Source of the DNA: Vermamoeba vermiformis
Lineage: Eukaryota
DNA: 64,000 nt
Direction: 5' to 3'
Assembly: GCA_045837725.1 (NCBI GenBank)
Contig: JBEWZL010000232.1
Location: 1 to 64,000, forward strand
Shown here: positions 1 to 64,000 of the stretch, piece after piece
Layout: each line of letters opens with the position of its first letter
Position numbering within the stretch: position 1 is the stretch's first letter
Program-made: the position numbers and the translations under genes
Notes under the pieces: generated by a model
Seen by the model: only the letters and a program-made list of their open reading frames with translations
What the model was told of the DNA's origin: nothing
Databases searched by the model: none

Positions 1-303
1 CAACCCTAACCCCAACCCTAACCCCAACCCTAACCCTAACTCTAACCCAAACCCTAACCCTAACCCTAACCCTAACCCTAACCCTAACCCTAACCCTAAC
101 CCTAACCCTAACCCTAACCCTAACCCTAACCCTAACCCTAACCCTAACCCTAACCCTAACCCTAACCCTAACCCTAACCCTAACCCTAACCCTAACCCTA
201 ACCCTAACCCTAACCCTAACCCTAACCCTAACCCTAACCCTAACCCTAACCCTAACCCTAACCCTAACCCTAACCCTAACCCTAACCCTAACCCTAACCC
301 TAA
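1..303. repeat. Telomeric repeat array (CCCTAA)n, i.e. TTAGGG type; chromosome end
   Basis: About 50 tandem CCCTAA units from base 1, with a few variant units in the first ~55 nt; the array ends abruptly at 303. Confidence 0.98.
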
Positions 304-1933
304 AAAAAATGGAGAGAGCGCGGGAGAGCCAACTGCACGCAACAGTTTCGTGGTGTTCTGATTTGTTTAAACAATTCAATTGACAAAAAAAACGGTCGCT
401 AAGCCCTGTAAAATGGCGTAACCCGGCGCACATCACGAAAATCACTCACGTGACCCGAAAAATCAGGGAAATTTGGGCGAACGAATTTTACTGGTCAGTT
501 TTTTTGTTCGATTTTGTTTTCGCCTGTTGTTCTTTATTCTTCTTCCCGCAACAACGCCACGACAACAACTGGCTGTTTATTATTGTTTAAATTTTGTAAA
601 TATTGGCCTGTTGCAATGGTGGCCGATCTAGAAGTGCCGATCGTTCCACCAGTTACTTGGCTCCGACGAAAATCTGGCAGGTATGTTTTACGTTAGCCCG
701 TGCCTCATCGCAAGTAGTGACGGCACGATTGTAACTACGGGTCTCAATCGTGTTGTCACTGGTTACGATGCCAAATGCGCTAATCTGTCAACTTCCAGCC
801 TGCCCACTTAATTGTAAGTTGCTTTTGATTTTTACTCCCACGAATATTATTTTTTCCGTTATGTGGCTTTAATTTTTTCTTAGTTCGTGACACCCACATT
901 TAGTTGAACAAAAGATGTTATTTTTGTTAGTTCTGTTGTAATCCACTTAAAACTTCTATACAAGCTAAAGTATAAGGTAAACAAAAGTATGTTTATTATG
1001 TGGTTAAAATAAGGAATGATAATTGTAAGTGTGTTTATCATTTATTGAATTGAGCTCCTTCAGGTTCTTTCTGGTCTTGATCTAATGAGTAATGTCTTAT
1101 TATGGACAATAAGATTATTCATTTTATTGTTATTACCTCTTGGTGCACTTCTGCTGGGGTGAACATGTTGATAGCAGTGGGGGAGAGGAAGATGGATTGC
1201 ACTTTTGATCTTTGCTAAGTCTTCTTCTTGTCTACAGTGGTTTTGGACATTATTGCCTTTAGACTTTTAGGGATATACACTCTAATAATCTTCACTTTAG
1301 ACATTTTCTCAACGAAGATGCTCACTAGTCCAGCTTTAAAGTTCGCAATTTTTTTCTTAACAGAATGGTCCTTGGGTGGCTAATCTCTAGCTGGTGGGTT
1401 TGGCTGTTTATTTCAATGCTTCTGCTATTGATTGTCATGGTTTGGAATTGAGTCTTGTCTGTGTTGAACATGACCATGCATTTCTCTTTGTTGACTTGAA
1501 AGTTGTCTGAGTAAGGGTTTTGCTTTCATAAATTTTGTAATTTCTTGGGCACCAAAATAACAATTGCTACATGGCCCTTAATAATCGTGTCACCTCTTGG
1601 TGGTTGTTAGTTTGTAATTATCCATTGACTGAGAGAAGTTTCTTGATTTCAGATCTTGCCATTTTGGATGTGGCACACCACAATGTGGATGGGAGGTTGA
1701 CTGTAACTGATCTACTGAAGTCAATTTTCTGTGCAATGAACCCTAGCAAAAATTTCAGCCCTAAGAGTATGTATAAGTTGCAAGAGTTGCATCTACAGAT
1801 GTGAGAAGGCTTGATGCAAGGAGGCAAAAGATCAACTTGCAAAGCTCACAAGTTTAATTCCCTAAAAACTGTGGTGTGAAATTCAAACATGACAAAAACA
1901 CTTCATTCGTTGTCCTTTGCCAGGGCAAAAAGC

Positions 1934-1942
1934 AAAAAAAAA
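1934..1942 (-). terminator. Pol III terminator (T9) downstream of the tRNA-like gene
   Basis: Run of 9 A on the plus strand, 4 nt past the 3' end of the tRNA. Confidence 0.65.
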
Positions 1943-1946
1943 GTAC

Positions 1947-2020
1947 TGCCGGAAGTGAGGCTCGAACTCACGACCTCTGCGTTATGAATCCAATGCTCTA
2001 ACCAACTGAGCTACGCTGGC
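1947..2020 (-). tRNA. tRNA-like gene with CAT anticodon (Met); probably a pseudo-tRNA or atypical tRNA
   Basis: Minus strand GCCAGCG TA GCTC AGTTGGTTA GAGC A TTGGA TTCATAA CGCAG AGGTC GTGAG TTCGAGC CTCAC TTCCGGC A (74 nt). D and T arms are perfect and the A/B boxes intact. There are mismatches in the acceptor stem (A4:C69, C6:U67) and anticodon stem (G30:G40, A31:C39). Confidence 0.8.
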
Positions 2021-2100
2021 TTGTGGGTCTAGCACTGAAGTTGAGTATTGTTACTGTGACTTGATAATTTAGCATGGAAAAGGAGAAAGGTAAAAAGAGT

Positions 2101-3855
2101 TTATTTACAATTTGTAATAAATGGGTGACCCCACTCTTTGGACTGCTTAGCACAAGCGTCTTTGTTTGGAGCTCCATTTAAATGAAGTAATGCAGGTGGC
2201 ATATGCTTGGCTGCCCATTCATCATGCCTAAGGCAATACAAATGACCGCTGACGTAGGAAAATGGATTCTTCAGTTGAACTGAAATACTTCTTCCTGGCT
2301 TGCAACTACTTAGATTCTTATTGAACCATATTAAGCAGGCATGTTTTGATTTGAACACCAAATTGCTCAGCTCTTGATCTTCAAGTCTAGGAAAGTAAAA
2401 TGACATCTGTTGGAATTTGTGCACCAATGTAATAACCTCTAAAGTGGAACAGTTACTATACGAATCTTTAGGTTCAGGCTTACCATGCTTGTTTTTGTAA
2501 AATGCAAATCCAGTGCACACTTCAAAATATTTTTCTGTGGGTTGATCCATTTGCGCAACCATGTCCGCTTCGTCTGCCACCAAACTTGGAAATAGATCTG
2601 AAGAATATGTGAGTACAATGAACAGGCAAAGCACACTTACTTTCAAGCCAAATCGTGTCGGCATCGTTCATTAACACGTTGTAACCAAGTTCAAGCACTT
2701 CTAGAATAATACTAAACCGTTCTCGCATAACAGTGTTGAAATAAAAGGAATGATACCCGTGTTTTCCATGCATGGTTGTATACCTAATTCGGTCAATAAC
2801 AAATAAAACTGCAAGCTTTGCAACTTACCAAAGGTTATCGTAGAAAGAATTCCTGCCCTTCTCCAATAAATACTGGTGCATCTCAGCATCGTGAGCGAAG
2901 AACACGTAATTTGAGACGTTGAACTTCTGCAAGGAGCAGTAGAGTGCATCGGCAAAGAAACGATGTGCAATTCCAACGGGTATCCAAATTACGACCTTGC
3001 TGCTGTCGGCAACAGCCAGCGCTACATACAGGAATTAGTACCGTAGAGAAAACAGAACACGCTTTACCTTTTTTCAGCGATTCCCGATGTTCCCGTAACT
3101 TCAAGCCAATCCCTGTTACTTCTTCGAGGTTAACGTTAGAGCTTCCAACGTAGGCGTGCTTGAAGTAGCCACAATAAATGCGATCGCTTGCATCACAAGA
3201 CCCTTCTTTGACACCTAAGCCCCTCGTTAGCTAATAGCGAACAATTTCTTCACTTACGAATCGAATTTTGCCATGTCAATGATTCACCGTCAATGTCCTC
3301 TTTGTAAATAACTTGCGTATTTTGTCGCGCTAACAGCGCCATCATGCTCATTTCGGACGCGGTACCTCCTGCACGAACACAGTTAATTAACAAAAATACT
3401 TATTTATTGGACGTACCTGAGCGGTAAACAATATCGCACGTCACGCCAGTCTCTTCGTTGATGTACAAGTCACGAATTGTATACCGTGCATCGCCAGAAT
3501 ATGAGAACTCTGAGTATTCGTCCCACAACGAGGATTTTTGATTGATTCCAGCACCACGAATACTAGGTATGGTTAGAGATCGGTATTTAACAGCGCTCGA
3601 TCTTACCCAAACTCGCGAACAAAAGCTCTAATCGTGTGCATCGGATTGCCGATGATCGGAACGACATGTGGGAGAACTGTGGCCATTTTATACAAAAGAA
3701 GCTCTTCTTCTTCATCATGGGCTTGATGGAATGAATATACAACGGACTAATACAGCATTAGCAACTTGCGTGTCACTCGGATTGAGAACCGACTCACGTT
3801 TGGGTTCAGCATTAGCTGGTAATACGCTATAAACGGATTAAAACCAAGCTGACAT
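2101..3855 (-). CDS. Nucleotide-diphospho-sugar transferase (GT77/PF03407-like), multi-exon; start uncertain
   Basis: Spliced product contains RERFSIILEVLELGYNVLMNDADTIWLENLFP (DxD), CTGFAFY, EDQ and LLHLN motifs typical of GT77. The GT-AG introns I traced keep the frame. Confidence 0.75.
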
Positions 3856-4359
3856 AAAATCGGTCGTCTAGTGTTTTGGACTTCAAGGGCTGATAAATAC
3901 GCAAGCTCCGAAGCGCCAGGTTGCAATTCCCTAATCCGATCGCGGGTAATTAATTCGTCAACTGACGTAAATTACTTACGTAAACCTTGCAAACACTTGA
4001 TTTAATTCCTAATTAAATTTTATTAATTGTTTCTATACAAAATAAAGGCAAATAACTTACCGTATCTTTTTTAATTTTTGAAAAGTCGATCTCAACATTT
4101 TGGGTGCCAAATAGGCCTAAAAAATGAATCATAAATAATTTATAATTGCAAATGCAAATATTATTTCTTAATTTTACCCAACAAAACAACAGATCCGTAA
4201 AATAGCGCAGTGCTAACGATCACTAAATAAAGAATTATTGCCCATTTTTTTTTCCACGAGTTGCGCGTAAATGTGGGCATTCATTGGTTTAAATAAATAC
4301 TAATGACACGACACGGTTTTTCTTCTACTTTACAACTTTTAATTCCTATTTACATTTGT

Positions 4360-7300
4360 TTACACAACTGAAACCTCCTCATCGTCGTGAGTAACTGTTG
4401 ATGTTTCAGGAACTAGTGGTGCAGTCTCATTGTTTTGCTCTGGTTCGTCAGATCGCGCACACGGTTCATTTGTTTCTTGCTTTTCTACCGTCGGGTCGTC
4501 TACTGGAACATCAGACATTTCCTGGTCATCCGGTGCTGCGTCTGTTGGAATCTCATCGACATCATCCACAATGACATTCTTTTTCTTTTTTGGCTTCAGA
4601 TCCACTTCGCTTTCGCTGCCACTGCTGTAGCCACTCTCGCTGCCACTCTTCGAGGTGCTTTCTTCAGAACTCTCAGAAGACTCGCTGCTTTCATCGCCAG
4701 GCTGCTTCACTTCATACTTGACTACCTCTTCTTCGATAACTTGTTGCACGTTCGAAATCAGCGTGCGCGATTGTACTAACGATACGTTAATCAGATGGCC
4801 ACACTGTCAACTACATGAATCACTTACGGCCTTGGAACAGCAACTTGACGCCCTCTGAAATGCTCTTGACAATCGGCACCAAGCTGAGTCGCAGCTCTCT
4901 ATTGTTTTGTACGGGAACCTCCCAATAAACCTGATTCGCCAATCCTAGCTCAGCAATGAGCTCCGCTTGTAGCTCTGCAACCTTCGTGCAAGTCTTCGTA
5001 ATCAAGTTCTGCAGTCCGGCTTGTAGCACGTTGGCCGCCTTTGCAAACATCGTCTGTTTATTCGCTGAGACGAACGAGAACATGTGGGATTTGATTCTGA
5101 CGAAGATTAGATCGATATCAAGGTATTAACTCAAACATACCTCATAAAGCAGCCAGTTCCGCATTCCTCACCGCAGTGCGCGTAACACGGAAGCATACAG
5201 GTCTGTACTTCAGGGGTGATCAATCTGTTAGCAGCACGTTGCTCATTTTGAATGTCTTCTTTTTGAAGCTGTTGGATCATCGTGTCGAGCTTCTTCTTGA
5301 AATGTACTTGTTGGTGCGTCAAATTCTTGCCTGAGTTTGCTGTTAGTCCGTGCTTCGACGACATTAAGAGTACACTGTTACTTACTGATACGATCAGGAT
5401 CGACTCCTAGCATAGCCAGCTTTTGTCCAAGGTCGTTGTTGAACATTGAAAGGGCAGCCTGAATCTTAGCAGCGTAGTCGCCGAGGATCTTCGTAACTTG
5501 CACGGCAAAAAAGTTGTCCCAATTCACCGAAATTAGTCGATAAACTGGCTCGGAAAGCTCTTCGTTGAAGTTAATCATGCCAGCAGTCGGTGAGCTGTAC
5601 ATTCCATTTCTACGACACGTGGCACGGTAGGTCATGAAGTGCAAGCCTCCAGATGATCGCTCGACTCTATTTATAGGAAGTCCCCACTTAGTGACAGTAA
5701 TTTCTGCGCTGTTTTCGGCGGCTTTAACACCCTAACATTTGAGTCAACTCATCGGTGGACAACACTAAATAGTGACTACTTACCTCAGGCAGTTTGTTCA
5801 AAATAGAGGTCTTCATAGCCTCCGTGAAAGCTTCTTCGAGATTTGCTCGCAAGTCCTTCAATGTTGATTGAATACCAACCAGCTGAGTGTTGAACTCGTT
5901 CTTGACTGCCTGACGCACGTCGTTTTGGAGCGTTCCGTCGTCTTTTAATTCGTTAATAGTTGTAAAACGTAACACGTTAATTAACATTTACCGGTCAACA
6001 GGTGCTCTACGTTAGCCAAGAAGTGCATCAGTTGCTCTGAGAAGTTTGTAATGGCATCATAGCGGCGTCTGAGAGTGACGTCATACACGTAGCGGCAGAT
6101 CGCTGGAATTTCCGTGTCTTCGATGTTATTAAAGGTCTCTGGAGGACCGTCTTTGATGTTATGTCCAATGAGTTTTTGATAGTCCATCGACGACACGGTG
6201 AATACAGGAAGATAAAAACGATCGAGGTTAAGATCCGCTTCTGAAATGCCAGCCATCATTGCCATCTCCTCCAAGCCTAATAAATTGTAAGCCTCTAATC
6301 GACATTGCCTTGATCGAACTTACCAGCATGAAAATCTTCCTTGATTCGAGTCTTAGTGTACGAATTTCTGGCCTTAGCACAGTCTCTGCGTGAAGCGTTT
6401 TCGTCTGCTAGTCTTAGATTTTCAATGAGCTCCGATCTGTTGACAACATCCGCGTGCGTCGCAATGAACGCCAAAGAACCATATTGACCGTCCATCAGCA
6501 ATTGTCGTCTGAAACTTTCACCAAGCATGTCTTTGGCAGTGCGATCATTCACTGCTCTTTTGATGTTCGCGACGATCCAAATAGAGTTTCCATCTCGCAA
6601 GTAACCCTTGACAACGGCATCACGAGCACTATTGTCGTCACGAACACCAGGCGCATCGACGAGCACAGCACCACTATGTAAAGCTTCCCACGGACCACGC
6701 AAGCTGATACGCTTGACCAAGGGCCAGTAAGCTTGTTCAATAACGTTGTTGTTCGAGTCAGCATACTTTTCGATCGCTTTCTTGAATTTTCTGGGTTGAT
6801 TTTCTTTGATGACTTGCGTGGATCCAAGTGCCCTCGTGATATGATTATTCACGTGCTTCAGAGCGGGAATTTGTTCGACCGTAACGTTGCCGTAGACGAC
6901 TTTGATCTTAGCCAAGGCAATACCAGCTTGGCTGCGCGGGTCAGGTTTTTTGATTAGCCGGCCATCTTCCGCTTTCATGTCCGATATCAGGATATCCAGC
7001 TCTTTGTTCCATTCTTCTCGAGTCAAAAACTCCACCTCACCGACGTATTTGTGTGCGTCAGTAGCCTTCAAGTATCTCATTTCAATAATAACGGCTGTAC
7101 AAGCGCGCATTCCGTTGGTCGGCAAAATTGATTCCTCGCCTAAAATGGCGTTGAGAGTTGTACTTTTACCAGCACCAGTGTCACCCATTACCTATCAAAG
7201 TGTTATTATTATGCTACGTATTGTACCACATCTAGTACTTACGACTATAATGGTCTCTGGTAAAGTACAACGAGCTTCAAGAGTCCGCAATTCATTCCTG

Positions 7301-8818
7301 AGTTGATTCATACGCGCCTCAGTTCCGATAGGTTTCTCCAATATTGCCTTAATTTTCGCCAAGGCGTTCCTTGCAACTTCAATGCTCTTCTTTTCCACTT
7401 CCAACTCTTTGTCTTCGACGTCCTTTCGTTGCGTGTGCATGAGCGCCGGATCGATAATTTTGGCCTTGTGCGGATCTACATCTGCGGGGATTGATTTGTG
7501 AGCATTCAAATTGCAATTGAAACAAAGAACCCTTTGGTCTTCGGGACACTGCGCGCACTCCATGCTCGCATTCTTGTCCTTGCAGACATCGCACACTTTT
7601 GGAGGTGGAGGTGGTGGGGGAGGTGACGGAGGCGATGGCACAACTTCTTCGACTTTAGAATCGGACTTCTCGTCTTCTGGCACGTTCGCGACAGTCTCGT
7701 TGACTTTGTCGTCGATGAGCATTGGCTCCTCAGGTTTGTCGTTTGCAACAACAGACGAGCCACTTCGCGCAAGGTCAGACTTATTCGGTGACGAGTCCAA
7801 TCGTGCTTGTGATGAGCCAGGCTGCTGTGTGCTTTGAGTAAATTGCTGCGTCTGCGTTCCTTTTTGCATCGCTTGAATTGCGTTAAAGATTTTGTGTTTG
7901 TGAGCCAACTTGCTGATGCCGAGCTGATTTAAATCGTCAAAACCGATCAAAGCGAGGTCTTCTAACGAAGTGAATCCTTCGTTGACAAAAATAGGCGTGT
8001 AGGCGATGAACTCGGGGTTGATCTGCGCCAACCAATCAGTGATTTCTTTGTACGGCTCTGCCGATTCATCTGGCTGAGTGTTAGGCAAACTAGCCACGCC
8101 GTCGTCTGTATTGGCATATAATTAGCGACACAAAATATATCGGTTTAGAATTGGAGACGTACCCTCAACAGAGAGCGGCAGCGGATCTTCTGAGATCATC
8201 TTAATTGGGAATCTAGAAGAAATATATTAGGAAAAATACATTCGCGTTGTACTATCGGTAAACTTACTTTCCGACTTGCGTCACGGGATTGAAAGTTAGC
8301 TCGACGTAGTCATTGGCGCGAAAAGGTACTTCGAGACCTTTCTTTAATATTTGAAATTCTTTCGTTGCTGATTTGAACAGCCGAACAGGATTTGAGCCAT
8401 TCTAAATTATTAAAGTAATTTTAGCTATTTTTTTTCGTGATCAGAAATGAAGTTCAAACAAATCCAGGAAAATTAAACGCAATTTATACACTAAACTTAG
8501 GTATTAATTTAAAGTAATATTTGAGTGTATTAAATACATAATTTCATGACAACTTACCACTTTGAGAACTGAATCACCTTCTGCGTTTACTTCGACAGAT
8601 GCGGCATTTCGACTCACGAAAGCGTCCAAATGAGGGGCAAGTAATTCGTTTGTTCGTCCTAAAATTATACTGCCGCTATTAGAAGGTAATGCGATCTTGA
8701 TGGGATCGCCCTTCGCGAACTCAGCCACCAAATAAAGCTTGGGATTGGCTTTTCGTCGCTTAGTAGCCCCTTGAGACGAGTCTGCTTCGGGGCTGGTCGC
8801 GTCGTGTGTTCGCTTCAT
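4360..8818 (-). CDS. Dynamin-superfamily GTPase of the NUGGC/SLIP-GC type, with N-terminal FHA-like, SAM and B-box domains
   Basis: G1 GDTGAGKSTTLN, LPTNGMRACTA, YWPLVKRI, G3 LVDAPG, IWIVANIKRAV, THAD, VFTVSS and TEIPA motifs. SAM: ITDWLAQI...LGISKLAHKHKI. B-box: CDVC..CAQC..LCFNC..H. FHA-like: IILGR..FVSRN..NGSNP. Confidence 0.8.
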
Positions 8819-9177
8819 GTCAAAAAAACAAAAACACTGGCACGCTGATCAGTTTTTTCGCTTGAGCTTCTAGAACGATGAGCACAGTATAATTTATTAT
8901 TAAATTATGAATTAATTAAACAACACGAATACTTGCCTCGTGGCATGCTATAACACCGCATAGTCCCAATTCGCTCGATCCGATCAAAAGAGGCAAAAAA
9001 AGTTCTTTTCTACTAAACGCAATAGAAAATTATATAGGTACGTGGTAACGACATATTTGAAATTTAACGCATAAAATGATATCTCAAAACAATTAATCTA
9101 AAAAAGAACTCGAATTTCTTACAAGTAACACACTTGCTCTAAATAATTATTTATTTGATATAATACACATGCATGGT

Positions 9178-12100
9178 CTAATTCTCCCCTGCTTCCTCCG
9201 TAGTTGATCCGACTTGCAGAGAATGTTGATCTGTTTGCGAAGCCGTTTGTCTAGTCGTCATGCTATTTCTGCTTCCTTTCACGAACGCCGATGCCTTCTT
9301 GAACATAATGACGAAGATAATCGCAGGAGGCATTTCGGTCAAGTACAAAAACGTTAAAATGCCGTAGAACCGTCCTTCGTCTTGATTTGTTGAGGTGACA
9401 GAGCTCCACAGCAAGAATATTGCCTGTGCCAGCAAAGCGACTGTGCAGACGCCAGAGACCGCCATCAGTCGGTGGAAGGCACTTTCTCTGGATCTCTTTT
9501 GATCCGCAGTCTTTGTTGACTTTTTAGTTGCGGCACGCATAAGCATCAATACTCTGCAATATTAAACACTTAACAACCATTCAGACTAAGACCTTGAACG
9601 TACCTGATGCCGTAAACCACGAACATAGCCGATAGCACGGCGGATACAACAGCAAAAAATGCTTTGTAAACGATCGAGACAATGTCGCCAACAGATTTCT
9701 CGGTCAATTGATTCTCAGGTGTCGCGCAGCTGTAAATCACTGGCGTGTGGTCTTGCAAGGCAAAGAACAACACGATCAACAGAATGAATGCAGTGACGAG
9801 GATTGCATTCAATGCGATAATTGCAGGACGTAATCGAGAGATACCTCGCTTAGCTCCCGCTGTCATCGTGAAGTGGTAGATCTCGGCCCTAATTTTGGAT
9901 TAGTTACCGCGGAGAGCACTATGCCATGACTACATACCATCTTATAACGATGATTGAATAAATTACATAGAATAGCAAGGCAGGGAAAGACGAAAACACA
10001 ACTTCGACCTGCGGATTCTGATCCATCGCACCACTCAAAATCAGCACCATGTAGATGAAGCGGTCTAGAAAGCAATATTAATACATGTTATAATATAGAT
10101 GAGCGAACTTACTAATTAAAAAGATGAGAGAGATAAGTAAAGCCGTCGTAGACAAGTTGAAAAATGACGCATCCGGCACACGCAGCATGACGTGCAAGAC
10201 AAAGTGATAGCCAGTGAATACAAAAATAACAAAGTACCACACCATGCCCATCACCAAGAAGAAGATCTCCCCACCGAACAAGGTCGACACGAAATCTGCG
10301 GTCTGCCAGCTCTGTTGCAGTCCTACGGGGAAATAGACTTGCGAGGCATTTGCCATGGAGAAGCACGTGACCTCACCGAGGTTGACAACGGTGTCGAGCA
10401 GTGCGAACTGCGTGAAGTCTTCGTTAGGCACTGCCCAGCGATACTGTGCAACTGGTAGTTCAGCTTGGAATTGCTATTCAATGGTCAGATTGATGCTAGG
10501 ATAATGAATTAATGACATCACGTACTGTTGGGAATGTGAGACAAACTTCTAATGTGCCTGTAAATCCTTGCGGATCTCGATCCACTTTCACTCCGTCGGA
10601 AATTACTTGACCAACTACAATACCCGCGTCATTGCGAATAAATAACACCTGGTTATATGATTAGGACTCTAAAAGTGTTTTAATATGACTTACCGAGCGT
10701 CGTTGTTGCGACTTGACAGATGACACGGCAGCAGCACTCAACGACGAGACTTGTTTGGCCGCGAACTGTGACATGGGCATGACAGATGTGCGCACGTTCA
10801 TGCAATCATCGCCTTGAATGAGCAAATCACTGCCCGCTCTAATCACTGCCACGTCACTCGTGATGTTCGTGGGAATGTACGAGCACACCAAGCCCACGCC
10901 AACCACTGACGAGGACACGCCAGAAAAGCATGCGGAGCCTTGAGCGGCACAGTCACACACGAGATTGGACACTGACTCGGAGAACTGGCCAAAACTAAAT
11001 GTGAAACGTTACACTTGTGACTTCGAAACATTTAAATCTCGCTTACCGGCACCACAAATCTGATTCGAGACTCTTTGCGTAACGTCTTGCGAGACTGGCG
11101 GACAACACGTCGTAAAAGTAATCGTAACTCGGAATAGCCACGAATAAATTGCTACGGACAAACTCACGCTGACGCCACTCAAATGGTTGAAAAGTGGCAG
11201 GGACCCATTGATATCCGGTCCATGAGAAGTACGACACTGGCACTCCGTCACAGGCCACGCATTCGGTTTGATTTTTCAGTGAAATTTCTGACGGCATTAC
11301 CGAGCGGCCCGTCGGAATAGCGTTGTAGACTGCTGCGAGCTTGGGCTCACGACAGACTATTGCTTTGGCCTCGCACTCGGCACGTGACTTGGCACGTGAG
11401 AGCCATCGTCTAAATAATTAACGTTAATAGGAAACCTTCAATGTATAAACTCTCTTCTTACCCTCCTTGCGAGGTACACTGTGCTGGATCATTAACAATG
11501 TAGCTGAAGCAGCCCAATGGAGTCCAGTCCAAGGACTGCGCGCAGCTGAAATCCACCGGGTCCCAGTCAAACACGCAGCCGTCAAAGTCATCGCAGCCAC
11601 CGTTAGACTCGCAGTCATTTTGGTTCTTAGAGACTCCATCCGTGCAGATCTTGGTGCTGTCACATAAAACTTTCAACGTCGGTGTGCCACTGCACAAGCC
11701 CAACATTTCACAGCTGCCTTGATCGTCCAACTGACCTCCGACCCATGTAGTACCAGGCCTTAAGAACGTTAATGCACGTGCCTTTACAATGTACTACATG
11801 TACTTACCACCAGCTTAGTTCAGGGTCTGCTGCAGTGCATGAAGCACGACTGGTGTACGTGAGAGAGGTGACGCACAAACTGTAATTTTGTCCGCCAACA
11901 GTCCACGTTTGCCTTAGATGCGTTAATTAATCATTCGTCTGTTTATGTAAGCTTACCATTGCAAATCAACGTTGTTTGTAGATGTCAACACGCAGTTTGA
12001 AGCCGTTCTACTCGCTGAATAACACTTGGCTCCACATGAGCTCTATCAAAAATTTGCCAATTAGATTCTGGGAATAAACGAACACGAATAGAACTTACTC

Positions 12101-15100
12101 CCGAACAAAATTGCGGAGGAAAACACTCTGATTGAGTAGTTGTTGGTCGAATGCACTTTTGATTGACGACTCCTTTGTACTGCAAGCCATTGAATGACCC
12201 TCCAACAGCCGCGCACTCGCTAGCGGTGGCACTGTTTTGATACTCACAGTGAGCGAATATGGACACCTGCAAGTGCTTAGTACATATCATACTATATTGG
12301 CACCACTTACCTCAGCACAAAACCCCGATTGACATGCGCCACAAAAGTAGTCTGAGCCGAGATTGGGATCGGTGCAGTTCTCTGTAGTAAAATTAGTAAC
12401 ACGGTTACTCGTGCAAATGTCGCTGAAAGGGTACGTACGAATGTTGCAATAAGGATCGGTGAGCGAATTACAAACAGCCCAATTGCATGCGCGCACATTG
12501 TTGCATTGATCGTATGGCACGTTCTCGTTCGCGCCTAAGCAGGCAGGTACACCACCAGAGGCCACGAGCGTTTGCACAATTTCGTCACGAGAAGATGCGG
12601 CTTGAAATAGAGACATTAGAACCTCATTTGATGTGTTCGATTACTCACTATTCAGACCGAGATCTTGTTTCACGAACAAGACTGAAAACGGATCCACATT
12701 GATTTCCACGCACTAGTAATAAGTTAGATGAATTCAATTATCAACTCAGTAGAGTGAACACGTACCCTCCAAGCAGTTGACATGATGATTTCAGAGCTGA
12801 GGTTCTCGACATCGGTGAAATCGATAAATTTGCAGCTGGTGACATTGCGATTACCGGTAGGCACAACTTCGCACACTTGCGTGGCACACTCATCATCTGT
12901 CGTGCAAGGGACTGAACATACACCAGTCGGCAAGCAGACTGATGAGGCATCAATGCCAGTACAATATGCACTAACCCAATTGTTAGAAAAATTTGTCCCA
13001 AAAACTTGACAGCGAACACGTACTCGGAATTGCAGTAAGTGACGTTGACAGCACGAATGCATGCTTGAAGTTCATCGAGGACATCTAAGCCTGTACCAAT
13101 AGCCTAAACGAGCTGCGATTAGAACGTACTAGCGCCAGATATTTATTTGTGATTACTTGTGTGGTTCGAATAGCGCAGCCAGTCCGACGATCACCCGTTG
13201 AAGCAGACAGCGTGATGTAGTCATTTAGCAAGTTCTAAGACATTATTAGCATGTTATTTGATATGCAGTCCAATTACTTACCGTGACGCAACGCGGAGTC
13301 TCGCACATATTTGACACGGCGTCTGACGCTACTTCAAAGCCCGAAACAACACCTGAAACATCGCGAGAAGCACAGCATTCCGTGCGTTGTAATCTATTCA
13401 CCAATTAGCGTCAAATACAATGCCTGAGTAAATCGAACATACACGGGATTGCAGCACGGATCGTTCAAATAGGCATCAGATCTATTCGATTCGATGCACA
13501 TATTGGAGTCATGAACGGTGACTTCCCTCCACGCTGACTGCAACAAACTTCTGTCCACAAGATCAGTGCACGAGCTCCAATCATCAGATGTGACCCACAA
13601 GAGAGCCTAGCGGAGCATTAATATAGCTAGCAGAAAATTATTTGTAGTACGTACTCTGAAGAAGTATTCGTTGGTCTCTTGATAAATTCTAGGTGAAGAA
13701 TTGCCCAGATCCGTAATGCGGTCTCTGAAATCTGATCGGATTTGTTAGGAAGTACTGCGCGATGGAATCAAAATCGTTGTAGTTACTCGTCAGTGTCTCG
13801 TTAAAAGCCACCGGATCACACGGGATGTTAGTTTTAAATGGCAGTCCAACAGCGTTCCCGAGTATTTCAGATTGGTTATTTGCTAGAGTAGGGAACATGA
13901 ACACGCAACTCGGATCCGAGAAACGAGATTCAGGGAAAGGAAAGGCAACATTGGAGATCTATTTAACGAGGAGATAAGCTTAATATTAAATATAGTCTGT
14001 GGCACGTACTCTTGCATTAACAAATTGATCTTTACGGATGGTAATTCCAGTAGAAAAACGGTTTGGATGTGCAGTGTACGGCTCTATGCCACTGAAAAAG
14101 GTCGATTAGGCAAAAGAGGGATAATAAAATTAATGTATACCCGATCGCTTTCATCAAAGAAAACATTGGATCATCTGCTGCAGGCGTTGGAAAGCACCCC
14201 GATCTTTCTCGGCACTGCTGCGCCGAAAATTGCAATCCATCGCATTGAATTTCAACAGGGGCTATAAATTACATTATAAATAAATCATATTAAAATGTTT
14301 CAATGGACTTACGAATCATGTAAAATTCTGACACCGGCAGCAACGGATCGGCTGAAAAATATTGGTGTTACCAACAAATGTAACTTTTAATTTCAGTACT
14401 TACTTGATACTATGAATTCGTATTGCGTAGTTATATAGGCTTCCCAACCAACGTACACTTCGCCAGTCCAAGCCGGATTTAGTTCTCTGATCCTCGAGCA
14501 GCAAAGCGAGAGGCCGTTGGAGCCATATTCAGCCCGAATAAAGTCATTTACAAACAACGAGGCTGAGCGGAATTCAGGTCTAATTGAAACCGCCAAAAAT
14601 ACCTGCCCTATTTATGGAAAATAAATTAATTTGCAAGTTGAGCAACGGAAAATCGAATCATTCGAAATTGAATGGTAGAAGATAGCCTTCCGAGCCCTTC
14701 CGAGTCCTTCCTCAAAAATAATCGAGATAAATCAGGTGAGAAAGCTCGGGATCTGAAATTTGATTGACCACTTTTTGTTACCTGATATTGCTTTGCTTAA
14801 AATTGATACTGAATGACATGTCGCATAATTTGACACCTTGAATGAGTATCGTTGATACATGTCCGCACTTTTTGTTCCAGTCAAATTAATATTCGGCGAG
14901 CCATTATTGGCATCCAAGCAGGTTCGATCGTATCCATCTTCTAGCGGTGTATAACAACCCGTTACATTAGGACTTGATGAGCAGCAAGGCACAAATTTCG
15001 TGCGGTTGGCTTCGGCGAACTCGATCGGGCACTGAACTTTATGAAAGACTTCTTGATCGAGTTCTAACGTTATAATATTACTAGTAATAGTTTGATCAAT

Positions 15101-15238
15101 AAGGCTAAGTTGTTTAGTTCGATAAGTGAAGTTTACAATCTTCAAGGGATCGCCAGAAACCCCTAGGATGTCAACCAATATAAAAATACATAGGACAAAT
15201 ATACATTTCGTACTAATATAATTACGTGAATATTTCAT
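9178..15238 (-). CDS. Large Cys-rich surface receptor with C-terminal 7TM domain (TOM1/THH1/GPR137-like), multi-exon
   Basis: Signal-like N-terminus, many Cys-rich exons, then seven hydrophobic helices ending LYLTEMPPAIIFVIMF. Confidence 0.7.
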
Positions 15239-15574
15239 GAGACGTGGTATTTAGCACGGTGCGTTAAAAAGAATGGGGACCCAAATGTGTCCAAATTGAC
15301 ACTCGTCAGTCCAAAAAATCTGTGCACACATTTCGCTTCTGAATCACTCGTATCAGGTAAATTACTATCTCGTTACGATTCTATGTATTGTCAAATAGTG
15401 ACGTATAATGAATAATTATAAAATATTAAATTTTAATCCATAACAGAGCGTGCTCGGTGGACCTGTCACTCGTCACCTAATTTCAAGCGCGTGCGTAATT
15501 CTGCTTTTGTTAAATAATTAAACATAAAGAAATACTGTCATACGCATGCAATTATAAAAGTTTAAACAGTAATA

Positions 15575-18500
15575 ATGGTACGTGAATGGATCGCGGTTAA
15601 GAAAATTGATCTGCGTATCGATATCTTCGTATTAAACTCGTGCTAAATTAATGACAGGAGGAAATACTATTAAATACGGATGGATGCATTAAGGGTAAGT
15701 CGTTTCAAAACAATTTTAAACAATTATTAAAATTAACGGCGAATCTGTAAATTAAAAATAAATTTGTAGGCGCTTGCATGGCAAAACTGATGGAACATAT
15801 AACGTTACCTGGAGAAGAACAACCGGGTACGCTTGTTGATTAATTTTTCTTTGCTGTCTAACGGCTAAATGGCTCGATCAACAGACAGATCTCGCTTAAC
15901 CAGGGACATTCTGTTCATGCATAGAAACTTTTCGACACACTCTGAATTATTTGACGCATTAATGAATAGATATCCTTAATAACAGGCTTACCTATTGAAT
16001 TCTTTTTCTTTTGTCACGTATCCAGTTCCCTTGAAATCTTTCCTTAACATCTATCACATTCTTAAAGTCTGCACAGGCAAATACAAGTAATTTGACTGCT
16101 ACACAACAAAAGTAAGCTCAGCAAAAAAATAAATTCCAGGACGAAATTTTATTTTCGCGACTAGCCGCTCTACCGAGCAATAGGACTAGTAATAATATGT
16201 ATTATTTAGAGTTCTCGATACCTTGCAACAATGGATCACGCAGTACCCTGACGACTGGGCGCAAGACTCCAAGCTACGAAACAAAGCAAGAGCTTTCTTA
16301 GACAACAATCCAGCTTTTAGCGCACACTTCGAGACACTATCACAACAAGTAACGCAAACGAAGCGCCAATTTGTTAAGTTATACAACGCTTGGGAGATCG
16401 AAAGAACTCGTACGTAATTTTCTAATTTTTCTCAATCCTTCGTACGTGCGTAAATTATTTTATAATATTTTTATTATTATTTTAGCGGTATTTGACGCCA
16501 ATAAAACGGATCTGCTCTCGTGGGATCCGACAGATCTTGCCAAGGAAATGTTTCTATTCGACGCCTCGCTCTTTATCGAAGTCCATCGCACTGATTTCTT
16601 AGGACTACTTAATAAATCAGAAGATGTCGAGTATTTCACGAGATTTGAGTCCATGGGCAAACGGGTACGACAAAATTCTAAGTTGAAAATTCAAAAACTG
16701 ACCGTACTACAATTAGCGCGTAGAATGGGTCGCCAGTGAGTTGTACAAACAAGATGCAGACAAAGCCGCGAGAAAACTGAAAGCTATCGTGATGCTCGTC
16801 GAGGTACAACCGAATCTGTGTTTTATCTTATTCAAAATTAACCCACTTGCTTAGGCCTGCCTAGAGTATAATAACCTGTTTGCTGCTAGCTATATTTTGC
16901 TAGGATTGCAAGGCGAATCAATGAACAAATTGAGCGCATGCTGGGAACAGGGTCCGACTAAGATCTTGACCTGCGCGAAGAACTTGAACGACAAAGTCAA
17001 GCAATTGCAAACCAACGATAATAAGACCACGACTTATATCCCTCATTTAGGTAACGTCTATTTTACCAACAAGATTTTGTAATTCACAAAACAGCGGATA
17101 TCCGCTTTACTTCCAGAAGCTAATTCGAACTATAGAGGTGCTTCGCGAGCAAATGCAACAAAGCTCAAAAGACATTGACAGCATGCCACCAAACGTAATC
17201 AACATTCAGTGGGTCAGGAGGTTTTCAGGTACGCGAGACTCGGATCCTTCAAGATCTGTGCCCTTTACTGACGTTTCTACTCGCAGATATATTGATGCCT
17301 ATTTACACCGCTGCACAAAGACTGCTCAAATCCACACCTCCTTTCCCTTACAATCTCGCTGCGAGATATTTCTTAACCAATCTTAGAGTTATCGAGAATC
17401 GAATACCAGACGAAGGTAGAGCCACAACTATTGTCTTCTCGCGTAATTTACTCATTTGATATGTTTGTATTAGGTGCGGGCGCTGCAGCTGCCAATCAAC
17501 TGACGGAAAATGCCGAGGACACAAAGCGAAGGAGGCCGTGGGCTTTACGAAGAAAAATATACAATGGTATGCTTGTCTACTCAACTTATTATACAATCTG
17601 TTAATATTTGTGTTAAGGTCGCTTAGGCCGATTATTCGGACGAGGCAGCAGCAACAATGTAATCAACCAAGAAGTTTCTTCGAGACTAGCACTGAGTGAC
17701 GAAGGAGATTTCGATCCGACTGATTTGCGCAGCTCAGCTAGCTTTATGTCGCTCGAGAAGCAGCTTGAAGATATTGAAGGCATTATTTCTACGAAATCTC
17801 AAAAGTCTGATGACGCAAATCTAAGGTTGGTCAAGTTCAAAGAGCTGTTGAAAACTGAGAGCAATTACGTATATTGCTTGGCTTATTATGTCAATAACAA
17901 TCTGAACGAGCTAAAAGTCAACAAGATCTGCTCGCAGAAAAAGATTGAGGTAAGTATCAGTATGTACTTTTACGAGAGCAATACTAATATCTATTTGAAG
18001 ATATTAAGCGGTAATATAGAACATATATTGCACTTCCATCGGTCGTTCTTGAACGCATTGAAGACTGCGTACTTGAATTGGAACGACAAAACAACCGAAG
18101 TCGGCGCTATTTTCCTTAACTACGTAAGCCTATTTGTTCGTATTAAATTTATCAACACTGACCTATAAATATGATAGCATCGATACTTTCACATCTACAT
18201 TGACTTCGTAATGAATTTCGACTTGGCAAGCGAGGTAATCGAAAAATTGAAAGTCAAAAATACATTATTCGCCGAGCTGGACGAGGTAAATATAGTCCGT
18301 TAATATTATATATGGTACTGATGATTATATAGCGGCTGAAAAACGAAGACGAATCTCAAAATTTAGACTTTGCGTCAATTTTAATTCGGCCAGTCCAGCG
18401 CATCCCTCGCTACATATTGTTGCTCGAAGAGATGCTAAAGGGCACAAATAAGACTCATGCAGACTATAATAAGCTCAAGGATGCTTTGAGTAAGTCATTT

Positions 18501-21371
18501 AAGACCTTTTGGTTGTCGATCCAGATCCTAATTTTGCTCGTAGGAAAAATGAAGTGTACAGCCGATCGAACAAATACCGCCAAGAAACTAAAGCAACAAA
18601 AACAGCGTGCCATTCAACTCGACAAAATCATTTCTGGAGTTCCTGCTTCGGTATGTGTTTAACCCATTTTCTTCGATCTCTTAGTAGTGACAAAATATTG
18701 ATACAAATTTAAATTTCTACGTCTTTAAATGTCACTTGAATGAAACTTACTAATATGATGCTACCCAGATGAGTTTGTCTTCGCCTCAAAGAAATCTCGT
18801 CGCAGAACACAAGCTCTTACTCGTCAAAGAGAAAGATATCTTGCCGGTCACGCTATTGATATTTTCGGACTGTTTGTTGATTGCTAAAGACATTTCGAGC
18901 TCGAGAATGGAATTCTTGGCCTTGTTCGATGTGTTGCACTCTAAATTCAAAAAGAGCACCGCGGAAGATGGTAATTAGTTACTAGGAATATCGCAGTTTA
19001 AACCCAAATTAACGACTATTATGCAGTTAAAAAGAATTATCAGGTCAGCGTTCCAGATCGAGATTTCTTTTTGGAGATCCACCACAAAAAACGAGTAAGC
19101 TCTCATTGTCCTACGCTCATATCGATTCTAATCGCCTATAATTAGGTTTATTTATTTGCAGTCGAAAGTAGAATCAAGCAAAAAGACATTGCGTTTGAAT
19201 TCAATTACGTTACGAAGGTACTTTTTTATCAATTTTATTTAAGTGCATGGTCTTATTGTCATTTTTAGCAACACCACAGCCGCTTCTGGCGTACACTAGA
19301 CTTAGAACCAACCACTCCCAAGCCTCGTGTTGGTCACAGTACGGCAATTATTGGTGACAAAGTGTACCTCTTCGGTGGCTTTGACACGCACAAAACTTAC
19401 TTCAACGGCTTGCACATGCTCGACTTAGTGAGCAGTGTGTGGGAAGAAATCAAGCCGCAAGAAGGATTTACTCCGCCCAACCTCGCGTATCACTCGTGCT
19501 CCGTGGTCAGCGGAAAGTTGTACATATTTGGCGGCACCACAGCTGGCGAGAAATATTTCAATCATTTCTTCGAAGTCACAGTATCGGGTACGTATTTAAT
19601 AATAGAAGAGCATTATAAAGGAGATAAATGCCTAACGAGCGGCTTCAGACCTCGACTTGACAGCACATTGGACTCCGATTACACTGACTGGTGAACTTCC
19701 TGGACCTCGTGCCTATCACTCAGCGACAGTAGTCGACGACAAGATTTACATATTTGGTGGCATGACTTCTAATGGACCGTACAGCACGTACTTTGATGAC
19801 ATGTATCTCGTAGATACGGGTATGTTGAAGAGCTACTCATCCTCGCTCAACTGACTTGATAATGCAGTCAATTGCACGTGTGAAATGGTAGAAATCGTTA
19901 AAACAACAATAACAACGGAGGAACGAACACCTCGCGGCAGTTCAGAAACCACGCGCTCAACGTCGAGTGACGACACTGTCCGCTCCAGAAACAGCTTGGA
20001 CTCTGCGCGTCCGTCAAGCAGTGAATCAAGAGATGAGTCGCTGCCTTCTCGCAGTAGTTTGGATGGCTCTAGATCGTCCCTGGTGAATCAACAGTCAAGC
20101 GAAAAATTGACCTTGGGTAACCCGAGGAAACGATCTTCAACGATCACGTTGCCTGAAATTTCAGAAGTTAAGAAGAAAGATCGTAAAAAGCTTGAAAAAG
20201 AAGCAAAGAAGAACGACCGAAAGAAAGCAGCCATTTCAGCAGTGCCTCTTGTGCACGTGACTACAGCGGCCAATAACGTCATATTGCCGCTCAGTCCTAG
20301 AAAAGACGATCAGCCCTCCAAGCGCCAAAAAGCACTGTCGTTGAACAGGAAACCAAATTATCCCTCTGCTCGATCCTTGCACGCGAGTGTAGCCATGGGC
20401 CGCGAAATCTACATTTTCGGAGGTCAAAACCAGGACAAGAACACACTGAAGGATATGTTCGTGTTTGATACAGGTACGAACGCTCTAGATGCTTTTCATG
20501 AAAGAGTTCTAACTGAACTGCTTTTCAGAGACCAAGTTGTTCCGCCGGATCAGACGTGCTACGGGCTTCGTTCCGATGGCTCGTTATGGAGCCACAGCGC
20601 ACAGCTTGACCAACGAGACCTTTTTATTGTTTGGAGGTGCCAATGCAGAACATTCTTTCAGCGAGTACTTCGTGTTCAACAAAGGTAAGCTGAGGTTATT
20701 GTTGCGGATCTCGCGCTCACACAGATCTATTTTTTCAGTGAAAAATCAATGGCAGAAAGGCGTTGTAACAAATTGCCACATTCCCCCTCGCCACTGCCAT
20801 ACTTCTCACGTTGTGGTATGTCATTATTAGTCTTCTTATTAGCTCTAACATGATCAAAGGACTCGGCGTTGTGGATCTTTGCTGGATGTGCAACTCGTGA
20901 GGGTCAAACAGAAGCAACAGACGATGTATTAATTGTCAACGATATATGTACGCCCTTTCAAGTAATTCTATAATCTCTAATAATTCGGTTTAGTCGAGCA
21001 TCTCGAAGATCCAGAAATTTACCTCAAAACACGCAACGAGACAAAAGTTTGTCGATTAATGTACGCACAAACTTGCTTTACTATTACTCTTGCAAATAAT
21101 AATGCTCTATTTCAGATCCGAGCATTACAGCGGAATCAAAAAATATCGCTACAAACTGCTCAAACCGAGCGAGCCTCACAGCGACGACAGCTACGTGTTC
21201 AAGACAATGAACAAAGAGAACCAAGAGCTGTTGCTGACAATCGACGATCAACAGACTGAAATCGAGTTGCTGAAGTTGAAGAACGTAGAACTAGAGAAGA
21301 AAAACATCGATTTGATCTCTCAGCTGGAGCAACTCAAGCAGAAACTGGTTAAATATGAACAACAGCAATAG
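15575..21371 (+). CDS. Dual GEF: RasGEF_N + RasGEF(CDC25) + RhoGEF(DH) + PH + Kelch repeats + coiled coil
   Basis: IKGACMAKLMEHIT, VLDTLQQWITQYPDDW, PTDLAKEMFLFD, CLEYNNL, YIPHL (RasGEF); ELLKTESNYV and LIRPVQRIPRYILLLEEM (DH); repeated YLFGG/YIFGG (Kelch). Confidence 0.85.
15970..16057 (+). other. U12-type (minor spliceosome) AT-AC intron
   Basis: 5' end ATATCCTT, branch site TTCCTTAAC at 16040-16048, 3' end CAC at 16055-16057. Removal gives in-frame DALMN-R-FLKSAQ joining RasGEF_N exons. Confidence 0.92.
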
Positions 21372-21473
21372 ATCGTTTATACAAAATGTGACATGCTCAA
21401 ATGTGAAATAACAACAGAACTACTTTGTACGTGGCATTGTACGGTGGCAATTATACCTCGTGTTGATGTGGTA

Positions 21474-24355
21474 TTAATTTTCTCTTGCATAGAGACCAAG
21501 TAGGATGCATTGTAGTTTCTCAAGGGCCGCACTAGCTGAAATTCTTTGCACTGCAAATTTTGTTAGCACAATAATATATGATCAGCTGTTTGACGTACTC
21601 CAGTCTCCTGCAATCATTTTTGCAGCAATTGCTGATGCTTTGGGGCAGCTAAATCGGTTGGGAACCCGGCGAGTTAACTGCTGGAATAATCTGTAGTCAT
21701 TGTTTGAGGTGAGTTCTGTTCCATACAACTAGAATTGAAGTATGATGTCAACTTTATCAGCACAACAACCTACGCTGAAAAATAAGTGTGTATCTTTCAC
21801 ATACCAATGAAGTGAACATGAGACCAGCACTGAAGATATCTGATACATAACCAACATGACTTGATGTTCTGACTTCAGGGGCAGCATATTTCTCAGTGTA
21901 CCCTGTACAAGGCACTAATCTACAATAGGAGTCAATTACACAATATTGCACTTGATAAGAGTTGATCAATGACTTACGAGTTTTCATCCTCAGCAATAAC
22001 AGAGTAACCAAAATCAATAACCTTCAATGTAGAATTCACTGAATTATAAATGACATTGTCAAACTTAATGTCACTATGAATGACTCCCCGAGCATGAATG
22101 TCATGTAATGCCTAAGTTAAAAGCAAATTAGTAGGTAAATTAAAGTCTATCCATACCTTCAATAGCTGTATCATGTAGTTGAGCACATTAGTCAAAGTCT
22201 TAGCCTCAAAGTAGTGCTTGCCTTCAACATATTCTAGACCCAATGAGTATACCTCAGAGACTGGAATAACATCAGGAATGTACTTAAGACCTAATGGCCA
22301 TTGAATTAATACAGCCACCACCTATACAATGTAATGGTACATACCTTCAAGCAGCTTATATATTTTGCACTCATGAACCAGTAGATCATAACTGCTGTTG
22401 TAAAATTGTTTCACAATGATTTTTTGATTTGGAGGCAATGTCATTAACTTAACCCTTGCATTTGAGTGCTCATAAATGAATTCCATGGAACCTATGCGTG
22501 CATCATTTGGAGCTTGTCCAGTGGAGAGGCAATTCAGCACTGCAGGCTTTTTGTTCATTGCTGGGTTAGTATCTTTGTTAACTTGCTGATTGGAATTGTC
22601 ATTTGCTTGGGGTGAGATTTCCTTTTGTTTGTCCCTGAGAGTTGGGAGAAACTTTCTAAATTGCCTCACTCTAATTGCAAGGTTAGAAGCAAACGTCCAC
22701 ACAAGTGTCTAACAAGTGTACAAACCTAAATGTGCGCAATCGCCATAAAAAGATAGCAAAATGATAATATTCATACTGGCTTTGCAGATTCCACCCAAAA
22801 AGCTGAATGCCCTGCAATCGAGCAGAATGTACTACCTGATCTTTGCTCTTCATTCCCTTGGAACTTTCAGCATCCTTTGTGTAGTCATCAGAATCATTTT
22901 CAGAGTCTTTCAGTTGGTTGTCCTCTGGTTTATACTTCAATGGCAGACGCTGCAAAGGGTGCATCACAAAGAAATAAACACTCTCTTTTGCAATTGCAAA
23001 ACCAAAGTTGAGCAAGTCATTCCTAGCAGTCACAAATTGCATCACTGATGATGTGATTGCCAACTCAGCATATACCTTCACACTGTTAATAAACTTGTTA
23101 GAGTGATTTAAAACCAAGATTATATAAAACTTACAAAGTCTCTTCCAATTTTCCTTCACTCCGCTTCAATTCAGCGATGCAATCTAGCAGTAAATGTGAC
23201 CTGTCACCCAACTCCGAGGCAAAAGAGCTGAACGGAGGCTGGTCAAGGTTGAAAGCGTAATTGCCACAGAAAGCATCAGCAGTTGAGTTTTTATTCTTCT
23301 TCAGCCAGCCGTCAGCAATGTCTGGTTTCAGCGCGTTGGGCCCACTCGCAAAACTTCTCATTTTAGACGTAGCGATTGCATTATTTAAAATAGTTTCGTG
23401 CAAAGCGAACGGATTTAAACTAATCAACGGACATTAGAAACTTGGCTAATTGTAGAACTAGCACTTACGTAGTTACTAAACTATTAGTAGAAGCTGCACT
23501 AAATAACGGTTCGTAAATATTGGATCGCCACTGTGCTTCTGAGCGTGCGTCGTTTCCCAAAAAGTCATCGAGTAACTGAGAAGTAGTTAGTAAATTTGCT
23601 GGCTTGGTGATAATACGCAATTCAACTTGCCGTTTGGCGTATCTTCTCCGCTATTACCCAGTATTTATAGTAGGCGGTTTTGTTTGTGCCTATGTACGCA
23701 TCGAATTCGTCGGTTTGCTCTGGGATTTCCTTAAATGAGCAACCTTCGCGCTCGATCAACACCTATTGAAGATTAAACCAAAATACCTAGATTTATAAGT
23801 ATTACCTTAAACTCTCGTGTTGTTGGTAAAACAACCGGAGTCCGCAGCAGATCGATAATAGTCTGTACTTCAGGATGCTCCATACGGGGTGTGCTTTCAT
23901 CTAATTTGACCGTAAGGTGCGCCACGCCTTCATTTTTCAAGTCGTCCCACGTGAGCAGCGAAGAGTCCGTTGGTTGTTTTTTAAGATCTGCAAAAGAGCA
24001 GAGAAAAAATATTACTAAAAGATCTTAAACGTATGGTATATTAGTACCTTGGTGCTGCTGTTCCAAATTACGTTTAATAAACTTGGCCACATTGACCGGA
24101 TTTAGTCCGTCAACAAAATCCGTCTCTTGATCAGAATTTGTTGGAACGAAAGTTAATTTCATTAAATTTAAATTGAATTTGTTTCTTAGTAAACCCATTG
24201 TCAAGTCTGCGTCGGCCGGAAATTCATGATTAATTATTTGCAAATCTCCTTTCGTGTAATCCCACAAAGGAATTGTAACTTGACAAGATGTTAGTTTACG
24301 ATTACAACATAATAATAATCCTGCCTATGGTATCATATTCGGATTCCAGATCCAT
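21474..24355 (-). CDS. Protein kinase with upstream PD-(D/E)xK-like (REase) region; Crinkler/CR-effector-like architecture
   Basis: Kinase motifs IIVKQ, HECKIY, LEYVEG, IHSDIKFDNV, VIDFGYS, YAAPEV, SDIFSAG, RISA. Upstream SEAQWRSNIYEPLF...KPDIADG...IAELKRS...VYAEL resembles a REase fold. Confidence 0.7.
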
Positions 24356-24491
24356 TGTTGAGTTGTGGTTTTGCACAAAAAACGAACAAGAAGAAAAATG
24401 GCCGCAAATTCAGAACGCGATTACAATTATTCGTCGGTTTTATTTTACAAGTTGTTGCCCTTGCGAGCCATAGGAGCAAATATTACATGTT

Positions 24492-27400
24492 TTAGAATAT
24501 CGTGTTCGCAGTCATGATCAGTGCTCGCACACGCGGGAATCTAGCCTTAATCTCCAAGACGAGCTTCGTAGTTACTTTGCTGCCGTTCTTCACGTACAAC
24601 TCTTCCAATTCGTTGCAGCTTTCGAGCAAATTCAACAGACCTTCGTCGCTCACATCACAGTCAGCCACGAACAGCTGTGACAGTTTCTTGCAGTACTTGC
24701 TCAAGAAGGTCAATGAGCGGTCAGTAACTTCGTCACAGCCTTGAATAGACAATAGTCGTAGTGTCTGCTTCGATTCTGATTGAGCCAAGTAGTTCACTCC
24801 GAGATCTGAGATCTTGCATCCGTCCAAGTGCAGTCGGACCAAGTTCTTCAGCTTAGCAATATGTTGCAGGCCTCCATCAGTAACCTTCGTGCACTACATA
24901 ACAGCGTTAATAATTTGTGACAGAGAGAACCGTGTCAAACAACTTACTTCTTTGATCTGGAGTTCTTCGAGCATAGGGCAAGCCTTGACAATAGCAGCAA
25001 GACTTTCATTCGTCAAATTGCCAGAGTTGAAGTGCAGCACTTTGATGCGACAGAAGTCGTCGGGAGAACTGTTCTTATACAACAGCTCTTTGGCCTTGCT
25101 CACTACAATGTTGAAGAAGTCCTTCGCATTGGCTCCGATCAGCAGACAACCGTCCAAATACAACTACATAAGGACGTTAGAATACGATGCCATACGTATA
25201 TATTAAAAAAAGCGTACCTTCTCTAACGCGGGACAGTTGGCCAGAATGTGCTGCAAGCCTCCCTCGAGGCTCAAACATTGCGACAGATCCAAACTTTGCA
25301 AGACTGCAGAGTGCTTAGCGATCTCGTTGAGCGATACACTAGTCAATTTGAACAAGCCAGAGAGCGATAGAACTACAAAAGAATGTTTTAGAAGGCAAGT
25401 CCTAATGATAAATTAAACAGATGGGTCTAACCTTTGAGTCTGGAGCAGTTGCGCGTGATGACAACGATGGACTGGTCAGTAATTTGTGTGCAACCACTTA
25501 GGTCCAATTCCAGCAAAGACAAAGGTAGCTTCTTTGCTAGTGCCTTGAGGCCCATATCAGTGATCATCTCGCAATTACGTAACTTGAGAATTCGCATGCT
25601 GGAACAGCGATCCGCAATCATTTTGACAGTCGTATTCTACGCGATGAGGTTAGTCTTAACTACAAGAAACTAATATTATACTACGTACTGTGACACCAGG
25701 AATAAAGGACAGATCCAAGTGCGTCAACATGTGACAGGACTTGATGACCATCTGCAGGCACTCGTCACTGACATTTCGACACTTGCGCAAGTAAAGCTCT
25801 TGCAAGGCTGTTTGCTGCGGTAAGCTCAACAAGCTCGTCGATGTCAACTGGTAACACTCCGTAAGATCCAAAACACTGCGGAAGAATTAGAGGAGTCTTT
25901 AAAACTTGCGAAATTTCACGTGTTTCATATTCGGTGTCTTACCGTAATTTTAGGCACGAACGAAGCACGGCGACTAAGGCCTCGTCCATTGTTCTATTTA
26001 CATATGAAAGGTAGAGCTTTTCGATTTGCGAAAACACAGCCAAACATCCTACTGCGTCGGATGTGATCAGCGCGCACATCGAAAGATCCAGGTACGTCAG
26101 TCCCTCAGGGAAGTAATAGAACTCCGATGTTAGAGGCATTTCTCGGTGTTGATGATCGATGTATTTCACCAACGAGGAGTTCAATTGCTTTTCTTTGGAG
26201 AAGGACTAGGGAATTGAAACGCCAAGATTAGCATTACCATTTAAGGAAACATGACATCGCGAGACTTACCAAACGCTGCTGGCTCGTGACTCGGCTTTGT
26301 TGCCTTTTTAGCTTCTTGAGTTCAGCTGGCAACGGCGATGAGTCGCCATTCAGATCCCACTGCTGATTGTTTGGATTCGTAGCGACTCGCGCGATAGAGT
26401 CATCTATTTCTTCTACGGGCTCCAATTTCATCGGACTCCTATTTATAGAAGGTTAAATTCCTATTACTAAAAAAGGCGAAAAAATGTGGATTCGAAAGCC
26501 AAAATTTGTTCTTACTCGGTTTTTCGGGAGTTAATTCCCATTCTCGGCTTTTTTCCTTTTCTTAACACCGGACCCATAGTAATTGATCGGCAACCCACGC
26601 AGGATAAGTACTCCAGCTTATGGCAGTGTTTGGCAATGTGCGTCATAGTTTTGTCGGTAATTCTGCACTCATCCAGGACTAAGTAGGTCAAGTTCGGGCA
26701 AAACGCCAACAACTCGATCAACTTGTCCTCGTTGAACACTTCAGGCGAGAGGCCCTTGAAGTTGAGCCTTGTCACTTGCTCGAGCTTGAGCTTGAAATCA
26801 TTCTGCATGTCTGGGAAGTACGAGCTGAACTCGAGCAGCGCCAGTAGCTCGTGACAAACTTTGACCATTCGACTACAAGACAGATGTTAGTATAACAGTG
26901 TTATTAAGGGACCTTGGTTCGTACCTTCGTTTCGCATTAGGCTTTGTCAGCGTGTTGATGTCGCTGATGTAGCTATCAAAAATTCTTCTATAAACATTGG
27001 ACAGGTTGTCTTTGTACACGGCAAAAGTGGTGCCTAATCGACGAGCAGCCTTGGCACTGTAAGTCTGAGCATTCTCCACGAAGTACTGTTTCTTCATCGA
27101 GTCGACGTAGAAGCGGAACATCAATCCTCCGTAATGCATGTTGACTTCAGGGTGCTGTTTGTTCAGCTTGCGAAGGGCACTGTAGATCGTCGATGCCATC
27201 TCAAACGACTCTCGTTTGGCTTTGAAGTCGCTGGCTTGATTGTACATCTCCTCGATGGCACGAGCCTTGTTCAACAAGGTGTCGAACAAATTGACGTCTA
27301 GTTGCAAGGCCTGCACAAACTTTGCCTTCGACAGCTTCAAAATTTCGTTGGCAAAGTGGTGAGGCTTCAGCTTGACCTTGTCAAACAAGAACTCGGCATA

Positions 27401-30400
27401 GTCGACTAACATTTCCACTAAGTTTGTTCGGGCCTCCGGGAAATTGCTGTTGATCTTGAGTGCACGCGCAAACTTTTCTTCAGAGCTAATGAAAAGTTCT
27501 TCTGCCTTGGTCGCATCCGTTACCATTGACTCGCTGGACACGGGCTTGATCTTAGGCTTGTACCGGATCTCTGCACTTCTGTTGCTCAGCATGCCAGCCG
27601 TCGAGAAGTGGTCACGATCTAACATGCTGCCCTTGGACGAGGTGACTTCCAAAGAGGCCGCGAGGGGTTGCAAGGTCACGGGTACCTTTGGCATGCCAGG
27701 GATTTCGAGGGACTTAAAGCGTGGCCGCTGATCTCCAGGCGACAAACTCCTCGTTGAAATCTCACTTCGTAGCACAGGGAATCGAGCAGAAGCACTTCGG
27801 CTGTTGGGACTGATCAGGAAATTGACGTGACTGTGGTTTTCCGCTGGTGAGCTCGTCATGGGTGTGGCGGGACTACTCGACCTGCTCTTCGGTGCTTTAA
27901 TCATCTTGTTATTGTTGTTGCTAATTTGCGCGTCGAGTGAGATGTTCAAGCGTGATTTCATCGGTGACATGTACGACTCGACTGAAGTCAGCTCAGACCT
28001 GTAAACGTCTGAGTCGGCATCGTTGGACAGATCCGCTGACACATTGACAGGGACCAATCCCTCGATGATCGTGGCACCATAGGACTTGCCGTCTTGTGTG
28101 ACTGAATGCTGACTGCTGTCATCAGAGAGATAATCTCGTTCGTCTTCTTCCACAATTTCCTCTTCTGACAGTTCAGAGTCAAAGTCAGATGACCTCGTCA
28201 GCGATAATGAACTCGATGAAATGTCTGCTATTCGTTGTCGCTGATACGCAAGTCCGGGCCTCCAAGCGCGCACTGCCATCACGTGTAACATTCTGCCCCA
28301 GTGAAATAATGTCATGGCACTGTTTGGTGCTCGTGCCAAGGCTTGACTGAACTTCGTGTCGGCCAATGCGAATAACCTAACCATTGTTAATCACGTGCTT
28401 ATTGAACGAATGATGACATACCGTGAAGATTCCCGACCAAGATTTCTACTTGCTTCGTAGTATAATACAACGGCACTGGAGTGCTCGATAAGATTCATAT
28501 ATTTTACAGTTGCTTCGATAGCAAGGACGTCCGGGTCGACGAATCTGAAGGAGTTGGGCTCGCGTCGGAATTCCTCCATCGCTGATTGAGAGAATTGAAT
28601 GCCTGTCAGCGCAGACAAATTTTCGAATATTTGTACAACGTCCACGCATTTTCTATTAGTTCTAATTAGCACGAGGATAATATTAACTATTTGACACGTA
28701 CCTCAAATCAAACAACTCGTTTTCTTCCTCTGGCGATAGACACTCGACAAATTTCTCTTTCAAGTACCGCTTGACAGTGACTGTCCACCACTCGCCCTCG
28801 TAGTCAAGTACTTTGTTTAAGAACGCTAAAATCACCTTTCGATAGGGCTCTTCTGACGGAACTTTGATCTTTCGAAGTTTGTCCCTATAACAGATCATGA
28901 GCACAACTATTATAATATTAACGACTAGGTGGATCAATGTACCTTAACCTGGCGTTGAGCTTATTCTTCAAGACACGGGTGATGCAAATCATTAAGATCA
29001 TTTGACGCACTTCAGGATTGGACACTGAAGCACGAACAAAACCCAAGTGTCGAATGTTAATGCCTTCACGGTGACACTCTTCGATCAAGCGAATGTTCTC
29101 CATTTCGTTGTACGACAGTTTACTCAGTCGTTCAGCGAACTTTGGAATGACTTCGAAATAAAGCCGCAGCGTTGCCTCTTTGACCTACACGTGACTGTTA
29201 AAGTGTGATCGAAAAGGGGGTCGCGTGAATGGTACGTACTTCGTTATTGTGTATTTTACAGTTTTCAGGGTCGTGAGTACCCCAGCCAGTAAGTGCATCG
29301 CTGGACAACGGCTTTGGATTCGATTTGACGAGTTCAGGCCGTAGCAGCTCGTACAAATGACGTGGCTTGCGATCTCGCCTCATTTTGAGTTGAGGCGGGA
29401 ACACTCTGTGAGAAATAATTAGTGCCTGAATGCCTAATAAGGCAAGTGTGACACGTACCGAGCAAAATCGACCAAGTAAAATCGCTTGTCTTTGCCGAAA
29501 TGTCCTTCAATATCACCAGCTGCGTGCAATATCGCCTTCGAGTTCATGCCGACCAAGTGCGCTTTCAAGTTCAATATTCCAGCTGCTTGTTCCATCAGCC
29601 CGTTGAACTTGCTGTTGGTCGCGCGCACGTGCTGGCCACCGTCGGACGAGCCATAAATGAGCGTTGTCTTATCGATCGGAAGTAACGACAGGGCCACGAG
29701 TCGAAAACCACGATAGTTGATAAGAGCCATTAAAGGCAAGGACCTGTTCGTGGATTGGCCGTTAGTCATATCAGCGTATCGAGCGGAATTATTCGTTGCA
29801 TAAAGCGGAGGTGCAATGCCACCGGGAGTAAAGATTTGACCAAATATGGTAATGTTCAATGTTTGGATACATTTAAAGTATGAGTCATGAATATTTTGAA
29901 ACATCCATATAAAACATTATAGCGATGCATTGATGGTTAAATTAAGCAATTTCGAAATTGCTAAGGCGCGATAATATGTTTCGAAACTTTGAAATGTAAA
30001 ATTGCACGTGAACGCGTAAGACCAACTAAAAATAGGTAATATTTAAAATTAGCTGCAATTTGTTATTTTTAGCGCCTCGAATTCGTAATTATGAAATTGG
30101 AGTCTCCCAATATTATGACTTTAGTGATAATTTCCGATTCGAATACTACTTACAGACCGGGGATCTGACAATTATAATAACTCATCAAACCCAGAAGCTC
30201 GTGTCCTGCAGCCTAAAATAACATCAATTATTAGAAATGCAACAAATAAGCGTAGTATAAGCGCTAATAAGGCTTTAAGTGACGAAACGATTTTAATTTA
30301 GCCGGTAGCGCATCCAGCGTAATCTCTTTAACGAAATTTCGAAATCAGCATCTGATTCTTTGATTCATATATTATATGCTGATTTAATTACGTAGAACGG

Positions 30401-31325
30401 CGTTAGTTCTCGAGTTAACTAACGCATGCATATCGAGCGGAATAATTTTCAAAATACAACGGATCGGAAGAAATGGTGTTGCCTTAAGCTTACCTTCATA
30501 GCAGCTTCATCGTTATTGCCATAAATGCCTTCGGTATCCAAAGCGAACTAAATAAAATTTGAATTTGTGAGTAAAAAGTCGCTTGGTAAATCCGGTCCAA
30601 ACGGGAAGAGGGAGTTTTTTTAAAATTTGTTTGATGGGCTTACCTTGAATAAAATATTCAATACTATGTATTTATCGCCTCCTGCACGTCCTCCGACTGT
30701 GACAGGTTTGATAGTTTTCTGAGCAATGGGCAATCCGAGCTCTCCAATTATGATTTTGCCCTGTAAATTAATGAATTAATATTTATTATATCGACGTTAA
30801 TATAAAGTTAGCCTATTAAAGAAAAATTAGAATTTCAATCTCGGTCTCAACTTTTTAAAATATTATTAAAAAATCGCAATATGAGCTTACATAAACTTGT
30901 GCAGCATAGCAAAAATCTCTCGCTAATTCTGCTAGTTTTTTATATCGTTCTGTCAGGTGCTTTTCAGAGGTAGTTTGCTGCTCCAATAAAACCTGAAACT
31001 CCGCATTCCAATCCTTTCCTGCTTGAATAGGTATTGGCATTGGCTTGCTAACACCATTCTCTAAATTATATTCTTCGTCTTCATTAGAATCGTGATCGTC
31101 AATTTCTTCATCACTATCTTCATAAGCCGATTCGTAAGTTTTGTACAGATGGCTCAATTTTGGGTCTGAATGAAGGAATCGTTCCTTTTTGCTTGTATCT
31201 CCATCTGTTATATGCTCTTTATATCTATAACTGTAGCTTTCTGCTGACGGAAAATGATGATTTGTCTCGCTTTCTGAGCTCGATGCGAGCGAGATGAAAC
31301 GTGATAAATCTCTCCTATCGTTCAT
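24492..31325 (-). CDS. Clu-domain protein with TPR-like region and C-terminal AMN1/FBXL-type LRRs
   Basis: DWNAEFQ, AGGDKY, AAGHEL, PLMALINYRGFRL, DIEGH.GKD.RFYLVDFAR, LRPELV..PLSSDA and HREGINIRHLG (Clu-like); many LDLSGCTQITD-type repeats. Confidence 0.85.
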
Positions 31326-31945
31326 TTGCTACAATGGTCCCATTTACATATTATTATCATTACTATTTACAAACATATAACGTTGCGCTGTGTTAATCGT
31401 TTGGTTTTAGGGCACAAAACAAAAAAAACGAATTGCGCCTTGAAAAGGGTAAAAAAATTGAGCGACAAATTTAGACGCGTGCGACGGAAAAAAGTTTTAT
31501 AATTTTCGCCTTATTTGGCTATATTACAGCTGTTCGTGTCATTCGGATCGAGTCAACCTCAAGCTCAACCATAGCATTTTTGAACCGGACGTTGATTAAA
31601 TTTTAAATCCGTCACTTTTGGCGTAATGAAGAACACGCTGTTAATGGTAGGACATCTTGGTTAACTACCAAAATTGCCTGTCCACGAGGCTAACCTACAA
31701 AAATTCAATTTGACTGAAATGAAATCCAGATTTGTTTACCTTGGTTCGTGGCTTCTTGAATTGTGCTGCATCCCTAAATATTCCAAAATAAACCATTCCC
31801 ACAAACATGGATTTTGGGAGTCTTTCTTGAGTTTGCGAAAGTTTTTGGAGCTTCATCCCAGTGCCATTTTTGTCAATCTGAGTGGTACCGAAGACAACGA
31901 GAGGACGCGAACACAAATCCCTCTCAACGTAAAGTGGCCACTATA

Positions 31946-34900
31946 ATGTCTTCTTCATCAGAGGAGGACAGCTTCAGCTTGAGCTACACGAAGAAGAAGC
32001 GAAAGAGATCCGTAATCCGCGTAAAACGGGAGAAAGACGCCTTGAATAGTTCCTCGAATCAATATAAAGCGTGCGATGAATGCAAGCGTATAAAAAAGAA
32101 GTGTAAGCCATTTAAACCTGCTCATTATATAATAACCGAGTTTTTAAAAAAAATAATTATTTATTTTTTTAATCCGATATTACGAAATAGGCGAAGGCGG
32201 CGTGCCCTGTACACGATGTGTGGCTATGAACCTTAATTGCAAATTCAATCAGCGTCCAAGCAAGTCATATACTGGTAAGCGATCGAACTCACCAGCCAAA
32301 TTTGTCGATATTTTGTTGTGTGCTTATTTCGCATCCAATATAGTATTATTTCGATTTAAAATTGCATGGAAATTGATTTGTAATTGTTCAGAGGAGTTAC
32401 AGAAGCGGATAAAAGAACTGGAAGATCAGCTTAAAGAGAAAGAATTGGAGAAGCCTAACGAAACGAGTATTATCGAGCAGAAATATAAGGAGGTAAGTCT
32501 TAATAGTTAGATTTTCCACTGGATTGTGTTTCGGTTATTCGCCGCCGCTTATATCCAAAAGAGCCTGATCCATCAACTGACAATAGCGTTTCGTTACCTA
32601 CCATGTTTTCACGACTAATAGCCTGTTTAATAGATGAATGCAAAAGTGATTGCACGAGCAGCCAGATTGTGTAAATTGAGCTCGATCTCGGACATTCTTT
32701 CCGTCTTTACGGATGCGATCGGACCAAACTTGCATATCCAAATACCGTACAAAGAGATCAGCAATTTCTTGACCGATGATAGTAAGTTGATTTAGTATAT
32801 TCCGTGTCAATATCATATCATATACCTTGTTTTTAATCGAGTGCAAATTAATTGCGGTAATGTGAACTACTAATTACAAATTACAAATTATATTAAAATC
32901 TTTGCTATATGGGCACTCGGAATACGAAACGAGACGTACATATGCATATTAGGATCCATATACTAGCTCTATAGTAATAATAGTCGAATTAAATATATTC
33001 GAAGTTCATGTAACGGCATTTGAGTAACATGTGACAAATTGATCCACACTCCAATTTTTTATTTTTAATCGAACTCACTCGTTCACATCGTGTATTAATT
33101 GCCATTAAAAACAACAACAACTTATATAAATCAAATGGCGCAATCTAATCTGTTTTTCCGCTGCAGATCAAGCCCGCGTAGCATTGATGAATATGATTCT
33201 AGCTGCAGGAAGTGAATTGATGGGTGATTCACCTAGAGCATTGCTGTTCGAGAACGAAGCGTTGTAAGTGGTAGTAATATAACCATTAGAATCGTGTTCT
33301 AATGATTACTCCAAAATTATTAGATCGAAATCCAGCCACTTCGATGACAAGTCTTATTTTCATCTGGCGATTCTTATTATGGCGGCGTATAATGCAGTGC
33401 ATCATGCGGAGATGAAAGACGCAGATAATTATGCAAACCAAGCTATAAACATTGGAAAACAGTTGTTGTCAAAAGATAATACGGATCCCGCTGTACGGAT
33501 GTTGCTTTGGAAAGCGCTCGAAATGAAGATCAGTTGGTCCTCTTTGTAAGTATAGATATTCCCGATAATATGGAAATTCGATTCTTTACAAGATTCATGC
33601 TCTTAATCGAGCGATCCGCATTTCTTTATCTAGATAAGGAAACTCGCTCATATCGCGAGCTAACGATACCCGGAATCACTCCGATGATTTGATCTAAAAT
33701 AATGCGGATGTACTTATGAAATTGACAGAGATGCAATGATGCCGTATTTGCCCGCTTACATGGAGCTCTCGATGACATCCGACTTGCCGCCCTTCGATCA
33801 ATACCGCGCCATAATGACTGAGGTGCGTAGTGACGCGACACATATCTACCAGCACGCGTATACAATATTGGAACGCAATAATTTGTTATTGACATTCGAG
33901 ATTGGCATCTCGGCAGTCACGAAACAGATCACAAAAAGATTTTTTTCGTTTCTTTCTATTAGTTAAATTAAACTATATTTATTTTCCTCTTTTAGGTCGG
34001 AATGACGGCGCAAGACTCATTGAAAAAGAGGAAAGTTTTTCCGTATAAATTACACGCACCAAAATTAGACATGGTCGAACAAGGACTCGAAAGCCTCCCA
34101 CCACTACTCCGCTCGGAGATTTTGATACGATGTTTACTGACACGTGCGTGGTGTTACTTTGCAGCGCACATGTACACCGAGGCTGAGCGCTGTGTGGATC
34201 ACGGCATCGAGCTCTGCTTTCAAATGCGCAATCGTGTTCGGTGGTCTATTTACACACTAGCCGCCATGTTCACTTCGCACCAGATATATCTTTGCAATCA
34301 CGCTGATCAGAAGGCCGCTGCTGTAAGTCAAAGTGTGCTGATCCGGATGTGACAATTTTGCTCCGAAGCACAAATTCTTTTAGACTATTCTCACCTTGAC
34401 ACTCGATCATTACACGTATGTTGTAATAATCAAGCTAGTCGTATAATGCTATAATAAGGTCCTAATAGTTCGTCATACAGATGTTAGAGATGTTCAAAGA
34501 AGCGAGTCAAAATTCTGGATGGGCTCGACTGTGTTTGCAGAATATCTCGGCGTACATGTCTGGATATCCTATGGCACCGTTCTTCGATAAAATTATCATT
34601 GCGGATATTATGACCGGTAAGCTAAAGGAAATTTCCTTGGTCAAAGTCACTTGCTAACGAATGCCGTTTAGATTTTGGCATTGCTGTTCCCGTTCAAACA
34701 AACACAGATTACTACAGCTCTAGTAGTAGTCCTGACTCGAGTAGTGGCAATAACAGTAGTATTAACAACTCAATCCCTGAGCAACTGAATCAGTACGTGC
34801 CAGATCCAACGCCGGCGCAACCACAATACGTCCAACAACACTATAATAGCAATAGTATTCAGCCACCATCGATCTACAACCAAAATTTCAATACGAATTA

Positions 34901-35045
34901 CCAAATGAATGCGAACAATAACAACAATACAAATGATCAGCATAATGTCGTGTACATAACGCATCCGCAGCCAGCGTACCCGCCATACAATCACCATAAT
35001 CAGCATCATGTGAATAATCCTAATCACGGCTCACATTATTCGTGA
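31946..35045 (+). CDS. Zn(II)2Cys6 transcription factor
   Basis: Spliced ACDECKRIKKK|CEGGVPCTRCVAMNLNC, followed by a coiled coil; N/Q/H-rich C-terminal tail. Confidence 0.85.
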
Positions 35046-35228
35046 AACGAGGAGTTGACGAATAATTGTAATTGTAAATAAGAATTGTATAAATGTCATC
35101 GTGTCTTTGATCGAACAAACTGTTCTTCCATATCATTTACAATTTCGTTGCTAATCAAAAGTTTGGATTGACGAATTAGGTAATTTTATTTTATTTTATT
35201 TACAAGTGTAACAAACGCTTTTTTGTTA

Positions 35229-35672
35229 CTAAGAGTTGTTCCAAGCCATTAAGAAGAAGGCAGCTGTCGAGGCCAGAACGCGGAACCAATGGAGTTTTCC
35301 CCAAGTGGCAAGAAGTTGCGGAAAAGGCTTGGATGCGCCTGATCCCGGACTCGCGTCGATGAATTGTTTGTTGATAGGCAGCATTAGCCTTAAAGTAAAA
35401 GGTATAATTGCTGCCATTAATAATCCGGCTGTCAAGGCCCACCAATCTTGTCTTAGAAAAAAGCTGCCGATCAGTGCCGCTGAAGAGATCGTAGTGAGCG
35501 ATGCTTGCATTCGCGCTGCTCTTAAATAAAATGCCTTGAATATTGTCAGTAATTCCTCGTTGGTAAGGCCTGCCCAAGAAGGCATTTGAACAAAGGCGAT
35601 GTACAAAGCAGCTCCGGCAAAGAGGCCACTACCAACTTGACCAATCGCGTGCAATGTTGATACAAGATCCAT
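35229..35672 (-). CDS. DUF1772/anthrone-oxygenase-like membrane protein, intronless, 147 aa
   Basis: GLFAGAALYIAFVQMP, F..FY.RAA.MQ, IPFT...MLPIN and W..LHW.R motifs; ATG at 35672. Confidence 0.8.
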   Translation of the reverse strand: MDLVSTLHAIGQVGSGLFAGAALYIAFVQMPSWAGLTNEELLTIFKAFYLRAARMQASLTTISSAALIGSFFLRQDWWALTAGLLMAAIIPFTLRLMLPINKQFIDASPGSGASKPFPQLLATWGKLHWFRVLASTAAFFLMAWNNS

Positions 35673-36374
35673 TCTATAATCCAAATGGGCTTTTTTGGAC
35701 TTAAATGCTTTGTCTCGGCGTTTTTTGAAGGAATTGGATCTTCCGTTTTTCGCCGACGTCAAATTTCTCGTGCTCAATTCATCGAGTAAATATGAGAAAT
35801 GACATTCATCTTCATTGGCCCTCAATAACCACAACTTAGACAAGTTTGTTTTAATGCTGAAATCTGGATGTCGCTCGATGATAACGGGATCTGTTCCCAA
35901 ATCCAGGTCGCTAACTGTTTGTTCACTGATTTAACGTTTCTTTAACGTGCATAATTACTAATATGCAACAGGGTACGTAGTTATTTCCAATTAGCAGTAA
36001 ATAATGTCCATGTAAGTACCTCTTCCGATCCCTTCTGCTAGAAGAGCTGTAAAAGTATAGATCTAGAATTATTTATTAACAAAATTTTAACGCTCTTTCG
36101 GTCATTTACTATCTTTCAGTAAAAATCAGCTTACTATTAACTGCGTAACAGATCTGGGTTCGCTACGACAGGTTTTCGCGGGCGCAGTCTTTGTTTAATA
36201 CCCTACGATAATTAAAGTTATATAATATGATTCTTTATAATATAAAACCAAGATAGATCAAAATCTAAAGCTTTAAATAAAAGTATTATGAAACAAAATT
36301 GAGAGGAGCAGATCTGCTTTATGCAACAGCCTCTCTCCTAATCAAATAAATATAACGTGCTCGTACTATTATTA

Positions 36375-37523
36375 TTACTGCATTTTCTTTGCGCGTACAT
36401 TTTTCGTCGTGACCGCGTTCAATTTTCCATTGGCAATTTCGTCGGATTTGCCTTTACGTTCAGATGCAGCTTCGTCTTTGTCGTTGCCAGAAAGCATTCT
36501 ATAGCCCTTGAGGATGATCTTATAGAACCAATAAGTATTCAAGACACTGCTCACGCAGCACATGAACACGTAGGCCACCATCGAAATCTGACGCCAAAGA
36601 GTAAACTCGCCGAATCTCTCGTAGGCCATAATAATCAAGTCGTATAAGCAGTAGTTGCCAAAGACTAGTCGCGCAAGTAAGAAGGTCAAGGCGAACAAAG
36701 AAAAGTTGACGGTTTGGATTTGACCCAAGGCCGAACTCTTCGCGTGGATCGGGTACTTCTTCAGCTTGTTTGCAATATCGCCTAAGTTGAGGAATATAGT
36801 GCTTACTTCAAATAATAAGAAGCAAACGGCTAAGCGCTGGAACATGGGGCTTGGCAGCTGAAAACTGGATTAGGATCCGGAGATTCATTTGTACGAAATG
36901 AAGAGTTGAAAGAAACTTACCGATACGCTAACATATACAAATGTACAATAAATGCCATGAATTAAGAAGGAAGGTCCAAAAAACTTGAGATTCAGAGCGC
37001 AGGTGACCAAATCCCAAACAAAATAGCCAGCAGAAAAGCAGCAAAGTAATCTTGATACGGGTGTGTGATAACTAACTTGATCCTATTTACGGACAAAATC
37101 ATTAATTAAAGCTAAACGTTTACAAGGTCACAATGTCTGCGATCGTACCTGATTCCACATATCTTCTACTATTAAACAATAAAATGCTACAGGTACTACT
37201 ACAAAACTATGTACAATAGATACGGTCCTAAAATGTGACTTTAGTTAGCATTTATCGAATTTCAGATCAAGCTACTTTTCGGAGGCGGATCAAATAAATT
37301 GGTAAAAATAGAAAAACTAAAATTTATGTAATTATGATAATATCATGCATTACCTATTATTCCAATCGACTCTTTCGCGTGGAGTAAAATATTCTCGATA
37401 CGTTCTTGACTTCAAATTGCTAATCCACTTCGAGCCATTGTAGAACAGCGTGAAGAAGATTGCGCTTGCTATAATTTGTGGTATGACGGCCTCTTCAGGC
37501 GTGTGGTTGTATAAGTATTCCAT
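36375..37523 (-). CDS. TLC-domain membrane protein (TMEM56/TLCD4-like)
   Basis: WN.RTVSIVHS, SAGYFVWDL, FLIHG, LLFEVSTIFLN, TFLLARL and LNTYWFYKI motifs across 4 exons. Confidence 0.85.
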
Positions 37524-37824
37524 TTCAGAATGTTGTGTATTACGGATCGGGACTTAGGGACAAAAAGAAAAACCAAAAAGTTTTGAATCAGGCCAGGGTG
37601 GTTTCAGCAATTAGACCAAATTTGACCAATTTATTTAACACGTGGCGGCCAATATCAACGACGCAGCACATTGACGGGCCGCACTACGATTGGATCTCCT
37701 GATCCGAACACAAATCCACCTTTGATTCGATGTCGCGACTTAAAATAGATCACGACAGTCAGTACATAATATGAATTACGTTTAATCATTATTTTACATA
37801 TATACATTGCGTAGATCAAGTTTC

Positions 37825-39343
37825 TTAATAATTCCTGAGATTCCTCAACCGAGCTGCTCGTTGTGCTGGAGTCTCTCCAGGAAACTGATCGTAATTATTA
37901 TTATTACCGACATTATTATAATTATTATTCGGCACTGGAGCAGGAGGCTGATAGAAATTGTTATGGTGAACTTGCGGAGCATTTCCGAAGAAAAATCCAT
38001 TATTGTTATTGTTGTTATTATTCAATGGGCCTTGATACGCAACAAATCTTTGCGGATTTGGTGCGGGCACGTGATCTCCGCCCATTAGGATGTCTTCGAT
38101 GACGCGAGTAGGGATCTCGACCAAAGGCTTGAGCGGACCTTTGACGTACAGTAATCCGGCTCCAATGCCGCACAAATGACCCAAAAATGACACGTGTGGA
38201 TTAATCTATATTAAAAACGAGTCTTAGAATCTCTTTTAAATTGACAGAATCTCAAAGCCGAGAATGGCAATTTCGTCTAAACCCGTTCAAAAATTTAAAC
38301 TGTGCTAAACTAAGCATAAATAAATATATTGTGTCGCTTATTATAGCAATTAAATGAGTTTGTAACGGAAAGTACGAACCATTTGAATAAAGAGAAGCTC
38401 GGCCCAATAAACGTACTTGGACGGCACGGGAATGCCCATAACACTAGCACAAAGGCGTTATTAGTACATACGTGCTATATGAACGACATTATACATACAA
38501 TTGAGGTCCTGTAGTGTACGCCGTCATCAAAACTTTGAACGAAAACAGTACGCCTGAGAAGCCCAAAGCACACGCGTTCATATTACTACAAATTAAGTAT
38601 TAGGACTAAAAGATGGTACTTCGTACTATCACCGATGCCCACTACTTACCTGTAGTTGCCAAAGTACTGTGCCATAACATAGCTCGCTACTAAAAATAGC
38701 AAGTTTGTAACGACCGCAAACTCAACAGTCATCACTAAAAATCGAATGGTTCCAATTCTTTTTTCTAAATATCTTCCTTTCTAATAGTAACAATATTAAT
38801 ACATACATTTGATAGCAATCTCGGTAAACTTACGTAAAGCCAGCTCGTCATATTATAGTACAAATGTAGATCGTCGTTATGATACACAGCAGCAGTCAGT
38901 AATCGATACCCTTCGTGCAAATATTAATAAATATTATTTTTTGAAAGGAGAGGTACTTACACTCGCGACCGCTAAACAGTAGGCTCGGGATCAAACAAAC
39001 TTGGTAGACATCAGGAGAAATAAAGCCAATAAAATCAAAGTGCAGTACTGAGCACAATATAAGTACTCCTAAAGTGATTGGTGGAATGTTGTTGACGCCG
39101 ATCTCAAGCACTGGAAAATTAAAAATTAGTCAATGATAATTACACGTCACCACAAAATAAAAACAAATTGCGAAACCATTTGCTAATATTCTGTAATTTT
39201 TATAAGAAACTTATCATAAAGGCAAAATAAAGACAACCGGTCGTGTCAATTACTCGTTGATCTGTTTGCCTTGGTTGCTTACCTCGCATTACGAGAAACA
39301 TGAGAGCAAAGTTGTCTCGACGTCCAGCTTGTCGTCTATTCAT
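37825..39343 (-). CDS. Rhomboid protease, RHBDD1/RHBDL4-like
   Basis: IPPITL, H.DDLHLYYNM, catalytic ALGFSGVLF, WAEL, SFLGHLCGI. Confidence 0.88.
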
Positions 39344-40172
39344 TGTATCGTTAATGCTCGGCTCGTGTGCCGCCTTGTTGAGGGGTTAGTGAAAATTAAA
39401 GCTACGGCGCGAACCTCCAACAAAATTTTAAACCAAGACTCCACGTCACCATGCGTGGGATTTTAGTGAAAGTACGATTTATCTCGTTCCTTGTCGATCA
39501 GTGGCCAAATAATAGCCTCGCTTGAAATAGACAACACCAACAGAGCAAAATCTGTTCGCATTCACGGGACAATGTTCTTGAGCGTCAATAATTAGGAAGA
39601 TATCAGTACTAGATGCTATTCGGTCGTGGCATGCAGAAAAGGTAATTATTCCGAGTAAACACAATTTTAAATAATTATTTTGAATTTTTGTTTGATTTGT
39701 AACGGTTAGTTGCATTCACCTCCAACCTGCCCATGAACTCTCTATTGACTTCCCTTGCTAGCTTTAAGTACCCATACATTGCTGTTATCGTGCATGAGGG
39801 TTGATACAGCCACCAATGGTTGTGTAGTGCTCCATCCGCTCATCCGATTATGCGGTTCGATCTGGGGAACAAGGAAAATTCCTTTACGTGAAAACCGCAA
39901 GACACAAGTACCGCATGAACCTGTGCGGGTCATTACGGTAACTACAAGAACGCAACGGTCTTCGTGTTCTTTTCATTTTGCTTGCAAATTCGAGTTAGCT
40001 CGTTGCGGATTGGTCGGTTTGATTAAAAAGGAAAAACCGTAGATCAACGCAGCAAAACCGCACCGCAACACAAAACTTGCTTAAAAACGATGTCGCACGT
40101 TGTTTAATTCATTCAATCAACGCAAAAAGCAAGTACAACTTCTCACGGACTCGAAGTTGAATCTGACGCGAG

Positions 40173-42112
40173 ATGTCGAACAAACCGAAAAAAGATTTGG
40201 ATGTCGAGAGCGCATCACTTTCATCGCTCTCTGTATCGGTACGTACACTTGATAAATTTCAGATATGCCATTCAGAAGCATTATTCGTGATTAAAATTAA
40301 ATTTGTTCAATCGCAAATGAATTGAATTAATTTGAAGATTGCAGGACAAATTTAAACAACGATGGTACGTCATCTTTTCCGCCTTGGGAGTGGTCGCCGG
40401 TCTATTAGGATTCGCGATCCACTTTGGTCTCGCGTACGTGCCTGGCATTAATCCGCCCAACCAATGGCCCGCGGTTTGGGGTGCCATCTTTTCTGCTTAT
40501 TTTGCTGCCTTCTTGACTTTCTACTTGTGGAACGGCAAATTCTACTCGCGCAACGCTGGTGCTAGAATCACTAAGCTCGTTTTGTGGGGATTCCTTGCCG
40601 CATCTGGATTCATCATTTTTATTTGCAACATGATCGTCGGTGGTATCTCTAGCGATAGAGGCGCTATTGCCGGAGGTATTTGGGCATTGGTGTGGTGTGG
40701 TTGGGCTCTTGGATTGTGTAAGTACAGCACTTAGATGCTCTCGCCTGACCGTTACAAAAAACTTGATCTTGATCTCATTATCCCCGTCCTATCCTCAAAC
40801 AATAATGCTAATTCGGTTTTGTATGTAGTTATCGGATTCCTTAAAACACCTACTAAGAGTCGCCCTCACCGCCCAAAGAACAACAAGGGCATTAAGATCG
40901 TGTACGGCATCATCCGCGTCTTTGCCTACTTTTTCTTGGCTGTTGCTACATTTTTGATTGCATTGATGCTCGGTCACGTGTCTTCATTGGCTGCTGAAAC
41001 CGTGGCATTGCCCGTACCCGGCAAATTGGTCCAAGCCGACGCTGGATTCCCTTCTGGTGCTTCAATGAACATGCACATTCTTTGCAAGGGTCCTACTGAT
41101 TCTACTTTCCCTACTATCATCTTGGCTTCTGGTACGTATTTTATCCTCTATAAGTGTGTTACTTGCGCTCGTACTGAAATTCGGATGTGTTTTTAGGTGG
41201 TGGCACGTGCTCTGCTTCGATGATGCCCTTGCAAGATGCTATGACCGACAAATATAGAGTATGCGTCTTCGACTCACCGGGCTACTGCTGGTCAGATACT
41301 GGCAAGGTCCCCTACGCCAGAAGCGAACAGACGGATTTGGTTGCTCAGATGTTGGAAAGATCAGGCGAAAAGGGACCTTTTGTTATGATGGGCCACTCCG
41401 ACGGCGGTCAATTATCCCGAGCTGTTTTTGTCAGACACCCTGAGCTCGTTGCCGGAATTGTTTTGTTGGATTCAGTCAACACTGAATGGTACACAATCAC
41501 TTACAACTTGACCGGTCAAAACTACTTGGCTACACCGGACAACATGAACATTATTTCTACTGTCGATGTTGTGCGCGCATTTGCTGCTGTTGGTGTTCAG
41601 CGCTTGTTCCAAAGACCAAACGACTTCGCGCCAAAGTACCAACTTGCCGCGGGCTGGACTTGGTGGCAAACTCGAAACTGGAACTCTCAATACTGGGGAG
41701 TGAAAGGAGGCAACGGCGACATGGCCCAAAACTGGGATTATAATGGTAAGTCATCAACTATTCTAAGAAAAAATGCTAGCAAGATCCGGATCTAACGTAT
41801 TTTTTTCTTCCATTAGTTGACGGTGCTTACGGTAACTTGCCTCTTTTGGTATTGTCAGCTAGCGGACTGCCTCCCAACTCACCTTGCAGCGACTATGGTC
41901 TGCCTGATGGTGCTGACTGCGATCTGCGCCGTGAAGTCAACGACGCGATCTACCGCGATGTCGTTGTAGGCCAACGTGATCTTAGCACTCGCGGAGGACT
42001 TGTTTTGTGCATGAACGGCAATCAACCTTGCGGCCACGGCTTTGCATTCACCAAGGTCGATTGGATCGTCGAACAATTTAACACATACTTCAGCAACGTT
42101 ACCTTCGCTTAA
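40173..42112 (+). CDS. Alpha/beta hydrolase with N-terminal multi-TM domain
   Basis: MHILCKG, RVCVFDSPGYCWSD, nucleophile elbow GHSDGG, VAGIVLLDS, PLLVLSA, CGHGF; about 5 TM helices N-terminally. Confidence 0.8.
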
Positions 42113-42286
42113 TCAAGAAGGTCTAACCTAAAATGTCCTGTTAACAACGACGGGAAGTGAATAAATGTAAATAGAACGATTTTAATATTAAGAAAGCTTA
42201 CTTTTTGTTGACAGCGTTTGTTAAACTTGACTAAAGTATTCACGACCTTAGTAACTTTATTTTGGATTAACACCCGAAACTACTTT

Positions 42287-43154
42287 TTAAAAATAATATT
42301 GTGAGCGAGGTCTTGCGTTTCCATCTGCTTCCGGGATAAATACACAGGGACACTTCTCCAATGTGTAGTCGAAATTACCATATCCAATTTTGACGGGAAC
42401 GCCGCTCGGAAATGTGAATTGCAGCGAGTTACCCTGATCCACAGTCAAGGTAAATCGGAATGACGGCGAGTAAGCTTGGCTAGTTCCTTCATCGTTTCGG
42501 CCAATGATGGTGCAAGGTGGTTTGTACCTTGAGTAAACATCTGTCTCGGCAGTGAACAGCGGATCTCCAACAGCATCAAACTCAGCCTTATTGATTGTAA
42601 CAAATACTGTCCGATTTTCATTTATATAATGGCCTAAAAAAGAAATCGAATTAAATTTCTGGGCTTAGACAGAACACAGCTAAATGCTTGCCTTTAATAT
42701 TATTTACGTCCGCAAGGATGAGCTTATTGGGAGAGTCTGGTGCTACCGAGGTAATTATTTTGCCATCTCCATCACCGGAGAAATAGACGAAAGGATATGG
42801 TGAGTTTGATCCAGTACAGATGTTCTCCAAGGTCACCGCCATTGTAAAGCTGTACGCCTTTTCGTTTCCAGTAGCTATGAAATATTATTTTTATAATATT
42901 AGCATGAAGGTCTACATACCTCTTGAAACGCTGTAAGCCGAGAGGTCAGTTACTACTCCTCTGTAACAGCCAGTAGAGTCCGTTAAGTTGATTGGATTGG
43001 AGTAGCCTTGATAACTAATATAACTTGTATTCGTAAGCACTATTCGCTCGGCCAGAACTTGACCGTACTGCGTACTATTTTTATAGTAACATGGATCATA
43101 GCACCAAACGCACCACAAGAGCGCGAAAAGCACAAGTAAGCGTAATTTGAACAT
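42287..43154 (-). CDS. Secreted glycoprotein of unknown function (3 exons; second intron GC-AG)
   Basis: Signal peptide MFKLRLLVLFALLWCVWC, NxS/T sites; exons join in frame and end CPC...QYYF*. Confidence 0.65.
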
Positions 43155-43514
43155 TCTTTATAAAGTATTGTTGAGGCTTATAGTTGCGATAATACTCCTA
43201 AGAATGGCTTTTTACGTAATTCGATTTTTTTAAAATCAGATAATTTTTCAAGTAATTTTATAATTAATTCTAATGATCGATATAACTCGGAAATATTTAC
43301 CTTTTTATTGTCAAAAATCGTCAACCAGATCTAAATTATTCTTGCTCTGCTTTCAACACTATTGTAATTTACGGATTCTGTGGTTCATGATTCTGATGCT
43401 AAATTCATTCGTCTCCATTAGACGAGTAATGGATCTATTTGTTGTTTAGCCTATTTTGGTGAAGCAACATGAAATTCGAATTAACAAGACCATTTTGTTC
43501 ATTTTAAACTCACA

Positions 43515-44376
43515 ATGACAACAATCATGACTACAATGATCAGAGCAAGCATTCTTATGGTACTCTTTGTAGGGTTTGGCTCCGCTCTAAACTTTCCTGG
43601 AACCTGCTACAATACCGATAACTCGACGTTCACATCTGCTAAGGTTGATGAAGGCATCATATTTCCGGTGTACGTTAACGAAAGTACAGCTCAGCGCTAC
43701 GTGATAGACAATACAACGCAGTGGAAGTTCAATTTTGGTTATTTGTCGGCGTCCGGTAGCGAAGCAAATTGTAAGTCTACAACACATTGCCGGAGCTTGG
43801 TTCTGATACCTATTATAGCAACAAAAAACATGTACTTTGACGCAGTCTTGGAGAGTATCACTAACGGAACGAATATTCCATTGGGAGCTTACGAATCTGC
43901 CGATATTAAGATCCGAGCTTCTGCAGAGTTAGGACGACTCACTATTGAAGATTTCAGCTTTGCGGGTATGATATTTTCATACGCTTACTATTGATGTATT
44001 TACACCATCCTACTGCTAAGGCTTCGTTCGAAACCGGAACGACTTCTACGCCACTCAGCCGGCCTCCTATAACATATCGATAAGTTACGCGGAGTTTCGG
44101 ACCAAGCAGGGCCCTGAAAGTTTCCAAAAATGGAAATATATCAACAAAGATTTTGGATCTAACTGTACAACGGTGACTATTGGATCTGCTAGCTCAAACG
44201 TCCTGGCGCAATACAGACCATTTACTATGGAGATGATCTTTTACAGTGGTTTGCATCTCTGGTTCGATATTCCGCTGTCGTTGAATTATTCCGCTCGCTA
44301 TTTCTCAGGCAGCACCATCGATACCTTCACCAACTGTCCTGACTGCTCCAGCTTAAATACAACATCGTATTATTAG
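43515..44376 (+). CDS. Secreted glycoprotein of unknown function (3 exons)
   Basis: Signal peptide, NxS/T sites, two phase-1 GT-AG introns; ends CPDC...SYY*. Confidence 0.65.
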
Positions 44377-44439
44377 CACTATTCACTTTATAACATATTT
44401 TACGCTTTCATTCAGTGGAGATAATAAACTCCTTGTTTA

Positions 44440-46146
44440 TTAATCGAGCCAATAGTACGAGACATCGAGGTCGTACAATTTAGGCATTTTTTCGAGCAGC
44501 ATTTGTTGATCGAGTTGATACGTATTTGGCACGTGCGGTGTCAAACGTTCCAAAGATGTCAAAAGTGTCAATTTTTGTAACGGTTCTGTGTTGCTTACGT
44601 TCAAATCCAACCACGTCAACTTTCTTAAATTAGTCCATACTTCCATATTTAGATGCTCATTGACAGTTATTGTTAACATTCGCAGATTTGTTAGCTGACC
44701 AATTGCTTCGTTCAGAGCAGGACTAACAGTGTTGGCCGAAAGGCTTGTCAGGTTTTGAAATTTCGTGAGTAAATTAACCATTTTTGGAGTGTTTGGTAAA
44801 TCATATAGCACTTCCAATTGTGTTAAGTGAATCAGATCGAAAGAGAGAATATTTCGAACACCAACGCCGTTGATTTCCTTGAGTGACGTCATTAGTGGTG
44901 CGCTCTCAAAGGTCAATTTGCATCTATTTATAGTAAGGCTTGTCAATTTCGTCATTGTTGTTGAGATTTCTAACTCAATAAGGGGCATGCGGGGGTGGAA
45001 ACGGATCCGCAAATCGACAAGACTCGTCAAAGAGTTGAGGCGTTTGGTGAACGTAGGAACGTCCAATTGGCACCTACTTTCTACTGATATACATAATGAC
45101 TGTAGTCTAGTAAATTTTGTCAACTCTTTCAAATAATTTGAGAAGGTTTCTGGATCGGGCAATTGAAGGAGTCGAAGTTCTGTCAGTCCTTGTGCCTTAA
45201 TAAATGTTACTAACTCTTGTTTGTCATTGTCAGGCCAGTCTTTGTTCCAATTGATGCGTAGATATTGCAAATTTGTCAATTTTGTCAAATGATGCGGAGG
45301 TACTTCCGAAACTGCGAGTGAGGTCAGGGCAGTAGGATATTCGTCAATATCATAAGCGTCTATTCCGAGGTATTCTAATCGCGTGAACTTTGACGCGGGG
45401 AATAATCGTCTCGATTGGTCTGAGTAGGCTATATCTCTAAGTCCAACAAACGGATTTAGATCCTCTGGCTTAAATCTCATCTGGTTGCCACCGACAGTTA
45501 ACTCTGTTAATATTTTCGGATTTTTGATGAGTTCAAAAGGGTTGTATTCTCCTTCGCACCTGACCTCAAGGCATTGTAATTTCGATAAACTTGTTAAGAA
45601 GTCGATTTGGGCTGGATCCTTCACTTGTAAATCTACAAGTCGTGTTAATTCTTTCAAGTGCGCATATAATTCATTTGGTATGTTGTAGGTGTTCAAATGC
45701 TGAAGATCTGTCAAGACTGTCAGCGCCATCCAACTTGAATCCACATCTGACTCTCTGATGAGCATTTCAATTTCAAGACCAGTTAAGTTTCGTAATCTCG
45801 TGATATGATTGGATATATCTTTAATGCCAAACTTATTCTTCTTGAACGCTAAAGAGAACGGATTTGCGCATCTCGAAAAAGTGTCTACCACTTCCTCTAA
45901 TTGAGCTTTGGATACGAAAAAAGTAACAAAATTGCGTTTGTTGACGATGTTGAACAATCTTTTGTTTATAGCTCGTGCAACTAATTTCAAATCCGAATCA
46001 AGAAAGGAAATTATAAGCTGAATCAATTCGCCGGGGAGGTTGTCCTATTGATAGTAATTTTATTAATTAATTTTACAAGGGAATGCTTAACAGAATAAAT
46101 AATTAATTTATCTTAAAAGATCTGACGTTAAAGCTGCGCTTACCAT
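44440..46146 (-). CDS. F-box/LRR protein
   Basis: ATG-only first exon (46144-46146), intron 46045-46143, then DNLPGELIQLIISFLD (F-box) and a long exon of LxxLxxL repeats. Confidence 0.85.
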
Positions 46147-46627
46147 TTTTCAAGATTCAATTATTATATTGAGACCTGGTAACACACTCGAAGTGTTTAA
46201 TATGAGACCTTTTGTTCTTGTTTCCAGGCGGAATTGTTAATAGATCTGTGAAACAGCTGTCTCCTTGTCTTCAATTGGCTGGCACCTGTCGTTGATCGAA
46301 CAAAACGGTGTGTTGGCTGGGTTGTACGAGATACTGCCCAGTTCCGTGAACCATGAATGAAGTACCGGGGACAACGCGAACTGGTTCAAGGCCAACGGGG
46401 TCTGAAGGAGTGCACGCCCACATGTGAGACTTCGAGTTGTTTAAATATTTCAGCTGTATCGTCTGCCAATTATAATTGATACAACAAAAACTATTGGTTG
46501 TTATTACTACAAATTACATTATATTTCGAGTGGTGCCGTGTGCCACATGTAACACGAGTTTAAGTGGTAAATCGATGCGGACCGCTAGAACCATCTTCTT
46601 GCCGCTGTCGCTTTACCATTATTTGTG

Positions 46628-47363
46628 TTAATTGATGAGGCCCACCTTGATGAAGTCCTCGAATTGGGAGCGCTGGTTGAACTCGTCACCGTTAAATGCA
46701 ATGCCGTAAAATTGTGCCAAGTTGGCCAGTTCGTCTAACGTGAGCTCAGATGCAGCAGCTACATTCGCTGGGAAATAGACGTTTACTGCCTGCGGAAGTA
46801 CGCCCACTAGAGCGATATTAGGTATTAGACATTCGTGACGAAGTACGTCAACTTACTGTTAGCAGCCACTGTTGATGGAAGAGGGCGCAGTGCAGCCTGG
46901 TCTCCTATCTGTTGGAACGCCAAGGCATTGGCTACACGCAACGGGGGCAACTCCATCATCACTTTGAGCTGGTTTTGCACCGCATTGAGTTGGTATTGTA
47001 GTTGCAGTGCCCAGTCGGGAGCTCCAGCGGCTTGATACGACTGCTCTGCGGCTAACCGAATCATTAGCCAAGGTGAAGTTAGTGACCAAAGCACTATTTG
47101 CAGCTTGTTTTTTGGTAAATATTAATTATTTAAATTATCTATTACCACGCAAATATTATTCTATTCGTACTAATATTGATAATAATAATAAGTAATTGCT
47201 TACCTTTCGACTTCTTGACGGCCTTGGAACAGTCATGCTCCGTAATGTCGCCCGCATCCGCGCTCGCATTATCAAGACCGGGTACGACTGGATCGGGAGG
47301 GGCAATGTGCAGGGCTTGTGAACCTTGTTGTAATTGAGGGATTACATTTTGAGGTTGAGCCAT
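46628..47363 (-). CDS. Small protein with Mug135-like C-terminal domain (PF08593-like), 3 exons
   Basis: GAPDWA...RVANA...LRPLP...YFPANVAAASELTLDELANLAQFYGI...QFEDFI; GT-AG introns keep the frame. Confidence 0.6.
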
Positions 47364-47713
47364 TGCTGTGGTTAACTTGTTGAACAATATGAAAATCTTG
47401 AACAACGGGTCTGAGAAGGGAGTGCGGGGCTGGTAGTCGTTGATTGGAGTGGCTAGACATTCACCTTCGACGGAGCTGTAAGTGCGGCACTGAGTGTCCG
47501 CGCCACATGCTTCAGCAACATTTGGAGCTGTACTTGTACGAGCCATGATGCAAAGTCGGGGGAAGTCTACAATTACAGCCCTTGGGACGCCGTTACAGAG
47601 GTCTATTGCAGTTGACATCTTACAAGTAGACTATGGCCGGCGGGTACTAAATCTAGGTATGGCGAGTTACTTAATTTTGTGTGAGCCACTGCTATCCGAG
47701 CTCGGCAGATCTG

Positions 47714-49118
47714 CTAGTTCGCGGATGCGTCAAATTCTTCTTCCACGATAAGCAAATGCTTTTTGGCACCGCCTAACAACTCTTCTATATTTTGGGTCTT
47801 ATCAGTTGATAGTGTTACTTTAGTTTTCGGATAGCTCGTGAAAAGTTGCCACGATCTCGTTTCGAGAGATAAATTTCCTAAACAGGAAGGCATTAAATTA
47901 TTGCAATTTACGCGTAAATTCTTTATCATTAAAGCCCAATAAAATTAATTTTGCAAGACCGTGGCATTTACCTTCAATAAAATTATAAAGTTCCTCCGAA
48001 GTAGTTGTCTTAAGAAAACGGCGGATCTGCTTAGCGCCATCTGGGAAACGAAGTGCGATCTAATAGTACGGTTAAATAGTGCTCTAAAAATGCAACGAAG
48101 GCGATTAAAGTACTGAACGAACCTCCACTGCGTTTTGTGTACCGGCATCTGGTTCCGGCGAGATCGACTCTTTAAGCTGATCTCGATAGCTTCTCAAGCT
48201 CTATAGTGCACAGTGAGTTAAATAACGTTCTATGCGCGGTATTCAACTATTTAAAGCGGATCTCCCGCTCGCGTACCTCTTCGACAATTTTTTGTTCTTC
48301 TTCAGCCATCTTTCTTTCATTTTCCTCTTTCGCTCTTTTCTCCTCCTACAAGCGCATTATTTTGTATACTTTCATTATATAGTCCATTGGGTCAAGTCAA
48401 AATTACCTTTTCTCGATCTTGTCTCAAACTTTCTTCAAAAGCAGCGTTCTGTTCCGCAATAAGGGCACTCGTTTCATCGTAGTTATTGTTATTATTGTTA
48501 TTTTGCTGAGCGCGTTGCCGTCTTCGTTGCTCCTGATCGCAAAAAAATTAATGCCCGCCAAAATATTTAAGTTTGGCAAACCAGAACAACAGAATGTAAA
48601 ACAAGATTAGTACTTATATTGTATACTATACCTCTTCTTCTCGGAACCGAAGCGATTCTTCAATTGCCCTTGATTCCTCGAGCCACTCGTAAGCGAATCT
48701 TTGTTGATCTTGTAGTTGCCTTTGCCTTCGTCGTAATTCAGTCTCCTACAAAAAATGTTAATTTTAGCATTTTTGAAAATACAAGGTAGGCATTGTAATT
48801 TATCAAGATACATTAGGAATTCATTTCAGACAGATTCAGATTTCAAAAATATTTGTATAAACGAAATTAGCATTGATTATGTTCTAATAATTACCCTAGC
48901 AGTTTCTGTGGCCTGTAATTGAAGTCTTTCGCGGCTTCTGAGGACGCTAGCTTGATCTAAATTTTTCAAATTAATTAGTAATTTTGCAAAAATCAATTAA
49001 TTTATTGAACTAATGTACCATATGTAGGAGTAGCCACATTTGCGTTCCTGTTGTCTTTTTGAAGCAAAGTACGCCAAATCCACTTTGCCACGTAAGCGAT
49101 AGGGAAACAGACAAACAT
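47714..49118 (-). CDS. UBX-domain protein (p97/Cdc48 adaptor, FAF-like), about 8 exons; start approximate
   Basis: EQNAAFEESLRQDREK coiled coil, PEPDAG, IALRFPDGAKQIRRF...LYNFI, LFTSYPK. Confidence 0.85.
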
Positions 49119-49947
49119 TACGCTTATCACGAAATTGATCGCTGATATTAACAGCGCTATTATTCTCATTTTTGTTCTTTGTGGTGCGGTCTTTCAAGTT
49201 GAAGTATAATTATTCAGAAGAAATTTAGGGCTGGACGAGTGCACGCCGAATCTCATTATCTTTTTCTCACAAGCGCGAAAGAGATTGATCGCGCTTTATA
49301 GTGTGAATCCTGGCAAATTATTACGATCCGGATCACATCCCGGATGTATGGCGTACGAAGTAAGGAGTAATAACTTAGCTTTCGGCTATATATTTTTGCG
49401 ATCGATCATTGAAGCATTGAGCAGTTAAAAATAATTCTGCAGCGGTCTCCAGTGGAGAGTCGTTGCGAGATTACTGAGATACTTCTAAATTTGGGTTCGT
49501 AAGGTTTTGGAATCCTGCGGCCTTTTCAATAGACTATAACTATAACAAGCTATACGTTTACCCTTTATCGATATACTGCGTAGAATAAGGCGATATTTAC
49601 TATATGAGCCGCACAAATATGAAATTATTAATGAAAAGTCAATTGTGGATGTATACGTCTCGTGGTATGCCGTGCCGATAATACAAATTTGCTGCCCATG
49701 TAATTAATCCGTTACGGGAGACTCGCGCAGAATTTATCAAGAAGGCGGAATTTCTACCGTAAATGGTGATAAGAATGCGAGCACGTGATTTTTTTTTCGC
49801 AACACATAAAGCCTGCGATGGGCGGGCATCTTTCCAGTCCAAATTTTATTCTCCGAAGGAACGACACGAAAGGGTCACTTTGTATTATTCAATACAAGTA
49901 TCGCTACACTTTTTCCTATCATCATCGAGACCTAACACTGGATCGAG

Positions 49948-52900
49948 ATGAGTTCGAGCAGCGGTGAAGACACGCTGTCTCCTCTGGAAAGCAACAATAC
50001 GAACGTGAAATCTCCGACCTTAAGCAAACGTTCTGCATCGCCTGGCAAGACTCGATGGCGTCACTCGTCGGGCAGTAACGGCACTACTTCGAAGAATTCC
50101 GGATCCAAATCCAAGCGCAGTTCGCTTTCTTTTGGCAAGCAAGACGCTTTGGAAGCTCTTCGAGAGGTAAGTACATCAAAATAACTGGTAAATTACGCGT
50201 AAATTATGGAATTCGGCCTGTCAGATCGAAATGACACAAGCATTGCAAGTATTTCACGTGTAATAATTTACTCTATTTCGGGCATTTATTTTTCATGAAA
50301 CTTAAAATGTGTAAAGTTTCCGAGCTGATAGTACTTCTTTGTAGCTGGAAGATGACGATGCACCGCCTCTGGACTCCACCCGATCGGTAAGTCATTCCAC
50401 GGAAGTTAAGTTTTTCCACCGGATCTGATCACATCCGCAGAGCTCCGAAGCAGTATGGCGCGAGAAGAATGGAAAGGTGGTCATAGTACGGGCTCAGATA
50501 CCCTTCTTGGTCCGAAGTTTACTAGCCGATAACTCAGGTATATAACAGCAGCGGAACAAAAAGTTTACCTTTACTGAATCTGACACGGACTTTCAATTCC
50601 AGATCAGAATTACCTCGAATACTTCTTATCCACCTACGACTACTTCCTGGACACTATTTATCTGTTGCAAATGCTTATTGACATGTAAGTACATACTAAA
50701 GTATCTTTACCTCATTCGGAGATATATTTTCATCTGATAAATTTTAACCTCCGCTACTTAAGGTACCACTCTCCGCCGGATATCGGTACTGCCGCAGCAG
50801 ATGACTTGGACGCATTAGGTTCTAAGGTCATCATCCAATTAAGGTAAGTCGTCTTGAAAGCTTTGTACCGACGGATGCGATCCGGTACTAACGCCATGTA
50901 TTTCAGAATCATCAATGTTTTAAAGAAGATTGGCGACCTTAAATACAACACTTACAAAGATGACCAGCGCTGGTTGGCTATCTTCTCTAAGTTCATCGGT
51001 ACTCTTGAAGCTGGTTCCGAGATCGAGCGAAGTTGCGCTTTACGACTCAAGATCTTTGCTGTAAGTCCTTTCATACATTCATTGGTGTCATATATTAACG
51101 GTGTATATAGTCAAACAGGTCTAATATCGGTACATTTGTTACGCCATTTCCGAAGTTCAATCCTGCGAAAGGTGCAGAATTCGACTTTTTGATGGCGGAT
51201 CCGAAAGCCATTGCCAAGCAACTTTGCTTGCTTGACTTGAAATTGATTAAGGCCATACCAGTAGAAGAGTTGCATCATAAACGATTCGAAGAAAAGTCGT
51301 CTAACGCATCCACTGTCAAGACAAACATGGCTAAAGCGGTGGACAACTTCAATCAAGTAAGACTTACTATGACTGTTTTAATATAGCGAGACCATAATAA
51401 TTGTTATTTAGACGAGTTTTTGGTTGGCTTCATATTTCTTTGTCACCGACAACCCGAAGGATCGATTGCAGATCTTGTGCAAGTACATCCAGATCATGGA
51501 CTACTGTTTGCACTACAATAACTACAATGGCGTCATGAAAATCTTCTCGGCTCTCAATATGACGCCTGTTTCTAGTCTCGCTAACTACTGGAGCGAATTG
51601 CCTCCCGAGTTTGCCGCCATCTGGGAACGAATCCAACAGGTTATGAATCACAGTCATAACTACAAGAGCTATCGTGAGATGCTTGAAAAAGCTAAACCTC
51701 CGTGCCTACCCTACTTAGGTAATTCTAAATATAGATTTATGTGGATTAAAAAAATTACTAACTCGATCGATGCATAAGGATTGATCCTCCGTGATTTGAT
51801 TTACATCGAAGAACTGGATGATAAGGTCGGCGATATGGTTAACTGGGAGAAGATGCATTTACTAGGCAAGACCTTCAGCACCTTCACTAAGTTCCAGAGG
51901 CAGATCTTCGCCTTCGAAGAAGATCCGGTGATCTTGAACTTCTTCGGCGACATTTCTGGCAGCAAAGGCGTCCTCTTCGACGAAGCTGTATTATATGAGA
52001 TTAGCAGGGAAGCCAAGGCTGACGTAGTCAAGTGTAAGTTGATATCATTATAACGCGAGTTGGAATCCGAATCTGATCCGTTCAATTTTTAGCTTCACCT
52101 CCTACACTTCAAATGACGAATGGTCCGTCTAGCGGAGGCAGAAGTAAACTAACTTCTTCAAGCGACTCTGCAGCAAGCAGTCCTAAAGGCCGCGACAAGC
52201 GAGTCGGAAGTTTTAGCCGATCCACGCCGCAGTACAACTTCACCGACACCGGTAGCGAGATCTCAGACAGTGAAATCTCTACGAGTGAAACCAACGACTA
52301 CTCTATGGACTGGGAGGACGAGACATCGTTTAGTTCATTGATGGAGGCCAATGCTTCGTCCACAAGCATGTCGACTTCGAACACATCCAGATCCGAAAAG
52401 AGCCGAACGGATTATACGTACCACTTGCCTTTTTGGGTAAAGAAGCGAGAAGTCACGACTCTTGACGGTCAAAAGGTCTTATTAGGAGACATATTCGAGA
52501 AATCTACGGTTGTATTCGTTTTGTTGAGACAATTCGGGTGGTAAGTTTGAACTCAGATCACGCTTAGGTATGGTATTAATTTCTGCTTAGATTGTTGTGC
52601 AGGAAGTCAGCCAATGAGCTGGCTCAAGTCAAACCATTCTTCGACTTACTGTAAGTACCGGACAAACTGCGGATGTGGCAATACTTAAATTTTATTAGTG
52701 GGGTGAAGTTAGTCGCGATTGGTAGCGGTACTCCTGCAATGGCTCGAGATTTCAAAGAAGAACGAGGATTCTCGGGCGAGATCTACGTCGATCAGTCCAA
52801 GCAGATCTACGACGACTTCAACTGCACTCGCGGTTGGAAGAACGCTTTGTTCAACTCTAAGACCTTAAAGACCATCAAAAACGCTTTCAAAGAAGGCTAT

Positions 52901-53526
52901 GCTCAAGGTTCTACGCAAGGAGATATGTTGTAAGTTAGCGCGTACTGGATTACGAAATTTCCTTTTTCGCTGCAACGCGATTGGTCGGTTATTTTCAGCT
53001 CTTACTGAATTGTTTCTTAGGCAAAATGGAGGAACATTCATTCTCAAGGACTTCCGTGTTATCTACGAGCATATCGAAAAGTTCGCTGGTGACCATGCGG
53101 ATGTGATCCAGTTGCTTCAAATCGTTGGTGCGGATCAAGGCCTAATCGAACGAGTTTACTTAGAAACACCAAAACTCCGCAAGAAAAAGGTACGAAACTC
53201 GTAATACTCCTTAGAAATAGATTACTAATGTTTATTTAATCCAGGCTAAGCTTGAAAGGAAAATTGAGAAATACCAGCGCAAGCTCAACTCGATTACTGA
53301 AGACTTGGAAGCTCAACCTACGAGCTCATTAAGCAAGTCTTTGGACCATCCTCCTCGTGCGTCTTCTGACAGCAAGTTCGCGGAATTGATCGCGAAAAGG
53401 AAACGCAAGAGCGAACAAAAGAAAAAAGAGCGCGAAGAGACGATAAAGTCCAAGCTTCAGACTTACACCAAGCAACGAGAAGAGCTCGAACCTGGTCTTA
53501 AAGCGGGTAGCCTCGTAGAGGAATAA
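49948..53526 (+). CDS. RasGEF (REM + CDC25) fused to a SelU/PRXL2-like (AhpC-TSA_2) domain; predicted selenoprotein with UxxC motif
   Basis: RasGEF: IAKQLCLLD, NNYNGVMKIFSALN, NYKSYRE, PCLPYLGLILRDL, VNWEK. In-frame junction at 52033|52093. Redox domain VFVLLRQFG-U-LLCRK...GVKLVAIGSG...IYVD...QGDMLQNGGTF...GDH. The UGA is TG(52539-52540)|A(52591). Confidence 0.88.
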
Positions 53527-53635
53527 GAACCGAACATCAAAGTTTTGCGTTGAATAATAGCAAGGGACCTAAAGACAGCTCAAATCACCCGTGAGCGAGT
53601 TTTTTTGTCCTGATCGGATCTAGTGCGCGAACGGA

Positions 53636-53721
53636 TCTATCAAAATTGGCGTGAAGTCCTATGCGACAACTCCGAATATCAAAAGGAGCAGCATATGGTA
53701 CTGATATTATGTTTTGGTAGA
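53636..53721 (+). promoter_or_regulatory. Eukaryotic SECIS element (type II, GUGA_AA_GA) in the 3' UTR
   Basis: Helix I TCTATCAAAAT/GTTTTGGTAGA (11 bp incl. G-U). Core GTGAA(53651)/TGAT(53702). Helix II GTCCTATGC/GCATATGGTAC with two bulges. Apical AA at 53668-53669 and mini-helix CTCC/GGAG. About 110 nt after the stop codon. Confidence 0.82.
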
Positions 53722-53980
53722 ACTGTCGTGGACTGATCTGGTCCGCTACAAATGACGGCAAATTTTTGTTAGTTTTATTTCGAAACGAATTTTGTAAATA
53801 GCCTATGTACATAAAAAAAGCTCATTTCAATGTCTGTCAGAGATTATTATATTTCAGCTGTCCAACATTAAATCGTCGAAAAGCCTCGGAAATGGCCATT
53901 CGCAGATCTAGCAACAATAACTGTTTTTATGTACAAATTTACAAAGTTTAAGATTGATACGAGTGATGATATTACCGTCA

Positions 53981-56394
53981 TTAAATATCTACCACTTCGT
54001 ACTCTTCTTCGTCATCGCTTTCTTTGTCTTGATCCGCGTTAGATTCAGGTTTGTTGGCGGCAATGAAGAGCTTGTTCAAGAAATGTGCCATGATCTGCAT
54101 ATTTCTCTCGAGTCTGTCGTCCATAATCTTCTTTTCTCGAGCAGTTGTAGCATAGCCAGCACCTTCTCGGATCACGACTTCAGTCTCCATATTGCCGTCG
54201 ACGAGGTGCGTGATGAACTGCACAGGCGTCAAATCGACATTAGGAAAGTTGTTCTTAATGACATCGACACCAGTGTTGAACGCGTGTTTGATCTCGCCAG
54301 TGGTGTCTTTGACTTTAATCGACAACTCTTTGGTGCAATTCCATACGACATTTTTCATCAAGGACTCATCATCTAAGCATCATATATTAGTATACTACGC
54401 TTTATACGAACATAAGGATGCTATTTTCTTACTGAAATGGACTTTGATGGCCGTGCTGTTATCGAGTTGCATGGTAAAGATAGGCACGAAGACGTTCAGT
54501 GTGACATTGCTGCATTCAATCATCTCGAGTGTGCTCGTCAAGACAGCGGCATTGATATTCAATACAACGTTGTCACATCGCTCTGTAAAGTGATAACGTT
54601 AGTAAAAGTGCACGGGTAGATCCGGATCCAAAAATGACTTACCTAGGACCAACTTTGTGCACTTCTTATTGAGGTCAAATACGGAGTTCTTGCATTCTTT
54701 AAGATAGACAAGGTCTTTAAAGCTAAATCCTTCAATTTTCATCTTTTGATCGTTCTCCTGATCTACGAAAAAAATTCCTCGACGCGAGATCTTGCGAACA
54801 GGTGGGGCAGGTAAGTCACCAATAGAGCTCGGTTGATTATCGTTTTCTAGCTTAGGGTTGGCCCTAGCTTGCTTAATTTCATCGATTTTTTGTAGCTGGA
54901 ACTCGTTGATCTGTTCTGCAGTGCGTAAACTGTGCTCGATGCCGGTAGGTGTTTTGGCGAGCGGATCGAGCTTCAATTCTTGCAGTAACAGCGTCATGAA
55001 GTCATCAGTAGTGCATCTGACAACAGTAGAAGCAAGAGAGTCATCTAAAAGATTGGTTAATTAATCGGATCTCGATCGGGTAAATTCTTCGCTGAAATTG
55101 TGATTTGATTGCAATTTGAGTGCAATTAATGAAAATAGTAAAAAATATATATGCCACTTACATGGAGTCTTTTGTAGATTGACAATAATCATTTTGCCGT
55201 CTTTTTCAGTGCAGTACAGAGGCAGTTGGCAAGCCGGTTTTACGCGCATGGATGTGCCCATGACGAGCGTCAAATCAGCCGCATTTGAAGCAGTAATAGC
55301 GTCACTGAGTTCCTTTTCGGGTAAGTTCTCACCAAAGTTAATAATAGTGTTCACTGAAAAAGAAAAAGTTGGTTAGATCCTGTCCGGTACAACGAGAACT
55401 TTCAGACCGTAAAATTTCAGTCAAAAGACTTTAGCGTCATTTTTAGTTATCTATACTCTTAATATTACTTTAAAGCGATAACTTACTGAGATCACCGTCG
55501 CATCCAGGTTGCTCGCACTTATTTCCAGTCGCGTGACCTCGTCCCTTGCAGACGTTGTGGTCGCGCAGGAATTCAGTATTGCACTTTCTGCATCGCTCCA
55601 AATAAGCATTGCCGTGGAGCTCAGACAACTATAGCATGTTTTAGTCATATATGATAATTAGTCTATACGAGGATGAAGTACCTTTTCCCTAGGGAACCCG
55701 GATCTCATGTGCAGCCCATCAGTGTTAGTACTAACGAGATACTTAACGATACCAAGCTTCTCTAATTGAACGAGGGTCATATGGCAGACCTAAATAATTG
55801 GCAGAGTTAGCGTTTGCCTAAATCAGCTACAAAAACAAATCTACTTACAGTCGGATGCAGATCTTCTAACCTCTTATTAAAATTGGGCTTTGATCCTTTA
55901 GCAGCTAATGTCCATACGCCTTGTGGTCCTCGGAAATCAGGCAAGCTGGTCGAAGTGGAAACACCAGCGCCAGTGTACACCACAATATTCTTAGCTGCGC
56001 GCATCAATTCTGCAACTTTCTTCACCTATATATTATTAAATAATAAAATTAATAAAAATTCGGCAAGCAAGAATTTGCGATCTGAACTTTATGCTCAGAT
56101 GACCGAAGACTCACCTTTTGATGAAGAGTTTCAGGCTCATCATAATATTCTGTAATATCCTCGCCAGGGTTATGAGCGTAACGGCCTCCAGGTAATGCAG
56201 GAGGTTTCACAGCCACATCTCGTCGTTCAACCTGAAGTCAATTTCAGTTAGAAAATTGTAGAATAATTAAAATTAAATTTTTTTAGTTGAATAATATTAT
56301 TAGTAGTTGATTGATAGTAAAGGCTTACCGTATTGACTGACTTTAAATATTTTTTATCAAATCCGACAAGTTCTCCAAGCAAGCCACTCTCCAT
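53981..56394 (-). CDS. Class IV (SIRT6/7-like) sirtuin with N-terminal WH2/thymosin-like motif and C-terminal CAP_C-like domain
   Basis: [36 protein letters not shown], CxxC..CxxxxC Zn site, [26 protein letters not shown]; then L.ECKNS/ERCDNV beta-helix-like repeats and QFIT..V.G...TE.V.REG.GY.TT.RE. Confidence 0.85.
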
Positions 56395-57399
56395 TTTGTA
56401 ATTTGTTATATTCACCGTTCAAAATTATTAAAAATAAAAGAGTTGACTGCCGCCATTTTATTGTACAGCTCTTCGTGGGCACGTGTTGGATTCATTCGGG
56501 CAAATTCTACGAAATAACGCGAACTGACGAAGCTAAGACCAGTTCAATTGTTAGGAAGACTGGAATTCTATATCAAAGATCATTCAGGAAAGGTTGCAAG
56601 GAGCTGTACCGCCAACTTACTTACGCATTGTTGCCAAACTCGGTAATTGTGGATAGAATAGACTAATTAGGACACAGTGGATTGTACTCCTCGGAGATGT
56701 AGCCTCTTTTGAACTTTACTCGCTAATGAATGCATCGTGGTTGTACGAGCCTTGTCGTGCTACCTCTTTCTGTACCCAGGGTGAGGTTGTACGATGAAAA
56801 AGACAAAAAGACTTCCAGGTTTGAGCAAAATAGCAATATGGACCAATTACATGGCAATATAGTGTTAGCCGACACAACGGACAGCAAACGACAAGTAGTA
56901 CAACATCAACCAATCAATCTCCTTTAAAGGAGATTTTTTCTAAAAATGGATCTCTGTTCCTGGGTGTTCTTTTTTCCTGTCGCGCCAGTTTAATTAAATC
57001 TGTGCGAACGAGCCAACCACCACCATATTAATATAGATTTTATATCGGTTCTCACCAAAAGGCTATAATAGGTATTGAAAGTAACTTGCCTGCGGATCAA
57101 TCCAAGCGGGAGGAAGGAATTACCCGCGGAGATATAATAGCGTCTATTAGTGCATCAATAATAGTGGTTTCATATTCAAATAATCCATATTGAATTGATT
57201 CTATAATTATCTCCAAGGATCTTCTGGAATCTGTTTTCAATTTAAATTTGGAGTTAAACAAGCACTTATAATTATAACTAATACTGCGGCACGCTAGATT
57301 TTAAATTTGTTGAATTTCCACGGCTGTGTCACGCCACTTTAACGCCCCCAAAATACAATTTACGAAAATAATGCTAACCGATTATATTTAATAGGCACT

Positions 57400-60300
57400 A
57401 TGGAGAGCCTGAAGTGTGGATGGTTGAAATTTTATCGCGTATTTGATTCTGAATCGCGCGACGAAGTTAAGAAAGATATTCAAAGGCACTGGTTCATCTT
57501 GCGGCCTGACGGACTTTTGTTTCACTCAAAGGAAAAGGCAAAGGTATTTATAATAGAAAGTTACAGTGGATCGACAATACGCAATTTTAATTATAATTAA
57601 TTGGGACCACAAAGGTCATCTCTAAACCCGATCAAAAAAAGTTTTAAATTTCAACCTTAATAATAATATCATTTTAGATTGAATCGTACGGAAGTTATGT
57701 AAAAGTAGCCAGTTTCGATACAATCACCGATAGCGATGAAGAGTTTGGATTCGTTGGATGTATGCTAACGAACAAGGTAAAAAAGAAGATATTTATCATA
57801 ATCATTATTAGCATTGAGCATTTAATATAATTTGGTAATTTATCGATGACGTTTTCATTAATGAATAGGAGCAAGGTCCGAATTTAATACGCTTCAAATT
57901 TTCTTTGATTGCCAATTTTATCAAGCGGGATCGGCATTCACAAATATTTAATTTTTACGATCAAATATGAGCTAATCATAATTACGAAAGCTGTCATATT
58001 ATTTCATCGGCGCATCCGAAGAAGAACGACAAGAATGGATGAAAGCGTTACACAACCCGTCCTTTGCGGAACAAGAAGAAAATAAGGTACCGCATATTAT
58101 TATTAATATACTCATATATAGTCATATATAGCCCTATTTTATTATTTTAAAATCTATGTATCCCCATATGTGTATTTTAATCCCGATCTTCTTTTGCCCT
58201 AACAGTTCTCACTGAAAAAGAAACTCCAAAACAATCCATCGATTGATATTCAAAAATCTGATGACGAAGTATTAACGCCGAAAGACGGCGCATTGACCAA
58301 TCGTAAACAAGCCAAGTTATTGGGCTCAACTTCGGAGTCGTTCCTTCACCGAACACGAACTGTTAAAGACCCACAGTCGACTATTAGAACGTTGTACTCG
58401 TTATATGTGAAGAGTAAGATAATATTAGGCGATATATAACAAACGAGATTATTAACCTGTGGAAATTAAAGTGAGCGAGGCGAGAAATCTCAAGGGAATC
58501 AGGATCTCGAACAAAGGAGAAATTATCAAGTCAGATACGCCCAATCCTTATGCTTCGCTCGGGTTAGAGCACGCATGGGAACGAACACAAACGATAGCAA
58601 AGTCAGACGGACCTCTCTGGGCCGAGGAATTTCATCTGTAAGTACCACTCTGACACGTGTACTTTGACCCGTTCTAACGTCCTTACAGTGAGGTCGAGAA
58701 CCCTGATGTCTCGGCATTGACGGTATACGTGTGGGACGAAAACAAGAACTCGAAGGACCGCGTGATTGGCAAGTTGACACTGCCAATTAAACAGGTCAAA
58801 GAGGACGTTAAACAAGAGGATTGGTATCCACTTACATTCGTGCCAAGTGCATCAGTAGCCACTGGTGATATTCACGTGCGAATTGAATTCCCGAAGGGCG
58901 GTGCTATGATCTTGTTTACTGGTACGTAAACTGCTAATTTTAAATTAATTAATGCGTTCAGTGAACCACGAACCTAACGAATTATTTTTAATATTTTAGT
59001 CGTGGAAGGTCGAAATGTTTGCAATCATATTCATTCTTGTAAGTAATGCGAGATTCTGGCGAGACAATCTTTACCGGATCTACCGATGTTTTCTGGATCT
59101 AATTCTTATTTTTAGCGCAAGATTTGGTCGTTAAAGTGACCTATGGCAAGTCGCAATTGTTTAAGACCAAGACCTTGCATAAGACTCTCAATCCTGATTG
59201 GAACGAAACTTTCCAACTGTAAGCCGGATCAGGTCTAAAAATAGTGTGGGCCACAATACTAATTTTGGCATAGGAAATTCGAGCCAATGTCAAAAGAGGT
59301 CCTATTGCAAGTCGTAAAAGTTGGCACATCCAAGTTGAACGTACGTTTTACAAACTTTGGACCTCCTGCCGATAAATATTTATTAATTTTTTTTTCTTTA
59401 GCCCAAGTCCTCTTTATTAGGACAAGTCCGCATTCCTATCGAAAGAGTCGTAGAGTCCCGCTACATTGATGAATGGTATATCTTGGAGCCCGATATGGAT
59501 GAGGCGCTCAAGGAGTTAGATCTGGTTAAAAATAAGTTCTCCCTAATGGACGAAAAATTCGGCGATATCCGACTAACGCTTAGTCTTTCCGTAAGATATC
59601 ATAATATCGGCGTACAAAATTTAAACTAATTTTCCTTATTTAGAAATCACTTGTTTTGCCATTAGCGCATTACGACGATCTGATTCAATTGCTCTTAACT
59701 GACCCTTGGGGCTGCGTGCAGATCTTAGAAAAGACTGCCGCAAAAGAGCACCGAGATAGAGTGGCAAATATGATCGTGCGTATTTACGAAGCCCGAAACC
59801 AGTACGTATTCCGGATGTACCTTTTATGAAACGTGACACTGATGCAATTTGCTTACTAGGGCGCCCACTATCATTAAGAACCTTATTTCGCACGAAGTTG
59901 AAGAAGCTCATGACGTAGAAACTTTGTTCCGTGCCAACTCAATCGGATCCAAGGCGTTCGATATGTATATGAAGATGTGCGGCTTCCACTTCTTGTACGA
60001 CATTATTCATCCGACTGTAGCACAAATTTACGACGAAAAGAGGAGTATGGAGGTGAGTATCGATATTTCCGTTTCAATTTCAGATTTGGATGCGGCTTCG
60101 CAAGAACAAAAAAATCTGAATAATTTTTTTTAATAATAGGTCGATCCTTCTAAAATGGATAAAGGAGATGACGCTAAGAAGAATTTCAAACGACTCACCA
60201 CAATTTTGGATCAGCTGCTACAAAAAATTTATGCCTCAGCAGATCTCTGCCCTACGTAAGTTGCAAAAACTCAACATAAGTGCAATATGAAGCTCATAGT

Positions 60301-61362
60301 ATACTGTTATTAGCTCCTTGCGAGAAATTTTTGCGCATCTGTCGAAAGAAGTCAGCAGGCGGTTCCCTCAAGAGCCTAACATCAAATACATTGGTGTTAG
60401 CGGCTTCTTGTTTTTGCGATTCATTTGTGCAGCTATTTTAGGTCCTAAGCTATTCTCTATTATGCCTGGTAAGTTTACCTAAGCGAGTTTTATTTCTCGT
60501 GTACTGGATGCTGATCTTGGATTTCGATAGACCATCCTGAGTCTAAGGTCGCTAAAACATTGACCTTGATCGCTAAGACTGTCCAAAAGATAGCTAGCAT
60601 GGTCCCTGCCAATCCTCCAAGCACCGATCCGATCTTAGCTGAGTTGGATCAATACGTGGAGAAGCAACAAGAAAAGATGAAGAAATATATCGATGTTATT
60701 ACAGTACGTATTCCGTATTGATAAGCATTATAGTACTAATTGCGGTTTTAATAGACTGAAAGCGACAATCATGTTTTCAATCCTGCGAGCGTTGATATGG
60801 GCAAGGAGATCTCATCGTTAGTCGAGTACCTCAAAGAACAAAAAGAACCAATTGCCAACCTTTCGCGAGATAAGGACGAGGTAAGCGTTAAATAAGCCAT
60901 AGAAGTCATATCAACTATGTACTTACCGTGCGGCAGGTCGTCGCATCTATGGCCACGCGCATCCAACATCTTGTCACTGAATTGGGCAATAGAGCGCAAG
61001 AAATTACGCCAAGAGATGACTCATCGAGCCTTGACAAGAGCGAGGACCAAGAAGAGAGCTCAGAAAAACACTCCGGCAGCAGCACTCCTGGATTAGTCAA
61101 GTCGAAATCCGTGACCGATGCTTCTGACGAGAGACGGAGTAAGAGATTGAGCGTTGGTTCGTCGGGCGATTTTTCAGGCCAAAGCCCGATATCCAGCGCA
61201 TTGGCTGGTAGTAAAGCCAAGAAGTTCTTTGGTGATGTTGGAGCTGCAACAGTTAGTAGCTCTCCTCCTGGAAAATCAGCGAAAGAAAAGAAAGAAAAAC
61301 GAAGAAAATCGAGCTCGCATCACCGAGATGAAAAGAAGATCAATGAAGAAAAAGAAAAATAA
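57400..61362 (+). CDS. RasGAP with PH and two C2 domains; 5' end uncertain
   Basis: PH: GWL..RHWFIL...EEERQEWM. C2: VSEARNL..PNPY, KTLNPDWNETF. GAP: TLFRANS, EVDPSK, VSGFLFLRFICAAILGP, TLTLIAK. Confidence 0.88.
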
Positions 61363-61591
61363 TCAAAATAATATTTGATCTGATCCCTCTCTTGTTGTCA
61401 TTAGTAACCCCGTACTTGTATAATCAAACGTATTTATAAATATAATGAAGAAATTATATCAGTTTGTATTTCTTCTATTCTTGAATTACTGGCCATGAAA
61501 TTGACTTGTAACCTTAGATCTGCTGAGTATGACATACGGCACTACTGCTTTTTAAATCATTACACTGACTATTATTTTATAACATTCCGAT

Positions 61592-62860
61592 ATGGCAAAG
61601 CAAAATTCAGCGAGACAAAGGCTAATAACCATCGTCATTTCGGCGATCAGCGGATCTATCTTTACTGCAGTAATTGCAGCAATAGTTATCATTTCAACTC
61701 AATCAAACCTACTAGAGAATGCGAATATGAAAGAGGATGCTTCTCAAAATGAAAACTCAACGCCACATCCGGTCGATGACGCGCAAATCCGGATAGAAAA
61801 TCTGACACTACCCTCTTCGCAGCAGTTATTCAATGACGTATTGGTAGTACTACATTTCAATACACCTCGTTATAATCATTTACCGATATTACTTGAACAC
61901 TACGGTAAAGTTTTCAAAAACATTATCGTTTGCGGTCAACAACCGCATCCAATGGTTGATTATGTCTGTACAAAAGGTAAAGTTCAAATATTAGTAGATA
62001 TATCGATTTACTAAATTTCATTCATTTAGACCAAGTCAAAAATGGTGGTCATTTAATGTACGGATGCGTAGCTGACATCATGGAGACGTATCCTAATTAC
62101 GCTGGATACTTCTCATTCCACTTTGATTTGCTTGTGAATTACTGGAAATTCAACAACTTCGATAAAAACAAAGCTTGGATCTCGTACACGAACGACAACA
62201 GTGGACCACATCCACTCTCGAAATTTCCAAACGATAGTACGAAGCCATGTAAGCACTCATACAAATCGCTTGATCATAGCGTTCTATATTATAGTAATTA
62301 CCTATTTTAAAGCTGGATGGTACTGGTGGGGCACAAAATGGGGACTCGCAGCTTGTCGTAAAGCTATGAAAGAGCTGCCTCAACAATATAAAGACAAATT
62401 AATAGCTAGTTATGGCGCTAATGATGTTATATGGCGCGGTAAGGCAATTTGATAAGAATATTGAATGTGTGAACTGCATCCAACGTTTGAAATTTAGGGA
62501 TGGGGGATCTGTTCTACATACCTCAACGGATGAGACCCGAATTCGTGTCATTAACTCGCTTGTTCGTTAAGAGTGAAGTTTTTCTTGAAATAGCTATTCC
62601 TACTATCCCCATAATCTTGGAAGCTCCAAGTGCGCCATTGAATCTAACTGGTAAAGCATTAAAAATTTATTTCATTCACTAGTTTCGGTTCAATTAAGCG
62701 TATATTAATACCTTTTATAGGCGATTTTGATTGGTGGAGCCGACGCTTCGAGCAGTATTGGAAGCCAGAGTACCAGTTCGCACATCCCTTCAGGTTTCAT
62801 GAATACGGCATGTACGCTAAATTTGGAGATATTATGAAACTAGGATACGCCGCAAAATAA
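61592..62860 (+). CDS. Type II membrane protein, STELLO/DUF288 C-terminal-like (putative glycosylation protein)
   Basis: N-terminal TM; DVLVVLHFN.P, F.NII.CG, Y.CV......PNY.GY, WYWW, DLFYIP, VFLEIAIPT, HPF. Confidence 0.65.
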
Positions 62861-63139
62861 AAAGATCGATTTAGGATCCGATCGACTATCTTTTTTTGGG
62901 TGGAATGGATCGGCGTCGTTTAGCCCTATGCAATAAAGAATAGGAATTTAGTTCAACGTTGTGACTACACTGCGCATGTTCTTGGAAATTGACATTCAAA
63001 GATTCAAAATCAGTCATTTTGTTGTCTTCTTTGAATCCAAAATTGGATGCGATAAAATTTATTTGTTGCAGTTTATAAATTGGCATCGACATTATTTTCA
63101 TGCAACAACTTTATACAGCGCAACGTAAGAGTAAAAAGA

Positions 63140-64000
63140 ATGTGGAAACTTACCCTGTTTTGTTTGCTGTCGTTAACGGCTTTAAAGGCCTTAGCAGATT
63201 CGATAACCATTCAACAAGGTGTGAATGGATATACTTCTGGAAAATCCGTTGATATTAGTACTTTGTATGGCATCGGAGAGCCTGGTAAGAATACGAAGCT
63301 AATTAAGCCGGATGCAGTTTAATGTTGTAACGGCCTAAATTCTAAATTGAATCAATTGCAAAATTCCTTACCTTAGCGAATTAGTAATAGCAATGAGTCT
63401 TACGTGATTTAATTTCAAAGGTTCTTGGAATGACAACGGTTCGACTTTCGGCGATGGGGATGCGACCTGGTGTATTGGTTTATTGACCGTTCGTCCTGCC
63501 TATGGCTATGATATTAGCCCGCTGATGAGATTTGATGATTTGGATAAAGTGGTACCTGCTGGAGCCTATGTAACCAAAGCTACTTTGACTCTCAACGTTT
63601 TTGCCGATCGACCTGGCGCTAAGCTTATTGGCCGGTACTTGAACGTAGATTGGTACGCTGGGGACACTAGTAAGTACTATACTCCAAATTTTGGATCGAT
63701 GGTAACGATTTAAAATTGTCAAGATCTAAAATTAGATAATTCAAAATACTTACCGGATCTCGAATATAGTGGCTGGCGGAAAGGGCATTTGTGGCTGGAG
63801 ATACCGTAAAGAAGGAGTACAATGGTCTCAGCTCGGTGCCATGGGCGAAGGAACAGATCTGATAGCGGATGTAAACTTCGTTATGCCATCCGAAGGAACA
63901 ATTTCCGAATCTGATGGCCCAGTCTCAGTAGACCTTGACCCCTCTATTGTCCAGACTTGGATCGACACTCCGTCCAAGAACTACGGCTTTAAGCTTCAAA
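63140..64000 (+). CDS. Secreted protein with DNRLRE/CBM96-like domain; truncated by the window end
   Basis: Signal peptide, ITIQQGVNGY, LMRFDDL..VPAGAYVTKATLTL, GAMGEGTD, VQTWIDTPSKNYGF. Confidence 0.65.

Follow-up and report, generated by a model that had tools for sequence, protein, structure and literature searches.

A stretch of 64,000 nucleotides of Vermamoeba vermiformis DNA (positions 1 to 64,000 of contig JBEWZL010000232.1; hereafter the window) carries a gene that is very probably a real fusion of a Ras-family exchange factor (RasGEF) with a selenocysteine (Sec)-containing, PRXL2/SelU-type thioredoxin-fold (Trx-fold) domain, and its product is a predicted selenoprotein. The original prediction of the fusion, of an intron-split UGA at the catalytic site and of a SECIS element survived tests against RNA data, homologues, selection and chance controls. 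It had also stated that no RasGEF-selenoprotein fusion was known to have been described, and our literature searches likewise turned up none.

In the spliced gene model, the reading frame runs from an ATG at 49948 to a TAA at 53524-53526 through 13 introns, all of GT-AG type, and its sole internal stop, a TGA, is codon 644, with 246 sense codons behind it (Table 1). The frame had been described as open and family-like for more than 200 codons after the TGA; the openness held, but only about 136 of these codons are family-like, the last ~110 encoding a Lys/Glu-rich helical tail. RNA evidence was taken from runs X1, X2, X3 and X5, of which X3 and X5 are more distant from the window; X1 and X2 were treated as RNA because their contigs are spliced, no record labelling the runs as RNA. 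RNA joints matched 9 of the 13 modelled introns, a tenth (50167-50344) was seen as a loose end, and the remaining three were covered by alignment to the transcriptome ORF P0212, which is 84% identical over residues 1-643 (the gene call P0001 is 89% identical over residues 645-880). Both predicted junctions were present as RNA joints: 52033|52093 in an X1 contig, and 52540|52591 in one X1 contig, 2 X3 reads and 3 X5 reads, i.e. in three of the four runs, with zero depth at this joint in X2. The chain of joints is continuous across the two, which bears out the proposed in-frame continuation from the RasGEF through a Ser-rich linker into the Trx-fold domain.

Table 1. Features of the predicted RasGEF-selenoprotein gene in the window.
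Feature	Position	Strand	Basis or remark
Whole gene	49948..53526	+	14 exons, 890 codons, one in-frame UGA
Exons 1-7	49948-50166, 50345-50386, 50441-50537, 50603-50684, 50763-50843, 50907-51060, 51111-51356	+	
Exons 8-14	51412-51718, 51779-52033, 52093-52540, 52591-52650, 52699-52929, 53021-53189, 53245-53526	+	
N-terminus, Ser/Lys-rich, probably disordered, ~residues 1-87	49948..50386	+	pLDDT <50 for P0212 residues 1-60
REM domain (RasGEF_N), limits approximate	50480..50990	+	PF00618 on P0212 residues 101-200 (E 4e-11) and on Cys form P0023
CDC25 RasGEF catalytic domain	51207..52020	+	PF00617, PDB, Foldseek
Ser/acidic linker, ~110 aa, disordered in model	52093..52424	+	Joint 52033|52093; 75% identical in P0212; pLDDT <50 for P0212 502-609
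PRXL2/SelU-type Trx-fold domain (AhpC-TSA_2), motif R-Q-F-G-U-L-L-C-R, exons 10-13	52425..53138	+	Pfam, PDB, Foldseek
Predicted Sec codon TG|A (52539, 52540, 52591), split by 50-nt intron 52541-52590	52539..52591	+	RNA joint, homologue breaks
Lys/Glu-rich helical C-terminal tail, ~110 aa, probably coiled coil	53139..53526	+	P0023 model, identities
Type II SECIS	53636..53721	+	Fold, z, pattern scan, anatomy

That the GEF and the redox domain belong to two adjacent genes, or that the fusion is an assembly artefact, is extremely unlikely and has already been largely refuted. No one long read spans the unit, no one read or contig in runs X1, X2, X3 and X5 reached from the GEF to the SECIS, and databases keep the halves apart (P0212 and P0001). 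However, in P0212 a single transcript ORF covers the GEF and runs 38 residues into the redox domain, which contradicts separate transcripts, the homologues P0023 and P0031 are unbroken fusions, the joint chain crosses both junctions, and the break in the databases falls inside the Trx fold, precisely at the UGA.

The exchange factor part is a complete REM plus CDC25 domain, as had been proposed: PF00618 and PF00617 both scored above cut-off, and the predicted fold is SOS-like, partly by way of the close homologue P0212 (PF00617: E 1.6e-28 on one exon of the window gene, E 1e-46 on P0212). The CDC25 sequence matched RasGRF1, Epac2 and SOS1 in the PDB (E ~1e-28 to 1e-23), and the predicted REM-CDC25 structure of P0212 resembled SOS1 in Foldseek, with pLDDT mostly >90. 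In substrate scoring, RasGRF1, Epac2, RalGPS1 and SOS all lay within 17 bits of each other, and the protein may act on Rap or a different Ras-family GTPase instead of Ras. The gene thus resembles SOS1, RasGRF1, Epac2/RAPGEF4 and C3G in its complete REM and CDC25 domains and SOS1-like predicted fold. Known factors of this type receive their regulatory input through cNMP, EF/C1, DH-PH or proline-rich modules, whereas the window gene carries a Sec/Cys redox domain in their place and differs further in an atypical helical hairpin. In the main text of a survey of Ras-switch architectures, the terms thioredoxin, AhpC, redox and selen- are all absent (PMC3141262).

The hairpin, RDLIYIEELD, has Leu at a position where most GEFs have Gly (among 76 generic GEFs: Gly 48/76, non-Gly 28/76, Leu 0/76), and the form E-E-L-[DE] recurs in P0212, P0213, P0023 and P0031. 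In addition, the GEF part diverges faster than the redox domain: between the window gene and the Cys forms, CDC25 is 34-36% identical and the redox domain 49-56%. These features would suit a catalytically weak or dead CDC25 domain serving as a Ras-binding scaffold, the protein then being a selenoperoxidase anchored at Ras-family GTPases. We regard this as improbable, in view of the complete domains and confidently predicted fold, and of the hairpin itself, in which the aromatic, D-L and E-E residues are kept and the aromatic, L/I and E-E positions align with RasGRF1; the Gly is missing in 28 of the generic GEFs too, and the Arg before Asp is common to 16/76 of them. Furthermore, CDC25 is 90% identical in a close relative.

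At the other end of the linker, splicing of the intron yields RQFG-TGA-LLCRK, as confirmed by the model and the RNA joint, and UGA644 aligns with the catalytic Cys44 of human PRXL2B. The transcript ORFs P0212 and P0213 terminate exactly at R-Q-F-G, i.e. at the UGA codon, P0214 extends one codon into the same intron position, and the gene calls P0001, P0007, P0002 and P0011 start directly after the site; in the unbroken fusions of two Cys-form clusters, P0023/P0003 and P0031, the position is Cys. Compared with close relatives, the domain downstream of the UGA is 93% identical versus 87-90% for REM/CDC25, and 16 of the 17 differences listed downstream are synonymous; judged from these alignments, the sequence behind the UGA is under strong purifying selection.

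Readings in which UGA644 is something other than Sec, namely a genuine stop that ends the GEF at 643 aa, Cys or Trp through a variant code or leaky readthrough, or a codon bypassed through an acceptor at 52602, are very unlikely. Trinity labels P0212 as a 'complete' ORF, and the 52602 acceptor exists in frame, where it would encode Trp and lose L-L-C-R. Only the 52590 acceptor, and no joint to 52602, was found among the RNA joints listed, contradicting exclusive use of the latter; since read-level joints were listed only at 3 or more reads, a minor isoform using 52602 may exist. Trp stands at the site in P0015 and P0108, probably because TGA was translated as Trp during gene calling. Of the 11 ORF ends that we checked in the window, every one is TAA or TAG (0/11 TGA), so the window gives no example of TGA as an ordinary stop; its tRNA content is tRNA-Met only. 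Against these readings stand the strong selection behind the UGA, a SECIS at the expected location and the codon counts of the window gene (1 TGA vs 10 TGG and 7 TGY), besides six other transcripts, described below, with one TGA each at the same site. General reassignment of UGA is likewise disfavoured, with one TGA per gene, always at this site, alongside Trp and Cys codons. Termination at the UGA had been expected to leave a GEF-only product; it would instead leave the GEF, the linker and 38 Trx-fold residues.

A SECIS recodes UGA to Sec, and we take the element found here to recode UGA644. It lies 125 nt after the stop codon and folds as described in the original prediction, with its GUGAA, AA and UGAU landmarks present: helix I pairs 53636-53646 with 53711-53721, the core consists of GUGAA (53651-53655) and UGAU (53702-53705), and an apical AA (53668-53669) precedes a mini-stem (53670-53673/53685-53688). 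The hairpin was more stable than its shuffles (z -3.2 and -2.9; 0/200 as stable) and ranked best of 8 pattern matches in the whole window, where the core was defined as UGAN/KGAW (PMC3753652). Shuffling the window 30 times (3.84 Mb) gave 209 pattern matches, none of which equalled the element on both energies, whereas 19/209 passed a looser energy cut. An Rfam scan of 53400-54000 gave no SECIS match and one chance snoRNA match, so the assignment rests on anatomy, position and our own pattern scan (not SECISearch3). In the RNA runs, an unstranded X2 contig that is unconnected to the coding sequence covers 53586-53746 with 5 letters different, X3 and X5 have zero depth over the 3' UTR, and none of the runs has any coverage in the following bin, 53758-53911.

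The redox domain belongs to the PF13911 superfamily: exon 12 alone scored 47 bits (E 4e-12) against a gathering cut-off of 27, P0001 scored 73.5 bits, and (U/C)xxC starts the active-site helix. The proposed placement in the SelU/PRXL2A/AAED1 family stood as regards the PRXL2/SelU superfamily; however, the nearest solved relative is PRXL2B and not PRXL2A, PRXL2B being the only close match in the PDB. Within the superfamily the domain may be of the SelU1, SelU2 or SelU3 type, the trees including no animal PRXL2A/B/C sequences. The best PDB sequence match was 9us9 (PRXL2B, E 5.7e-19, via the homologue P0015), and the predicted model of P0023 matched 9usa (PRXL2B) in Foldseek with a TM of 0.86 by target length. 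The domain shares with the SELENOU/PRXL2 family (human PRXL2A, PRXL2B or prostamide/PGF synthase, and PRXL2C) the Trx fold and R-x-F-G-(U/C)-x-x-C-R with U at the first Cys, and it retains equivalents of the PRXL2B catalytic residues Arg40, Phe42, Cys44 and Cys47, whereas Arg41 is replaced by Gln or His in the window domain and its relatives. Sec and Cys forms coexist in SelU1-3 (PMC3473315, PMC13134290), as they do among the relatives of the window gene. The matched human structure is a stand-alone enzyme of 198 aa, while the window domain forms the C-terminal portion of a GEF of 890 aa. The tail that follows is 84% identical in P0001 and 29-31% in the Cys forms, and long helices are predicted at 701-732 and 766-808 of P0023.

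The U-x-x-C redox box is also common to AhpC-like selenoproteins and the SelL-related redox protein NF040769; its occurrence in protists, sponges, fungi and bacteria has been described (PMC3753652), and AhpC and SelU have been noted as similar (10.1101/314781). Five homologues scored 82-108 bits against NF040769, below its cut-off of 120. Bacterial loci have the same motif with TGA in 115/119 cases, but most of these proteins are short (medians: 57 aa upstream, 143 aa downstream), no GEF is attached to any of them, and they lie on the opposite side of a branch (SH-aLRT 100) from all 34 non-bacterial-type rows of the tree.

Besides the window's own lineage, GEF and redox domain were joined in 10 of 211 collected proteins, all from the two Cys-form clusters. 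The lineage of P0002 and P0015, for which no upstream ORF was found, was therefore not counted as GEF-fused. The redox domain was joined to RapGAP in 9 of the 20 long matches scanned, all Cys forms and probably of amoebozoan origin. A pattern search of metagenomes gave 21 matches, of which 6 were the same domain with an in-frame TGA in DEP-PH or PH fusions and the other 15 were discarded as chance matches. These six transcripts, selected by a pattern requiring TGA at the site, each contain a single TGA in the reading frame used, at that site, along with 4-6 Trp and 6-10 Cys; SECIS-like hairpins occur in the UTRs of 4 of the 6 (4 sites within 790 nt of UTR vs 4 within 15,926 nt of other sequence). 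The occurrence of this domain clade on RapGAP (Cys) and on DEP/PH (UGA) is a new finding of this analysis. A metagenome scan with an earlier alignment (A1) gave 599 pattern matches, 0 of them confirmed, a viral collection searched with P0212 and the TGA pattern yielded nothing, and the clusters retrieved from the ESM Atlas were all either generic RasGEF (0.76-0.77) or bacterial AhpC/SelL-related ones. RasGAP-like N-termini of P0064 and P0061 had no support in Pfam or PDB, and a single clade of only GEF-fused and RapGAP-fused domains was rejected (p-AU 1.7e-5, quick tree). The redox domain behaves like a mobile module of small-GTPase signalling. Sorted by partner, its attachments comprise activators (RasGEF, Sec or Cys), inactivators (RapGAP with PH, DEP-RGS or kinase domains, Cys) and membrane adaptors (DEP-PH, predicted Sec).

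As to function, we lean towards a selenoprotein REM-CDC25 exchange factor with a C-terminal U-x-x-C domain whose oxidation state sets GEF output. Near the membrane, the selenol would react with a lipid hydroperoxide or with H2O2, after which a U644-C647 selenenylsulfide would close; P0031 lacks the second Cys of the motif, so this step would not be universal. The oxidation state would then set GEF output, most simply by way of the active-site helix and the helical tail, through dimerisation or localisation, a fixed contact between redox domain and CDC25 being less simple, and a thioredoxin or glutathione system would reset the oxidised state. The atypical GEF hairpin and the ~110 aa of disordered linker between the domains weigh against this reading. 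Low selenium might add a second layer through a truncated GEF or mRNA decay. In PRXL2B, Cys44 is the peroxide-attacking residue and the CxxC helix forms the dimer interface (PMC12938796); Sec is used by Amoebozoa (PMC2375036). We infer a redox-sensor function in Ras signalling, which the same domain clade on RapGAP and DEP-PH proteins makes more plausible. As a separate proposition, redox control of GEF output is evenly balanced in our judgement.

Alternatively, the selenoprotein's redox domain might work in trans, the GEF bringing it as a tethered reductase or peroxidase to Ras or Rap, where it would reduce an oxidised NKCD cysteine or clear local peroxide with GEF activity itself unswitched. 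Ras, Rap1 and Dictyostelium RasG, the last of which is superoxide-sensitive, have a redox-sensitive Cys118 (PMC6695279), the length and flexibility of the linker would allow the domain to act on a partner, the catalytic residues are kept, and the same domain sits on RapGAPs and on membrane-targeting PH/DEP domains. We consider this arrangement fairly unlikely, as a domain fused time and again to GEF, GAP, kinase and RGS proteins would more typically be an input module, the role that oxidation-dependent control of GEF output assigns to the domain.

Most known selenoproteins are stand-alone oxidoreductases or ER factors; if the Sec reading is true, a signalling switch protein would itself be a selenoprotein. 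Algal SELENOM-pVHL, SELENOM-ShKT and GST-MSRA likewise join a selenoprotein domain to an unrelated domain in a protist, but none of them involves a GTPase regulator, 'Ras' being absent from the main text of that report (PMC7539508). A Sec domain on a Ras-family GEF would give a SelU-type domain a defined partner pathway and offers a direct readout, the exchange rate with and without peroxide for U, C and S variants, for which natural Cys and CxxG versions serve as controls. It also exposes a blind spot of annotation: in databases the protein appears in two pieces, a RasGEF labelled 'complete' and a separate fragment, and a standard-code gene caller would split the DEP-PH candidate selenoproteins likewise. 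For the cell, the fusion would link H2O2 or selenium status in a concrete way to Ras/Rap signalling without oxidation of the GTPase itself. More broadly, and tentatively, amoeboid protists may have made the SelU/PRXL2 selenol domain a general redox-input module for small-GTPase signalling, of which the window gene would be the first selenoprotein GTPase regulator, switched by peroxide via Sec644 and by selenium supply via UGA recoding.

Joining the 14 exons of the gene (ATG 49948 to TAA 53526), which lies in an intron-rich, eukaryotic window of about 42% GC, gave 890 codons with a single internal stop, a TGA at codon 644; intron 52541-52590 splits this codon as TG|A, and 246 sense codons come after it. 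Single exons matched RasGEF (PF00617, E 1.6e-28) and AhpC-TSA_2 (PF13911, E 4e-12). A second in-frame acceptor lies 12 nt further on (52602), which would give Trp and delete L-L-C-R. As RNA evidence, four of five listed sequencing runs were aligned to the window: X1 and X2 consist of assembled contigs, for the most part 95-99% similar to it, and X3 and X5 are raw RNA-seq from a relative, for the most part less than 95% similar. GT..AG joints were seen for nine of the 13 modelled introns, and a loose end for one more. The joint 52033|52093, leading from the GEF into the linker, was present in an X1 contig, and the UGA-forming joint 52540|52591 in one X1 contig, two X3 reads and three X5 reads; no joint to 52602 was listed in the four runs, where a minor form could fall under the listing threshold. 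Both junctions of the original prediction were thus recovered as RNA, and sole use of acceptor 52602 is contradicted. Of the single transcript that it proposed for GEF, redox domain and SECIS, the UGA-forming junction was recovered; no single read or contig in the four runs spans the whole unit. An X2 contig covers the SECIS region (53586-53746, with 5 other letters), and the depth of X3 and X5 over the 3' UTR was zero.

Judged from protein records, which do not include codon letters, the homologues appear to break where Sec decoding predicts. P0212, a 'complete' Trinity ORF from EukProt bearing REM and CDC25, matches residues 1-643 at 84% and ends at L-L-R-Q-F-G, as does P0213; P0214 continues one codon into the intron at the same position, and P0001, P0007, P0002 and P0011 begin at the residue directly after the U position. 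The ends of the fragments P0017, P0018, P0020 and P0009, which come from genomic contigs, suggest that intron positions are shared. Conservation behind the UGA is no lower than in the GEF (identity 93% vs 87-90%), and among 17 downstream differences recorded for the relative, 16 were synonymous, as counted from 40 listed differences of a longer set (130 more). Unbroken Cys fusions formed two clusters, P0003/P0023 (C-I-I-C) and P0031 (C-V-L-G), the only GEF-redox proteins (10 sequences) among 211 collected, and their redox domains grouped with that of the window (support 93/85 in one tree and 90 in another, starred in neither). The ORF breaks fit orthologues with TGA at this site, and the Cys fusions are counterparts with Cys there; the latter, together with the spliced frame and the 52033|52093 joint, also place RasGEF and redox domain in one frame.

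By sequence and by fold, the closest solved relative of the redox domain was human PRXL2B/PGFS, whose Arg40, Phe42, Cys44 and Cys47 correspond to R640, F642, U644 and C647. On this alignment the UGA644 site is the catalytic position, which we take to be the site of peroxide chemistry. In PRXL2B, docking is reported to put Cys44 at peroxide, and the CxxC helix lies at the dimer interface (PMC12938796). Both Sec and Cys forms of SelU1-3 occur (PMC3473315; PMC13134290), and a related U-x-x-C 'AhpC' family has been reported from protists, sponges, fungi and bacteria (PMC3753652; 10.1101/314781). Because of the PRXL2B match, this SelU and 'AhpC' literature and a match to NF040769 that scored under its cut-off, the domain is assigned to PF13911; the SelU label predicted originally is correct at this superfamily level.

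SECIS elements direct the recoding of UGA to Sec. The candidate hairpin at 53636-53721, its core 125 nt past the stop codon, has a helix I of 11 nt, GUGAA and UGAU cores, 12 nt to the unpaired AA and a 4-bp mini-stem, and folds with z = -3.2 and -2.9. A custom SECIS pattern run over both strands of the window matched 8 sites, of which this hairpin was the most stable, and none of 209 pattern matches in 30 block-shuffled windows equalled it on both energies (19/209 passed a looser energy cut). GUGA_AA elements are reported from algae and sponges, and 5/5 Dictyostelium elements are described as type II (PMC2375036). The type II assignment is thus supported by anatomy, folding and shuffling, although an Rfam scan of the hairpin region gave no SECIS match.

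REM and CDC25 are complete, score similarly to RasGRF1, Epac2, RalGPS1 and SOS, and were modelled confidently with an SOS-like fold. The helical hairpin R-D-L-x-x-x-E-E-L-[DE] is common to the window gene, P0212, P0213, P0023 and P0031; of 76 generic GEF matches, 48 have Gly after E-E and none has Leu there, and Arg precedes Asp in 16. Exchange activity is likely from sequence and model, a scaffold with a dead GEF ranking third among the readings, and Rap is a fair substrate candidate because the redox domain is also fused to RapGAP. Oxidation of Sec644 would alter GEF output. Dimerisation or localisation is the probable route, given the disordered linker of 110 aa between the domains and the helical tail behind them. 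In the main rival, the redox domain is a tethered reductase acting on Cys118 of the GTPase, a residue whose redox sensitivity is reported for Ras, Rap1 and Dictyostelium RasG (PMC6695279). Failed recoding could lead to mRNA decay, because three introns of the gene follow the UGA, or to a GEF with a 38-residue stub at its end.

When 1.84 billion representatives were searched with a profile, 8,785 matched, and the best 150 of these were listed. Among 20 long matches scanned, Rap_GAP was found in nine, alongside PH, DEP+RGS, kinase or KHA, PH only in one further, and RasGEF in none. Two RapGAP fusions are named, from Cavostelium apophysatum and Soliformovum irregulare, both amoebozoans. Cys occupies the site in 8/9; P0099 starts downstream of the motif, so its gene could possibly carry UGA there. 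P0060, P0074, P0082, P0100, P0118, P0108 and P0015 either begin immediately behind the U position or have W in its place and, on their protein records, are likely further UGA-bearing members. In P0056, P0061, P0064, P0076, P0083 and P0092 the redox domain lies behind 280-520 residues without confident Pfam match.

The pattern R-[HQ]-F-G-TGA-x-x-C-R-[KR]-S-A matched 21 metagenome DNA records, 15 of which were rejected as chance. The other six are genuine ORFs without introns, four of them DEP-PH-redox and two PH-redox truncated at the 5' end; in five, the PH domain is followed by a C-I-x-C-type motif. SECIS-like hairpins lie 26-49 nt past the stop in 4/6 (4 sites in 790 UTR nt vs 4 in 15,926 other nt), folding less distinctly (z -1.2 to -2.7), and none was found in the 149 nt available in L004 or the 81 nt in L013. 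DEP-PH-(SelU-type U-x-x-C) is a second candidate selenoprotein architecture, absent from the literature searched. A similar TGA pattern in bacterial genomes gave at least 119 loci, and 115 of 119 were the same redox domain, none fused to a GEF. In the bacterial Sec forms L089, L034, L046, L036 and L066 the site is followed by about 470 residues, and L075 and L049 have long frames upstream of it; these are possibly bacterial fusions. In a 51-row quick tree (13/115 bacterial rows, a subset of protein matches, none from animals), all 34 rows extended by GEF, RapGAP, DEP-PH or other parts fell to the same side of a branch supported at SH-aLRT 100; an exclusive GEF+RapGAP clade was rejected by tree test. 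This suggests a single domain lineage that was shuffled into signalling proteins on several occasions, some of them with Sec and others with Cys.

Fusions elsewhere that carry the redox domain, and further features of the window
Feature	Location or records	Strand	Remarks
RapGAP-redox fusions	P0069, P0071, P0072, P0079, P0087, P0097, P0099, P0113, P0165		Pfam scan
TGA-bearing DEP-PH/PH-redox ORFs	L001:147-1556(-), L004:3-1322(+), L013:85-1434(-), L020:49-1407(+), L008:2-1048(+), L014:142-1089(-)		metagenome
UBX-domain gene	47840-48610	-	upstream of RasGEF-redox gene, divergent
RhoGEF domain	~16350-20700	+	by eye, GEF-like and kelch-like exons close by; may be a further multidomain GEF gene
CLU (clustered mitochondria) domain	~24490-31330	-	TPR-like and LRR-like exons by eye
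tRNA-Met(CAT)	1947-2020	-	sole tRNA found in window

The convergent neighbour at 53981-56240 (-) shows Sir2-like and then CAP_C-like exons, and is possibly a sirtuin-CAP_C fusion; its CAP_C pieces are each below cut-off, and its 3' end is expressed in 4/4 runs. All 11 ORF ends checked in the window were TAA or TAG (TGA 0/11), a small set that may include false gene ends; in the host organism, TGA may seldom serve as a stop. Judging by the named relatives, the style of its introns and the neighbour with a CLU domain, the host is probably an amoebozoan.

As the original prediction supposed, no selenoprotein-RasGEF fusion was found in the literature searched, mainly open-access journals with supplements outside, nor any selenoprotein-DEP or RapGAP-thioredoxin fusion in protists or amoebae. 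The main text of a Ras-switch survey contains no redox term, its domain lists S6 and S7 lying outside the search (PMC3141262); related architectures could be in the AhpC alignment S6 of PMC3753652, likewise outside it, and the algal selenoprotein fusions reported are of other kinds (PMC7539508). The RasGEF-redox fusion, an undescribed pairing of two known domains, is real and very probably contains Sec, and it belongs to a wider set of signalling proteins with this redox domain.

Follow-up and report, generated by a model that had tools for sequence, protein, structure and literature searches.

In the window (the whole stretch of 64,000 nucleotides that was analysed), we find a gene that very probably encodes an amoebal (Vermamoeba-like) exchange factor of the Ras family joined to a selenocysteine (Sec) form of the PRXL2/SelU-like domain, an in-frame UGA being recoded as Sec. 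The features on which this reading depends are as follows.

49948..53526, + strand: whole gene, 14 exons, 890 aa; RasGEF_N (REM) and CDC25 RasGEF domains, Ser/acidic linker, PRXL2/AhpC-TSA_2 domain (UxxC) and coiled-coil tail, as predicted
51210..51858, + strand: CDC25 RasGEF catalytic exons, two of which match Pfam PF00617 (E 6.7e-5 and 3.6e-29)
52093..52540, + strand: exon 10, a single frame from the GEF side through the linker and as far as the PRXL2 domain's first strand; ends in TG
52539..52591, + strand: predicted Sec UGA codon, split by intron 10 into TG (52539-52540) and A (52591)
52541..52590, + strand: intron 10, 50 nt, GT-AG, interrupting the predicted Sec codon in phase 2; donor GTAAGT at 52541, acceptor AG at 52589-52590, then A
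52574..52580, + strand: TATTAAT, resembling a branch point (putative function); distance 12 nt to the used AG, 24 nt to the second
52601..52602, + strand: second in-frame AG (CAG, then G), which opens the Arg codon following Cys647; not observed in use
52591..53189, + strand: exons 11-13, with the L-L-C of the motif and the remaining PRXL2/AhpC-TSA_2 domain
53245..53526, + strand: last exon, charged tail with a predicted coiled coil, TAA stop
53651..53705, + strand: type II SECIS-like hairpin with GUGA core, 9-bp helix II, unpaired AA, ministem and GA on the 3' side; 125 nt past the stop

The reading frame of the 14-exon model runs from the ATG at 49948 to the TAA ending at 53526 and, when the first AG closes intron 10, gives 890 aa with a single internal TGA at codon 644 (F-G-U-L-L-C-R-K). 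This RasGEF-PRXL2 gene is present in a single copy in the genome. Model residues up to 643 align with the transcript open reading frame (ORF) P0003 and those from 645 with P0001. RNA joints are listed for 6 of the 13 introns; over the PRXL2 exons they connect 52650 to 52699, 52929 to 53021, and 53189 to 53245. When seven exons were scanned with Pfam, two matched RasGEF and one matched AhpC-TSA_2 (PF13911, 47.8 bits versus a cut-off of 27). The orthologue P0003 contains both the CDC25 (PF00617, 1e-46) and the REM (PF00618, 4e-11) domains, and its matches to the structures of RasGRF1, Epac2, and Sos1 range from 1e-28 to 1e-23. The gene product thereby has the domain set of a CDC25-type RasGEF, predicted to promote exchange on Ras, Rap, or Ral. 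The exchange factor and the PRXL2 domain are separated by a low-complexity linker of about 110 aa. The fusion is observed at the transcript level in two steps: the GEF, the linker, and the residues L-L-R-Q-F-G all lie within the single ORF P0003, which leads from the GEF to the motif, and junction reads lead from the motif onward. The C-terminal tail would form a coiled coil, and the model of the paralogue P0017 has two long helices.

The UGA codon comes into being through splicing, as the first-pass annotation had claimed: its bases are read as TG on one side of intron 10 and A on the other, and an RNA joint connects 52540 to 52591. This joint was recovered in four runs of relatives, as one contig in X1 and as 2, 3, and 3 reads in X3, X4, and X5 (eight reads). 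The X1 contig has a depth of 4.8 and is 95-99% alike to the window, while the raw reads of X3, X4, and X5 come from a relative that is mostly 90-95% alike, X3 and X4 representing one sample. The transcript ORF P0003, from the EukProt set of Vermamoeba vermiformis, independently points to the same acceptor. It is called complete at 641 aa, is 95% identical on the query exon, and ends in L-L-R-Q-F-G; since intron retention or use of the second AG would add W, this end argues for splicing at the first AG. The close match also makes a Vermamoeba the probable source of the window. Intron 10 is thus spliced at the first AG, making an in-frame UGA. A third AG, at 52567-52568 inside the intron, was rejected as an acceptor because it would leave an intron of 28 nt and shift the frame. 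It is directly followed by a donor-like GTATGG (52567-52574 in all), and the resulting 28- and 22-nt pieces look too short for introns.

The databases miss the selenoprotein by truncating it at the UGA, as in P0003, or by starting right after it, as in the intronless P0001 and P0009, which begin at the codon directly following the UGA. This differs from the error that the first-pass annotation expected of gene predictors, choice of the second AG, but in both cases the selenoprotein would go unnoticed.

The predicted Sec occupies the position of a redox-active residue. It aligns with Cys44 of human PRXL2B, the catalytic Cys of a CxxC motif (PMC12938796), and with Cys in most homologues; it also aligns with TGA in all three bacterial loci fetched, two of which are the same sequence. 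As modelled for the paralogue P0017 rather than for the gene's own joined protein, the (C/U)xxC motif would lie at the start of the helix that follows the first core strand of a thioredoxin fold, and this active-site helix would begin right after Sec. The alignment-based model has a pLDDT of 87 (47.6 when folded from the single sequence), and human PRXL2B is the best match of P0017 by sequence (5.7e-19) as well as by fold (E 4.7e-13).

Downstream of the stop codon, the hairpin at 53651-53705 folds with a z score of -3.6 and is the only match of a strict SECIS scan in the 128,000 nt formed by both strands of the window. Across the PRXL2 family of this genome, a SECIS-like hairpin lies 3' of five of the five TGA loci and of none of the seven Cys loci in the strict scan, and of 5/5 and 1/7, respectively, in a loose one. 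The strict scan was tuned after the matches had been seen and missed the hairpin of the selenophosphate synthetase gene SPS (-8.3 kcal/mol), which is similar and appeared at a looser energy limit; over 160,356 nt of other loci it gave six matches, two of them unexplained. These two (L023:1743-1810 on the + strand and L029:958-1017 counted on the - strand) stand without an identified selenoprotein gene and are probably false positives. The MAFFT alignment of the five hairpins was too poor for covariation, and RNA depth ends at 53606, before the hairpin, where the relatives' UTR may be too diverged. The hairpins of the window, L001, L005, L009, and L032 have in common an apical A-A-C-U-C ... G-A-G ministem, the unrelated SPS gene included; this ministem is possibly a signature of the lineage, useful for a genome-wide selenoprotein search. 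The genome also encodes the Sec machinery, with tRNA-Sec, SepSecS, and SPS (SPS2) with its own in-frame TGA, the SPS exons scoring below the whole-protein cut-off.

It is barely credible that the UGA is instead a plain stop, which would leave a 643-aa RasGEF and a downstream frame that is dead or translated separately as a remnant. Such a stop would fall after an intact GEF, P0003 is called a complete ORF, and Rfam reports no SECIS in 52500-54200; the last point cannot judge here, because RF00031 (SECIS_1) has no match in the whole genome. Against a plain stop, conservation extends into the downstream frame (91% over 78 aa), the UGA takes the place of the catalytic Cys within a thioredoxin fold, hairpins track TGA across the paralogues, and bacterial homologues have TGA at the same place. 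With an in-frame UGA, an aligned redox Cys/Sec, a frame kept on both sides, and the SECIS-like pattern, the gene is well supported as a predicted eukaryotic selenoprotein. The preference for the Sec form in the first-pass annotation is accordingly borne out by junction reads, the SECIS-like hairpin, the Sec machinery, and the Cys and UGA homologues.

The same annotation had pointed to a second in-frame AG and proposed that the two acceptors switch the protein between a redox-active and a redox-dead GEF. In such a regulated switch both acceptors would be used, the second giving a full-length, selenium-independent, redox-dead exchange factor. The bases and the gene model confirm that this AG lies 12 nt downstream, as an in-frame CAG, and that its use yields an open 886-aa frame with W in place of U-L-L-C-R (net -4 aa). 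It is also the sole in-frame YAG within 15 nt among the gene's 13 acceptors, 2 of which have any in-frame AG. The switch itself found no backing in RNA. No joint from 52540 to 52603 is listed in the four runs, against the eight reads and one contig for 52591, at low depth and with 46-48% of each raw run read and joints listed only from three reads up. Exonic depth at this bin is 1.7, 3.6, and 3.3 in X3, X4, and X5, so that the eight junction reads nearly use it up and leave room for about one more. With 0 of 8 reads, the 95% upper bound on the share of the second AG is 31%, the base identity at 52601-52602 in the relative being unseen; the read depth thus leaves room for a minor (under about 30%) or condition-specific form, with no known selenium-depleted sample among the runs.

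Other observations also weigh against a switch. The spacing from TATTAAT to the first AG (12 nt) resembles that of the other introns, as had been noted: a branch-like motif is found in 10 of the 12 other introns of the gene, 12-20 nt before the AG. The second AG would require a branch distance of 24 nt and the skipping of the first AG, while an AG at -20 to -3 occurs in 1 of those 12 introns. When conservation of the second AG was checked among the Sec genes with this intron, it was kept in one of four, this gene alone. More broadly, an AG at +12 is present in 3 of the 8 loci examined (L008 being omitted as a copy), namely, this gene and the Cys genes L003 and L004, where its use would create a stop; it is missing from the Sec paralogues L001, L005, and L009. 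Since the active-site helix would start right after Sec in the P0017 model, the acceptor shift would cost this helix its first turn, and all four of the collected proteins with R-x-[FY]-G-W retain the xxC that follows W. The coding sequence itself can account for the second AG. Of 50 homologues that have the full motif, 44 carry Arg directly after it, Cys codons end in a pyrimidine, and AGR makes up 10 of the 43 Arg codons of the gene; a YAG at +12 is therefore expected in about one-fifth of such genes. The second AG is compatible with chance and is best explained as a side effect of the conserved Cys-Arg codons that goes unused, and we consider a regulated acceptor switch to be quite improbable. 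Sec insertion versus termination at the UGA would be the likelier two-product toggle.

The genome holds 12 PRXL2 family loci, 5 with TGA and 7 with Cys, L007 and L008 being near copies. In 9 of the 12, a phase 2 intron lies inside the Sec/Cys codon (TGA in four, TGT or TGC in five). Because the same intron recurs in these loci and junction RNA supports it, the split codon is not a product of chance; its position is an inheritance from the family ancestor. The small genes L010 and L011 (G000:C244 and C221; one with TGA, one with Cys) carry an intron 2 nt later, past the codon and one base, and L012 has no intron at the Sec/Cys codon, which may reflect intron sliding. L009 and L010 are stand-alone Sec paralogues. 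The second Cys has been lost in some Cys loci, giving CxxS in L007/L008 and CxxM and CxxW in the PH-linked L003 and L004. L007 and L008 (G000:C77:616376-619582 and C220:239440-242646) are near-identical on two contigs, reflecting a recent duplication or haplotypes.

A second predicted selenoprotein Ras regulator is encoded by L005 (L023:2912-5655, G000:C102), with a RasGAP domain (Pfam E 8e-10), a Ser-rich linker, and a PRXL2 domain with the split TG/A codon and a SECIS-like hairpin. Modelled by coordinates, with predicted splicing, it forms a single frame from RasGAP through the linker into PRXL2 with one TGA; its RasGAP domain contains L-F-R, which we take to be an Arg-finger-like motif. L001 (L020:2100-5877, G000:C93) has RasGAP-like exons (23 bits, below the cut-off), with Lys at the expected Arg-finger position, upstream of a U-V-T-C PRXL2 domain and a SECIS-like hairpin, and is probably also a RasGAP fusion. 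The protein P0053 reads the spliced codon of L001 as W. Cys-type PRXL2 domains also occur within (PH-)RapGAP genes at L024, L025, and L029 (G000:C292, C77, and C298). A tree of 46 domains unites the split-codon Sec domains of Vermamoeba-like type (91/68, not firm) and places them apart from the RapGAP group (93/96). By phylogeny, it thus seems that a single Sec lineage became joined to an activator of Ras as well as to inactivators.

Other regulators lie in the window. A C2-RasGAP gene occupies 57678-61400 on the + strand, 4 kb downstream, and another RasGEF match is found at 16708-17070. On the - strand, convergent with the gene, 53981-56130 contains what appears to be a sirtuin (SIR2 exons) with a CAP_C-like domain attached, on weak matches of which three of four fall below the cut-off.

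We propose that a SECIS element located within the 3' UTR recodes the UGA as Sec, which would very probably yield the 890-aa protein, in which U644-L-L-C647 would stand where the active-site helix of a thioredoxin fold begins. The selenol may then be oxidized by peroxide or a disulfide and resolved by Cys647, a step that we hold to be an even call. With similar confidence, neither favored nor disfavored, the UxxC domain could act as a peroxide/thiol sensor or reductase that tunes the GEF, the redox state of its Ras partner, or its location. At low selenium, termination at the UGA would produce a GEF of 643 aa that keeps REM and CDC25 whole but lacks the redox domain and tail; alternatively, since three introns lie downstream, the mRNA may be subject to decay.

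The protein may be a genuine selenoprotein whose halves are merely tethered, the PRXL2 domain acting as an ordinary peroxide or lipid-peroxide reductase with no regulation of exchange. We give this somewhat less than an even chance, and it is compatible with the sequence-level part of our preferred explanation. The long linker between the domains and the stand-alone Sec paralogues L009 and L010 are in keeping with mere tethering, as are the very many Ras regulators available to fuse (115 RasGEF and 58 RasGAP exon matches in the genome), an abundance that raises the base rate of such fusions. Against it stands the repetition of the fusion: RasGEF in this gene, RasGAP in L005 and probably L001, and RapGAP in three Cys loci and in 13 of the 27 longer matches scanned among the 150 database matches listed. 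This repeated joining of PRXL2 to Ras-family regulators suggests a functional link. A still stronger proposal, which we consider unlikely though worth stating, is that selenium is wired into Ras signalling in both directions, Sec-PRXL2 sitting on a RasGEF and on one or two RasGAPs (L005 and L001), and that the selenol/selenyl-sulfide state, together with Sec insertion versus termination, would directly set Ras activation and inactivation.

Selenoproteins described so far are mostly free-standing oxidoreductases. What would be new here is the setting: an already known selenoprotein domain attached to a Ras exchange factor, in a genome where a sister Sec domain is predicted on a RasGAP. We found no RasGEF or RasGAP selenoprotein, no Vermamoeba selenoproteome, and no acceptor shift deleting a Sec codon in the literature searched, largely open-access papers; supplementary selenoproteome lists may include this gene. 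Among the database matches listed, no second lineage has the RasGEF-PRXL2 fusion; a GTDB scan found no relative, and a protein atlas queried with residues 480-641 of P0003 gave no usable match. Reported algal selenoprotein fusions are SELENOM-pVHL, SELENOM-ShKT, and GST-MSRA (PMC7539508), and TrxR-L has been reported in Acanthamoeba (PMC11459619). If our reading is correct, the gene would physically and directly connect Ras signalling with selenium supply and peroxide tone in a culturable amoeba, and GTPase-regulator selenoproteins would be a kind not found in the literature searched. Introns are known to hamper the building of Sec ORFs (PMC2874816). In this PRXL2 family alone, five predicted selenoproteins are misannotated by genome ORF scans and transcript callers, four of them because splicing is needed to create the UGA.

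In humans, alternative splicing decides whether the Sec form is made of SELENOS, through variant 1, and of SELENON, through an Alu exon (PMC3628699, PMC9076623). There, loss of the SECIS or gain of a poison exon has been observed, whereas the acceptor shift in our gene would delete the codon itself and was not observed. Fusion to GTPase-related domains may occur in some SelL-like proteins. Bacterial homologues of our gene have the motif R-H-F-G-U-x-x-C-R, and NF040769 (SelL-related) is the only NCBIfam match, at 67 and 90 bits, below the cut-off of 120. Prx-like UxxC/UxxU proteins are a listed prokaryotic selenoprotein family (PMC13188914). SelL, treated together with vertebrate SelU in PMC3316567, has a two-Sec motif, whereas the second position of our motif is TGC, giving UxxC, which sets the gene apart from SelL.

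The REM and CDC25 domains are those of the CDC25/Sos-type exchange factors and of the Dictyostelium RasGEF family. The accessible text of a survey of 25 Dictyostelium RasGEFs contains no occurrence of thioredoxin, redox, or peroxiredoxin (PMC1273635), and D. discoideum has five selenoproteins, with SECIS elements of type II, none of them a RasGEF (PMC2375036). The redox domain is closest to PRXL2/SelU (FAM213), including human PRXL2B, a prostamide/prostaglandin F synthase with which it shares AhpC-TSA_2, the U of our gene aligning with Cys44 of the CxxC motif; Sec forms of SelU are found in fish, birds, and unicellular eukaryotes (PMC2375036, PMC3316567). Unlike in PRXL2/SelU, the domain sits behind a REM and CDC25 exchange factor and before a predicted coiled coil. 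A parallel to this arrangement is offered by the protist PH-PRXL2(CxxC)-RapGAP proteins, on which our literature search found no publication. They likewise place the redox domain in a Ras-family regulator, but they differ in having the Cys form, no SECIS, the opposite activity, and a separate branch of the tree.
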